Positions 1 through 64,000 of a DNA stretch of 64,000 nt are shown here, piece by piece. Each line of letters starts with the position of its first letter. Position 1 is the first letter of the stretch. The DNA is from Escherichia coli. GTDB lineage: Bacteria > Pseudomonadota > Gammaproteobacteria > Enterobacterales > Enterobacteriaceae. The notes beneath the pieces were generated by a model. It had not been told where the DNA came from and searched no databases. It worked only from the letters and a program-made list of their open reading frames with translations. Position numbers and translations under genes: made by a program. Where the stretch lies: the NCBI RefSeq assembly GCF_022846255.1, contig NZ_AP025682.1. One strand, 5' to 3'.

Positions 1-40
1 GAAAGATTAATTAACCCCCAAAATATCAAGAGGTTGAAAG

Positions 41-1183
41 ATGGATTTTAATTTAAATGATGAGCAGGAACTGTTTGTCGCCGGTATCCGCGAACTGATG
101 GCCAGCGAAAACTGGGAAGCCTATTTTGCCGAGTGCGACCGTGACAGCGTCTACCCGGAACGTTTTGTCAAAGCCCTGGCGGATATGGGTATCGACAGTC
201 TGCTGATCCCTGAAGAGCACGGTGGTCTGGACGCGGGGTTTGTTACTCTCGCCGCCGTGTGGATGGAACTGGGTCGTCTGGGAGCGCCAACTTACGTGCT
301 GTATCAGTTACCGGGCGGGTTTAACACCTTCCTGCGTGAAGGTACGCAAGAGCAGATCGACAAGATCATGGCTTTCCGCGGCACCGGTAAGCAGATGTGG
401 AACTCAGCGATTACCGAACCGGGCGCAGGCTCCGACGTGGGTAGCCTGAAAACGACTTATACCCGTAGAAATGGTAAGATTTATCTTAATGGTAGTAAGT
501 GTTTTATTACCAGTAGCGCCTACACCCCGTACATCGTGGTGATGGCGCGCGACGGGGCTTCTCCGGACAAACCTGTCTACACCGAATGGTTTGTTGATAT
601 GAGCAAACCGGGCATCAAAGTGACCAAACTTGAAAAGCTCGGTCTGCGTATGGATAGCTGCTGTGAAATCACTTTTGACGACGTGGAACTGGACGAGAAA
701 GACATGTTCGGTCGGGAAGGTAACGGCTTTAACCGCGTCAAAGAAGAGTTCGACCATGAACGTTTCCTGGTAGCCCTGACCAACTACGGTACGGCGATGT
801 GCGCCTTTGAAGATGCGGCGCGCTACGCCAACCAGCGCGTGCAGTTTGGCGAGGCTATTGGTCGTTTCCAGTTGATTCAGGAAAAATTCGCCCACATGGC
901 GATCAAATTAAACTCCATGAAAAACATGCTGTATGAAGCAGCGTGGAAAGCAGACAACGGCACCATCACCTCTGGCGATGCAGCGATGTGCAAATACTTC
1001 TGCGCCAATGCGGCATTTGAAGTGGTGGATAGCGCAATGCAGGTGCTGGGCGGTGTCGGGATTGCGGGCAACCACCGCATCAGCCGCTTCTGGCGTGACC
1101 TGCGTGTAGACCGCGTTTCCGGAGGATCTGACGAAATGCAGATCCTGACGCTGGGTCGCGCGGTGCTGAAGCAATACCGTTAA
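41..1183 (+). CDS. caiA: crotonobetainyl-CoA dehydrogenase CaiA (acyl-CoA dehydrogenase family)
   Basis: 380-aa ORF, full length, recalled match to E. coli CaiA; first gene of caiABCDE run. Confidence 0.95.
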
Positions 1184-1189
1184 GTCCGT

Positions 1190-1280
<91 letters not shown>

Positions 1281-1292
1281 TGCGCTACATAA

Positions 1293-2528
<1,236 letters not shown>

Positions 2529-2600
2529 ACGCGTGGCGTCAGTCAACTTGCCTGACTAGCGCCCGCCCAATAACAAACGAACAAAATGGATAGAGGTGCA

Positions 2601-4154
2601 ATGGATATCATTGGCGGACAACATCTACGTCAAATGTGGGACGATCTGGCGGACGTTTACGGTCATAAAACGGCGCTGATTTGTGAATCCAGCGGCGGAG
2701 TCGTTAACCGGTATAGTTATCTTGAGTTAAATCAGGAAATTAACCGCACGGCAAACCTGTTTTATACGCTGGGGATTCGCAAAGGCGACAAGGTTGCTCT
2801 ACATCTCGACAACTGCCCGGAATTTATCTTTTGCTGGTTCGGGTTGGCAAAAATTGGCGCGATTATGGTGCCGATTAACGCCCGCCTGTTGCGCGAAGAA
2901 AGCACGTGGATCCTGCAAAATAGCCAGGCATGCCTGCTGGTGACCAGTGCGCAATTTTATCCTATGTATCAACAGATTCAGCAGGAAGATGCCACGCAGT
3001 TGCGGCACATTTGCCTGACAGATGTGGCACTTCCCGCTGATGATGGCGTGAGTTCGTTTACTCAACTGAAAAATCAACAACCTGCCACCTTGTGCTATGC
3101 ACCCCCGCTATCGACTGACGATACGGCGGAAATTCTCTTCACCTCCGGCACCACCTCCCGACCGAAAGGTGTGGTGATTACCCATTACAACCTGCGCTTC
3201 GCTGGATATTACTCCGCCTGGCAGTGCGCACTGCGTGACGATGACGTCTACCTGACGGTAATGCCTGCGTTTCATATTGACTGCCAGTGTACTGCGGCGA
3301 TGGCGGCGTTTTCTGCCGGGGCCACCTTTGTGCTGGTCGAGAAATACAGCGCCCGCGCCTTCTGGAAACAGGTACAGAAGTACCGTGCCACCGTCACCGA
3401 ATGTATTCCGATGATGATCCGTACGTTGATGGTGCAGCCGCCTTCTACGAACGATCGGCAACACTGTCTGCGGGAAGTGATGTTTTATCTCAACCTGTCG
3501 GAGCAGGAAAAAGACGCCTTTTGTGAACGCTTCGGCGTTCGCTTGCTGACGTCTTATGGGATGACGGAAACCATTGTTGGCATTATCGGCGATCGCCCCG
3601 GCGATAAGCGTCGCTGGCCGTCGATTGGTCGGGCGGGGTTTTGCTACGAAGCGGAGATCCGCGACGATCACAATCGCCCGCTCCCGGCAGGTGAAATCGG
3701 TGAAATCTGTATTAAAGGCGTACCAGGGAAAACCATCTTCAAAGAGTATTTTCTCAACCCGAAAGCCACTGCGAAAGTGCTGGAAGCCGATGGCTGGCTA
3801 CATACCGGCGATACCGGATACCGCGACGAAGAGGGCTTTTTTTATTTCGTCGATCGCCGCTGCAATATGATCAAACGCGGTGGCGAGAATGTCTCCTGCG
3901 TGGAGCTCGAAAATATCATCGCCACCCATCCCAAAATTCAGGATATCGTGGTTGTGGGTATTAAAGATTCGATTCGCGATGAAGCCATCAAAGCATTTGT
4001 GGTGCTGAATGAAGGTGAAACATTGAGCGAAGAGGAATTCTTCTGCTTCTGTGAACAGAATATGGCGAAATTTAAAGTGCCCTCTTATCTGGAGATCAGA
4101 AAAGATCTGCCACGTAATTGCTCGGGGAAAATAATTAGAAAGAATCTGAAATAA
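2601..4154 (+). CDS. caiC: carnitine/crotonobetaine--CoA ligase CaiC (AMP-binding family)
   Basis: ORF 2586..4154; start placed at MDIIGG (517 aa) as in the K-12 protein; alternative upstream ATG at 2586. Confidence 0.9.
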
Positions 4155-4262
4155 ATGAAACGGCAGGGAACTACCCTGCCAGCTAATAATCACGCTCTAA
4201 AACAATATGCATTTTTTGCAGGGATGTTGTCGTCCCTGAAAAAGCAAAAATGGAGAAAAGGA

Positions 4263-5048
4263 ATGAGTGAATCATTACATCTGACCCGCAATGGATCAAT
4301 TCTGGAAATTACCCTTGATCGTCCAAAAGCGAATGCTATTGATGCAAAAACCAGCTTTGAAATGGGCGAAGTATTTCTAAATTTCCGTGACGATCCGCAA
4401 TTACGTGTCGCCATTATTACCGGTGCCGGAGAGAAATTCTTTTCCGCGGGCTGGGATTTAAAAGCGGCAGCAGAAGGCGAAGCACCGGATGCTGACTTTG
4501 GCCCGGGAGGTTTTGCGGGATTAACCGAAATTTTCAATCTCGACAAACCGGTCATCGCCGCTGTGAACGGCTATGCCTTTGGCGGCGGCTTTGAACTGGC
4601 GCTGGCGGCAGATTTTATTGTTTGTGCCGATAACGCCAGCTTCGCCCTACCGGAAGCCAAACTGGGCATCGTTCCTGACAGCGGCGGCGTGCTGCGTCTG
4701 CCGAAGATCCTGCCGCCTGCCATCGTCAATGAAATGGTGATGACCGGCAGACGAATGGGCGCAGAAGAGGCGCTGCGTTGGGGGGTAGTCAACCGCGTGG
4801 TTAGCCAGGCGGAACTGATGGATAACGCCCGCGAACTGGCGCAGCAGCTGGTTAACAGCGCTCCGCTGGCGATTGCGGCGCTGAAAGAGATCTACCGCAC
4901 CACCAGTGAAATGCCGGTAGAAGAAGCGTATCGCTATATTCGCAGCGGCGTGTTGAAACACTATCCATCGGTTCTGCATTCGGAGGATGCCATTGAAGGG
5001 CCGCTGGCGTTTGCCGAGAAGCGCGATCCAGTGTGGAAAGGACGTTAA
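4263..5048 (+). CDS. caiD: carnitinyl-CoA dehydratase CaiD (enoyl-CoA hydratase family)
   Basis: ORF 4155..5048; start placed at MSESLHL (261 aa); crotonase fold motifs. Confidence 0.9.
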
Positions 5049-5053
5049 CAACC

Positions 5054-5644
5054 GTGAGCTATTACGCCTTTGAGGGGTTAATTCCGGTTGTTCACCCGAC
5101 GGCGTTTGTCCATCCCAGTGCAGTATTGATTGGCGATGTGATTGTGGGAGCCGGTGTCTACATCGGCCCACTCGCCTCACTGCGTGGTGACTACGGGCGG
5201 TTGATCGTGCAAGCGGGAGCCAATATTCAGGATGGCTGCATTATGCATGGCTACTGCGACACTGACACCATCGTTGGGGAAAACGGTCATATCGGGCACG
5301 GAGCGATCCTGCATGGTTGTGTGATTGGTCGCGATGCACTGGTCGGGATGAACAGCGTGATTATGGATGGCGCGGTCATTGGCGAAGAGAGCATTGTTGC
5401 CGCTATGAGCTTTGTCAAAGCGGGCTTTCGCGGCGAGAAACGCCAGTTGTTGATGGGTACGCCAGCCCGCGCTGTACGCAGCGTGAGTGACGACGAGTTA
5501 CACTGGAAACGGTTGAATACCAAAGAGTATCAGGATCTTGTCGGGCGCTGTCATGCAGCGTTACATGAAACGCAGCCACTGAGGCAAATGGAGGAAAATC
5601 GCCCCCGTTTGCAGGGGACGACGGATGTGACGCCGAAACGGTGA
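5054..5644 (+). CDS. caiE: carnitine operon protein CaiE (hexapeptide-repeat transferase-like)
   Basis: ORF 5033..5644; GTG start at 5054 gives 196 aa beginning SYYAFEG. Confidence 0.85.
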
Positions 5645-5645
5645 T

Positions 5646-5745
5646 CTTTCCGGATGCGGCGTAAACGCCTTATCCGACCTGGCTGGAAAGCAACCGTAGG
5701 CCGGATAAGATGCGCCATGAACTGCATCCGGCAACCAGGCTGCGT
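5646..5745. repeat. REP-type palindromic intergenic repeat
   Basis: ccggatgcggcgtaaacgccttatccg...ggccggataagatgcgcc...gcatccggca between caiE and caiF. Confidence 0.6.
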
Positions 5746-5763
5746 GGTATCAACGAAATGACA

Positions 5764-6159
5764 TTAACGACGCATACTCTTTGACAACATCATCTGCCAC
5801 TTCTGCTCGCGGTTAAGTTCCGTGAGCGGAACGGCAGGAATACGCGGCGTCTTTCTTACGCCGACTAATTTATCCCGGCTGTTATTGCGCAGACGCGCGT
5901 AAATTTGCTCATCGATATCAACCACTTTTACCAGTCGCTGGCACTGGCATCCCCGCCCTTCCAGCTTATTAGGGATCATCTTAACTTCGCAGCTTATTTC
6001 TGTGACTTCCGACAGAATATAAGTCAGGGTATTAACCGCCTTGCTGTGTTCAATATCGAAATGAATAGAGATCTCTCTTGCTATCACCCACCGGTTTTCA
6101 GCCATCATCCATTCGGCGATTAACAAATAGAGTGGTTTTTCAACACATCCTTCACACAT
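5764..6159 (-). CDS. caiF: transcriptional activator of cai/fix operons CaiF
   Basis: ORF 5764..6264; start placed at MCEG (131 aa); divergent from caiE as in E. coli. Confidence 0.85.
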   Translation of the reverse strand: MCEGCVEKPLYLLIAEWMMAENRWVIAREISIHFDIEHSKAVNTLTYILSEVTEISCEVKMIPNKLEGRGCQCQRLVKVVDIDEQIYARLRNNSRDKLVGVRKTPRIPAVPLTELNREQKWQMMLSKSMRR

Positions 6160-6419
6160 ACGAACTCCAGTTTCACAAATTAAAAGACTGGCTATGACTC
6201 GTTTTGCAGCAATTAAACAAGGCCATATTAAAATTGTGGATATATCGATAGTATGCAACTTCACCGTCGATAAGTGTGAGCTAAATCCTGCTTATGTCAT
6301 CAAAAATATCGATTCCCCAAAAGATTTACTTAATGGGCAAAAAAAACGGTCCTCATCAGAGAACCGTATTAGTTATTCGATCAAATTAGCGGATGAAAAA
6401 TATCCGCCATGACACGCTA

Positions 6420-9400
6420 TTATTTGATCTGCGCGTGCATTTCCTGCACCGAAATTACTTTTTCGGTCGCATCGGCATTCAGCGCCATCGCGGTGGCAAA
6501 GCCGCCGTTCAGGGTGGTGTCGTAATGCACTTTATATTGCAGCGCACTGCGACGGATCACGCGGGAGTCTTCAATCGCACGACGACCTGAGGTGGTGTTG
6601 ATGATGTAGGTATATTCGCCATTCTTAATACGGTCCTGAATGTGCGGACGGCCTTCATGCACCTTGTTCACCAGACGCGGATTGATACCCGCTTCGCCCA
6701 GCACAATCGCCGTGCCGTGAGTCGCATCCAGCTCGAAGCCCTGTTTCAGCAGTTTTGCCGCCAGGTCCACCACGCGTTCTTTATCGCCTTCGCGCACGGA
6801 AAGCAGCGCACGACCGTGTTTCTTCATGGTGGAGTTGCTGCCCAGCTGCGCTTTGGCAAACGCTTCAGCGAAGGTGCGGCCCACGCCCATTACTTCCCCG
6901 GTAGAGCGCATTTCTGGCCCTAACAGCGGGTCAACGCCCGGGAATTTATTGAACGGCAGCACCACTTCTTTCACCGAGTAGTACGGCGGGATAACTTCTT
7001 TGGTTACGCCCTGCTCAGCCAGCGATTTGCCAGCCATCACACGCGCCGCCACTTTTGCCAGCGGTACGCCGGTGGCTTTGGAGACGAACGGAACGGTACG
7101 CGCCGCACGCGGGTTAACTTCAATCAGGTAGACTTCGTTGTTTTTCACCGCAAACTGCACGTTCATCAGGCCGCGCACCTGCAATTCGAAGGCCAGTTTC
7201 TGCACCTGCTGGCGCATCACATCCTGAATTTCCTGACTTAAGGTGTAGGCTGGCAGCGAACATGCGGAGTCACCGGAGTGCACGCCCGCCTGCTCAATAT
7301 GCTCCATGATGCCGCCAATCAGCACCACTTCGCCGTCGCAGATGGCATCCACGTCAACTTCTACTGCGTCATCAAGGAAGTGGTCCAGCAACACTGGCGC
7401 ATCGTTAGATACGCTGACCGCTGTCTGGAAGTAGCGACGCAGGTCAGCTTCGTCATAGACGATTTCCATCGCCCGACCGCCGAGAACGTAAGACGGACGC
7501 ACCACCAGCGGGTAGCCAATCTCTTTCGCTTTCTCAACCGCCATTTCGATGGTGGTAACGGTGGCGTTCGCCGGTTGTTTCAGTTTCAGACGCTCAACCG
7601 CATGCTGGAAGCGTTCACGGTCTTCCGCACGGTCGATGGCATCCGGGCTGGTACCGATAACCGGTACGCCAGCAGCTTCCAGCGCGCGCGCCAGTTTCAG
7701 CGGGGTCTGACCGCCGTACTGAACGATAACGCCTTTCGGCTTCTCAATACGCACAATTTCCAGCACGTCTTCCAGCGTTACCGGTTCGAAGTAGAGGCGG
7801 TCGGAGGTGTCGTAGTCGGTGGAGACGGTTTCCGGGTTACAGTTAACCATAATGGTTTCGTAACCGTCTTCACGCAGCGCCAGCGAGGCGTGTACACAGC
7901 AGTAGTCGAATTCGATACCCTGACCGATACGGTTCGGGCCGCCGCCGAGCACCATGATTTTTTCACGGTCGGTAGACGGATTCGCTTCGCACTCTTCTTC
8001 ATAAGTGGAGTACATGTAAGCGGTGTCGGTGGCGAACTCTGCCGCACAGGTATCCACGCGCTTATAAACCGGGTGCAGGTCATACTGGTCGCGCAGCTTG
8101 CGGATTTCTGCTTCACGCACGCCCGCGAGTTTTGCCAGACGCGCATCGGCAAAGCCTTTGCGTTTCAGCTGGCGCAGGAAGTCAGCGTTCAGGCCAGTGA
8201 TACCCACTTCCGCCACTTTCTCTTCCAGACGCACCAGTTCTTCAATTTGTACCAGGAACCAGCGGTCAATATTGGTCAGGTTAAAGACGCCGTCTACAGA
8301 CAAGCCCGCACGGAAGGCATCGGCGATGTACCAGATACGCTCAGCGCCTGCATCTTTCAGTTCGCGGCGGATTTTGGTCAGGGCTTCCGGGTCGTCGAGG
8401 CTCACTTTCGGGTCGAAGCCAGTCGCGCCCACTTCGAGGCCGCGCAGGGCTTTTTGCAGAGATTCCTGCTGCGTGCGTCCAATCGCCATCACTTCGCCAA
8501 CCGATTTCATCTGGGTGGTCAGACGGTCGTTCGCACCGACGAATTTCTCGAAGTTAAAGCGAGGAATTTTGGTGACCACATAGTCGATGGACGGTTCGAA
8601 GGAGGCCGGAGTACGCCCGCCGGTGATGTCGTTCATCAGCTCGTCGAGGGTGTAACCCACCGCCAGTTTCGCCGCCACTTTGGCAATCGGGAAGCCGGTG
8701 GCTTTCGACGCCAGCGCCGAAGAACGCGACACACGCGGGTTCATTTCGATAACAATCAGGCGACCGTTCTTCGGGTTCACCGCAAACTGGACGTTAGAAC
8801 CACCGGTTTCAACGCCGATTTCACGCAGTACCGCCATCGAGGCGTTACGCATGATTTGGTATTCTTTGTCGGTCAGTGTTTGCGCTGGCGCTACAGTAAT
8901 AGAGTCACCGGTGTGGATACCCATCGCGTCGAAGTTTTCGATAGAGCAAACGATGATGCAGTTGTCGTTTTTATCACGCACCACTTCCATCTCGTACTCT
9001 TTCCAGCCGATCAGCGACTCATCAATCAGCAGCTCTTTGGTCGGGGAGAGATCCAAACCGCGGGCGCAAATTTCTTCAAATTCTTCACGGTTATAAGCGA
9101 TACCGCCACCGCTACCGCCCATGGTAAAGGATGGGCGAATAATGCACGGGAAGCCAACTTCAGCGGCAACCGCCAGCGCTTCTTCCATTGAATGAGCGAT
9201 ACCGGAACGCGCAGTTTCCAGACCGATTTTCTTCATCGCTACGTCGAAACGGCGGCGGTCTTCGGCTTTATCAATCGCATCGGCAGTGGCACCAATCATG
9301 GTGACGCCGAACTCTTCCAGCACGCCCTGACGCTCAAGCTCCAGCGCACAGTTCAGCGCCGTCTGCCCCCCCATGGTTGGCAGCACCGCGTCCGGGCGCT

Positions 9401-9641
9401 CTTTTTCAATAATCTTGCGTACCACTTCCCAGTGAATCGGCTCGATGTAGGTTGCATCAGCCATTTCCGGGTCGGTCATGATAGTCGCCGGGTTGGAGTT
9501 CACCAGAATGACGCGGTAACCCTCTTCACGCAGGGCTTTACACGCTTGCGCGCCAGAGTAGTCAAACTCACACGCCTGACCGATAACAATCGGGCCCGCA
9601 CCCAGAATCAGGATACTTTTTATATCTGTACGTTTTGGCAT
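6420..9641 (-). CDS. carB: carbamoyl-phosphate synthase large subunit
   Basis: 1073-aa ORF with duplicated ATP-grasp halves; recalled match to CarB. Confidence 0.97.
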
Positions 9642-9658
9642 GGCTCTTTTACTCCTGA

Positions 9659-10807
9659 TTACTTAGCGGTTTTACGGTACTGCTCAATTAACGCGATAAA
9701 GTGGTCAAACAACGGCGCGGCGTCGTGTGGACCAGGGCTGGCTTCCGGGTGTCCCTGGAAGCTGAACGCCGGTTTATCGGTACGATGAATGCCCTGTAAC
9801 GTACCGTCGAACAGGGATTTATGTGTGACACGCAGGTTTGCAGGTAATGTTGCTTCATCCACCGCAAAACCGTGGTTCTGGGCGGTGATCATCACCACAT
9901 TTTTCTCAACATCTTTAACCGGATGGTTGCCGCCGTGGTGACCAAATTTCATTTTGACAGTCTTCGCACCGCTCGCCAGCGCCAGCAGCTGATGACCGAG
10001 GCAGATGCCGAATACCGGAATATCAGTTTCGAGGAATTTCTGGATAGCGGTAATGGCGTAATCGCACGGGGCCGGGTCGCCAGGACCGTTGGAGAGGAAG
10101 ATGCCGTCCGGATTCATTTTCAGCACATCTTCCGCAGAAGTTTGCGCCGGAACGATGGTCAGGCGACAGCCTCTATCCACCAGCATACGCAGGATGTTGC
10201 GCTTGGCACCGAAATCGTAGGCCACGACGTGGTACGGCAGCTCGTCTTCTTTTTTCGCTTCTGGCAGGCCGCCGGTCAGTGTCCAGCTCCCTTGTGTCCA
10301 GCTATAGGGTTCTGCGGTGGTTACTTCTTTTGCCAGATCCATGCCGTTCAGACCTGGGAACGCGCGGGCTTTTTCTAACGCCAGCGCCGCATCCGGGTTG
10401 TCACCCGCAATAATGCAGCCATTCTGAGCACCTTTCTCACGCAGTAAACGCGTCAGCTTACGGGTATCGATATCGGCAATCGCCACGATGTTATGGCGCT
10501 TCAGGTAAGAAGAGAGGTCTTCGGTATTACGGAAGTTGCTGGCAATCAGCGGCAGGTCGCGAATCACCAGACCTTGGGCATGTACCTGAGAAGATTCTTC
10601 ATCGGCGTCATTAGTGCCGACATTGCCAATATGGGGATAAGTAAGAGTAACGATTTGACGAGAATAGGAAGGATCAGTGAGGATTTCTTGATAACCGGTC
10701 ATTGAAGTATTGAAAACGACTTCCCCAACCGCCGAACCTGTTGCCCCTATGGCCCGACCGTGAAACTGGGTTCCGTCTTCCAGAACCAATAGCGCTGACT
10801 TAATCAA
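9659..10807 (-). CDS. carA: carbamoyl-phosphate synthase small subunit (glutamine amidotransferase)
   Basis: ORF 9659..10834; start placed at TTG (LIKSALLV) with GGAGGG Shine-Dalgarno upstream, giving 382 aa. Confidence 0.93.
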
Positions 10808-10814
10808 AACACCC

Positions 10815-10860
10815 TCCAGAGAATATTCACTCACTTTATTTGCATATTAATTCACAATGA
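10815..10860 (-). promoter_or_regulatory. carAB P2 promoter region with tandem ArgR operator boxes
   Basis: minus-strand sequence TGAATTAATATGCAAATAAAGTGAGTGAATATTCTC immediately upstream of carA start matches the ArgR box pattern. Confidence 0.6.
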
Positions 10861-11262
10861 TGACGTAAATCAATGCAAATCTGCTTACCGACGAATTTCT
10901 GGCAAACGGCGGCATTCTGGAGATATGGGCGCTAAAAGTCAACTTAATGGCGGGATTTTTTATATTATTTTGTGGCTCATGCATGTTTTACAGGCATTAA
11001 GCGACAAAAAGATCATATAACATGTTCTGGAAAACGCTTGCGCAGCAAGAAGATTGCATGAAATCAAAATGAGCAGAAAAAAGTGGACCAAATGGTCAAA
11101 ATTTACATTAAAACAACAAAAACAGAATGCAAAACATATAATTTTCAGCATTTGCATTAAATTTAAAAGCATAAAACCAAAAATAAAAGGGCCAAAAATT
11201 AAAGCCCTTTATATTCAATGCATTAAATGTGTTATTTTTGCATCACTATAAATATTTTGTGG

Positions 11263-12099
<837 letters not shown>

Positions 12100-12250
12100 T
12101 TAATTTGCATAGACCGTTTTCAGAGTAACCAGCGCATCGCTACGCCGCCAGCCAAAAACGCTGATAATTAGAAATTAATGATAAACAGGGAGGGATATCA
12201 GTGAAAGGCATGAGTCGATGAATGACTGCATGCCGATAACATGTGACAGG

Positions 12251-13165
12251 TTACGGCACCAGAGCCAGCACCTCAGCTACCCACTGCTGGAAGCCTTTTA
12301 CATTCAGATCCAATGCCACCTGTACATTGGCTGGTTTGCCCAGGCAACCGTCGATATCAACTACCGTCGTGCCTGAGGTAAATTCGCCTTGAGTTTCTAC
12401 CGCGACAAAACACGGCTTGAGGGTGAATAAGTCCGGGCGCACCAGCCAGGCGATGGCGCAGAGATCGTGCATACGTAGTCCACTTTGCATACTGCCGCTA
12501 CGGTAGTGGCTAAACAGGGCGTGGAGCATTTTTCCGGTGCGATTCAACTCCGGCAAAGTAGCGAGATAGTCAGGGGTTAATATTGCCTGATTGGTGACAT
12601 CCAGACCGCACATGACAATTTCGATTCCGCTACGGAAGACACAGGCAGCCGCTTCTGGATCGGCGGCGATATTAAACTCGGCATTTGGTGTACAGTTACC
12701 GCGACCAGCAGAACCGCCCATGATCACCAGACGACGAATATACTGTTTACATTCCGGGCATTGTGAAAGTAACAGCGCAATATTGGTTAACGGGCCAATG
12801 GCTACCAGCGTAACAGGCTCTGGTGCACGCAGCAGGGCATCACGAATCGCCAGAAACGCTGGTATCTCGAGTGGCTTTCGGTTGTGCTCAACAAAGTCGT
12901 AGCCAGCCATTCCCGATTCACCGTGCACAGATGCCGCATCACGCGGTGCGCGTACCAGCGGTACGGCTGCGCCCTGGGCAAGCGGAATCTCCGCATTCCA
13001 GAAATGCAGCAGTTGCAGGGCGTTGCGGGTCGTTTTCTCAACCGAGACATTACCCGCGACGGTGGTCATCAGTTGCAGGTCGAGTTCGGGGGCAAAAATC
13101 GCGGCGGCAATGGCAACGGCATCGTCAATGCCGGGGTCTGTATCGAGGAAGATAGGTAAACGCAT
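12251..13165 (-). CDS. rihC: non-specific ribonucleoside hydrolase RihC
   Basis: 304-aa ORF with N-terminal DTDPGIDD nucleoside hydrolase motif. Confidence 0.93.
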
Positions 13166-13230
13166 GTTTTCTCCATAAAAAATGCCGGTAACAAGACCGG
13201 CATTTTCGCATAACTTAGGCTGCTAATGAC

Positions 13231-14181
13231 TTAATCGACTTCACGAATATCGACACGCAGCTCTTTCGGCACTTCGAAAACAATGTTTTCTTCACGACCT
13301 TCCAGCGGAATGGCTTCGCCACCGCCCAGCTGCTGTAAACGTGCGACTACGTTCTGTACCAGAATATCCGGAGCTGATGCGCCAGCAGTCACGCCGACGC
13401 ATTTCGCCTCTTTCACCCACTCTTCCTGGATATCTGTCGCATCGTCAATCAAAAACGCGCGTTTGCCCATACGCTGGGCCAGCTCCGCCAGACGGTTGGA
13501 GTTGGAGGAGTTTTTCGAACCGACCACCAACACCACTTCCGCCTGTTCTGCCAGGGCGCGTACCGCTTCCTGACGGTTAGTCGTGGCGTAGCAGATGTCA
13601 TCTTTGCGCGGACCGACAATTTTCGGGAAGCGTTTACGCAGCGCGTCGATCACATCAGACGTGTCATCCACCGACAGCGTGGTTTGGGTCATAAAGGAGA
13701 GCTTCTCTTCGTTTTTGACCGTCAGTTTCCACACATCGTCTGGCGATTCGACCAGATACATTCCCCCTTCCGGGTTGCTGTACTGACCCATTGTCCCTTC
13801 CACTTCCGGGTGACCGGCGTGGCCGATGAGAATAGATTCTTCGCCACGGCGACTGGCGCGGGCGACTTCCATATGCACTTTGGTCACCAGCGGACAGGTG
13901 GCGTCGAATACCGTCAAATCACGGCTTTTCGCTTCGTTACGTACCGCCTGAGAAACACCGTGTGCGGAGAAAATCAGGATCGCGCCGTCCGGTACTTCGC
14001 TAATCTGCTCAATAAAGATAGCCCCACGCTCGCGCAGGCTATCGACCACATAGCGGTTATGCACCACTTCATGACGGACATATATCGGTGCGCCGTAAAT
14101 GGCCAGCGCGTTTTCAACAATGCTGATAGCGCGGTCTACCCCGGCACAAAAACCACGCGGGTTGGCCAACAGGATCTGCAT
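13231..14181 (-). CDS. ispH: 4-hydroxy-3-methylbut-2-enyl diphosphate reductase
   Basis: ORF 13231..14265; start placed at [15 protein letters not shown] (316 aa). Confidence 0.93.
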
Positions 14182-14182
14182 G

Positions 14183-14632
14183 TTACGCCTCCAGTGCCGG
14201 ATCGATTTCCAGCACTTCAATATCAAAATGAACGGTCTGCCCGGCCAGCGGATGGTTGAAATCAACGGTAATAGAGTCGCCGTTAATTTCGCGGATCACG
14301 CCAGGCATCTCACTGCCATCCATTGCGGTAAAAAGCATGATTGCGCCAATTTCTGGCTCGCCTGCATCCATAAATTCACGGCGGGAGAAGTACTGAATCA
14401 GGTCCGGTGACGGCACGCCAAACGCCGCATCTGGCTCCAGCGAGAAGGTGGTTTTATCGCCCACTTTCAGCCCCAGCAAGTGTTGCTCCAGCCCTTCAGA
14501 AAGAGAAGCATCACCCAGGCGGAACAGCGCCGGTTTACCGTTGTTGCGGGTAGACTCGGCAGTGGTGCCATCGTCGAGTTTTAGCGTGAAATGCACCAGG
14601 ACGGCGCTATTGCTCTGTACAGATTCAGACAT
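14183..14632 (-). CDS. fkpB: FKBP-type peptidyl-prolyl cis-trans isomerase
   Basis: 149-aa ORF, recalled match to FkpB. Confidence 0.93.
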
Positions 14633-14654
14633 GCAGGTTTGCTCTTATATTTTG

Positions 14655-14740
14655 AGGATTTTTGCCGGATGCGGCCTACGATTTCGCAGCAATCTGTAGG
14701 CCGGATAAGATGCGTCAGCATCGCATCCGGCAGGGTTTAT
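14655..14740. repeat. REP-type palindromic intergenic repeat
   Basis: tgccggatgcggcctacg...gtaggccggataagatgcg...gcatccggca between fkpB and lspA. Confidence 0.6.
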
Positions 14741-15234
14741 TATTGTTTTTTCGCTTTAGAAGGTAAAAAACCTTCCAGCACAATCAGTGCCGCACCGACA
14801 CAAATGGCAGTATCGGCAAGGTTGAAGGTAGCGAAGTGCCAGTCGCCGACGTAGAAGTCGATCATATCGACAACGAAGCCGTGCCACAGGCGGTCGAACA
14901 GGTTGCCCAGCGCGCCGCCAATAATCAGCGCGTAAGCGATATTGTTTAGCTTCTGCGTGGCCTTCGAGCGATACATCATCACCATCAGGATCACGCTAAT
15001 ACCAATCGCAATACCGGCAAAGAACCAACGCTGCCAGCCACCGCTATCGGCAAGGAAACTAAACGCCGCGCCATAGTTACGCGCATAATGCAGATTAAGC
15101 GACGGGAACAGCGGGACCGTATCCCCCAGAGCAAAGTTCTGGAGGATCAGGTATTTGCTGCCCAGATCGATAATCAGCACGACTACCACCAGCCACAGCC
15201 AGCGTAGCCCTGTTGAACAGATCGATTGACTCAT
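14740..15234 (-). CDS. lspA: lipoprotein signal peptidase II
   Basis: 164-aa ORF; 1-nt overlap with ileS stop. Confidence 0.95.
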
Positions 15235-26556: not shown

Positions 26557-27462
26557 TTAACGCGCCGCTGGACTAAAAAGCGCAGAATAATCCGTATTGC
26601 AGATTCGCTGTACCGCCGGGTGCTGAATCATCCGCTCAGCAAAAATAGCATGGTACTCTTCCATCACATTTTCGACGCGACCAATTTCTACGACAGTTTT
26701 ATCGGCATAAAAGTCATATGCATAAAGCGTTGGGGCAACGAAGATTGCATTGTGCATCGCACCAAAAGCTTTCATCAACGCGGCATCATCAAACTCGCCG
26801 AGGATTTCTACGTTTAATCCCTGGGAGTTAAACCAGTTAAGCAATTTGCGCCCTAACATTGAACGTCGCCCAGGAATCAAAAGCCGCCGTTCTTCCAGAC
26901 AAGCCGGGAACGGTTTTTCCGGTGGTGGATTTGTACACCAGAAACTCACGCCACATTCGCCAATTCTCACGGAGAACAGGCCTTCCTGCTGCGTAGAATC
27001 TATCGGACAGTCGGAAATGATCATATCCAGTTTATGCTGGCTTAATTGCTCCAGCAGCATTTCGTGGGTGGATTCGAAGCAGCGAAGATGAATCGGCTCG
27101 CCTTCTACCACTGCGGCGTTAAGTACGCTACTGACCAGGCGTTTAGAAAGTGCATCAGCCACGCCAACGTCAAACAATAAATTGGATTCTTTGCGATAGT
27201 TCACGATATCCAGCATTTCCTGGCTTAAGGTGAACATTTTATCGGCATAGCGATAGACCAGCTCTCCCAGCTCGCTGGGTTCGAGACCACGTCCCTTGCG
27301 CTTAAATAATTTGCCTTGCAGGCGCTCTTCCAGCGCCCGAATCTGTCCGGTAATGGTTTGTGGTGTTAAATAAAGCGCCTCCGCTGCGCCAACCACGGAA
27401 CCTTCTTTATAGACATGCCAGAAGTAATACAAGTGGTTGTAATTGATATGAGACATGCTCAT
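26557..27462 (-). CDS. nhaR: LysR-family transcriptional activator NhaR
   Basis: ORF 26557..27480; start placed at [14 protein letters not shown] (301 aa). Confidence 0.93.
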
Positions 27463-27521
27463 TTCTCTCCCTGATAACAATGAAAAGGGAGCCGTTTATG
27501 GCTCCCCGGTAAACCGTCCTG

Positions 27522-28688
27522 TCAAACTGATGGACGCAAACGAACGCGTAACCAGCTGTATCCAATTACCGCCGAAGAGATAGAACCGACCAGGATACCG
27601 AGTTTCGCCCAGTTAATCAGTTCTGGATCTACGCTACCAAAGGCAAGGCTGGCAATAAAGATAGACATAGTAAAACCGATACCGCACAGGATCCCCACCG
27701 CCATAATTTGCTGATAAGTCGTTCCCTCAGGCAGATGCGCTAGTTTCAAACGCAGCGCCAACCAGCAGAACAGACTAATCCCCAGCGGTTTGCCAATCAG
27801 CAAGCCAGCGATGATCCCCAATGGCAGAATGGAGGTCAAGCCATCCAGCGTGACGCCTTGCAGTGAAACGCCAGCATTAGCAAATGCAAACAGCGGTAAA
27901 ATCAGATACGCCACCCACGGGTGCAACACATGCTCCAGTCGCTTCGCTGGGGAACGCCCATGCTTCTCTTTCAAAGGAATAAAGAAGCCGACAATTACCC
28001 CCGCCAGGGTTGCGTGAACCCCCGATTTCAACACCGCAGTCCACAACACCACGCCAACCAGAATATAGACGCCCGTGCGGCGCACACCACACAGATTCAA
28101 TACCGCGAGTACCGCAATTGCTACAGCCGCGACGCCAAGAGAGGCCATCGATAAGTCATTGGTGTAGAACAATGCGATGATAATGATGGCCCCAAGATCG
28201 TCGATAATAGCCAGAGCCATCAAAAAGATCTTCAGCGCTAACGGAACACGACTTCCCAACAGCGCCAGCACACCAAGTGCAAAGGCAATGTCAGTAGCCG
28301 CCGGGATCGCCCACCCTTCGCGGGTAATCGGATCGGCATAGTTAAAGGCCAGATAGAGCAATGCCGGCACAATCATCCCACCAATAGCGGCGATAACTGG
28401 AAATGCGGCCTGGCGTAAGCTGGCTAGCGATCCTTGCATCAGTTCACGTTTAACTTCCAGACCGACTAACAGGAAAAATACCGCCATCAGCGCGTCATTT
28501 ATCCATAACAGCATGTTTTTGTTGATTTCGAGTGAACCAACCCGGAGCTGAACTGGCGTCTCCAGAAAGTCGTGATACCATCCACTGGTTGCGCCGCTAT
28601 TGGCCATAATCATCGCCAGGATAGCGGCAATGATAAGAATAATGCCTCCCGAGGCATCACTGCTAAAGAATCGATGCAGATGTTTCAC
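27522..28688 (-). CDS. nhaA: Na+/H+ antiporter NhaA
   Basis: 388-aa polytopic membrane ORF, recalled match to NhaA. Confidence 0.95.
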
Positions 28689-28939
28689 TTTTTATTTCTC
28701 TTTCAGGTGAATAGATCGTTTTTACTATTTTACCCCGCACGAATCATCGTTAAAATCAGATTATAGTGTAGGAATAATTCGTTTTTTACGAACCATTGAA
28801 GGATTTGTGCCATCAGCGATGAGATGAGTTTTTGACGGCTGTAAGCGCTGACGTGTGACCCTAAGCCCTGATAATCATAGCTTAAGGTGAGGATTTCTGA
28901 GGGATTAATTAGGAAAAGTAATAATAAAATCGCACTGTG

Positions 28940-30184
28940 CTATAGCTGTTTATTCCAGAGATGCTTGAAAATATCTAATGTTGAGACAACATTGGCAGGC
29001 GACATTCGGTTTAATGAGGGTAGAAAGGGATGAGCCTCCAGGAAGTTGATAAAACGAGTCGCGCTTGCTAACGTCGAATACCGCATTTCATTTGCTTTCT
29101 TGTTTCCTGTAAGGTTACAAACAGCCATTGAATAATCACGGGCGGAAAATGCACGCCAAACATTATTTCTCACGCCATCACTCAAAAACAACCGCGGCGG
29201 CGTATCATAATGAGTCGTTTTCTCGCCGCGTTCTTTCACAAATGAAATATGGCACCGGCCTTGATGAATATGCTGTAAATTAGCCATTAGACAACCGCCT
29301 AATATAAAGCACTCGTGATCAAGGTAGTGTTGAATATTTATAGAATATGCTTCAGTCAGTGCTCTAACCAGTTCAAAATGGCGATATGCCGGAAGAACCG
29401 GTTTCACCAGCATCCCCGGATCGTTTTGATGTAATATCGCCCGACCATAATCAATATCAAATAAGGTATCACGCCGCATAGTAAGTAACTCCTTGCGTTG
29501 TACGTGATGCGCCAGTGTACCTGGAGACAAACGCTCTTCATAACTTGATGCATATTGATAATGCGACTCTACCGCTGATGAAGAATAATTTGTTGAAATA
29601 GCGACGACTCTACCGCTTTGTTCTTCTGCGGTAACAAGACTATAAAGATAGTTGTTACTACCGTTAAACTTTACGCGAAAAGCGCGGGTAGCGAGAGAAA
29701 TATCAGAAGCAGAAGAGTACTGGCAACTTTCTTTATAGTTTACTTCCCGGGCTAGTTTCATCAACTCACGGTTAAGCCCTGTGCTATTAAGAAGTAATAA
29801 TTTACGGATATCTGCAAGTGAAGCGCCTTGCTCAATCATCAATGCTAAATGTGTTCTTCGCGGCGTTGTATTTACATGATCCAGAGTGATAAAAGTTCTG
29901 GAACAATGATGACAATACATTCTCCTCTGCCCCTGAGCTGAATAGCCATACTTTTTCAGAGATGTGCTTCCGCAAGCTGAACATTGTGGAACCAACCCTC
30001 TCCATGAATGATTAACACGATTACGATAAATATTAAGAGATCGTTCAGATATCACAGGAAACAAGTAACCGCATTCACGGCATAAAATATTTTTACCCTG
30101 TGCGACATAATCCTGGCTATTCAGCACCCCCAGGTTTTTACATCCTGGTGTTTTGCAACAATCAACATTTACGTTGGTAAACAT
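28940..30184 (-). CDS. Cys-rich protein with tandem zinc-ribbon motifs and putative HTH; function unknown (possible regulator)
   Basis: ORF 28940..30190; ATG at 30184 with GGGAG SD; two CxxC...CxxC pairs in first 100 aa. Confidence 0.6.
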   Translation of the reverse strand: MFTNVNVDCCKTPGCKNLGVLNSQDYVAQGKNILCRECGYLFPVISERSLNIYRNRVNHSWRGLVPQCSACGSTSLKKYGYSAQGQRRMYCHHCSRTFITLDHVNTTPRRTHLALMIEQGASLADIRKLLLLNSTGLNRELMKLAREVNYKESCQYSSASDISLATRAFRVKFNGSNNYLYSLVTAEEQSGRVVAISTNYSSSAVESHYQYASSYEERLSPGTLAHHVQRKELLTMRRDTLFDIDYGRAILHQNDPGMLVKPVLPAYRHFELVRALTEAYSINIQHYLDHECFILGGCLMANLQHIHQGRCHISFVKERGEKTTHYDTPPRLFLSDGVRNNVWRAFSARDYSMAVCNLTGNKKANEMRYSTLASATRFINFLEAHPFLPSLNRMSPANVVSTLDIFKHLWNKQL

Positions 30185-30312
30185 ATCCACTCCCTGCGAA
30201 TAGCCGTATCTTGATATTGTTCAACGCGAAAAGAACCTGATTCAATGCGTAGCACTGAATCAGGCGGGCATAGCCCTAAATGGCATACATTACATTTATT
30301 ATGATTATCAGG

Positions 30313-31806
30313 TTAGCCCCAGGTCACCGCTTCTGGTTTATCACCTCTGGCTTTCATTAGAGAATCATTATCAATATCAGTTTTATATTTTAAAAACTTA
30401 CCATACATCTGTTTTTCAATATCTGGTTTTTTACCGATCAGATTAAGTGTTTCAAAACGATCAGATTTCAGATTGTAGAGATATTTCGGTTTATTATTGC
30501 GATCGATAATCATCTTCCAGTCACCATCACGGATCGCCCATTCATCGGTTGGATCATCCTGGAATGGCATGTCAATTCCGAAGATTAATGGCTTTTCACG
30601 TTTTAGCGCCTTGTTCTCAAGGACAGGAACCAACGATTCGCCATCAAAAGTCCGGTCCGTCGGTAATTTGAAGTTCATCATTTTCGCCAGCGTAGGCATC
30701 CAGTCCAGACCATAAACAGGCGTATCTGAAACCATTCCCTTTGGAAGATGTTTACCGTATTTAATAATTGCCGGAACACGAATTCCGCCTTCCCAAAGGT
30801 TATCCTTGCGACCGCGTAATCCATCCGTTTCCCCTGCCAAATTCAGCTCATACACTTTGCGCGCTTCACGCGTTACCGGACCGTTATCACTGGTAAAAAT
30901 AACGATTGTGTTATCTTCTTCACCCATCGCTTTGATTTTATCCAGCACTTTTCCAACCTGTGCATCCAGATAGCTGATATTGGCATAATATTCCCCCACA
31001 CCACGCCAGGGTTTATCCGCCCAGTCGCCATAAAATAAATCAGGATGCTGCTTCTGATAGTCGCTCATATATTGTGAGTACATGTCGAGGTATTTTTTGG
31101 GCGAAGCCAGGGGACTGTGCACTTCGGTAAAAGCGACATAAAGGAAGAAAGGCTTACTATCCTTTTTGTTATCCAACCAGTTAACGACTTCCGAACTGAC
31201 ATACTCACCACTCATTTTATCGGCACGAGGTGTGGGTTGCCCGTTACGCAACCAACCCGTCGGATACACCATGCCAAAACGGGGACGCTCCTTCGCATTA
31301 TCCAGAGTAGCGTCGGTAACAAAACCCGCCGTATTAACCAGTGAGTAATCAAAGCCCATATCTTTTGCCTGAGGCTGATCGGTACGATCGCCGCCTGCAT
31401 TCAGATGCAGCTTACCCATCATTGCCGTGTCGTACCCTTGCGCTTTGAGTAGATTAGCAATCGTGAGTTCGTTACGCCCTAATGCCACATCTTTTCCCGT
31501 TGGGATCCATGAACGTATGCCGGTACGAAATGGCATCCGCCCCGTTAATAACCCCGCTCGCGAAGGAGAACTTAAGGGAGCTGGTGCATAGTAGTCAGTA
31601 AATTTGACGCCCTCCTGGGCAAGCCTGTCAATATTGGGGGTTTTAACGATCTGATGTCCATATGTTGCTAAATCACCATAGCCTAAATCATCCGCCATAA
31701 TGATGACTAAATTAGGTTGTTTAGTCTCGGCAGCTACGACTGGATTAAAAGCATTCCCTGTGCAAACTGCAAGGCCGATCAAACTGGCCATTAATGTTTT
31801 CTGCAT
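30313..31806 (-). CDS. periplasmic Ser-type sulfatase (arylsulfatase family)
   Basis: ORF 30313..31842; ATG at 31806 with AGGGA SD; signal peptide; sulfatase signature PLSSPSRAGLLTGR with Ser at the formylglycine position. Confidence 0.85.
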   Translation of the reverse strand: MQKTLMASLIGLAVCTGNAFNPVVAAETKQPNLVIIMADDLGYGDLATYGHQIVKTPNIDRLAQEGVKFTDYYAPAPLSSPSRAGLLTGRMPFRTGIRSWIPTGKDVALGRNELTIANLLKAQGYDTAMMGKLHLNAGGDRTDQPQAKDMGFDYSLVNTAGFVTDATLDNAKERPRFGMVYPTGWLRNGQPTPRADKMSGEYVSSEVVNWLDNKKDSKPFFLYVAFTEVHSPLASPKKYLDMYSQYMSDYQKQHPDLFYGDWADKPWRGVGEYYANISYLDAQVGKVLDKIKAMGEEDNTIVIFTSDNGPVTREARKVYELNLAGETDGLRGRKDNLWEGGIRVPAIIKYGKHLPKGMVSDTPVYGLDWMPTLAKMMNFKLPTDRTFDGESLVPVLENKALKREKPLIFGIDMPFQDDPTDEWAIRDGDWKMIIDRNNKPKYLYNLKSDRFETLNLIGKKPDIEKQMYGKFLKYKTDIDNDSLMKARGDKPEAVTWG

Positions 31807-31825
31807 AATTATTCCCTGATGAAAA

Positions 31826-32587
31826 TTAGAAATCATAACCAAGCATATAAATCATTTGATCGCCAAAACCATCGTAGCCCAACTTATTATCGAAATAACG
31901 CCACGTCACACTGGCTTTCCAGCGAGGATAAAACTTCCAGGCCACTGTTAAACCGCCATTTAGCCCATTCCTACCAAATTGTTGTTCCGCATAGGCATCA
32001 TTTCTGTCCAGTTCTATTTCATTCCAGTTAGATAAAACAAATTTTTCGTCAAATAACGTAAAAGGTAATACTGCTGTCCAGCCAACAACATAACCATTCC
32101 AACCATTCGTTTGACCATATTTAGCTGAGACGTAGTCACCAGATTGATTATGTAATCCAATATACGGTTTAAAAAAGCCCCACTCGCCGTTCCAGCCGAG
32201 GTAACCGAATCCATAAAACATATCAAGATCGTCACCCCATGAGTTATCCCATTGGCCATAAATTTTGCCAAAGAATGTCATATCAGAGTCAAAGAGTCTG
32301 ACATGCGTCATTGCTGAAACCGTATGATTTCTCCCTGCTACAGCATGATTGAGTACATTACTTTCATAAAATGAGTAAAATTCTGCTTCTTTAAAATTTA
32401 CCCCAAAATCCGCAGTCACTTTCCATACTTCACCACGGTGAGTGTTTACAAATCCACTATTCCAGTCTGCATAACCCGCATTTATTGAACCAAAGGTTCC
32501 TTTATATTCTAATGAAGAATATGCAGGAAAATGATAGATAGCTGTTATCAGGGTACACGCAATAAGAAGTCGTCTTTTGGCAGACAT
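31826..32587 (-). CDS. small outer-membrane beta-barrel channel (KdgM/NanC- or Tsx-like)
   Basis: 253-aa ORF with signal peptide, aromatic-rich alternating pattern, C-terminal ...GYDF. Confidence 0.6.
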   Translation of the reverse strand: MSAKRRLLIACTLITAIYHFPAYSSLEYKGTFGSINAGYADWNSGFVNTHRGEVWKVTADFGVNFKEAEFYSFYESNVLNHAVAGRNHTVSAMTHVRLFDSDMTFFGKIYGQWDNSWGDDLDMFYGFGYLGWNGEWGFFKPYIGLHNQSGDYVSAKYGQTNGWNGYVVGWTAVLPFTLFDEKFVLSNWNEIELDRNDAYAEQQFGRNGLNGGLTVAWKFYPRWKASVTWRYFDNKLGYDGFGDQMIYMLGYDF

Positions 32588-33098
32588 ATAATATGTTCTC
32601 CATTCATTGTTTTTATGATTCCATAGGAATTAATACACCAGACAATTCATTTTTATTAAGAATGACCAGGCCAGTATATTTAAAGATGACTATCGAAGCG
32701 TGATGAAGATCGCAGATTACTTTTGCGAACGGGCGGAGAGATATCGTGTTTCAGAAAATGTGTCTGTTTTAAATATCACCCTTTGATTTATAGGCATTTT
32801 TCATGATGAACTTAGCATTGACTGCTGAACGTATTTCTTTGTCTCTCTATAGTATTACACTAACCTTTAATAATTAATTTCCTTTAGCTATTCACTTTTG
32901 ATAGAGGAAAACACCTTTTTTTGTGAATCCATGGATATTTTTAAGTTAAATAAATTGATGTATTGAAATATTATTCCGTAAAAATGCGAGGCGTCTTCAG
33001 AAAAAGAATTGATAAAACAGAAGTGAATTAAAAGCGCTGTATAATAGCGGCGGGTGCTTGAGGCTATCTGTCTCAGGCATTAGCTGAACGGCAGATAG

Positions 33099-33153
33099 AG
33101 AAAAGCCCCGAGTGATATTTTACCATCAACCCGAGGCCCCCTATATGCTGAAC
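33099..33153 (-). ncRNA. sokC: sokC antisense RNA of the hokC/mokC type I toxin-antitoxin locus
   Basis: placed by recalled K-12 spacing relative to the mokC start; not verified by structure. Confidence 0.4.
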
Positions 33154-33354
33154 ACATGTAGAGTGCCTCTTACTGACCGTAAGGTCAAGGAGAAGAGAGC
33201 AATGAAGCAGCATAAGGCGATGATTGTCGCCCTGATCGTCATCTGTATCACCGCCGTAGTGGCGGCGCTGGTAACGAGAAAAGACCTCTGTGAGGTTCAC
33301 ATCCGAACTGGCCAGACGGAGGTTGCTGTTTTCACGGCTTACGAATCCGAGTAA
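33145..33354 (+). CDS. mokC: MokC, translational regulator overlapping hokC
   Basis: 69-aa frame MLNTCRVPL... fully containing hokC. Confidence 0.6.
   Translation: MLNTCRVPLTDRKVKEKRAMKQHKAMIVALIVICITAVVAALVTRKDLCEVHIRTGQTEVAVFTAYESE
33202..33354 (+). CDS. hokC: type I toxin HokC (Gef), small membrane toxin
   Basis: 50-aa ORF MKQHKAMIVALIVICITAVVAALVTRKDLCEVHIRTGQTEVAVFTAYESE. Confidence 0.8.
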   Translation: MKQHKAMIVALIVICITAVVAALVTRKDLCEVHIRTGQTEVAVFTAYESE

Positions 33355-33428
33355 GAGCAACGGCGGGGAGTGATCCCCGCCACTTTACAGGTGCTCGCAT
33401 ATCTTCAACGCACCCTGTTTTTTACCTG

Positions 33429-33450
33429 GCCTGCCCACGGGCAGGCTTTT
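33429..33450 (+). terminator. hairpin plus T run downstream of hokC (convergent with dnaJ)
   Basis: gcctgcccacgggcaggc followed by TTTT. Confidence 0.5.
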
Positions 33451-33457
33451 GGGGAGG

Positions 33458-34588
33458 TTAGCGAGTCAGGTCGTCGAAAAACTTCTTCACACCATCAAAG
33501 AAGCTCTTTGAGCGCGGGCTGTTGTGCTCGCCGGTTGGGCCACCGAAGCTTTCTTGCAGCTCTTGCAGCAGCTGTTTCTGCTTCTCGTTCAGGCCTACCG
33601 GTGTTTCGACGACAACGCGGCACAGCAAATCACCCTGTGCGCCACCGCGGACAGACTTGACGCCTTTACCGCGCATACGGAACAGCTTACCGGTCTGGGT
33701 TTCGCCAGGCACTTTCAGTTTGACGCGACCATCAAGAGTCGGTACTTCGATTTCGCCACCCAGCGCCGCCATAGCGAAGTTGATCGGGACTTCGCAATAG
33801 AGGTTGTTGCCTTCACGCTCGAAAATCGGGTGCTGTTTAACCTGAACCTGAACGTACAGATCGCCTGCCGGTGCGCCATGCTCGCCCGCTTCACCTTCGC
33901 CCGCAAGACGGATGCGGTCTCCAGTGTCCACTCCTGCCGGGATTTTAACGGACAGCGTTTTGCTGCGCTCAACACGACCATGACCATGACATTTGTTGCA
34001 CGGATCTTTGATCAGCGTACCGCGGCCCTGACAGTGTGGACAGGTCTGCTGTACAGCGAAGAAGCCCTGACGCATCTGCACCTGACCAGAACCATGACAG
34101 GTCGGACAGGTCTGCGGCTGTGTACCTGGTTTTGCACCGCTACCGTGGCAAACGTCACACTCTTCCAGAGTCGGAATGCGGATCTCTTTGGTCACGCCAC
34201 GTACAGCTTCTTCGAGGGTGAGCTCCATGTTATAGCGTAAATCAGCACCGCGCGCCGCACGTTGACGACCACGTCCGCCGCCAAAAATATCGCCGAAAAC
34301 GTCACCAAAAATATCGCTGAAGTCTGCGCCGCCGCCAAAACCGCCGCCGCCCATGCCGCCTTGCTCAAACGCAGCATGACCATACTGATCGTATGCCGCA
34401 CGTTTTTGCGAGTCGGTCAGAACTTCATAAGCTTCCTTGATCTCTTTAAATTTCGCCTCGGCCTCTTTGTCACCCTGGTTACGGTCCGGGTGGTATTTCA
34501 TGGCCAGGCGTTTGTAGGCCTTTTTGATTTCACGCTCTTCCGCTGTTTTGGAAACGCCTAAAATCTCGTAATAATCTTGCTTAGCCAT
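33458..34588 (-). CDS. dnaJ: chaperone DnaJ (Hsp40)
   Basis: ORF 33458..34618; start placed at [13 protein letters not shown] domain, G/F region, four CxxCxGxG zinc repeats. Confidence 0.95.
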
Positions 34589-34676
34589 CTTTTTTGATTT
34601 GCCCCTAGATGAATGCACGGGCGGAGAGGAAATTCCCCTTCGCCCGTGTCAGTATAATTACCCGTTTATAGGGCGA

Positions 34677-36593
34677 TTATTTTTTGTCTTTGACTTCTTC
34701 AAATTCAGCGTCGACAACATCGTCATCTTTCGCGTTGTTTGCAGAAGCATCAGCACCGGCAGTCTGCTGCTGGGCATGTTGCTGCTGGGCGATTTCCATC
34801 AGTTTCTGGGAAACCTGTGCCAGTTCCTGCATTTTCGCTTCGATAGCGGCTTTGTCTTCACCTTTCAGAGCAGTTTCCAGTGCAGTCAGCGCAGACTCGA
34901 TAGCAGTTTTGTCGTCAGCCGGCAGTTTGTCGCCTGCTTCTTCAACCTGCTTACGGGTGCTGTGCAGCAGATGGTCGCCCTGGTTGCGAGTCTGTACCAG
35001 CTCTTCAAACTTACGGTCAGCTTCGGCGTTAGCTTCTGCGTCGCGTACCATTTTCTGGATTTCATCTTCGTTCAGACCAGAAGAAGCCTTGATAGTGATC
35101 TTCTGCTCTTTACCGCTGTTTTTGTCTTTCGCGGAAACGTGCAGGATACCGTCAGCATCGATATCGAAGGTAACTTCGATCTGCGGCATGCCGCGCGGTG
35201 CCGGGTTGATACCATCCAGGTTGAACTGACCCAGAGATTTGTTATCAGCCGCACGTTTACGTTCACCCTGCAGCACATGGATGGTTACCGCAGACTGGTT
35301 GTCTTCAGCGGTAGAGAACACCTGGCTGTGCTTGGTCGGGATAGTGGTGTTTTTCGCGATCAGCGTGGTCATCACACCGCCCATGGTTTCGATACCCAGA
35401 GACAGCGGGGTAACGTCCAGCAGCAGTACGTCTTTTACGTCACCAGTCAGAACACCACCCTGAACAGCAGCACCGATGGCTACAGCTTCGTCCGGGTTAA
35501 CATCTTTACGCGGCTCTTTACCAAAGAATTCAGCAACTTTCTTCTGAACCATTGGCATACGAGTCTGACCACCAACGAGGATAACGTCGTCGATATCAGA
35601 TACGGACAGGCCAGCGTCCTGCAGTGCAACTTTCAGCGGCTCAATGGAACGGTTTACCAGATCTTCAACCAGGCTTTCCAGTTTCGCACGAGTCACTTTG
35701 ATGTTCATGTGTTTCGGACCGGTCGCGTCTGCAGTGATGTACGGCAGGTTAACGTCGGTCTGCTGAGCGGAAGACAGTTCGATTTTCGCTTTTTCTGCCG
35801 CTTCTTTCAGGCGCTGCATTGCCAGCGGATCGTTGCGCAGGTCAATGCCCTGATCTTTCTTGAATTCTTCAACCAGATAGTTGATCAGACGACTGTCGAA
35901 GTCTTCACCACCCAGGTGGGTATCACCGTTGGTTGCCAGAACTTCGAAGGTTTTTTCGCCGTCAACTTCGTCGATTTCGATAATGGAAATATCGAAAGTA
36001 CCACCACCCAGGTCATAAACCGCGATAGTACGGTTGCCAGTACCTTTGTCCAGACCGTAAGCCAGCGCAGCTGCGGTCGGTTCGTTGATGATACGTTTTA
36101 CTTCCAGACCAGCGATACGGCCTGCGTCTTTGGTTGCCTGACGCTGAGCATCGTTAAAGTATGCCGGTACGGTAATAACAGCTTCAGTTACCGGTTCACC
36201 CAGGTAATCTTCAGCGGTTTTCTTCATTTTTTTCAGCACTTCAGCAGAGATCTGCGGCGGTGCCATTTTCTGGCCTTTAACTTCGACCCATGCGTCGCCG
36301 TTATCAGCAGCAATAATTTTGAACGGCATGATGGAAACATCACGCTGTACTTCTTCGTCCTGGAAGCGGCGGCCAATCAGGCGTTTAATCGCAAACAGGG
36401 TGTTTTGCGGGTTCGTCACTGCCTGACGTTTAGCCGGCTGACCAACCAGAGTTTCACCATCCTGGGTATAGGCAATGATAGAAGGCGTGGTGCGATCGCC
36501 TTCGGCGTTCTCCAGTACACGAGGAGTGGTGCCATCCATAATCGCTACACAAGAGTTGGTAGTACCCAGGTCGATACCAATTATTTTACCCAT
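34677..36593 (-). CDS. dnaK: chaperone DnaK (Hsp70)
   Basis: 638-aa [20 protein letters not shown]... Confidence 0.97.
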
Positions 36594-36640
36594 CTAAACG
36601 TCTCCACTATATATTCGGTCATCATGTGGTTGTGAGTCTG

Positions 36641-36746
36641 TAATAGGGGCGAAACGTCTGGTTTCAACTGCCCAATTTCATTTTTTTGCAGACTCACTCA
36701 CTGCGGTTGACTACTAAATGGGGTCGTAACCCACGTCATCAAGGGG
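36641..36746 (-). promoter_or_regulatory. dnaK heat-shock (sigma-32) promoters P1 and P2
   Basis: minus strand reads CCCCCTTGAT...GACCCCATTTA and TTGAAA...CCCCTATTA upstream of dnaK. Confidence 0.7.
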
Positions 36747-36964
36747 GAGATGCAAAAATTTTTTGTGCTTTTGCGCAGAAATTTCGCGATATGGCAGGAC
36801 AAGACGTGAAACTGACGGCAATTTTATTCATATAAAGAATGAATCGCAGCCAAGGCATTCATCAAAAAATTGTAATAAAAAGAAAATATTACGTGCCTGA
36901 AACTTCTCTTTATCAGCAGTAAACTAGTTTCATCCCCCTACCCCTCCCCACCAAGAGAATCCTT

Positions 36965-37369
36965 ATGAAATCCGTTATTACGATTTCCGCCAGCCTGGCG
37001 ATTAGCCTGATGCTGTGCTGCACGGCGCAGGCAAACGACCATAAAATCCTCGGCGTCATTGCAATGCCGCGAAACGAAACCAACGATCTGGCGCTGAAAC
37101 TTCCTGTTTGTCGCATTGTTAAACGCATACAACTCTCAGCCGACCATGGCGATTTGCAGTTAAGCGGTGCATCGATTTATTTCAAAGCCACCCGAAGCGC
37201 CAGTCAGACCCTGAATATTCCTTCAGAAATAAAAGAAGGGCAAACCACTGACTGGATCAACATTAACAGCGATAACGACAACAAACGCTGCGTCTCAAAA
37301 ATCACCTTTTCCGGTCATACAGTGAACTCATCGGATATGACCACGCTGAAAATTATCGGCGACGACTAA
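36965..37369 (+). CDS. yaaI: secreted protein of unknown function YaaI (DUF2541)
   Basis: 134-aa ORF with signal peptide; K-12 position next to dnaK. Confidence 0.85.
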
Positions 37370-37394
37370 CGCCAGAATATAGAAACCACAAAAA

Positions 37395-38108
37395 ATGAAT
37401 GTTAATTACCTGAATGATTCAGATCTGGATTTTCTCCAGCATTGTAGTGAGGAACAGTTGGCAAATTTCGCCCGGCTGCTCACCCATAATGAAAAAGGCA
37501 AAACTCGCCTCTCCAGCGTACTGATGCGCAACGAACTGTTTAAATCGATGGAAGGACATCCCGAGCGACACCGCCGCAACTGGCAGCTGATTGCCGGAGA
37601 ATTACAGCATTTTGGTGGCGATAGTATCGCCAACAAACTGCGCGGACACGGTAAATTGTATCGCGCCATTTTGCTCGATGTTTCAAAGCGATTGAAGCTG
37701 AAAGCCGACAAAGAGATGTCTACGTTTGAAATTGAGCAACAGTTACTGGAACAATTTCTGCGTAATACCTGGAAGAAAATGGACGAGGAACATAAGCAGG
37801 AGTTTCTGCACGCGGTCGATGCCAGGGTGAATGAGCTGGAAGAGCTGCTGCCGCTGCTGATGAAAGACAAATTATTGGCAAAAGGTGTGTCGCATTTGCT
37901 TTCCAGCCAATTGACCCGCATTTTACGCACCCACGCAGCAATGAGCGTGCTTGGGCATGGTTTGCTGCGCGGCGCGGGTCTGGGAGGCCCTGTGGGCGCA
38001 GCATTAAATGGGGTTAAAGCGGTCAGCGGCAGTGCCTATCGCGTGACAATTCCAGCCGTACTGCAAATCGCCTGCCTGCGCCGGATGGTTAGCGCCACTC
38101 AGGTCTGA
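37395..38108 (+). CDS. yaaW: protein YaaW (DUF3944)
   Basis: 237-aa ORF in K-12 position. Confidence 0.85.
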   Translation: MNVNYLNDSDLDFLQHCSEEQLANFARLLTHNEKGKTRLSSVLMRNELFKSMEGHPERHRRNWQLIAGELQHFGGDSIANKLRGHGKLYRAILLDVSKRLKLKADKEMSTFEIEQQLLEQFLRNTWKKMDEEHKQEFLHAVDARVNELEELLPLLMKDKLLAKGVSHLLSSQLTRILRTHAAMSVLGHGLLRGAGLGGPVGAALNGVKAVSGSAYRVTIPAVLQIACLRRMVSATQV

Positions 38109-38256
38109 TACCGGAAACCGGGGAAAATTTTCATTTTCCCCTCAAAAGATCGTAGACACTGCCCCACTGGCTGATTATTATGCCGCGCCCTGAAAACACT
38201 ACAGTTATTCAGGGAAATTATTTCACCATTCATTCGATGATGATTTTTGAGGAATT

Positions 38257-38823
38257 ATGGGCAACACTAAGTTGGCTAATCCGGCACCGCTGGGCCTGAT
38301 GGGCTTCGGCATGACCACCATTCTGCTTAACCTGCACAACGTGGGTTATTTTGCTCTGGACGGTATTATTCTTGCCATGGGCATTTTCTACGGCGGCATC
38401 GCGCAAATTTTTGCCGGTCTGCTGGAGTACAAAAAAGGCAACACTTTCGGTTTAACCGCATTCACCTCTTACGGTTCTTTCTGGCTGACGCTGGTTGCAA
38501 TTCTGCTGATGCCGAAACTGGGGCTGACCGATGCGCCAAATGCCCAGTTCCTTGGTGTCTACCTGGGTCTGTGGGGCGTATTTACGCTGTTTATGTTCTT
38601 CGGCACGCTGAAAGGCGCACGCGTTCTGCAATTCGTTTTCTTTAGCCTGACCGTGCTGTTTGCCCTGCTGGCGATCGGTAACATTGCCGGTAACGCCGCG
38701 ATCATCCACTTTGCCGGCTGGATTGGTCTTATCTGCGGTGCCAGTGCAATCTATCTGGCGATGGGTGAAGTGCTGAACGAGCAGTTTGGTCGCACCGTTC
38801 TGCCGATTGGTGAGTCTCACTAA
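38257..38823 (+). CDS. satP: acetate/succinate:H+ symporter SatP (YaaH)
   Basis: 188-aa six-TM ORF. Confidence 0.9.
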   Translation: MGNTKLANPAPLGLMGFGMTTILLNLHNVGYFALDGIILAMGIFYGGIAQIFAGLLEYKKGNTFGLTAFTSYGSFWLTLVAILLMPKLGLTDAPNAQFLGVYLGLWGVFTLFMFFGTLKGARVLQFVFFSLTVLFALLAIGNIAGNAAIIHFAGWIGLICGASAIYLAMGEVLNEQFGRTVLPIGESH

Positions 38824-38830
38824 TTGTTTT

Positions 38831-38860
38831 GAGATCCCCCCGCTCGGGGGGATTTTTTTA
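38831..38860. terminator. bidirectional rho-independent terminator between satP and mog
   Basis: gatccccccgctcggggggatc hairpin flanked by T run. Confidence 0.7.
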
Positions 38861-39445
38861 TTCGCTAACTTCGCGTCTTGCACTCTTCGGTCTGAATGCA
38901 GCAACCACTTCCGGTGCCGTTTCAACGTATGGCCCTTCCAGCAACTGAATGCAGTACGGTACGCTGGCAAAAATACCGTGCACCACAACGTTACCCTCAG
39001 CGTCCTTCACACCTTCCAGCGTCTCTTTAATAGACTTCGGTTGACCGGGTAAGTTAAGGATCAGCGCCTGTTTGCGAATCACCCCCACCTGACGCGAAAG
39101 GATCGCAGTTGGTACAAAATGCAGGCTGATCTGGCGCATCTGTTCACCAAAGCCTGGCATCTCGCGGTCCGCTACTGCCAGCGTCGCATCGGGCGTTACG
39201 TCACGACGCGCCGGGCCAGTTCCGCCCGTGGTGAGCACCAGATGGCAACTCATTTCATCCACCAGCTCACACAACGTTTGCTCGATGATCGCCTGCTCAT
39301 CGGGGATTAAGCGGGTTTCCAGTTCAAACGGCGTGGTTAGCGCCGATGTCAGCCATTCTTCCAGCGCAGGGATGCCTTTATCCTGATAAACGCCGCTGGA
39401 TGCGCGATCAGAGATGGAAACTAAGCCAATACGTAAAGTATTCAT
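38858..39445 (-). CDS. mog: molybdopterin adenylyltransferase MogA
   Basis: ORF 38858..39448; start at second Met (MNTLRIGLVSISD), 195 aa. Confidence 0.93.
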   Translation of the reverse strand: MNTLRIGLVSISDRASSGVYQDKGIPALEEWLTSALTTPFELETRLIPDEQAIIEQTLCELVDEMSCHLVLTTGGTGPARRDVTPDATLAVADREMPGFGEQMRQISLHFVPTAILSRQVGVIRKQALILNLPGQPKSIKETLEGVKDAEGNVVVHGIFASVPYCIQLLEGPYVETAPEVVAAFRPKSARREVSE

Positions 39446-39559
39446 CAAGATTTTTCCGTTTAAACAGTCTCGTTAAACAGAATGATACACTGCGAAGGGA
39501 GTGACAGACAGGTTTCAGAAGAGGTAGCGTGACCGACTTCCCGGTCACGCTAAGAATGA

Positions 39560-40513
39560 TTACAGCAGATCGCCGATCATTTTTTCCAGTTTTTCCTGGT
39601 CAACAGCAAACTTACGGATACCTTCCGCCAGTTTATCTACTGCCATTGGATCCTGGTTGTGCTGCCACAGGAACTCGGACTCAGTGATACGCGCCGGACG
39701 CGCTTTCACTTCACCAGTGTAAGACAGTTTACGTTCGATAGCCCCTTCGCTCTCCGCCAGCTCTTTCAGCAGTGCCGGTGCGATGGTCAGACGGTCGCAG
39801 CCTGCCAGTTCCAGAATTTCGCCGATGTTACGGAAGCTTGCGCCCATAACCACGGTTTCATAACCATGCTCTTTGTAGTACTGGTAGATTTCAGATACAG
39901 AAACCACGCCCGGATCTTCTGCCGGAGCGTACTCTTTCTTATCGGTATTCGCTTTGTACCAGTCAAGAATACGGCCAACAAACGGCGAGATCAGGAACAC
40001 GCCCGCTTCCGCACAAGCACGAGCCTGAGCGAAGGAGAACAGCAGGGTCAGGTTACAGTTGATGCCTTCTTTTTCCAGCTGTTCCGCAGCACGGATACCC
40101 TGCCAGGTAGAAGCCAGTTTGATCAGAATACGATCGTTGCTAATACCTGCATCGTTGTAGAGTTTGATCAGGCGTTTTGCTTTCGCAATTGACGCTTCGG
40201 TGTCATAGGAAAGACGCGCATCAACTTCAGTTGAGATACGGCCCGGAACCAGTTTCAGGATTTCCAGACCAATATTTACGGCCAGTTTGTCGGTCGCGTC
40301 CACGATCTGCTGCGCGCGATCGTTGCTCTGCTGTTTCGCCCAGGCGACAGCATCATCAATCAACTTACGGTATTCCGGAATCTGCGCTGCGTTAAGAATG
40401 AGAGAAGGGTTGGTTGTGGCATCCTGCGGTTGATACAGCTTCATTGCCGCGATGTCCCCAGTGTCGGCCACTACGGTGGTGTACTGACGAAGGGAGGTCA
40501 ATTTGTCCGTCAT
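39560..40513 (-). CDS. talB: transaldolase B
   Basis: ORF 39560..40576; start placed at [10 protein letters not shown] (317 aa). Confidence 0.95.
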
Positions 40514-40791
40514 GATAGTATTTCTCTTTAAACAGCTTGTTAGGGGGATGTAACCGGTCTGCCCTGATGATATCACGACGCAACGTCAGCGCAACCGCCG
40601 ACAAGACGGTTATCGCCAGGCGAGACTGTTTCGGATTTCTGACACTGCGTTGATATCGCCCGCCATTTTTATACAAAACCTCATGTATGCTACGCAGAAG
40701 TTATCAAGTACCTCGTAGCGTATATACTTCTTAAACAATTGGTAACGTTTACACAGGAAAGTCATCGCGACCGGCAATAAGAGGGATATGC

Positions 40792-42222
40792 ATGCCAGAT
40801 TTTTTCTCCTTTATTAACAGCGTCCTTTGGGGATCGGTAATGATTTACCTGCTCTTCGGCGCAGGTTGTTGGTTCACTTTTCGCACCGGATTTGTGCAGT
40901 TTCGCTACATCCGCCAGTTTGGCAAAAGTCTTAAAAATAGCATTCATCCACAGCCAGGCGGTTTAACCTCATTTCAGTCATTGTGTACCAGTCTTGCAGC
41001 GCGCGTGGGTAGCGGCAACCTGGCCGGCGTTGCGCTGGCAATTACCGCCGGTGGACCTGGAGCCGTCTTCTGGATGTGGGTTGCCGCATTTATCGGCATG
41101 GCGACCTCGTTTGCCGAATGTTCCCTCGCACAGCTTTATAAAGAACGTGATGCCAATGGGCAGTTTCGTGGCGGACCGGCATGGTATATGGCGCGCGGGC
41201 TGGGGATGCGCTGGATGGGCGTTCTGTTCGCCGTCTTTTTGCTCATCGCCTACGCCATAATTTTCAGCGGAGTTCAGGCGAACGCCGTTGCGCGAGCTCT
41301 GAGTTTTTCTTTTGATTTTCCCCCGCTGGTAACAGGTATTATTCTCGCTGTCTTTGCTCTGCTGGCGATCACTCGCGGTCTTCATGGCGTCGCCCGGCTC
41401 ATGCAGGGGTTTGTCCCGTTGATGGCGATAATCTGGGTACTGACCTGCCTGGTGATTTGCGTAATGAATATCGGGCAACTTCCCCACGTCATTTGGTCTA
41501 TTTTTGAGAGTGCTTTTGGCTGGCAGGAAGCTGCAGGCGGCGCGGCGGGATATACCTTAAGCCAGGCGATTACTAACGGTTTTCAGCGCAGTATGTTTTC
41601 CAATGAGGCGGGAATGGGGTCGACGCCAAACGCGGCAGCGGCAGCTGCGTCCTGGCCTCCGCATCCGGCAGCGCAAGGAATTGTCCAGATGATTGGCATT
41701 TTTATCGACACCCTGGTCATCTGCACGGCAAGCGCCATGCTGATATTACTGGCGGGTAACGGCACAACCTACATGCCGCTGGAAGGTATTCAGCTTATCC
41801 AGAAGGCGATGCGGGTGCTAATGGGTTCCTGGGGTGCGGAGTTTGTTACCCTCGTGGTTATTCTGTTTGCCTTCAGCTCCATCGTTGCCAACTACATTTA
41901 TGCCGAAAACAATCTCTTCTTTTTACGCCTGAACAACCCTAAAGCGATCTGGTGTCTGCGGATCTGCACCTTCGCAACGGTCATCGGCGGCACCTTGCTA
42001 AGTTTTCCGCTGATGTGGCAACTGGCAGATATCATTATGGCCTGCATGGCTATTACCAATTTGACCGCCATATTACTGCTCTCGCCTGTGGTTCATACCA
42101 TTGCCAGTGATTATCTACGCCAGCGTAAACTCGGCGTGCGCCCGGTGTTTGATCCGTTGCGTTATCCGGAGATCGGTCGCCAGCTTTCTCCAGACGCGTG
42201 GGATGATGTTTCGCAGGAGTAA
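40792..42222 (+). CDS. yaaJ: alanine/glycine:cation symporter family transporter YaaJ
   Basis: 476-aa polytopic membrane ORF. Confidence 0.9.
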   Translation: MPDFFSFINSVLWGSVMIYLLFGAGCWFTFRTGFVQFRYIRQFGKSLKNSIHPQPGGLTSFQSLCTSLAARVGSGNLAGVALAITAGGPGAVFWMWVAAFIGMATSFAECSLAQLYKERDANGQFRGGPAWYMARGLGMRWMGVLFAVFLLIAYAIIFSGVQANAVARALSFSFDFPPLVTGIILAVFALLAITRGLHGVARLMQGFVPLMAIIWVLTCLVICVMNIGQLPHVIWSIFESAFGWQEAAGGAAGYTLSQAITNGFQRSMFSNEAGMGSTPNAAAAAASWPPHPAAQGIVQMIGIFIDTLVICTASAMLILLAGNGTTYMPLEGIQLIQKAMRVLMGSWGAEFVTLVVILFAFSSIVANYIYAENNLFFLRLNNPKAIWCLRICTFATVIGGTLLSFPLMWQLADIIMACMAITNLTAILLLSPVVHTIASDYLRQRKLGVRPVFDPLRYPEIGRQLSPDAWDDVSQE

Positions 42223-42291
42223 TCACAACTATCGATCAACTCATTCTCTTTTTTTGCTAAAGTCGGCATAAATTTCCTGCAAGGACTGGAT

Positions 42292-43068
42292 ATGCTGATT
42301 CTTATTTCACCTGCGAAAACGCTTGATTACCAAAGCCCGTTGACCACCACGCGCTATACGCTGCCGGAGCTGTTAGACAACTCCCAGCAGCTGATCCATG
42401 AAGCGCGGAAACTGACGCCCCCGCAGATTAGCTCCCTGATGCGCATCAGCGACAAACTGGCGGGTATCAACGCCGCTCGCTTTCATGACTGGCAGCCAGA
42501 TTTCACACCGGAGAATGCCCGCCAGGCAATTCTGGCGTTTAAAGGTGATGTCTACACTGGCTTGCAGGCCGAAACCTTCAGCGAAGACGATTTCGATTTT
42601 GCCCAACAGCATTTGCGAATGCTTTCCGGCTTGTATGGCGTACTGCGCCCGCTCGATTTAATGCAGCCTTATCGTCTGGAAATGGGGATACGTCTTGAGA
42701 ATGCCCGAGGGAAAGATCTGTATCAATTCTGGGGAGATATCATCAACAACAAGCTGAACGAGGCGCTCGCAGCACAAGGCGATAATGTAGTGATAAATCT
42801 GGCGTCAGATGAGTATTTTAAATCGGTGAAGCCGAAGAAATTGAATGCCGAGATTATCAAACCAGTGTTCCTCGATGAGAAGAACGGCAAATTTAAGATA
42901 ATCAGCTTCTACGCTAAGAAAGCACGCGGTCTGATGAGTCGTTTCATTATTGAAAATCGGCTGACCAAACCAGAGCAACTGACTGGTTTTAATAGCGAAG
43001 GTTACTTCTTTGATGAAGCTTCCTCCAGCAATGGCGAACTGGTGTTTAAACGCTACGAGCAGCGTTAA
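42292..43068 (+). CDS. yaaA: peroxide stress protein YaaA
   Basis: 258-aa [16 protein letters not shown]... Confidence 0.92.
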
Positions 43069-43107
43069 GTTTGTAGTCAATGCCGGATGGTAATCCGGCA
43101 TTGATAT

Positions 43108-43404
43108 TTAGCGATGATGTTTGTCCGGCTCCGGACGATGATCGCCACGATGATCATTGTGCTTGTTATGGCGCGGCGATGGCGGCGGTCCATATGGGTG
43201 CCAGCGATTGCCTCGCCATTCATAATGTTGTTTCCACCAGCCGTGGTCGCGCCAGTGACCGCCATCCCAGTAATAGCCACGATTATCACGATCGCCTATC
43301 TGTAATTTTACTGACGGGACTAGCGTAATTTCCGCAGCCTGCGCTGCCATGGGAGCGACCAGAACCAGGGAAAGTGCGAGTACGATAGATTGCATCTTTT
43401 TCAC
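43108..43404 (-). CDS. yaaX: secreted His/Trp/Arg-rich protein YaaX (DUF2502)
   Basis: 98-aa ORF with signal peptide. Confidence 0.85.
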
Positions 43405-43617
43405 AGGTTACTCCTTTTATCATTGCCCGTTATGGGTCGATATCCGGAGATTACGCGATGAGAACGGCAGTTGTTATTCTCCGCAATCCTAATCTCTAAG
43501 TTACCGCATTTATTGAGAATTTCTCCTTTTTCCCTGTCGTTTTTCTCCATATTTTCTTCATAAAAAAGCCGGGCTGCATAAAAGCAAACCCGGCCTGATT
43601 GAGATAATGAATAGACG

Positions 43618-44904
43618 TTACTGATGATTCATCATCAATTTACGCAACGCAGCAAAATCGGCGGGCAGGTTATGCGAAAGCAAGGGTAAATCAGCACGTT
43701 CTGCCAGCTCTTTTGGCAGATCCAACGTTTCACCGAGAATCGCTTCCACGCTCTCTTTAAATTTCGCCGGATGCGCGGTGCCGAGGAACAAGCCATATTC
43801 GCCTGGATTCAACTGGTCACGCAGCGCACGATAAGCTACGGCAGCGTGCGGCTCCGAGGTATAGCCCAGTTCTTTTAACTCACGCATTGTCTGTTGCGTG
43901 GTTTCATCATCCACGGCTGCATACCCCAGCTCTTTCAGTTGCCAGATTTTGCGGCGGAACAACTCTTCCACACGCGGCCAGTTGTTTGGCTGGCTAACAT
44001 CCATCGCATTGGATAACGTCGCCTGAGTCGCTTTGGGTGACCACTGACCGTCGTGCAGGAAACGTGGTACGGTATCGTTCACGTTGGTCGCAGCAATAAA
44101 ACGTTTTACCGGCAGACCGAGTGACTTCGCCAGCAGACCTGCCGTTAAATCACCGAAGTTTCCACTCGGTACCGAGACAACCAACTGGTTACGTGCTTCT
44201 TGCGGCAACTGTGCGACAGCCTCAAAGTAATAACAAATCTGCGCCAGCAAGCGACTGATGTTGATGGAGTTAGCAGAATTCAGCCCCAGCGCCACTTTCA
44301 GTTCTTCATCATCAAACGCCTGCTTCACCAGCGCCTGACAGGCATCGAAATCGCCGTCGATGGCAACAGTTTCGATATTGCCGCCCAATGTACAGAACAG
44401 TTTTTCTTGCAGTGGACTGATTTTGCCTCGTGGATAGAGGATAACCACTTTCACATTCGGTAAACCGTAGAAAGCATGAGCCACTGCCGCTCCAGTATCA
44501 CCAGATGTCGCGGTCAGAATGGTCACTGGCTTATCGCCCGCAATATGGGTCAGCATTTGTGCCATAAAGCGACCGCCGAAATCTTTAAATGCCAGCGTTG
44601 GCCCGTGAAACAACTCCAGACAACCGACATCGCTTTCAACATTGGCGACCGGAGCCGGGAAGGCAAACGCCGCGCGTACGCGCTCTTCCAGGATTTCCTG
44701 CGGGATTTCATCACCAATAAACGCCGAGAGGATCTTCGCACTGCGGGTGACAAAATCCAGCTTCAGCATCTCATCAATTTCAGTCAGGCTGAATTCCGGC
44801 AGGTCGTGCGGGAAAAACAGCCCCTGATTTTTGCCCAACCCCTGGGTTACGGCTTGCGCAAAGCTGACCTGCTCATTGTGATCTTTCAGATTGTAGAGTT
44901 TCAT
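43618..44904 (-). CDS. thrC: threonine synthase
   Basis: 428-aa ORF. Confidence 0.97.
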   Translation of the reverse strand: MKLYNLKDHNEQVSFAQAVTQGLGKNQGLFFPHDLPEFSLTEIDEMLKLDFVTRSAKILSAFIGDEIPQEILEERVRAAFAFPAPVANVESDVGCLELFHGPTLAFKDFGGRFMAQMLTHIAGDKPVTILTATSGDTGAAVAHAFYGLPNVKVVILYPRGKISPLQEKLFCTLGGNIETVAIDGDFDACQALVKQAFDDEELKVALGLNSANSINISRLLAQICYYFEAVAQLPQEARNQLVVSVPSGNFGDLTAGLLAKSLGLPVKRFIAATNVNDTVPRFLHDGQWSPKATQATLSNAMDVSQPNNWPRVEELFRRKIWQLKELGYAAVDDETTQQTMRELKELGYTSEPHAAVAYRALRDQLNPGEYGLFLGTAHPAKFKESVEAILGETLDLPKELAERADLPLLSHNLPADFAALRKLMMNHQ

Positions 44905-45837
44905 TTAGTTTTCCAGTACTCGTGCGCCCGCCGTATCCAGCCGGCAAATATGAACAAAACCTTCCTGATTTTGCAGGTAGTTCTTACCCAACCAGTCGGC
45001 AACGCGCTGGGCGGTATCCGGCTTGTCACACAGAGCGAACAAAGTCGGGCCGGAGCCGGAGATACCGCTCGCTACCGCGCCGATTTCCGCAACCGCCTGC
45101 CGCGCCTGCCGGAAGCCTGGCAGTAACCGTTCACGGTAGGGTTCAGCGATAACATCTTTCATCAGCTTCGCGGCAAGCTCAGGCTGACGGGAATAGCAGG
45201 CGTGAATGAAGCCTGCCAGATGTCGCCCGTGCGCAATGCAATCCTGGCGGCGATACTGCGCCGGTAAAATAGCCCTGGCTTCTGCCGTCGAGACTTTAAT
45301 CCCCGGATACGCCAGCACCCACAGCCACTCATCAAACCCTGGCACTTGCTGACTGATGATGTCGTTTTCTTCAATCATCAACTGCATACCACCAAGAAAA
45401 CACGGTGCCACGTTGTCGTAATGAATGCTGCCGGAGATACGCCCTTCCAACTCGCCCATCAAAGCCAGCAAACGAGTGTCATTAAGCGGCTTGCCGCAGT
45501 GTTCATTCATCGCCATCAGCGCCGCGACCACTGAACAGGCGCTGGAGCCTAAGCCCGAACCGATCGGCATATTCTTTTCCAGAGTCATCGCCACTGGAAT
45601 TTGCTTGCCAAGCTCCTGGCAAAAACGCTCCCAGCACTGATAAACGATATTTTCCCGTGGCTCTGACGGCAGCTTATCGGCAAAGCGTCCGAGGTTGTTG
45701 AGACTGAATGTCTCTGCCGCCTCAACCGTGACTACATCTCCGAGCAATGCACCATCAACAGGTGTCACCGCCGCCCCGAGCACATCAAACCCGACGCTCA
45801 TATTGGCACTGGAAGCCGGGGCATAAACTTTAACCAT
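44905..45837 (-). CDS. thrB: homoserine kinase
   Basis: 310-aa ORF. Confidence 0.97.
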
Positions 45838-45838
45838 G

Positions 45839-48301
45839 TCAGACTCCTAACTTCCATGAGAGGGTACGTAGCAGATCAGCAAAGACACCGGCAGCTGTAA
45901 CGTCATTGCCCGCACCATATCCGCGCAGTACCAACGGCAGCGGCTGATAATAGTGGCTATAGAAGGCCAGGGCGTTTTCGCCATTTTTCACTTTGAACAG
46001 CGGATCATTACCATCCACTTCGGCAATCTTCACGCGGCAGACGCCATCTTCATCAATATTGCCAACATAGCGCAAAACTTTTCCTTCATCACGGGCCTTC
46101 GCCACACGCGCGGCAAAGAGATCGTCGAGCTGTGACAGATTCGCCATAAAAGCGGCGACATCACCCTCGGCGTTAAACTCTGCGGGCAGCACAGGTTCAA
46201 TTTCAATATCCGCCAGCTCCAGTTCACGTCCCGTTTCACGAGCGAGAATCAATAGCTTACGCGCCACATCCATACCAGAAAGATCATCTCGCGGGTCCGG
46301 TTCGGTATAACCCATTTCCCGCGCCAGTGTGGTCGCCTCGGAGAAACTCATGCCTTCGTCTAACTTGCCGAAGATATAAGAAAGCGAACCTGAAAGAATG
46401 CCGGAGAACTTCACCAATTCATCACCTGCATTTAACAGATTTTGCAGGTTCTCAATAACCGGTAATCCAGCCCCAACGTTGGTGTCATAGAGGAATTTAC
46501 GCCGCGATTTTTCCGCCGCATGACGCAACAGATGGTAGTAATCCATCGACGAGGTGTTAGCCTTTTTGTTCGGCGTGACGACGTGGAAACCTTCGCGCAG
46601 GAAGTCAGCATACTGATCCGCCACTGCCTGGCTGGAAGTGCAGTCAACAATGACCGGGTTCAGCAGATGATATTCTTTCACGAGGCGAATTAAGCGCCCG
46701 AGATTAAACGGCTCTTTGGCTTGCGCCAGTTCTTCCTGCCAGTTTTCCAGATTAAGGCCATGTACATTGGTGAGCAGAGCCTTCGAGTTGGCAACACCGC
46801 AGACACGTAAGTCGATATGTTTATTCTTCAGCCAGCTTTGCTGACGCTTCAGTTGCTCCAGCAGCGCACCGCCAACGCCACCGACGCCAATCACAAACAC
46901 TTCGATAACCTGATCGGTATTGAACAGCATCTGATGAGTAACGCGCACGCCAGTGGTCGCATCATCGTTATTTACCACGACAGAGATTGAGCGTTCAGAA
47001 GATCCCTGAGCAATGGCGACAATGTTGATATTGGCGCGGGCCAGTGCGGCAAAGAATTTCGCCGAGATCCCACGCAAGGTGCGCATACCATCACCTACCA
47101 CCGAGATAATGGCCAGCCGTTCCGTCACTGCCAGCGGCTCCAGTAAGCCTTCTTTCAGTTCCAGGTAGAACTCTTCCTGCATTGCCCGTTCAGCTCGCAC
47201 ACAGTCGCTTTGTGGAACGCAGAAACTGATGCTGTATTCGGAAGATGATTGCGTAATCAGCACCACGGAAATACGGGCGCGTGACATCGCTGCAAAGACG
47301 CGCGCCGCCATGCCAACCATCCCTTTCATCCCCGGGCCGGAAACGCTGAACATTGCCATGTTATTCAGATTGGAAATGCCCTTGACCGGTAATTCGTCTT
47401 CATCACGGCTGGCACCAATGAGCGTACCTGGTGCTTGAGGATTTCCGGTATTTTTAATCAGGCAAGGGATCTGGAACTGGGCGATGGGGGTAATGGTGCG
47501 GGGGTGAAGAACTTTAGCGCCGAAATAGGAAAGCTCCATCGCTTCCTGGTAGGACATCGACTTCAACAACCTCGCATCGGGCACCTGACGCGGGTCGCAG
47601 GTATAGACCCCGTCAACGTCCGTCCAAATCTCGCAACAATCGGCGCGTAAACAGGCAGCCAGCACCGCCGCGGAGTAGTCGGAACCGTTGCGTCCAAGCA
47701 CCACCAGTTCGCCTTTTTCATTACCGGCGGTGAAACCTGCCATCAGCACCATGTGATCAGCCGGAATACGACTTGCCGCGATACGGCGAGTGGACTCAGC
47801 AATATCGACGGTAGATTCGAGGTAATGCCCCACTGCCAGCAGTTTTTCGACCGGATCGATAACGGTAACGTTGTGACCACGCGCTTCTAACACGCCGGCC
47901 ATAATGGCGATCGACATTTTCTCGCCACGGCAAATCAGCGCAGCGTTGATGCTATCCGGGCACTGCCCCAACAAACTGATGCCATGCAGGACATGTTTTA
48001 TTTGGGCAAATTCCTGGTCGACGAAAGTTTTCAATTGTGCCAGCGGAAATCCCGGCTGGGCGGCGGCGAGTCCCGTCAGAAGTTCGGCAAAAATACGTTC
48101 GGCATCGCTGATATTGGGTAAAGCATCCTGGCCGCTAATGGTTTTTTCAATCATCGCTACCAGATGGTTGGTGATTTTGGCGGGGGCAGAGAGGACGGTG
48201 GCCACCTGCCCCTGCCTGGCATTGCTTTCCAGAATATCGGCAACCCGCAGAAAACGTTCTGCATTTGCCACTGATGTACCGCCGAACTTCAACACTCGCA
48301 T
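45839..48301 (-). CDS. thrA: bifunctional aspartokinase I / homoserine dehydrogenase I
   Basis: ORF 45839..48343; start placed at [11 protein letters not shown] (820 aa). Confidence 0.95.
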
Positions 48302-48327
48302 GGTTGTTACCTCGTTACCTTTGGTCG

Positions 48328-48366
48328 AAAAAAAAGCCCGCACTGTCAGGTGCGGGCTTTTTTCTG
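48328..48366 (-). terminator. thr operon attenuator terminator
   Basis: minus strand AAAAAAGCCCGCACCTGACAGTGCGGGCTTTTTTTT between thrL and thrA. Confidence 0.85.
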
Positions 48367-48381
48367 TGTTTCCTGTACGCG

Positions 48382-48450
<69 letters not shown>

Positions 48451-48494
48451 TGTTGTGTACTCTGTAATTTTTATCTGTCTGTGCGCTATGCCTA

Positions 48495-48530
48495 TATTGG
48501 TTAAAGTATTTAGTGACCTAAGTCAATAAA
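48495..48530 (-). promoter_or_regulatory. thr operon promoter
   Basis: minus strand TTGACTTAGGTCACTAAATACTTTAACC upstream of thrL. Confidence 0.55.
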
Positions 48531-48660
48531 ATTTTAATTTACTCACGGCAGGTAACCAGTTCAGAAGCTGCTATCAGACACTCTTTTTTTAATCCACACA
48601 GAGACATATTGCCCGTTGCAGTCAGAATGAAAAGCTGAAAATCACTTACTAAGGCGTTTT

Positions 48661-49347
48661 TTATTTGGTGATATTTTTTTCAATATCATGCAGCAAACGG
48701 TGCAACATTGCCGTGTCTCGTTGCTCTAAAAGCCCCAGGCGTTGTTGTAACCAGTCGACCAGTTTTATGTCATCTGCCACTGCCAGAGTCGTCAGCAATG
48801 TCATGGCTCGTTCGCGTAAAGCTTGCAGTTGATGTTGGTCTGCCGTTGTGTCACTTTTCGCCGGTTGTTGTATTAATGTTGCTAATTGATAGCAATAGAC
48901 CATCACTGCCTGCCCCAGATTGAGCGAAGGATAATCCGCCACCATCGGCACACCAGTAAGAACGTCAGCCAACGCTAACTCTTCGTTAGTCAGCCCGGAA
49001 TCTTCGCGACCAAACACCAGAGCGGCATGGCTCATCCATGAAGATTTTTCCTCTAACAGCGGCACCAGTTCTACTGGCGTAGCGTAGTAATGATATTTCG
49101 CCCGACTGCGCGCAGTGGTGGCAACAGTGAAATCGACATCGTGTAACGATTCAGCTAGTGTCTTGAAAACTTTAATATTATCAATAATATCACCAGATCC
49201 ATGTGCGACCCAGCGGGTGGCTGGCTCCAGGTGTGCCTGACTATCAACAATCCGCAGTTCGCTAAAACCCATCGTTTTCATTGCCCGCGCCGCTGCCCCA
49301 ATATTTTCTGCTCTGGCGGGTGCAACCAGAATAATCGTTATACGCAT
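48661..49347 (-). CDS. yjtD: SpoU/TrmH-family RNA methyltransferase YjtD (LasT)
   Basis: ORF 48661..49368; start placed at MRITIILVAPARAENIGAAARAMKTMGF. Confidence 0.88.
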   Translation of the reverse strand: MRITIILVAPARAENIGAAARAMKTMGFSELRIVDSQAHLEPATRWVAHGSGDIIDNIKVFKTLAESLHDVDFTVATTARSRAKYHYYATPVELVPLLEEKSSWMSHAALVFGREDSGLTNEELALADVLTGVPMVADYPSLNLGQAVMVYCYQLATLIQQPAKSDTTADQHQLQALRERAMTLLTTLAVADDIKLVDWLQQRLGLLEQRDTAMLHRLLHDIEKNITK

Positions 49348-49746
49348 ATTGCCACTCTTCTTGACCAAATAACCGCGAACAGGGTGATCATTGTCAACTT
49401 ATTACGCGTTGCGAATTTACAAATTCTTAACGTAAGTCGCAGGAAAAGCCCTTTGCTTAGCTTAAAAAAAGCTAAACTATTTCCTGACTGTACTAACGAT
49501 TGAATTGTTAAAAAATGCTACATATCCTTCTGTTTACTTAGGATAATTTTATAAAAAATAAATCTCGATAATTGGATTCACCACGTTTATTAGTTGTATG
49601 AAGCAACTAGTTGGATTATTAAAATAATGTGACGAAAGCTAGCATTTAGATACGATCATTTCATCAAACTGTTAACGTGCTACAATTGAACTTGATATAT
49701 GTCAACGAAGCGTAGTTTTATTGGGTGTCCTGCCCCTCTTAGCCTG

Positions 49747-49887
49747 TTATATTGCTGTTAAAATGGTTAGGATGACAGCCGTTTTTGACACTGTCGGGTC
49801 CTGAGGGAAAGTACCCACGACCAAGCTAATGATGTTGTTGACGTTGATGGAAAGTGCATCAAGAACGCAATTACGTACTTTAGTCAT
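49747..49887 (-). CDS. yjjY: small protein YjjY
   Basis: 46-aa minus-strand ORF MTKVRNCVLDALSINVNNIISLVVGTFPQDPTVSKTAVILTILTAI between yjtD and arcA; below the ORF-track length cut-off. Confidence 0.5.
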   Translation of the reverse strand: MTKVRNCVLDALSINVNNIISLVVGTFPQDPTVSKTAVILTILTAI

Positions 49888-49982
49888 GTTACGCCGATCA
49901 TGTTAATTTGCAGCATGCATCAGGCAGGTCAGGGACTTTTGTACTTCCTGTTTCGATTTAGTTGGCAATTTAGGTAGCAAAC

Positions 49983-50699
49983 ATGCAGACCCCGCACATT
50001 CTTATCGTTGAAGACGAGTTGGTAACACGCAACACGTTGAAAAGTATTTTCGAAGCGGAAGGCTATGATGTTTTCGAAGCGACAGATGGCGCGGAAATGC
50101 ATCAGATCCTCTCTGAATATGACATCAACCTGGTGATCATGGATATCAATCTGCCGGGTAAAAACGGTCTTCTGTTAGCGCGTGAACTGCGCGAGCAGGC
50201 GAATGTTGCGTTGATGTTCCTGACTGGCCGTGACAACGAAGTCGATAAAATTCTCGGCCTCGAAATCGGTGCAGATGACTACATCACCAAACCGTTCAAC
50301 CCGCGTGAACTGACTATTCGTGCACGCAACCTGCTGTCCCGTACCATGAATCTGGGTACTGTCAGCGAAGAACGTCGTAGCGTTGAAAGCTACAAGTTCA
50401 ATGGTTGGGAACTGGACATCAACAGCCGTTCTTTGATCGGCCCTGATGGCGAGCAGTACAAGCTGCCGCGCAGTGAGTTCCGCGCCATGCTTCACTTCTG
50501 TGAAAACCCAGGCAAAATTCAGTCCCGTGCTGAACTGCTGAAGAAAATGACCGGCCGTGAGCTGAAACCGCACGACCGTACTGTAGACGTGACGATCCGC
50601 CGTATTCGTAAACATTTCGAATCTACGCCGGATACGCCGGAAATCATCGCCACCATTCACGGTGAAGGTTATCGCTTCTGCGGTGATCTGGAAGATTAA
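49983..50699 (+). CDS. arcA: aerobic respiration control response regulator ArcA
   Basis: 238-aa OmpR-family ORF. Confidence 0.97.
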
Positions 50700-50716
50700 T
50701 CGGCTTTACCACCGTC

Positions 50717-50746
50717 AAAAAAACGGCGCTTTTTAGCGCCGTTTTT
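50717..50746. terminator. bidirectional rho-independent terminator between arcA and creD
   Basis: aaaaaaacggcgctttttagcgccgttttt. Confidence 0.75.
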
Positions 50747-50757
50747 ATTTTTCAACC

Positions 50758-52110
50758 TTATTTCCAGATACGTAATTCATCGTCCGTTGTAACTTCTTTA
50801 CTGGCTTTCATTTTCGGCAGTGAAAACGCATACCAGTCGATATTACGGGTCACAAACATCATGCCGGCCAGCGCCACCACCAGCACACTGGTTCCCAACA
50901 ACAGCGCGCTATCGGCAGAGTTGAGCAGTCCCCACATCACACCATCCAGCAACAACAGCGCGAGGGTAAACAACATGCTATTACGCCAGCCTTTCAATAC
51001 CGCCTGCAAATAAATACCGTTCATTAACGCCCCAATCAGACTGGCGATTATCCATGCCACAGTAAAACCGGTATGTTCAGAAAGCGCCAGCAAGAGCAAA
51101 TAAAACATCACCAATGACAGCCCCACCAGCAAATATTGCATTGGGTGTAAACGTTGCGCGGTGAGCGTTTCAAAAACAAAGAATGCCATAAAAGTCAGCG
51201 CAATCAGCAGAATGGCGTACTTAGTCGCCCGGTCCGTTAATTGGTATTGATCGGCTGGCGTCGTCACTGCGACGCTAAACGCGGGGAAGTTTTCCCAGCC
51301 GGTATCATTGCCTGAAGCAAAACGCTCACCGAGATTATTAGCAAACCAGCTACTTTGCCATTGCGCCTGAAAACCTGACTCGCTAACTTCCCGTTTGGCT
51401 GGTAGAAAATCACCTAAAAAACTGGGATGCGGCCAGTTGCTGGTTAAGGTCATTTCGCTATAACGCCCGCCAGGCACCACAGAAAGATCGCCGGTACCGC
51501 TTAAATTCAGCGCCACATTCAGCTTCAGGTTCTGCTTGCGCCAGTCCCCTTCGGGTAAAGGGATATGCACGCCCTGCCCGCCTTGCTCTAACCCGGTGCC
51601 GGGTTCAATGGTCAGCGCCGTACCGTTAACTTCAGGCGCTTTCACCACACCAATACCACGCGCATCCCCGACGCTAATCACAATAAATGGCTTGCCTAAG
51701 GTGATATTTGGCGCGTCGAGTTCGCTAAGACGCGAAACATCGAAATCGGCTTTTAGCGTTAAATCACTGTGCCAGACCTGACCGGTATAGATGCCTATCT
51801 TGCGTTCTTCCACGTTCTGATTGCCATCAACCATCAATGACTCAGGTAACCAAAAATGAATAAAACTTCTTTTCCGCTCCACGGTTTTATCGTCTTCCTG
51901 CACCGTATAAAGCTCGGTCACAGGAATAGCGATGAGCGGCCCAACGAGTTTTTGCGGCCCGCTGGTACTTTGGCGAATCACATCTTCCACATCGCTACGG
52001 TAATCGGCACGTTCGACAATCACCTGCCGAATCAGCATTATCGGAATCAACAACAGCAATACTGCACCAAACAAGGTGGTCATTTTCCAGAACAGGGGGG
52101 ATTTCAACAT
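50758..52110 (-). CDS. creD: inner membrane protein CreD
   Basis: 450-aa ORF. Confidence 0.93.
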   Translation of the reverse strand: MLKSPLFWKMTTLFGAVLLLLIPIMLIRQVIVERADYRSDVEDVIRQSTSGPQKLVGPLIAIPVTELYTVQEDDKTVERKRSFIHFWLPESLMVDGNQNVEERKIGIYTGQVWHSDLTLKADFDVSRLSELDAPNITLGKPFIVISVGDARGIGVVKAPEVNGTALTIEPGTGLEQGGQGVHIPLPEGDWRKQNLKLNVALNLSGTGDLSVVPGGRYSEMTLTSNWPHPSFLGDFLPAKREVSESGFQAQWQSSWFANNLGERFASGNDTGWENFPAFSVAVTTPADQYQLTDRATKYAILLIALTFMAFFVFETLTAQRLHPMQYLLVGLSLVMFYLLLLALSEHTGFTVAWIIASLIGALMNGIYLQAVLKGWRNSMLFTLALLLLDGVMWGLLNSADSALLLGTSVLVVALAGMMFVTRNIDWYAFSLPKMKASKEVTTDDELRIWK

Positions 52111-52167
52111 AGTCTTCTCCTTTGCAATGACAGCAGGATACGAAGGCTATGTGGGAAGAATTTGAAG

Positions 52168-53592
52168 CTATGTGAAGTGACGGTGAAGTCGAAGCGAGGC
52201 CAGCACGCCACCTTCCTGCACGTTGCGCAGCGTGACTTCGCCGTTAAACAAACGGGCGACCTCACTGACAAACGCCAACCCCAAACCGCTGCTTTTTTGC
52301 CCATTTGCACGCGGCAAAGAGTAAAAGCGTTCAAAAATACGTGACAGCGCGTAGTCAGGAATCCCACTACCGGTATCCAGCACCTTAAGGGTGACGTATT
52401 CCTGATCCACTTCGGCGCTTAGCGTTATGCAACCGCTCTCGGGAGTAAAATCGATGGCGTTATCCAGTAAATTCCCCAGCGCCTGCTCCAGTAACGCCGG
52501 TTCAGAAGCAACGTTAACCTCAGTAGGCATAACATGCAAAGTGATGTTTTTTTCTGCCAACTGCACGGTGCGCGCTTCGCTGACGCGGCGAAATAATGCC
52601 GCCACATCAACAGCAGTCAGAACGACTTCCTGACGATTCTCCAGTCTTGCCTGGCGTAGTAACGTTTCCACCAGTGCCTGCATTCGCGCATTTTGCGTCA
52701 GAATGTTGTCGGTAAAACGAGCCACCACTTCCGGCGGCGGACCTTCGCGTAAAATTTCCGCCGCGCCACGAATCGCCGCCAGTGGGCTTTTTAGCTCATG
52801 AGTTAATGCGTAAACATACTGCTCAATATAGTTTTTCCCTTCCAGCTTCACGCGCATACTTTCCAGCGCCTGCGCAAGCTTACGCAGCTCGCTACTACCG
52901 AGATCGGGGAGAGGAACGGGCTTATTGTCAGTGACGGAATCAGCATAGCGAGTGAGCCGGGCAATGGAGCGGTTGATCCACCAAACCATGCCTGCGCCAA
53001 TCACCAGTGCAATCCCCAACAAAATGGCGCTGGCCCATAAAATTCGCCGCTCGCTGCGCTTAATGACCGGAGCCATCGCCGCGTTCGGTTTGCCTACGCT
53101 CAAAACGCCAATAAGCCGCGAGCCGTCCATAATCGGCGCAGCAACATACATCACAGAACTTTCGGGATCGGCAGGATTTTGCAACGTGCTGCGCGCACCA
53201 TACTGACCACGCAACGTTAGCCAGACGTCATTCCAGCGCGAATAATCCTGTCCAACGGCTTTATTTGCCGAATCGAACAATACTTTGCCCTGCGCATCGG
53301 TCATATAGACATGATATTCATTGCGCACTTTGTTAATGCCACCGATATTGGCGCGAAACGGGCGATGTTGTAGCTGATTAAACGCCTGCGCCAGTTGCCC
53401 ATGCGTTGGGTCCCCAGAGAGCAAATCGGGACGCGCCAGCTCCGCCAGCAACGTTGCGGTGTCGATCAACGTCCCCTCCGTTGCTCTTCGCACGCCCGGT
53501 TTAACTTCTTTGACAAAAATGGCCAGTACGAACCAGGCTGCCACCGCCACCAGTAAAAAATAGCCCAGCAACAACCGCATGCCGATACGCAT
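52168..53592 (-). CDS. creC: sensor histidine kinase CreC
   Basis: 474-aa ORF with HisKA and ATPase motifs. Confidence 0.95.
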   Translation of the reverse strand: MRIGMRLLLGYFLLVAVAAWFVLAIFVKEVKPGVRRATEGTLIDTATLLAELARPDLLSGDPTHGQLAQAFNQLQHRPFRANIGGINKVRNEYHVYMTDAQGKVLFDSANKAVGQDYSRWNDVWLTLRGQYGARSTLQNPADPESSVMYVAAPIMDGSRLIGVLSVGKPNAAMAPVIKRSERRILWASAILLGIALVIGAGMVWWINRSIARLTRYADSVTDNKPVPLPDLGSSELRKLAQALESMRVKLEGKNYIEQYVYALTHELKSPLAAIRGAAEILREGPPPEVVARFTDNILTQNARMQALVETLLRQARLENRQEVVLTAVDVAALFRRVSEARTVQLAEKNITLHVMPTEVNVASEPALLEQALGNLLDNAIDFTPESGCITLSAEVDQEYVTLKVLDTGSGIPDYALSRIFERFYSLPRANGQKSSGLGLAFVSEVARLFNGEVTLRNVQEGGVLASLRLHRHFT

Positions 53593-54281
53593 TACAGGCC
53601 CCTCAGGCTATATCCCATGCCGCGATGAGTATTAATCGGTGAAAGATCGGGGTTGATGGCGCGCAGCTTGGCACGCAGCGTTTTAATGTGGGTATCGACG
53701 GTGCGATCGTAGGTGTCCTGCGCATCTTCCCATACGCTATCCATCAGTTGCTGGCGGGACCAGACGCGGCCCGGTGACTTGAGTAACGTCTTCAACAATA
53801 AAAACTCATACCGCGTCAGCGCTAATGGCGTGTCAAACCAGCTGATCTGCGCCGCGGGTTCATTCAATTCAAAATGTCCAATACGGATGACGGGAGACGG
53901 CGTCGAGAACTTCTTCACCCGACGCAGTAAGGTGCGCACTCTGGCGCACACTTCGCGAGGTGAAAACGGTTTAGCCACGTAGTCGTCAGCGCCAATTTCC
54001 AGCCCAAGCAGGCGATCGACCTCTTCACTTCGGGCCGTCAGGAACAGTACAGGTAACGCCGGATGGAGCGCCAGTAACTGGCGGCACAATTCAAAGCCGC
54101 TGATATCAGGCAAACCAACATCGAGAATCATGACATCGGGAACCTGCTGGCGAGCTTTATCCAGCACTGGCAAGCCTCGCTCAAAGACCTCGACGTCAAA
54201 ACCTTCCTGTTGCAACATGTAGACCAGCGTATCGGCTATCCCTTGCTCGTCTTCGACTAACCAGACCGTTTCCCGTTGCAT
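53592..54281 (-). CDS. creB: response regulator CreB
   Basis: 229-aa OmpR-family ORF; 1-nt overlap with creC. Confidence 0.95.
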   Translation of the reverse strand: MQRETVWLVEDEQGIADTLVYMLQQEGFDVEVFERGLPVLDKARQQVPDVMILDVGLPDISGFELCRQLLALHPALPVLFLTARSEEVDRLLGLEIGADDYVAKPFSPREVCARVRTLLRRVKKFSTPSPVIRIGHFELNEPAAQISWFDTPLALTRYEFLLLKTLLKSPGRVWSRQQLMDSVWEDAQDTYDRTVDTHIKTLRAKLRAINPDLSPINTHRGMGYSLRGL

Positions 54282-54293
54282 AAATCGCCTCTG

Positions 54294-54767
54294 TTATTGC
54301 CGCCACGGCATGACAGGAACCGCGCTAATCGCGTTTTTCGGCGAACCTTCTACAACTTTGTCGGAGTAAGCCAGATAAGCGAGCGCGTTGCGTTTAGCGT
54401 CATAAAAGCGCACGACCTGTAACGACTTAAAGACCAGGGACGTGCGTTTTTTGAATACTACCTCGCCCTGAGCTTTGCCGTTTTTAATACGATCCGACAG
54501 TTCAATCGGCCCGACTTGTTGACAAGAAATGGCCGCATCGGAGGTATCTTCTGCCAGGCCCAATCCCCCTTTAATACCACCGGTTTTCGCCCGGCTCACA
54601 TAACAGGTGACATTTTTCACATCGGGATCGTCAAAGGCTTCAACAACAATTTTGTGATCCGGGCCGATCATTTTAAATACGGTGTCGACCGAACCAATCT
54701 CTTCTGCATGAGCCAATGGCCCCAGCATTATCAGGCTTAAAGACAGGATTAAATGCTTGTATTTCAT
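54294..54767 (-). CDS. creA: periplasmic protein CreA
   Basis: 157-aa ORF with signal peptide. Confidence 0.93.
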
Positions 54768-54977
54768 ATCGTTACCATTTTTATCTATTACACGAGCAAT
54801 TAGTTCGTCACGGTAAATAACATATTGATTAAGAACAAAATCTCAATACTTTTATTTCCGTCAAGACCTAAAACATACTCGACTAAGAAAAAAACACTGA
54901 ATGCTAAAACAGCAAAAAATGCTATTATCCAATTACCTGATGTCAGGTGCTCGTTGTTGAAAGGATGAGGATATTTT

Positions 54978-55847
54978 ATGGATCAGGCCGGCATTATTCG
55001 CGACCTTTTAATCTGGCTGGAAGGTCATCTGGATCATCCCCTGTCGCTCGACAATGTAGCGGCGAAAGCAGGTTATTCCAAGTGGCACTTACAGAGAATG
55101 TTTAAAGATGTCACTGGCCATGCTATTGGCGCGTATATTCGTGCTCGTCGTTTGTCGAAATCGGCGGTCGCACTACGCCTGACTGCGCGTCCGATTCTGG
55201 ACATCGCGCTGCAATACCGCTTCGACTCTCAACAGACATTTACCCGCGCTTTCAAGAAGCAGTTTGCCCAGACTCCTGCACTTTACCGCCGTTCTCCTGA
55301 ATGGAGCGCCTTTGGTATTCGCCCGCCGCTACGTCTGGGTGAATTCACTATGCCAGAGCACAAATTTGTCACTCTGGAAGATACGCCGCTGATTGGTGTT
55401 ACCCAGAGCTACTCCTGTTCGCTGGAGCAAATCTCTGATTTCCGCCATGAAATGCGCTACCAGTTCTGGCACGATTTTCTCGGCAACTCGCCAACCATTC
55501 CACCAGTGCTTTACGGTTTGAACGAAACACGTCCGAGCCAGGATAAAGACGACGAACAAGAGGTGTTCTACACCACCGCGTTAGCTCAGGATCAGGCAGA
55601 TGGCTATGTACTGACTGGGCATCCGGTGATGTTGCAGGGCGGCGAATATGTGATGTTTACCTATGAAGGTCTGGGAACCGGCGTGCAGGAGTTTATCCTG
55701 ACGGTATACGGAACGTGCATGCCAATGCTTAACTTGACGCGCCGTAAAGGTCAGGATATTGAGCGATACTACCCGGCAGAAGATGCCAAAGCGGGAGATC
55801 GCCCAATTAATCTGCGCTGTGAACTGCTGATTCCGATCCGTCGTTAA
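54978..55847 (+). CDS. rob: AraC/XylS-family right-origin-binding protein Rob
   Basis: 289-aa ORF. Confidence 0.95.
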   Translation: MDQAGIIRDLLIWLEGHLDHPLSLDNVAAKAGYSKWHLQRMFKDVTGHAIGAYIRARRLSKSAVALRLTARPILDIALQYRFDSQQTFTRAFKKQFAQTPALYRRSPEWSAFGIRPPLRLGEFTMPEHKFVTLEDTPLIGVTQSYSCSLEQISDFRHEMRYQFWHDFLGNSPTIPPVLYGLNETRPSQDKDDEQEVFYTTALAQDQADGYVLTGHPVMLQGGEYVMFTYEGLGTGVQEFILTVYGTCMPMLNLTRRKGQDIERYYPAEDAKAGDRPINLRCELLIPIRR

Positions 55848-56491
55848 CGCTGCAGCTCATCTAATGCAGGGGCGTCCAGATGCGAGATGTCCCCTGCGGT
55901 TTCAACCACCCAGCCAGACGCCAGCCACAAGCTTTCCTGATAATCCACGCGCGAAATAGAACAGTTACGCAGACGTAAGCGGCGCTCTGCCCATGCTGGT
56001 AATCCGAGAATCGTACTCACCAGGCATCCCAGTGCAATACCATGGCTCACCAGTAGCGGTCGGCTTCCCTGCGGTAAGTCCCGGCAAGATTCCAGTGCCG
56101 CATTAACGCGATCGCTGAGCTCCTGCATTGACTCACCTTCAGGAATACGCCCGTCAACGGTGCCATTGACCAGTTGCCGACGCCAGTTCTCTTCTTCTTC
56201 GGTGAGTGAATCGATATTTCTTGTTTCCAGTACACCCATATTTAATTCACGCAGGCGAGAATCAAAGATGATGTCACAACCGCAGGCCTGGGCGATGATT
56301 TCCGCCGTGCGCCGGGTGCGTCCTAAATCGCTACTGATGATATGCGTAATGCCAAGCTCTTTGGCACGGGTTGCCACCTGCATCGCCTGTTGCTCACCTT
56401 TGGCGGTCAGCGGGCTGTCAGACTGGCCCTGAATACGTCGCTCGGCGTTCCACTGCGTTTCACCGTGGCGGACTAGGTATACCTGTAACAT
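55844..56491 (-). CDS. gpmB: phosphoglycerate mutase family protein GpmB
   Basis: 215-aa ORF with RHGE histidine phosphatase motif; convergent 4-nt overlap with rob. Confidence 0.95.
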   Translation of the reverse strand: MLQVYLVRHGETQWNAERRIQGQSDSPLTAKGEQQAMQVATRAKELGITHIISSDLGRTRRTAEIIAQACGCDIIFDSRLRELNMGVLETRNIDSLTEEEENWRRQLVNGTVDGRIPEGESMQELSDRVNAALESCRDLPQGSRPLLVSHGIALGCLVSTILGLPAWAERRLRLRNCSISRVDYQESLWLASGWVVETAGDISHLDAPALDELQR

Positions 56492-56530
56492 GCTTTTTTT
56501 CCGTATACTGCTGTAACGTTAATTTTCTGA

Positions 56531-57070
<540 letters not shown>

Positions 57071-57140
57071 TTAGGCGTTCACGCCGCATCCGGCATTCGG
57101 TGCACGATGCCTGATGCGCCATGTCCTATCAGGCCTACAA
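57071..57140. repeat. REP-type palindromic intergenic repeat
   Basis: cgccgcatccggca...gcctgatgcgcc...atcaggcctac between yjjX and trpR. Confidence 0.55.
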
Positions 57141-57142
57141 AA

Positions 57143-57484
<342 letters not shown>

Positions 57485-57558
57485 TTAGCGGGGGAAGCAA
57501 AATGCCTCCCCCGGTTGTACTCGCTAAAGAGTACGATAGCATATCATAAACGTGTGGA

Positions 57559-59496
57559 TCAGTAACGACGTCCCCATTCCGTGGCGCTCATCAACGTCGG
57601 TTTATCCCCCATGAAATAGCGGTAGTAAGCGTCATAAGCCAGCACGTTTTTCACATAACCGCGCGTCTCGGAGAATGGAATACTCTCGACAAATGCCACT
57701 GCGTCGATACGCCCTGCGCTGTTGCCAAGCCAGGTCCGCACCCGCCCTGGTCCGGCGTTATAAGCTGCTGAGGAGAAAATACGGTTATTGCCAAACTGCT
57801 GATAAACATATTGCAGGTAACTGGTGCCAATGTTGATGTTCGTTTCCGGATCCAGCAATTGCCCAGGGCTGCTATAACCGGGAATAGAGAACATCTTCAC
57901 CGTATGGGTCGCGGTACCAGGCATAATCTGCATCAGGCCGCTGGCCCCTACCGGTGATTTCACTTTTGGATTCCAGGCACTCTCCTGACGGGCAATCGCC
58001 ATCGCATAGCTTTGCGGGATCTCCTTACCACTGGTGTAGCGTTTGAAAAGATCGTTGTAAGCCAGCGGGAATCGCTCTTCCAGATGATCCCACAGCTTCC
58101 CGGCGATCGTTGCCTGAACGCTAAGATCCCACCATTGGTTATTGAAAGCATACCGAGCCAGTTGAGCCTGCTCTGTTTTTGACTTGCTCTTCACCAGATT
58201 GGCCCACTCGCTACGCGCGGTGTTATCGAGATTCCAGTACATCAACTCGCGCACGCGCGCCATCTCCGGCCCCTGAGTCAGGGCGCTGTCAACATTCTGC
58301 GGCGCTTTATCAATCTTCAGCTCATACTCTTCGCCGATGCGTTGTGCAGCAACCATCGGGTAGAAACCACGCTGTTGCATGAGTTGATGCAAAATCTCTT
58401 TTGCTTCAGCTTCACGTCCGCGTTCCAGCAATAAATCCGCCTGCCAGTAACGCCATTCATCTTTCTCTTTCGCTTCCATAGGCAGACGCGCCAGCCAGGT
58501 ATTCAGGCCGCGACGATCGCCGGTGCCAAGCGCCATTCGCACACGGCGTTCAATAAGCGAAGTAGATTGCGAGCGCATAATCGCGTCATCGCGCCATTTC
58601 GCCTGCTCGTCGGTGACATCGTTGCCCATCAAACGCCAGGCGACAATATCGCGCAGCTCCTGAATCTGATCTTCATTAAGCTGCTGTGCCTGAGCAAGCG
58701 ACGGGATCATCAGCCGTGCATTTTCAGCATCCTGCCGCGCCACACTGGCAAACGCCACCGCCGCCATTTGACGGGTAAAATCGGTCGCGCCGGTTGTACG
58801 CGCGAAGGTCAGTACCGTATTAGGGTTGTTCGCCAGTGAAATGATTGCCGAAGCGATAGTCTGGTAATCGGCAGGCATCTGCCCTGCCAGCACTGTTACC
58901 AGGCCGGTGTTACCCGCTTTCATCGCCAGACGGATACGCTCTAAATACGCCAGCGGATCTTGTTTACCTGACGCACGCCAGACGCTAAATAACTTGTCAC
59001 AGGCGTTAGGCTGGCTCTTGCCGGTTAGCCACAGCTCTTTCGCCCCTTGCCAGGCTTCTTCACTCTGCCCGGTGTTCCATTTCGCATAGTAGTAATTACA
59101 TTGCGCTTCGGTAGTTCCGGGCTTTTCCGGGCTAAAGGCTAACAAGCCACGCCAGTCTTCACGCCGCGCCAGTTCATTGACGAAACGAGATTGCAGCGTG
59201 CGAGCGGGAGGAAGCGTGGGGTTAGCGCGAACAAAGTTAGTGACCGTCACCGCCGGTTGATTCATCAGGTCATCAGTGATCTGGCGGTATTCCAGGTAGG
59301 GATAAAGTGGGTAATCTTTCAGTCCAGGCATCATTTGTTCGACCACATCCATTTGTCGATTATCCCAGGCCTGCTTAATTTGCGCGTAACGGCTACGCTG
59401 CTCATCCAGTGAGTCGGCTCGCGCCACGCTGCTGACCGTCAGCAGACAGACACCGGCAGCCAACAGCCGCCAGGTAACGTGTTTGGCTTTTTCCAC
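57559..59496 (-). CDS. slt: soluble lytic murein transglycosylase Slt70
   Basis: ORF 57559..59526; GTG start assumed at VEKAKHVTW (645 aa); signal peptide. Confidence 0.9.
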   Translation of the reverse strand: MEKAKHVTWRLLAAGVCLLTVSSVARADSLDEQRSRYAQIKQAWDNRQMDVVEQMMPGLKDYPLYPYLEYRQITDDLMNQPAVTVTNFVRANPTLPPARTLQSRFVNELARREDWRGLLAFSPEKPGTTEAQCNYYYAKWNTGQSEEAWQGAKELWLTGKSQPNACDKLFSVWRASGKQDPLAYLERIRLAMKAGNTGLVTVLAGQMPADYQTIASAIISLANNPNTVLTFARTTGATDFTRQMAAVAFASVARQDAENARLMIPSLAQAQQLNEDQIQELRDIVAWRLMGNDVTDEQAKWRDDAIMRSQSTSLIERRVRMALGTGDRRGLNTWLARLPMEAKEKDEWRYWQADLLLERGREAEAKEILHQLMQQRGFYPMVAAQRIGEEYELKIDKAPQNVDSALTQGPEMARVRELMYWNLDNTARSEWANLVKSKSKTEQAQLARYAFNNQWWDLSVQATIAGKLWDHLEERFPLAYNDLFKRYTSGKEIPQSYAMAIARQESAWNPKVKSPVGASGLMQIMPGTATHTVKMFSIPGYSSPGQLLDPETNINIGTSYLQYVYQQFGNNRIFSSAAYNAGPGRVRTWLGNSAGRIDAVAFVESIPFSETRGYVKNVLAYDAYYRYFMGDKPTLMSATEWGRRY

Positions 59497-59706
59497 AAGC
59501 GCATCCTCTAAGTGTAAATACATCAATGCAGCGTCATGCCACGTAATAGATTTATGCTAACCAGTCATTGCCGTTTACGCCACGTTACGGACACTTTTTT
59601 ACTTTTACTGCGAGGGTGATCGACCGGCTGGGATTAGATAAGGAAACAGGCTACACTTCGCCTTTGAAAACTCATCATCACGATAAACATAGAGGCGAAG
59701 TCCAAC

Positions 59707-61374
59707 GTGGCTCAATTCGTTTATACCATGCATCGTGTCGGCAAAGTTGTTCCGCCGAAACGTCATATTTTGAAAAACATCTCTCTGAGTTTCTTCCCTG
59801 GGGCAAAAATTGGTGTCCTGGGTCTGAACGGCGCGGGTAAGTCCACCCTGCTGCGCATTATGGCGGGCATTGATAAAGACATCGAAGGCGAAGCGCGTCC
59901 GCAACCGGATATCAAGATTGGTTATCTGCCGCAGGAACCGCAGCTGAACCCGGAACACACCGTGCGTGAGTCCATTGAAGAAGCGGTTTCTGAAGTGGTT
60001 AACGCCCTGAAACGCCTGGATGAAGTGTATGCGCTGTACGCCGATCCGGATGCCGATTTTGACAAGCTGGCCGCTGAACAAGGCCGTCTGGAAGAGATCA
60101 TTCAGGCTCACGACGGTCACAACCTGAACGTTCAGCTGGAGCGTGCGGCGGATGCGCTGCGTCTGCCGGACTGGGACGCGAAAATCGCTAACCTCTCCGG
60201 TGGTGAGCGTCGTCGCGTGGCGTTGTGCCGCCTGCTGCTGGAAAAACCAGACATGCTGCTGCTCGACGAACCGACCAACCACCTGGATGCCGAATCCGTG
60301 GCCTGGCTGGAACGCTTCCTGCACGACTTCGAAGGCACCGTTGTGGCGATTACCCACGACCGTTACTTCCTTGATAACGTTGCAGGCTGGATCCTCGAAC
60401 TGGACCGCGGTGAAGGTATTCCGTGGGAAGGTAACTACTCCTCCTGGCTGGAGCAGAAAGATCAACGTCTGGCGCAGGAAGCTTCACAAGAAGCTGCGCG
60501 TCGTAAGTCGATTGAGAAAGAGCTGGAGTGGGTACGTCAGGGAACTAAAGGCCGCCAGTCGAAAGGTAAAGCACGTCTGGCGCGTTTTGAAGAGCTGAAC
60601 AGCACCGAATATCAGAAACGTAACGAAACCAACGAACTGTTTATTCCACCTGGACCGCGTCTTGGCGATAAAGTGCTGGAAGTCAGCAACCTGCGTAAAT
60701 CCTATGGTGATCGTCTGCTGATTGACTCCCTGAGCTTCTCGATCCCGAAAGGAGCGATCGTCGGGATCATCGGTCCGAACGGTGCGGGTAAATCGACACT
60801 GTTCCGTATGATCTCTGGTCAGGAACAGCCGGACAGCGGCACCATCACTTTGGGTGAAACGGTGAAACTGGCGTCGGTTGATCAGTTCCGTGACTCAATG
60901 GATAACAGCAAAACCGTTTGGGAAGAAGTTTCCGGCGGGCTGGATATCATGAAGATCGGCAACACCGAGATGCCAAGCCGCGCCTACGTTGGCCGCTTTA
61001 ACTTTAAAGGGGTTGATCAGGGTAAACGCGTTGGCGAACTCTCCGGCGGTGAGCGCGGTCGTCTGCATCTGGCGAAGCTGCTGCAGGTTGGCGGCAACAT
61101 GCTGCTGCTCGACGAACCAACCAACGACCTGGATATCGAAACCCTGCGCGCACTGGAAAACGCCCTGCTGGAGTTCCCGGGCTGCGCGATGGTTATCTCG
61201 CACGACCGTTGGTTCCTCGACCGTATCGCCACCCACATTCTGGATTACCAGGATGAAGGTAAAGTTGAGTTCTTCGAAGGTAACTTTACCGAGTACGAAG
61301 AGTACAAGAAACGCACGCTGGGCGCAGACGCGCTGGAGCCGAAGCGTATCAAGTACAAGCGTATTGCGAAGTAA
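59707..61374 (+). CDS. ettA: energy-dependent translational throttle ABC-F protein EttA (YjjK)
   Basis: 555-aa ORF with two ABC cassettes (Walker A GLNGAGKST and GPNGAGKST). Confidence 0.96.
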   Translation: MAQFVYTMHRVGKVVPPKRHILKNISLSFFPGAKIGVLGLNGAGKSTLLRIMAGIDKDIEGEARPQPDIKIGYLPQEPQLNPEHTVRESIEEAVSEVVNALKRLDEVYALYADPDADFDKLAAEQGRLEEIIQAHDGHNLNVQLERAADALRLPDWDAKIANLSGGERRRVALCRLLLEKPDMLLLDEPTNHLDAESVAWLERFLHDFEGTVVAITHDRYFLDNVAGWILELDRGEGIPWEGNYSSWLEQKDQRLAQEASQEAARRKSIEKELEWVRQGTKGRQSKGKARLARFEELNSTEYQKRNETNELFIPPGPRLGDKVLEVSNLRKSYGDRLLIDSLSFSIPKGAIVGIIGPNGAGKSTLFRMISGQEQPDSGTITLGETVKLASVDQFRDSMDNSKTVWEEVSGGLDIMKIGNTEMPSRAYVGRFNFKGVDQGKRVGELSGGERGRLHLAKLLQVGGNMLLLDEPTNDLDIETLRALENALLEFPGCAMVISHDRWFLDRIATHILDYQDEGKVEFFEGNFTEYEEYKKRTLGADALEPKRIKYKRIAK

Positions 61375-61377
61375 TGC

Positions 61378-61420
61378 GTAAAATGCCGGATGCGGCGCAC
61401 CAGCATCGCATCCGGTATTA
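61378..61420. repeat. REP-like palindrome downstream of ettA
   Basis: gccggatgcggcgcaccagcatcgcatccggt inverted repeat. Confidence 0.5.
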
Positions 61421-61429
61421 GTTAAATGA

Positions 61430-61714
61430 TTAATGGGAAGCAAGTTCCCGGAAAAAGGCAGGATTTTCTTTAATTGTGGCAAGTACTTTTGCAGCCAATC
61501 CCGTAGGATTTCTTCGCTTCGATTCCCAGCTTTTAATGGTATCCACACTGGTTCCCAGAGCTTTTGCCATCTCACTTTGAGAAACGTTGAGTTGCTCACG
61601 AATAGCTTTAACATCCGCAATTTCGTAGCGGGTCACCCGTGCAGGTTCTTTTAAACCTTGTTTAATCTCGACAGCCTCTTCCAGAGAGGTTTTCAACTCA
61701 TCAAAAAAACTCAT
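61430..61714 (-). CDS. HTH (XRE-like) antitoxin of a type II toxin-antitoxin pair (HigA-like)
   Basis: 94-aa ORF; start 1 nt after the toxin stop; helix-turn-helix-like segment LNVSQSEMAKALGTSVDTIKSWE. Confidence 0.7.
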   Translation of the reverse strand: MSFFDELKTSLEEAVEIKQGLKEPARVTRYEIADVKAIREQLNVSQSEMAKALGTSVDTIKSWESKRRNPTGLAAKVLATIKENPAFFRELASH

Positions 61715-61715
61715 T

Positions 61716-64000: not shown

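Follow-up and report, generated by a model that had tools for sequence, protein, structure and literature searches.

A composite intergenic control region between hokC and a porin-sulfatase operon of Escherichia coli, with a predicted CRP-type promoter at a locus bound by H-NS in strain CFT073

The window analyzed here is a stretch of 64,000 nucleotides of E. coli DNA (contig NZ_AP025682.1). Read along the minus strand, the order of the genes of interest is dnaK, dnaJ, hokC (on the opposite strand), a porin gene, a sulfatase gene, a gene for a protein of 416 amino acids, nhaA and nhaR. The porin gene (31826-32587, minus strand), the first gene of the operon, codes for an outer-membrane porin of the Tsx/OmpK family with 253 amino acids (Pfam Channel_Tsx, E 4.6e-13), which in RefSeq relatives is called 'outer membrane protein OmpK'. 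The second gene (30313-31842, minus strand) codes for a periplasmic sulfatase with a Ser-type active site, SSPSR (Pfam Sulfatase, E 2e-59), and its start is annotated in relatives at ~31806, 20 bp past the porin stop. The last gene of the module (28940-30190, minus strand) codes for a Zn-ribbon/HTH/RNase-H-like protein of 416 amino acids, which is possibly transposase-derived and has a zinc-binding domain of the IS1/IS1595 type. Comparison of its sequence with PDB and Pfam gave only marginal Zn-finger or Zn-ribbon matches. This protein is a candidate regulator of the module.

The porin gene and hokC are separated by the region 32588-33098 (511 bp). Its left edge adjoins position 32587, the A of the porin ATG on the minus strand, and its right edge lies ~2 nt from the 3' end of sokC, as mapped by transferring the K-12 annotation (sokC at 16952-17010 of K-12) by alignment. 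The G+C content of the region is 0.335, compared to a window mean of 0.495 (sd 0.066), and just 3.1% of all 511-bp segments of the window are as low. Comparable AT-rich troughs were observed in the window only at 10763-11345 and in the fimbrial region 19663-22087, the latter coinciding with a fimbrial-type gene cluster adjoining nhaR. No ORF of at least 15 amino acids within the 511 bp had both its start and its stop retained across three diverged Escherichia haplotypes, no RefSeq feature was found inside the region in 25 listed genomes, and hok/sok was the only Rfam family identified at E<=1. A scan for terminator-like sites yielded two, both outside 32588-33098, and a search of the region for tandem repeats yielded none. 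The sequence-only reading had described this DNA as AT-rich and non-coding, which is confirmed together with its boundaries; an overlooked small gene, which it had named as one refuting outcome, could be identified neither as a conserved ORF nor in Rfam (hok/sok only) or the RefSeq annotation.

The right-hand end of the region belongs to hokC. The Rfam family RF01794 ('sok') matches positions 33052-33204 on the plus strand over its full length (model 1-157 of 157; 120.5 bits against a gathering score of 59, E 2.6e-28), which corresponds to the hokC mRNA leader with the mokC/translational-control region. The hokC promoter region (32982-33051, plus strand), which is common to K-12 and strains without the module, contains a conserved block at 32982-33021 and a perfect -10 element, TATAAT, at 33040-33045, which ends 7 nt ahead of the Rfam-defined 5' end. 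Combining this 5' end with the position of the TATAAT, it is concluded that 47 nt of the region are transcribed hokC leader and that ~70 bp are hokC promoter. The region had been said to abut the hokC/sokC control region; the adjacency is right, but the two actually overlap. The antisense RNA sokC maps to ~33096-33154 on the minus strand from the K-12 annotation, and the hokC ORF (33203-33355) lies within an ORF of 80 amino acids in the mokC frame (33112-33354). The Hok toxin ORF is intact (50 amino acids), and in RefSeq relatives a 153-nt gene at the same position has the single product WP_000809168.1.

Within the conserved block, AAAAATGCGAGGCGTCTTCAG at 32982-33001, ~52-72 bp upstream of the hokC start, is kept in all hokC haplotypes including the K-12 type, while its flanks vary. 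The locus resembles the hokC/mokC/sokC type I toxin-antitoxin system of K-12 in its full-length Rfam match, in 93.7% identity over 32934-33377 and in the intact HokC of 50 amino acids, and differs from it in that K-12 has an IS186/IS421 downstream of hokC. In the window the gap between hokC and dnaJ (33356-33457) contains no IS186/IS421, whereas K-12, 2017-02-2CC, ETEC4073 and 200112 have one there; therefore the hokC locus looks intact in the window. When the module loci were compared across genera, HokC could be detected in Escherichia only.

To partition the region by conservation, an alignment was made of three diverged haplotypes of Escherichia, represented by the window and CFT073, by strain 200112 and by E. 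albertii. Three-way identity was 60-85% over the porin leader and promoter (32588-32808), with 70-85% in the predicted porin leader (32588-32666) and 60-80% over 32750-32808, so that the Escherichia-conserved block reaches ~32808. It fell to 10-55% per 20-bp block in a hypervariable spacer (32809-32981), rose to 80-90% in the conserved block upstream of the hokC promoter (32982-33021), and was 40% in a variable stretch into the hokC -10 element (33022-33041) and 90% over the rest of this element and the hokC start (33042-33060). The spacer (~32809-32981) is AT-rich and cannot be aligned between genera, and it appears to be free to vary, with no constraint detectable in these alignments. The region is thus a composite control region shared by two divergent units rather than one long promoter, with ~215 bp of conserved porin control DNA (32588-~32808), ~170 bp of unconstrained spacer and ~117 bp owned by hokC. 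The predicted starts of porin and hokC transcription are ~386 bp apart, which is long, yet ordinary for a divergent pair. Since only the ~215 bp are conserved porin control DNA, the length of the region, which the sequence-only reading had taken as a sign of complexity, is no evidence for it.

In the porin half of the region, all elements are read on the minus strand. A -10-like hexamer, TATACT, is present at 32673-32678 and is the same in four Escherichia sequences that represent the three diverged haplotypes. From its position, a transcription start near 32666 and a porin 5' UTR of ~79 nt (32588-32666) are predicted; a Shine-Dalgarno sequence, GGAG, lies in this leader at 32598-32601. No -35 match was found 17 bp upstream of TATACT, where the sequence is ACGCTT, and a strict sigma-70 scan identified no promoter-like site in the region, which fits activator dependence but is otherwise uninformative. 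Upstream of the hexamer lies a CRP-like palindrome, TGCGATCTTCATCACG (32699-32714), centered at ~-40.5 from the predicted start, and further upstream a box, ACATTTTCTGAAACAC (32746-32761), at ~-80 to -95 with its center near -88. This box is conserved in all genera compared, and no further copy of it was found in the window. With no strict sigma-70 site and a lone conserved -10-like hexamer, lacking a -35 element, behind a conserved palindrome and a second box, the earlier view that this is not a simple constitutive promoter is supported.

The predicted porin leader has no special structure (fold z-score 0.09 against shuffled sequences). It contains a direct repeat, AAAA(C)AATGAAT, at 32602-32618 and 32645-32661, which is kept within Escherichia and not in other genera, and which could be a target of an sRNA or of translational control. 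A second CRP-like copy at 32804-32817 (repeat D3) was rejected, being not conserved in other haplotypes. FNR, ArcA, PhoB and IHF were considered by inspection for the palindrome and the -88 box and were set aside owing to misfits with the spacing or the half-sites of their usual consensus sequences.

Direct comparison by blastn of the upstream regions of Escherichia with those of other genera showed no nucleotide similarity, and shared blocks were only seen by anchored comparison. For this, 13 loci from Escherichia and six other genera were aligned with MAFFT and anchored on the palindrome. Three elements, the palindrome, a TAnnnT hexamer and the box, are shared in the otherwise unalignable upstream DNA of these 13 loci. 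In Escherichia the palindrome has the form TGCGATCT(T/C)CATCACG, in which the half-sites are invariant and the adjoining 10-14 bp are variable. It is TGTGATATCTCTATCACA in Kosakonia, three Phytobacter species and the MAG UBA3516 (five loci with the exact TGTGA-N8-TCACA), and TGTGAGATTTACATCACT in two Citrobacter loci, which are of the N8 type with TCACT as the right half. The perfect CRP consensus, TGTGA-N6-TCACA, was found in Buttiauxella (TGTGATTTTTATCACA) and 'Enterobacter' pulveris (TGTGATTATTATCACA), although the porins of these two are just 63-65% identical to that of the window. The TAnnnT hexamer begins 21-22 nt past the right half-site in all 13 orthologous loci, and in Citrobacter this spacing is retained though the sequence in between is unrelated. 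The distance from the center of the palindrome to the hexamer is 28 bp in Escherichia and 29 bp in all other genera, which would place the site at -40.5 or -41.5 if the hexamer is the -10 element. The box, with the form ACAYTTT(T)CTGA(C/A)CAC across genera, lies ~47 bp upstream of the palindrome center, and in Buttiauxella and 'Enterobacter' pulveris it is nearer to the palindrome by about one helical turn.

The palindrome of the window matches the CRP consensus at 8 of 10 half-site positions (TGCGA/TCACG). With up to two mismatches allowed, TGTGA-N6-TCACA occurs 19 times in the window compared to 25.6 expected, and is thus not rarer than chance. By itself, the Escherichia palindrome is statistically unremarkable, and therefore the argument for CRP rests on conservation and position. 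At class II CRP promoters, such as galP1 and melR, the CRP site is centered at -41.5 and overlaps the -35 position. As far as can be read from the DNA, the geometry of the palindrome and the hexamer would be that of a class II CRP-dependent promoter, with a TGTGA/TCACA-type palindrome centered 28-29 bp upstream of a -10-like hexamer and no -35 element, and as at known class II promoters the genes driven have a catabolic or scavenging function. Different from these promoters are the two half-site mismatches in Escherichia, the 8-bp spacer in most relatives and the extra conserved box at ~-88. The porin-sulfatase promoter is probably activator-dependent, with cAMP-CRP as the probable activator. 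The spacer within the palindrome is 6 bp in Escherichia and 8 bp in most relatives, so that the left half-site of Escherichia is shifted by 2 bp; this shift could reflect decay. A related case is the promoter P2 of tsx, the CRP-activated promoter of the founding Tsx porin. In both, a gene for a Tsx-family porin lies behind a CRP-type site, but no CytR-type tandem arrangement can be recognized at the porin promoter, and the Tsx match of the porin in Pfam is weak and covers residues 106-253 only.

H-NS occupancy was taken from the per-gene ChIP-seq data of Hustmyer et al. (2022; PMC9765446, Data set S1A), for which E. coli CFT073 had been cultured in a defined medium rich in glucose. In this strain the genes are arranged as in the window, with 97-100% identity over 32000-34600 and ~97-99% in the intergenic region. 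H-NS IP/input values were 36.71 for c0021 (porin), 15.31 for c0022 (sulfatase) and 15.61 for c0023, with RNAP values of 0.44, 0.47 and 0.88, and all three genes are classified as H-NS bound with weak RNAP (class III). The neighbors dnaJ, mokC and nhaA are not bound, with H-NS values of 0.62, 3.55 and 1.53 and RNAP values of 4.03, 6.74 and 2.51, respectively (PMC9765446). These are gene-level values from a strain other than that of the window, in which the intergenic region is not tabulated. The high H-NS signal on c0021 and the low signal on mokC point to an H-NS domain boundary inside 32588-33098. As the medium contained glucose, low RNAP would be expected from the lack of cAMP-CRP alone. H-NS ChIP data from a related strain had been proposed as a check on silencing, and the contrast between the module genes (36.7, 15.3 and 15.6) and the neighbors (0.6-3.6) agrees with it. 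The reading of the region as a silenced or complex promoter was therefore largely right; it is carried by H-NS on the three CFT073 module genes with weak RNAP and by the activator-type elements, and not by the argument from length. Silencing of the porin promoter itself is suggested indirectly by the gene-level CFT073 data.

The module has a G+C content of 0.417, between that of the intergenic region (0.335) and that of the window (0.495), and in four other genera and E. albertii it lies 5-11 G+C points under dnaJ/nhaA. One match to the high-affinity H-NS motif TCGATAAATT with up to two mismatches was found in the region, with no local enrichment. The sequence TCGATAG between the palindrome and the -10 element was discarded as H-NS evidence, since it is not conserved across haplotypes. 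The bgl operon of E. coli is cryptic and catabolic, and its CRP-dependent promoter is silenced by H-NS via AT-rich flanks. Together with class II CRP promoters, it would be the nearest analog of the porin locus. The porin locus shares with bgl an AT-rich control region, H-NS with little RNAP (on the CFT073 genes), a predicted CRP dependence and being off in the laboratory. In contrast to bgl, no sign of activation via IS insertion or BglJ/LeuO was seen at the porin locus, the genes encode a porin and a periplasmic sulfatase instead of a PTS system, and the H-NS data are at gene level only. Promoters of ETEC toxins are described as co-regulated by H-NS and CRP (Haycocks et al., 2015; PMC4287617). 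The concept is alike, in that AT-rich promoters are controlled jointly by CRP and a global silencer, but other promoter classes and other genes are concerned. Searches of the literature by the locus tags c0021/c0022 found nothing in main texts.

Compared with the window, K-12 matches up to 28928 and resumes at 32934, and the 4-kb module is missing from it. In K-12-type strains, ~125 bp of unrelated AT-rich DNA (K-12 17171-17299) are found in place of ~28926-32979. A search of this junction for a relic of the porin promoter gave nothing significant, with no similarity to either end of the module. The shared flank is ~85% identical between strains with and without the module, which together with the unrelated ~125 bp suggests an old, linked deletion haplotype. 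The porin gene is present in 1273 of 5426 complete E. coli genomes (931 at 95-99% and 341 at 90-95% identity), so that ~77% are without it. The whole 511 bp were found at megablast sensitivity in 928 complete E. coli genomes only; compared to the 1273 with the porin, this points to a second, diverged upstream haplotype. A 'putative cerebroside sulfatase' module variably present beside nhaAR was described by Lescat et al. (2014; PMC4182557).

The distribution of the module was followed in a scan of species-representative genomes. With dnaJ on one side and nhaA on the other, the genes for the porin, the sulfatase, in some cases a maturase, and the Zn-protein were found in Kosakonia, Phytobacter (four species), the MAG UBA3516 and E. 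albertii. For Citrobacter (two loci), E. whittamii and a cryptic clade of Escherichia, the contigs were partial and showed a single flank; a contig of Kluyvera contained the module alone, and in Buttiauxella and 'Enterobacter' pulveris neither dnaJ nor nhaA was present in the examined stretch around it. Because the same slot between dnaJ and nhaA is occupied in other genera, the module appears to be ancestral, vertically inherited and lost in ~77% of E. coli, and not a recent island. H-NS-silenced loci are usually, though not by definition, recently acquired ('xenogeneic') DNA, and recent acquisition does not apply to this module. The comparison of the window with CFT073 showed a mosaic. Next to the 97-100% over 32000-34600, identity is 87-94% in parts of the sulfatase and porin genes, and within 26600-30000 it is 73-83% at the DNA level for the last module gene and 80-95% for nhaA/nhaR. 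[quoted passage not shown]

These results are best explained, and in our judgment probably so, by a divergent region in which the hokC promoter and leader are followed by a neutral spacer and by an H-NS-silenced porin-sulfatase promoter, with cAMP-CRP at ~-40.5 and a further factor at ~-88. The right ~117 bp would be the hokC promoter with the first 47 nt of the leader, carrying the translational-control structure that is targeted by sokC. The left ~215 bp would be the promoter and the ~79-nt leader of the porin-sulfatase operon, where RNA polymerase would bind at TATACT (32673-32678). As no -35 element is present, this promoter would depend on cAMP-CRP bound at TGCGATCTTCATCACG (class II activation), and the conserved box at ~-88 would be the site of a second factor. 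An H-NS filament would coat the whole AT-rich module from the intergenic region onward. With glucose, in which cAMP-CRP is lacking, and with H-NS, the operon would be off by default, and its expression would need catabolite de-repression together with counter-silencing or an inducing signal.

It is unlikely, though worth considering, that the region is generic H-NS-coated AT-rich DNA in front of a cryptic operon and that the palindrome is bound by a regulator other than CRP, either the Zn-ribbon/HTH protein of the module or another member of the CRP/FNR family. The strong H-NS signal in CFT073 would fit this, as would the fact that the module always encodes a protein that looks DNA-binding and that the palindrome of most genera, TGTGAT-N6-ATCACA, exceeds the canonical CRP site by 2 bp. 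However, CRP sites with an 8-bp spacer are a recognized and documented class (Barber, 1993, cited in PMC10187061), and the two most divergent orthologous loci have the exact 16-bp CRP consensus at a predicted -41.5. Moreover, half-sites of the TGTGA/TCACA type are held across genera in which the module protein is down to 41-62% identity, which counts against a co-evolving operator, as this should drift. It is very improbable that the region conceals a gene for a small protein or a separate small RNA. Several ORFs of 15-36 amino acids are present, and the ~79-nt leader, with its direct repeat, is better conserved than the promoter spacers, but none of the ORFs has start and stop held in the three Escherichia haplotypes, and the leader folds no differently from shuffled sequences. 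Nor does an RNA gain support from Rfam, where only hok/sok was matched at E<=1, from terminator-like sites inside 32588-33098, of which there are none, or from the annotation of RefSeq relatives.

A different question is whether Escherichia is losing the module, so that the promoter there would be a relic in decay and would be conserved through shared ancestry only. The absence of the porin gene from 77% of complete E. coli genomes and the degraded CRP-like site, with two mismatches compared to other genera, would agree with this, and so would changes in the genes. The sulfatase active site reads PLSSPSR in all Escherichia copies and PLCSPSR in every other genus, the catalytic Cys having been replaced by Ser. 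In Kosakonia a radical-SAM anSME-like gene of 401 amino acids (7389-8594 of its stretch) lies between the sulfatase gene and the last gene, and at six other loci a gap of ~1.3 kb at this place suggests a maturase gene there as well, whereas the space is too small for one in Escherichia, on the Kluyvera contig and in P. massiliensis, so that in Escherichia the maturase gene is taken as lost. In E. albertii NBRC 107761 the porin gene (5001-5761 of its stretch) is frameshifted into ORFs of 190 and 118 amino acids. Based on the exchange of Cys for Ser, the loss of the maturase and this frameshift, Escherichia may be in the process of losing the module. On the other hand, dN/dS values against CFT073 are 0.026 for the porin and 0.034 for the sulfatase, at dS of 0.16 and 0.35, respectively, and both genes thus appear to be under strong purifying selection. 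In addition, divergence affects neighboring bases and the 170-bp spacer, whereas the palindrome half-sites, the -10 element, the box and the UTR have been retained. Such block-wise conservation is a signature of selection and not of recency, and argues that the promoter is still functional. A mere relic is therefore considered quite unlikely.

Beyond the favored model of CRP at ~-40.5 and a further factor at ~-88, a speculative extension, to which we give little weight, is that the -88 box is the operator of the 416-amino-acid protein, a transposase-derived and vertically inherited factor that would act with CRP as a substrate-specific activator or as an H-NS counter-silencer, and that the module has been rewired in Escherichia. 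If this were true, the rewiring would comprise the Cys-to-Ser change of the sulfatase, the loss of the linked maturase and the 2-bp shift in the CRP site. With the favored model, an otherwise uncharacterized AT-rich gap becomes a promoter hypothesis open to testing, in which a transcription start, a CRP site and an additional operator are predicted. The operon behind it is carried by roughly one in four E. coli, the B2 uropathogen CFT073 among them. Apart from this promoter model and the H-NS occupancy, the biology of the locus is conventional; the strong H-NS coating, however, is found here on a locus that appears to be ancestral and vertically inherited, and not on a recent island.

Follow-up and report, generated by a model that had tools for sequence, protein, structure and literature searches.

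The window analysed here, a stretch of 64,000 nucleotides of Escherichia coli DNA, very probably carries an uninterrupted chromosomal hokC/mokC/sokC locus of the hok/sok type, in the arrangement that is found in the majority of E. coli. This complete type I toxin-antitoxin locus extends over positions 33040-33452 and contains all the parts by which its sequence is recognised as a module of the hok/sok type (Hok/Gef): the family toxin, the mok frame, the antisense gene and the family leader. A first-pass annotation of the window had suggested that the locus is in its native and potentially active configuration. The term native is supported by the sequence, whereas activity is not established. 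The same annotation had placed the locus at 33099-33455, an extent that holds for the toxin frames and for the 3' part but leaves out the 5' end, that is, the -10 hexamer of hokC (33040-33045) together with the initial 47 nt of the transcript, where the tac element lies. The features of the locus and of its immediate surroundings are the following (positions and strands are those of the window):

28926-32933, - strand: accessory island of 4 kb, lying between nhaA and hokC (upstream of the latter), where K-12 has 81 bp instead
33040-33045, + strand: -10 hexamer (TATAAT) of the putative hokC promoter
33052, + strand: G, putative transcription start of hokC, to which position 1 of the Rfam model aligns
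33052-33452, + strand: hokC mRNA, full-length form as predicted (about 400 nt); the Rfam match and the terminator hairpin were used to place its ends
33052-33063, + strand: tac element, GGGUGCUUGAGG, at the 5' end of the mRNA; predicted to pair with fbi in the full-length fold
33095-33153, - strand: sokC antisense RNA gene, opposite the mokC start region; K-12 annotation 16952-17010 mapped through the alignment
33133-33136, + strand: candidate ribosome-binding site of mokC, GAGG, 8 nt 5' of the mokC start
33145-33354, + strand: mokC reading frame, ATG at 33145, 69 aa, in frame with hokC and with a common stop
33160-33188, - strand: putative sokC promoter, with -35 TTGACC at 33183-33188, a 17-nt spacer, -10 CACTCT at 33160-33165 and start at 33153
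33187-33192, + strand: candidate ribosome-binding site of hokC, AAGGAG
33202-33354, + strand: hokC toxin gene, 50 aa plus stop, intact
33362-33381, + strand: GC-rich hairpin after the hokC stop, GGCGGGGA/GUGA/UCCCCGCC, starting 7 nt past the stop, intact
33382-33402, + strand: 3' segments predicted to pair with the mokC start region in the full-length fold
33403-33415, + strand: fbi (fold-back inhibition) element, CUUCAA-C-GCACCC, predicted to form 12 bp, interrupted by one bulge, with tac
33428-33450, + strand: terminator-like hairpin, with an 8-bp stem and a 4-nt loop at 33428-33447, followed by UUUU; the stop codon of dnaJ is 8 nt away
33458-34588, - strand: dnaJ, the convergent neighbour, with its stop codon at 33458; 98.8% identical to K-12

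The toxin encoded by hokC matches the Pfam family PF01848 (HOK_GEF) over residues 6-47 with 85.5 bits, the cut-off being 22. The mokC frame, which is also intact, overlaps hokC from upstream with its own start, and both frames end at the stop codon 33352-33354. The nucleotide sequences of hokC and mokC are the same as in K-12, and this identity, the Pfam match and the open reading frames themselves agree with the earlier statement that HokC and the overlapping MokC frame are intact. The codon for Tyr47 of HokC, UAC, is followed by G (33340-33343, + strand) and thus forms UACG, the motif for A-to-I editing by TadA. Editing at this codon would recode Tyr to Cys; in K-12, 9% of the hokC mRNA has been found edited (PMC12214031). 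A 95-aa open reading frame on the opposite strand (33073-33360, -) was discarded as spurious, being wholly antisense to hokC and without support.

The leader of the mRNA is matched by the Rfam family RF01794 at 33052-33204, over the full length of the model, with 120.5 bits (gathering score 59, E = 1e-28), which is far beyond chance. A match to the Rfam family rpsL_pseudo is, on the other hand, attributed to chance (19.6 bits, gathering score 70). It should be pointed out that RF01794 is named 'sok antitoxin' and matches the sense strand of the hok mRNA (33052-33204, +), reaching from the start of the transcript as far as the AUG of hokC; annotating sokC from this match would place the antitoxin on the wrong strand. 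The toxin gene itself, of 153 nt (50 aa), is labelled by PGAP as 'mokC: type I toxin-antitoxin system toxin MokC' in three related genomes (L003, 6753-6905; L006, 545-697; L002, 2479-2631), and neither the 69-aa mokC frame nor sokC is annotated in them. For annotation, the points of use are therefore the upstream reach of the locus to 33040, the gene name given by PGAP and the strand of the Rfam 'sok' match.

The putative hokC promoter consists of the -10 hexamer, and the plasmid hok homologues have TACAAT at the matching position. No recognisable -35 was found upstream of the hexamer at 33040-33045, and the consensus scan of promoters reported none for hokC, its -35 criterion not being reached. 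At the other end of the transcript, the hairpin at 33428-33447 is followed by four T, as expected from the earlier mention of a terminator-like hairpin downstream of hokC; the terminator scan, which needs five T, did not call it. Since the consensus scan flagged neither element, the hokC promoter and this terminator have been placed by homology and spacing. The sokC promoter was not flagged by the consensus scan either, and its spacing agrees with the annotated start of sokC in K-12. The SokC RNA is predicted to fold into a 5' tail, a terminator hairpin and UUUUCUCU (z = -5.5).

In its full-length form the hokC mRNA has a predicted minimum free energy of -168.6 kcal/mol (z = -7.16 against 100 shuffles). 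The pairing between tac and fbi appears in both the minimum-energy and the centroid folds predicted for this RNA; it is a thermodynamic prediction, and the E. coli alleles are nearly identical, with too little variation for covariation. In the same fold the mokC AUG region (33143-33148) is predicted to pair with 33397-33402, and 33157-33164 with 33382-33389. When the 3' end of the mRNA is set at or before 33405, the 5' end is predicted to pair locally with 33103-33109, and this local stem of the shortened RNA is also present in the consensus of RF01794. A 12-bp hairpin at the 5' end (33053-33064 with 33070-33081) is predicted as an alternative fold in one truncation. In the hok model of plasmid R1 the full-length RNA is inert, 3' trimming activates it, and the nascent chain forms a hairpin of its own. 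The three mutually exclusive folds predicted for the hokC mRNA would match this established model.

Taken together with the established scheme of hok/sok in plasmid R1, this anatomy lets us infer the steps by which the locus would work, including transcription, processing and killing. The hokC mRNA of about 400 nt would arise from a weak promoter whose -10 lies at 33040-33045. In this full-length RNA the 5' tac would pair with the 3' fbi, and the mokC start region with the adjacent 3' sequence, so that the molecule would be closed both to ribosomes and to SokC. Slow trimming of the 3' end would then take off fbi, after which the 5' end would refold locally and the mokC start region would be exposed. 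SokC, whose gene is read on the other strand from 33153 to 33095, would pair with this region and block the translation of mokC and, given that HokC translation would be coupled to that of mokC, the synthesis of the toxin as well. Once SokC decays, HokC would be made and the inner membrane would be depolarised.

The comparison with K-12 bears on a statement of the first-pass annotation, namely that an IS186 copy beside this locus is thought to inactivate it in that strain. In MG1655, IS186A (1,339 bp) is located at NC_000913 15387-16731, between dnaJ and hokC. In the numbering of the window it interrupts the hairpin 33362-33381, and it is flanked by a 10-bp target duplication, GGATCACTCC. The target of the element, GGAGTGATCC, corresponds to 33367-33376, which comprises the loop and the 3' arm of the hairpin. 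In the window this target is present once and the hairpin is whole, unlike in the IS186-interrupted ('gef') configuration. No insertion sequence was found in the 103 bp between the stop codons of hokC and dnaJ, and the K-12 homology is continuous across the site once IS186 is removed. This spacing and the unbroken alignment confirm that there is no insertion sequence between the locus and dnaJ. As for the effect in K-12, PMC2654758, PMC7232551 and PMC12214031 state, citing Pedersen & Gerdes 1999, that hok loci of this strain, hokC included, are inactivated by insertion elements. In PMC3562002, with the same citation, the IS186 copy located downstream of gef is presumed to disrupt fbi and mRNA processing, and the gene is described as still transcribed and regulated. 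The first-pass statement on K-12 thus agrees with the literature, both for the position of IS186A and for the inactivation attributed to it.

When the IS186 sequence is left out, K-12 and the window show zero differences over 33140-33416, a segment that includes both frames, the sokC promoter and fbi. The tac element is also the same as in K-12, and fbi is the same in K-12 and UTI89. The differences are one position of sokC (33139), position 33066 in the leader stem, where the window has A and K-12 has G but the pair is kept (A-U versus G-U), and a few changes in the run of T that separates fbi from the terminator. The alignment of the sokC promoter and the fold-back elements, which the earlier annotation had put forward as a check, consequently reveals no disruptive change in promoter, sokC, tac or fbi. 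In K-12 it is the position of the 3' elements that is altered, as IS186 shifts fbi, the partner of the mokC start and the terminator 1.3 kb away, whereas in the window they are contiguous. Transcripts of K-12 that run 100-300 nt into IS186 lack the pairing segments 33382-33402, because these lie beyond the insertion site; for these transcripts the prediction gives the local 5' stem alone, and their ends are never predicted to pair.

The absence of IS186 at hokC is not a special property of this genome. Using a 241-nt query across the insertion site, 3,814 of 5,426 complete E. coli genomes gave a match in a single piece and are IS-free at hokC, and a 521-nt query gave 3,818 (in these counts, query pieces split by the 1.3 kb element were not joined). 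O157:H7, UTI89 and ST131 genomes are examples. The IS-free locus is thus the usual form in E. coli (around 70% of the genomes) and K-12 is the exception, which is in accordance with the suggestion that the configuration in the window is the native one. The remaining genomes (around 1,600 of the 5,426, about 30%) break at the K-12 IS186 site. Queries for the IS186 junctions detected the K-12 orientation in 819 genomes and the opposite orientation in 938; the sum of the two is a little higher than the number of interrupted genomes, since plasmids also have hok-IS186 junctions of a similar kind. In strain T16R, IS186 is at the K-12 hokC site in the opposite orientation, with the same 10-bp duplication as in K-12. 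The element occupies the hairpin in L002 (about 2653-3992) and the homologous hairpin in the plasmid homologue L005 (from about 660 onward). IS-free hokC is already known and has been in the literature since 1999; it has been described, for instance, in AIEC NRG857c (PMC7232551). The window represents one more intact example, of little weight for discovery.

Regarding the neighbourhood, the window runs opposite to the K-12 numbering, so that the nhaA side is followed by the 4-kb island, hokC, and then dnaJ and dnaK (- strand). The island (28926-32933) encodes a zinc-domain protein, a sulfatase and an OmpK/Tsx-like porin, and its position substantiates the earlier mention of a sulfatase module next to hokC. 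The first of these proteins, of 416 aa, has a zinc-binding domain of the IS1/IS1595 type and no Pfam match. The sulfatase has the motif SSPSR, which we take to indicate a Ser-type enzyme by the (C/S)-x-P-x-R signature, and no gene for a sulfatase-maturing enzyme was found within the island. The island is present in 1,271 of the 5,426 genomes with 91-100% identity. Other Rfam matches in the window that reach the gathering score are the tpke11 sRNA (34589-34666, -), between dnaK and dnaJ, the threonine operon leader (48327-48446, -) and the ES003 sRNA (10855-10907, -), all of them expected in this part of the E. coli chromosome.

An uninterrupted locus could nevertheless be silent. According to this reading hokC is intact in sequence, transcribed and regulated, but stays below killing levels as a latent remnant; we consider it quite possible, although a little short of probable. 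It is favoured by the summary of Pedersen & Gerdes 1999 given in a 2026 preprint, bioRxiv 10.1101/2025.08.07.668861, where the IS-free hokC of ECOR24 is reported to show neither post-segregational killing nor activation by rifampicin; intact hokC anatomy need not, therefore, mean killing activity. Killing induced by rifampicin is one of the assays that the first-pass annotation had put forward. The hokC promoter without a -35 points in the same direction, as does the fact that about 30% of the genomes tolerate IS186 at hokC. Against it, the negative killing result comes from a secondary summary, and HokC is toxic when overexpressed (bioRxiv 10.1101/2025.08.07.668861). Besides, tac, fbi and SokC keep their architecture with hardly a base changed in the various E. 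coli lineages, and in the plasmid homologues as well; a remnant in decay would not be expected to be conserved in this way. If the locus is silent, the absence of IS186 makes little practical difference. Stabilisation of plasmids by IS-free hokC was also considered as a function and dropped, since the opposite is what the same preprint reports in its account of earlier work.

A second explanation is that the locus does work actively on the chromosome, not for plasmid maintenance but for some other purpose, such as persistence, phage exclusion, anti-addiction against plasmid hok/sok or stabilisation of the neighbouring island. This seems unlikely. In its favour, every regulatory part is intact, and IS186 has entered one 10-bp target in both orientations in around 1,600 genomes, and the corresponding hairpin of a plasmid homologue as well; if the locus had such a role, the repeated insertions elsewhere would represent selection to switch hokC off. 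On the other hand, IS186 prefers GC-rich targets. The GGGG-N6-CCCC hairpin fits this preference, so that repeated insertion is to be expected from the choice of target by itself. The idea of anti-addiction is discussed in bioRxiv 10.1101/2025.08.07.668861, and the published tests, as that secondary source presents them, are negative. The combined proposal that IS-free hokC/sokC might be a working chromosomal system (persistence, phage exclusion, anti-addiction), and that the IS186 insertions are the outcome of selection acting repeatedly to disable it, beyond mere target preference, is given as a speculation with a slim chance of being right.

Immediately 5' of the hokC -10, at 33001-33039, there is a cluster of 14 substitutions with respect to K-12, UTI89 and O157, between flanks that are nearly identical. 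The patch is found (within 1 nt) in 929 genomes, including Nissle 1917, ATCC 25922 and ST131, and once per genome. Gene conversion from a paralogue was considered as its source and rejected, as a sequence that appears once per genome in 929 genomes corresponds to a lineage allele. Cryptic inactivation of hokC by point changes, for instance by this patch with 14 of 39 positions changed, is very improbable, given that the patch is a common allele, that no change affects the -10 hexamer, tac, sokC, the two frames or fbi, and that a recognisable -35 is absent from both upstream alleles.

The uninterrupted hokC/mokC/sokC locus of the window can finally be compared with several known systems. The closest genome, strain 2013C-4282 (L003), is 99.8% identical and has A for G at 33053, the second base of tac, a change that would turn a G-C pair of the predicted end-pairing into an A-C mismatch. 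The locus of K-12 MG1655, hokC (gef)/mokC/sokC (b4412/b0018/b4413), has the same chromosomal position, between dnaJ and nhaA; it differs in having IS186A in the post-stop hairpin and another sequence at 33001-33039, and in not having the 4-kb sulfatase island. The homologues on the plasmids pNCYU-26-73-2 (L004) and pHZ13-2 (L005), with about 75% DNA identity, have the same 5' end, GGGTGCTTGAGGC, and the same post-stop hairpin, which in pHZ13-2 contains IS186 as in the hokC of K-12. In pNCYU-26-73-2 the counterpart of fbi, CCUCAAUGCACCC, is also complementary to the 5' end. Both plasmid loci differ from the one described here in their toxins, which are 51-aa variants, and in 18 extra nt in the leader.

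The reference system is hok/mok/sok of plasmid R1. It is plasmid-borne whereas the locus of the window is chromosomal, and the latter has mokC and hokC in one frame. For R1 there is documented post-segregational killing; chromosomal hokC reportedly lacks it, as stated in the secondary source mentioned above. The two systems share the Hok/Gef toxin, the overlapping mok frame upstream and the antisense RNA at the mok start, and also, as predicted here for hokC, the pairing of the 5' and 3' ends in the full-length mRNA and the local 5' stem that forms after loss of the 3' end.
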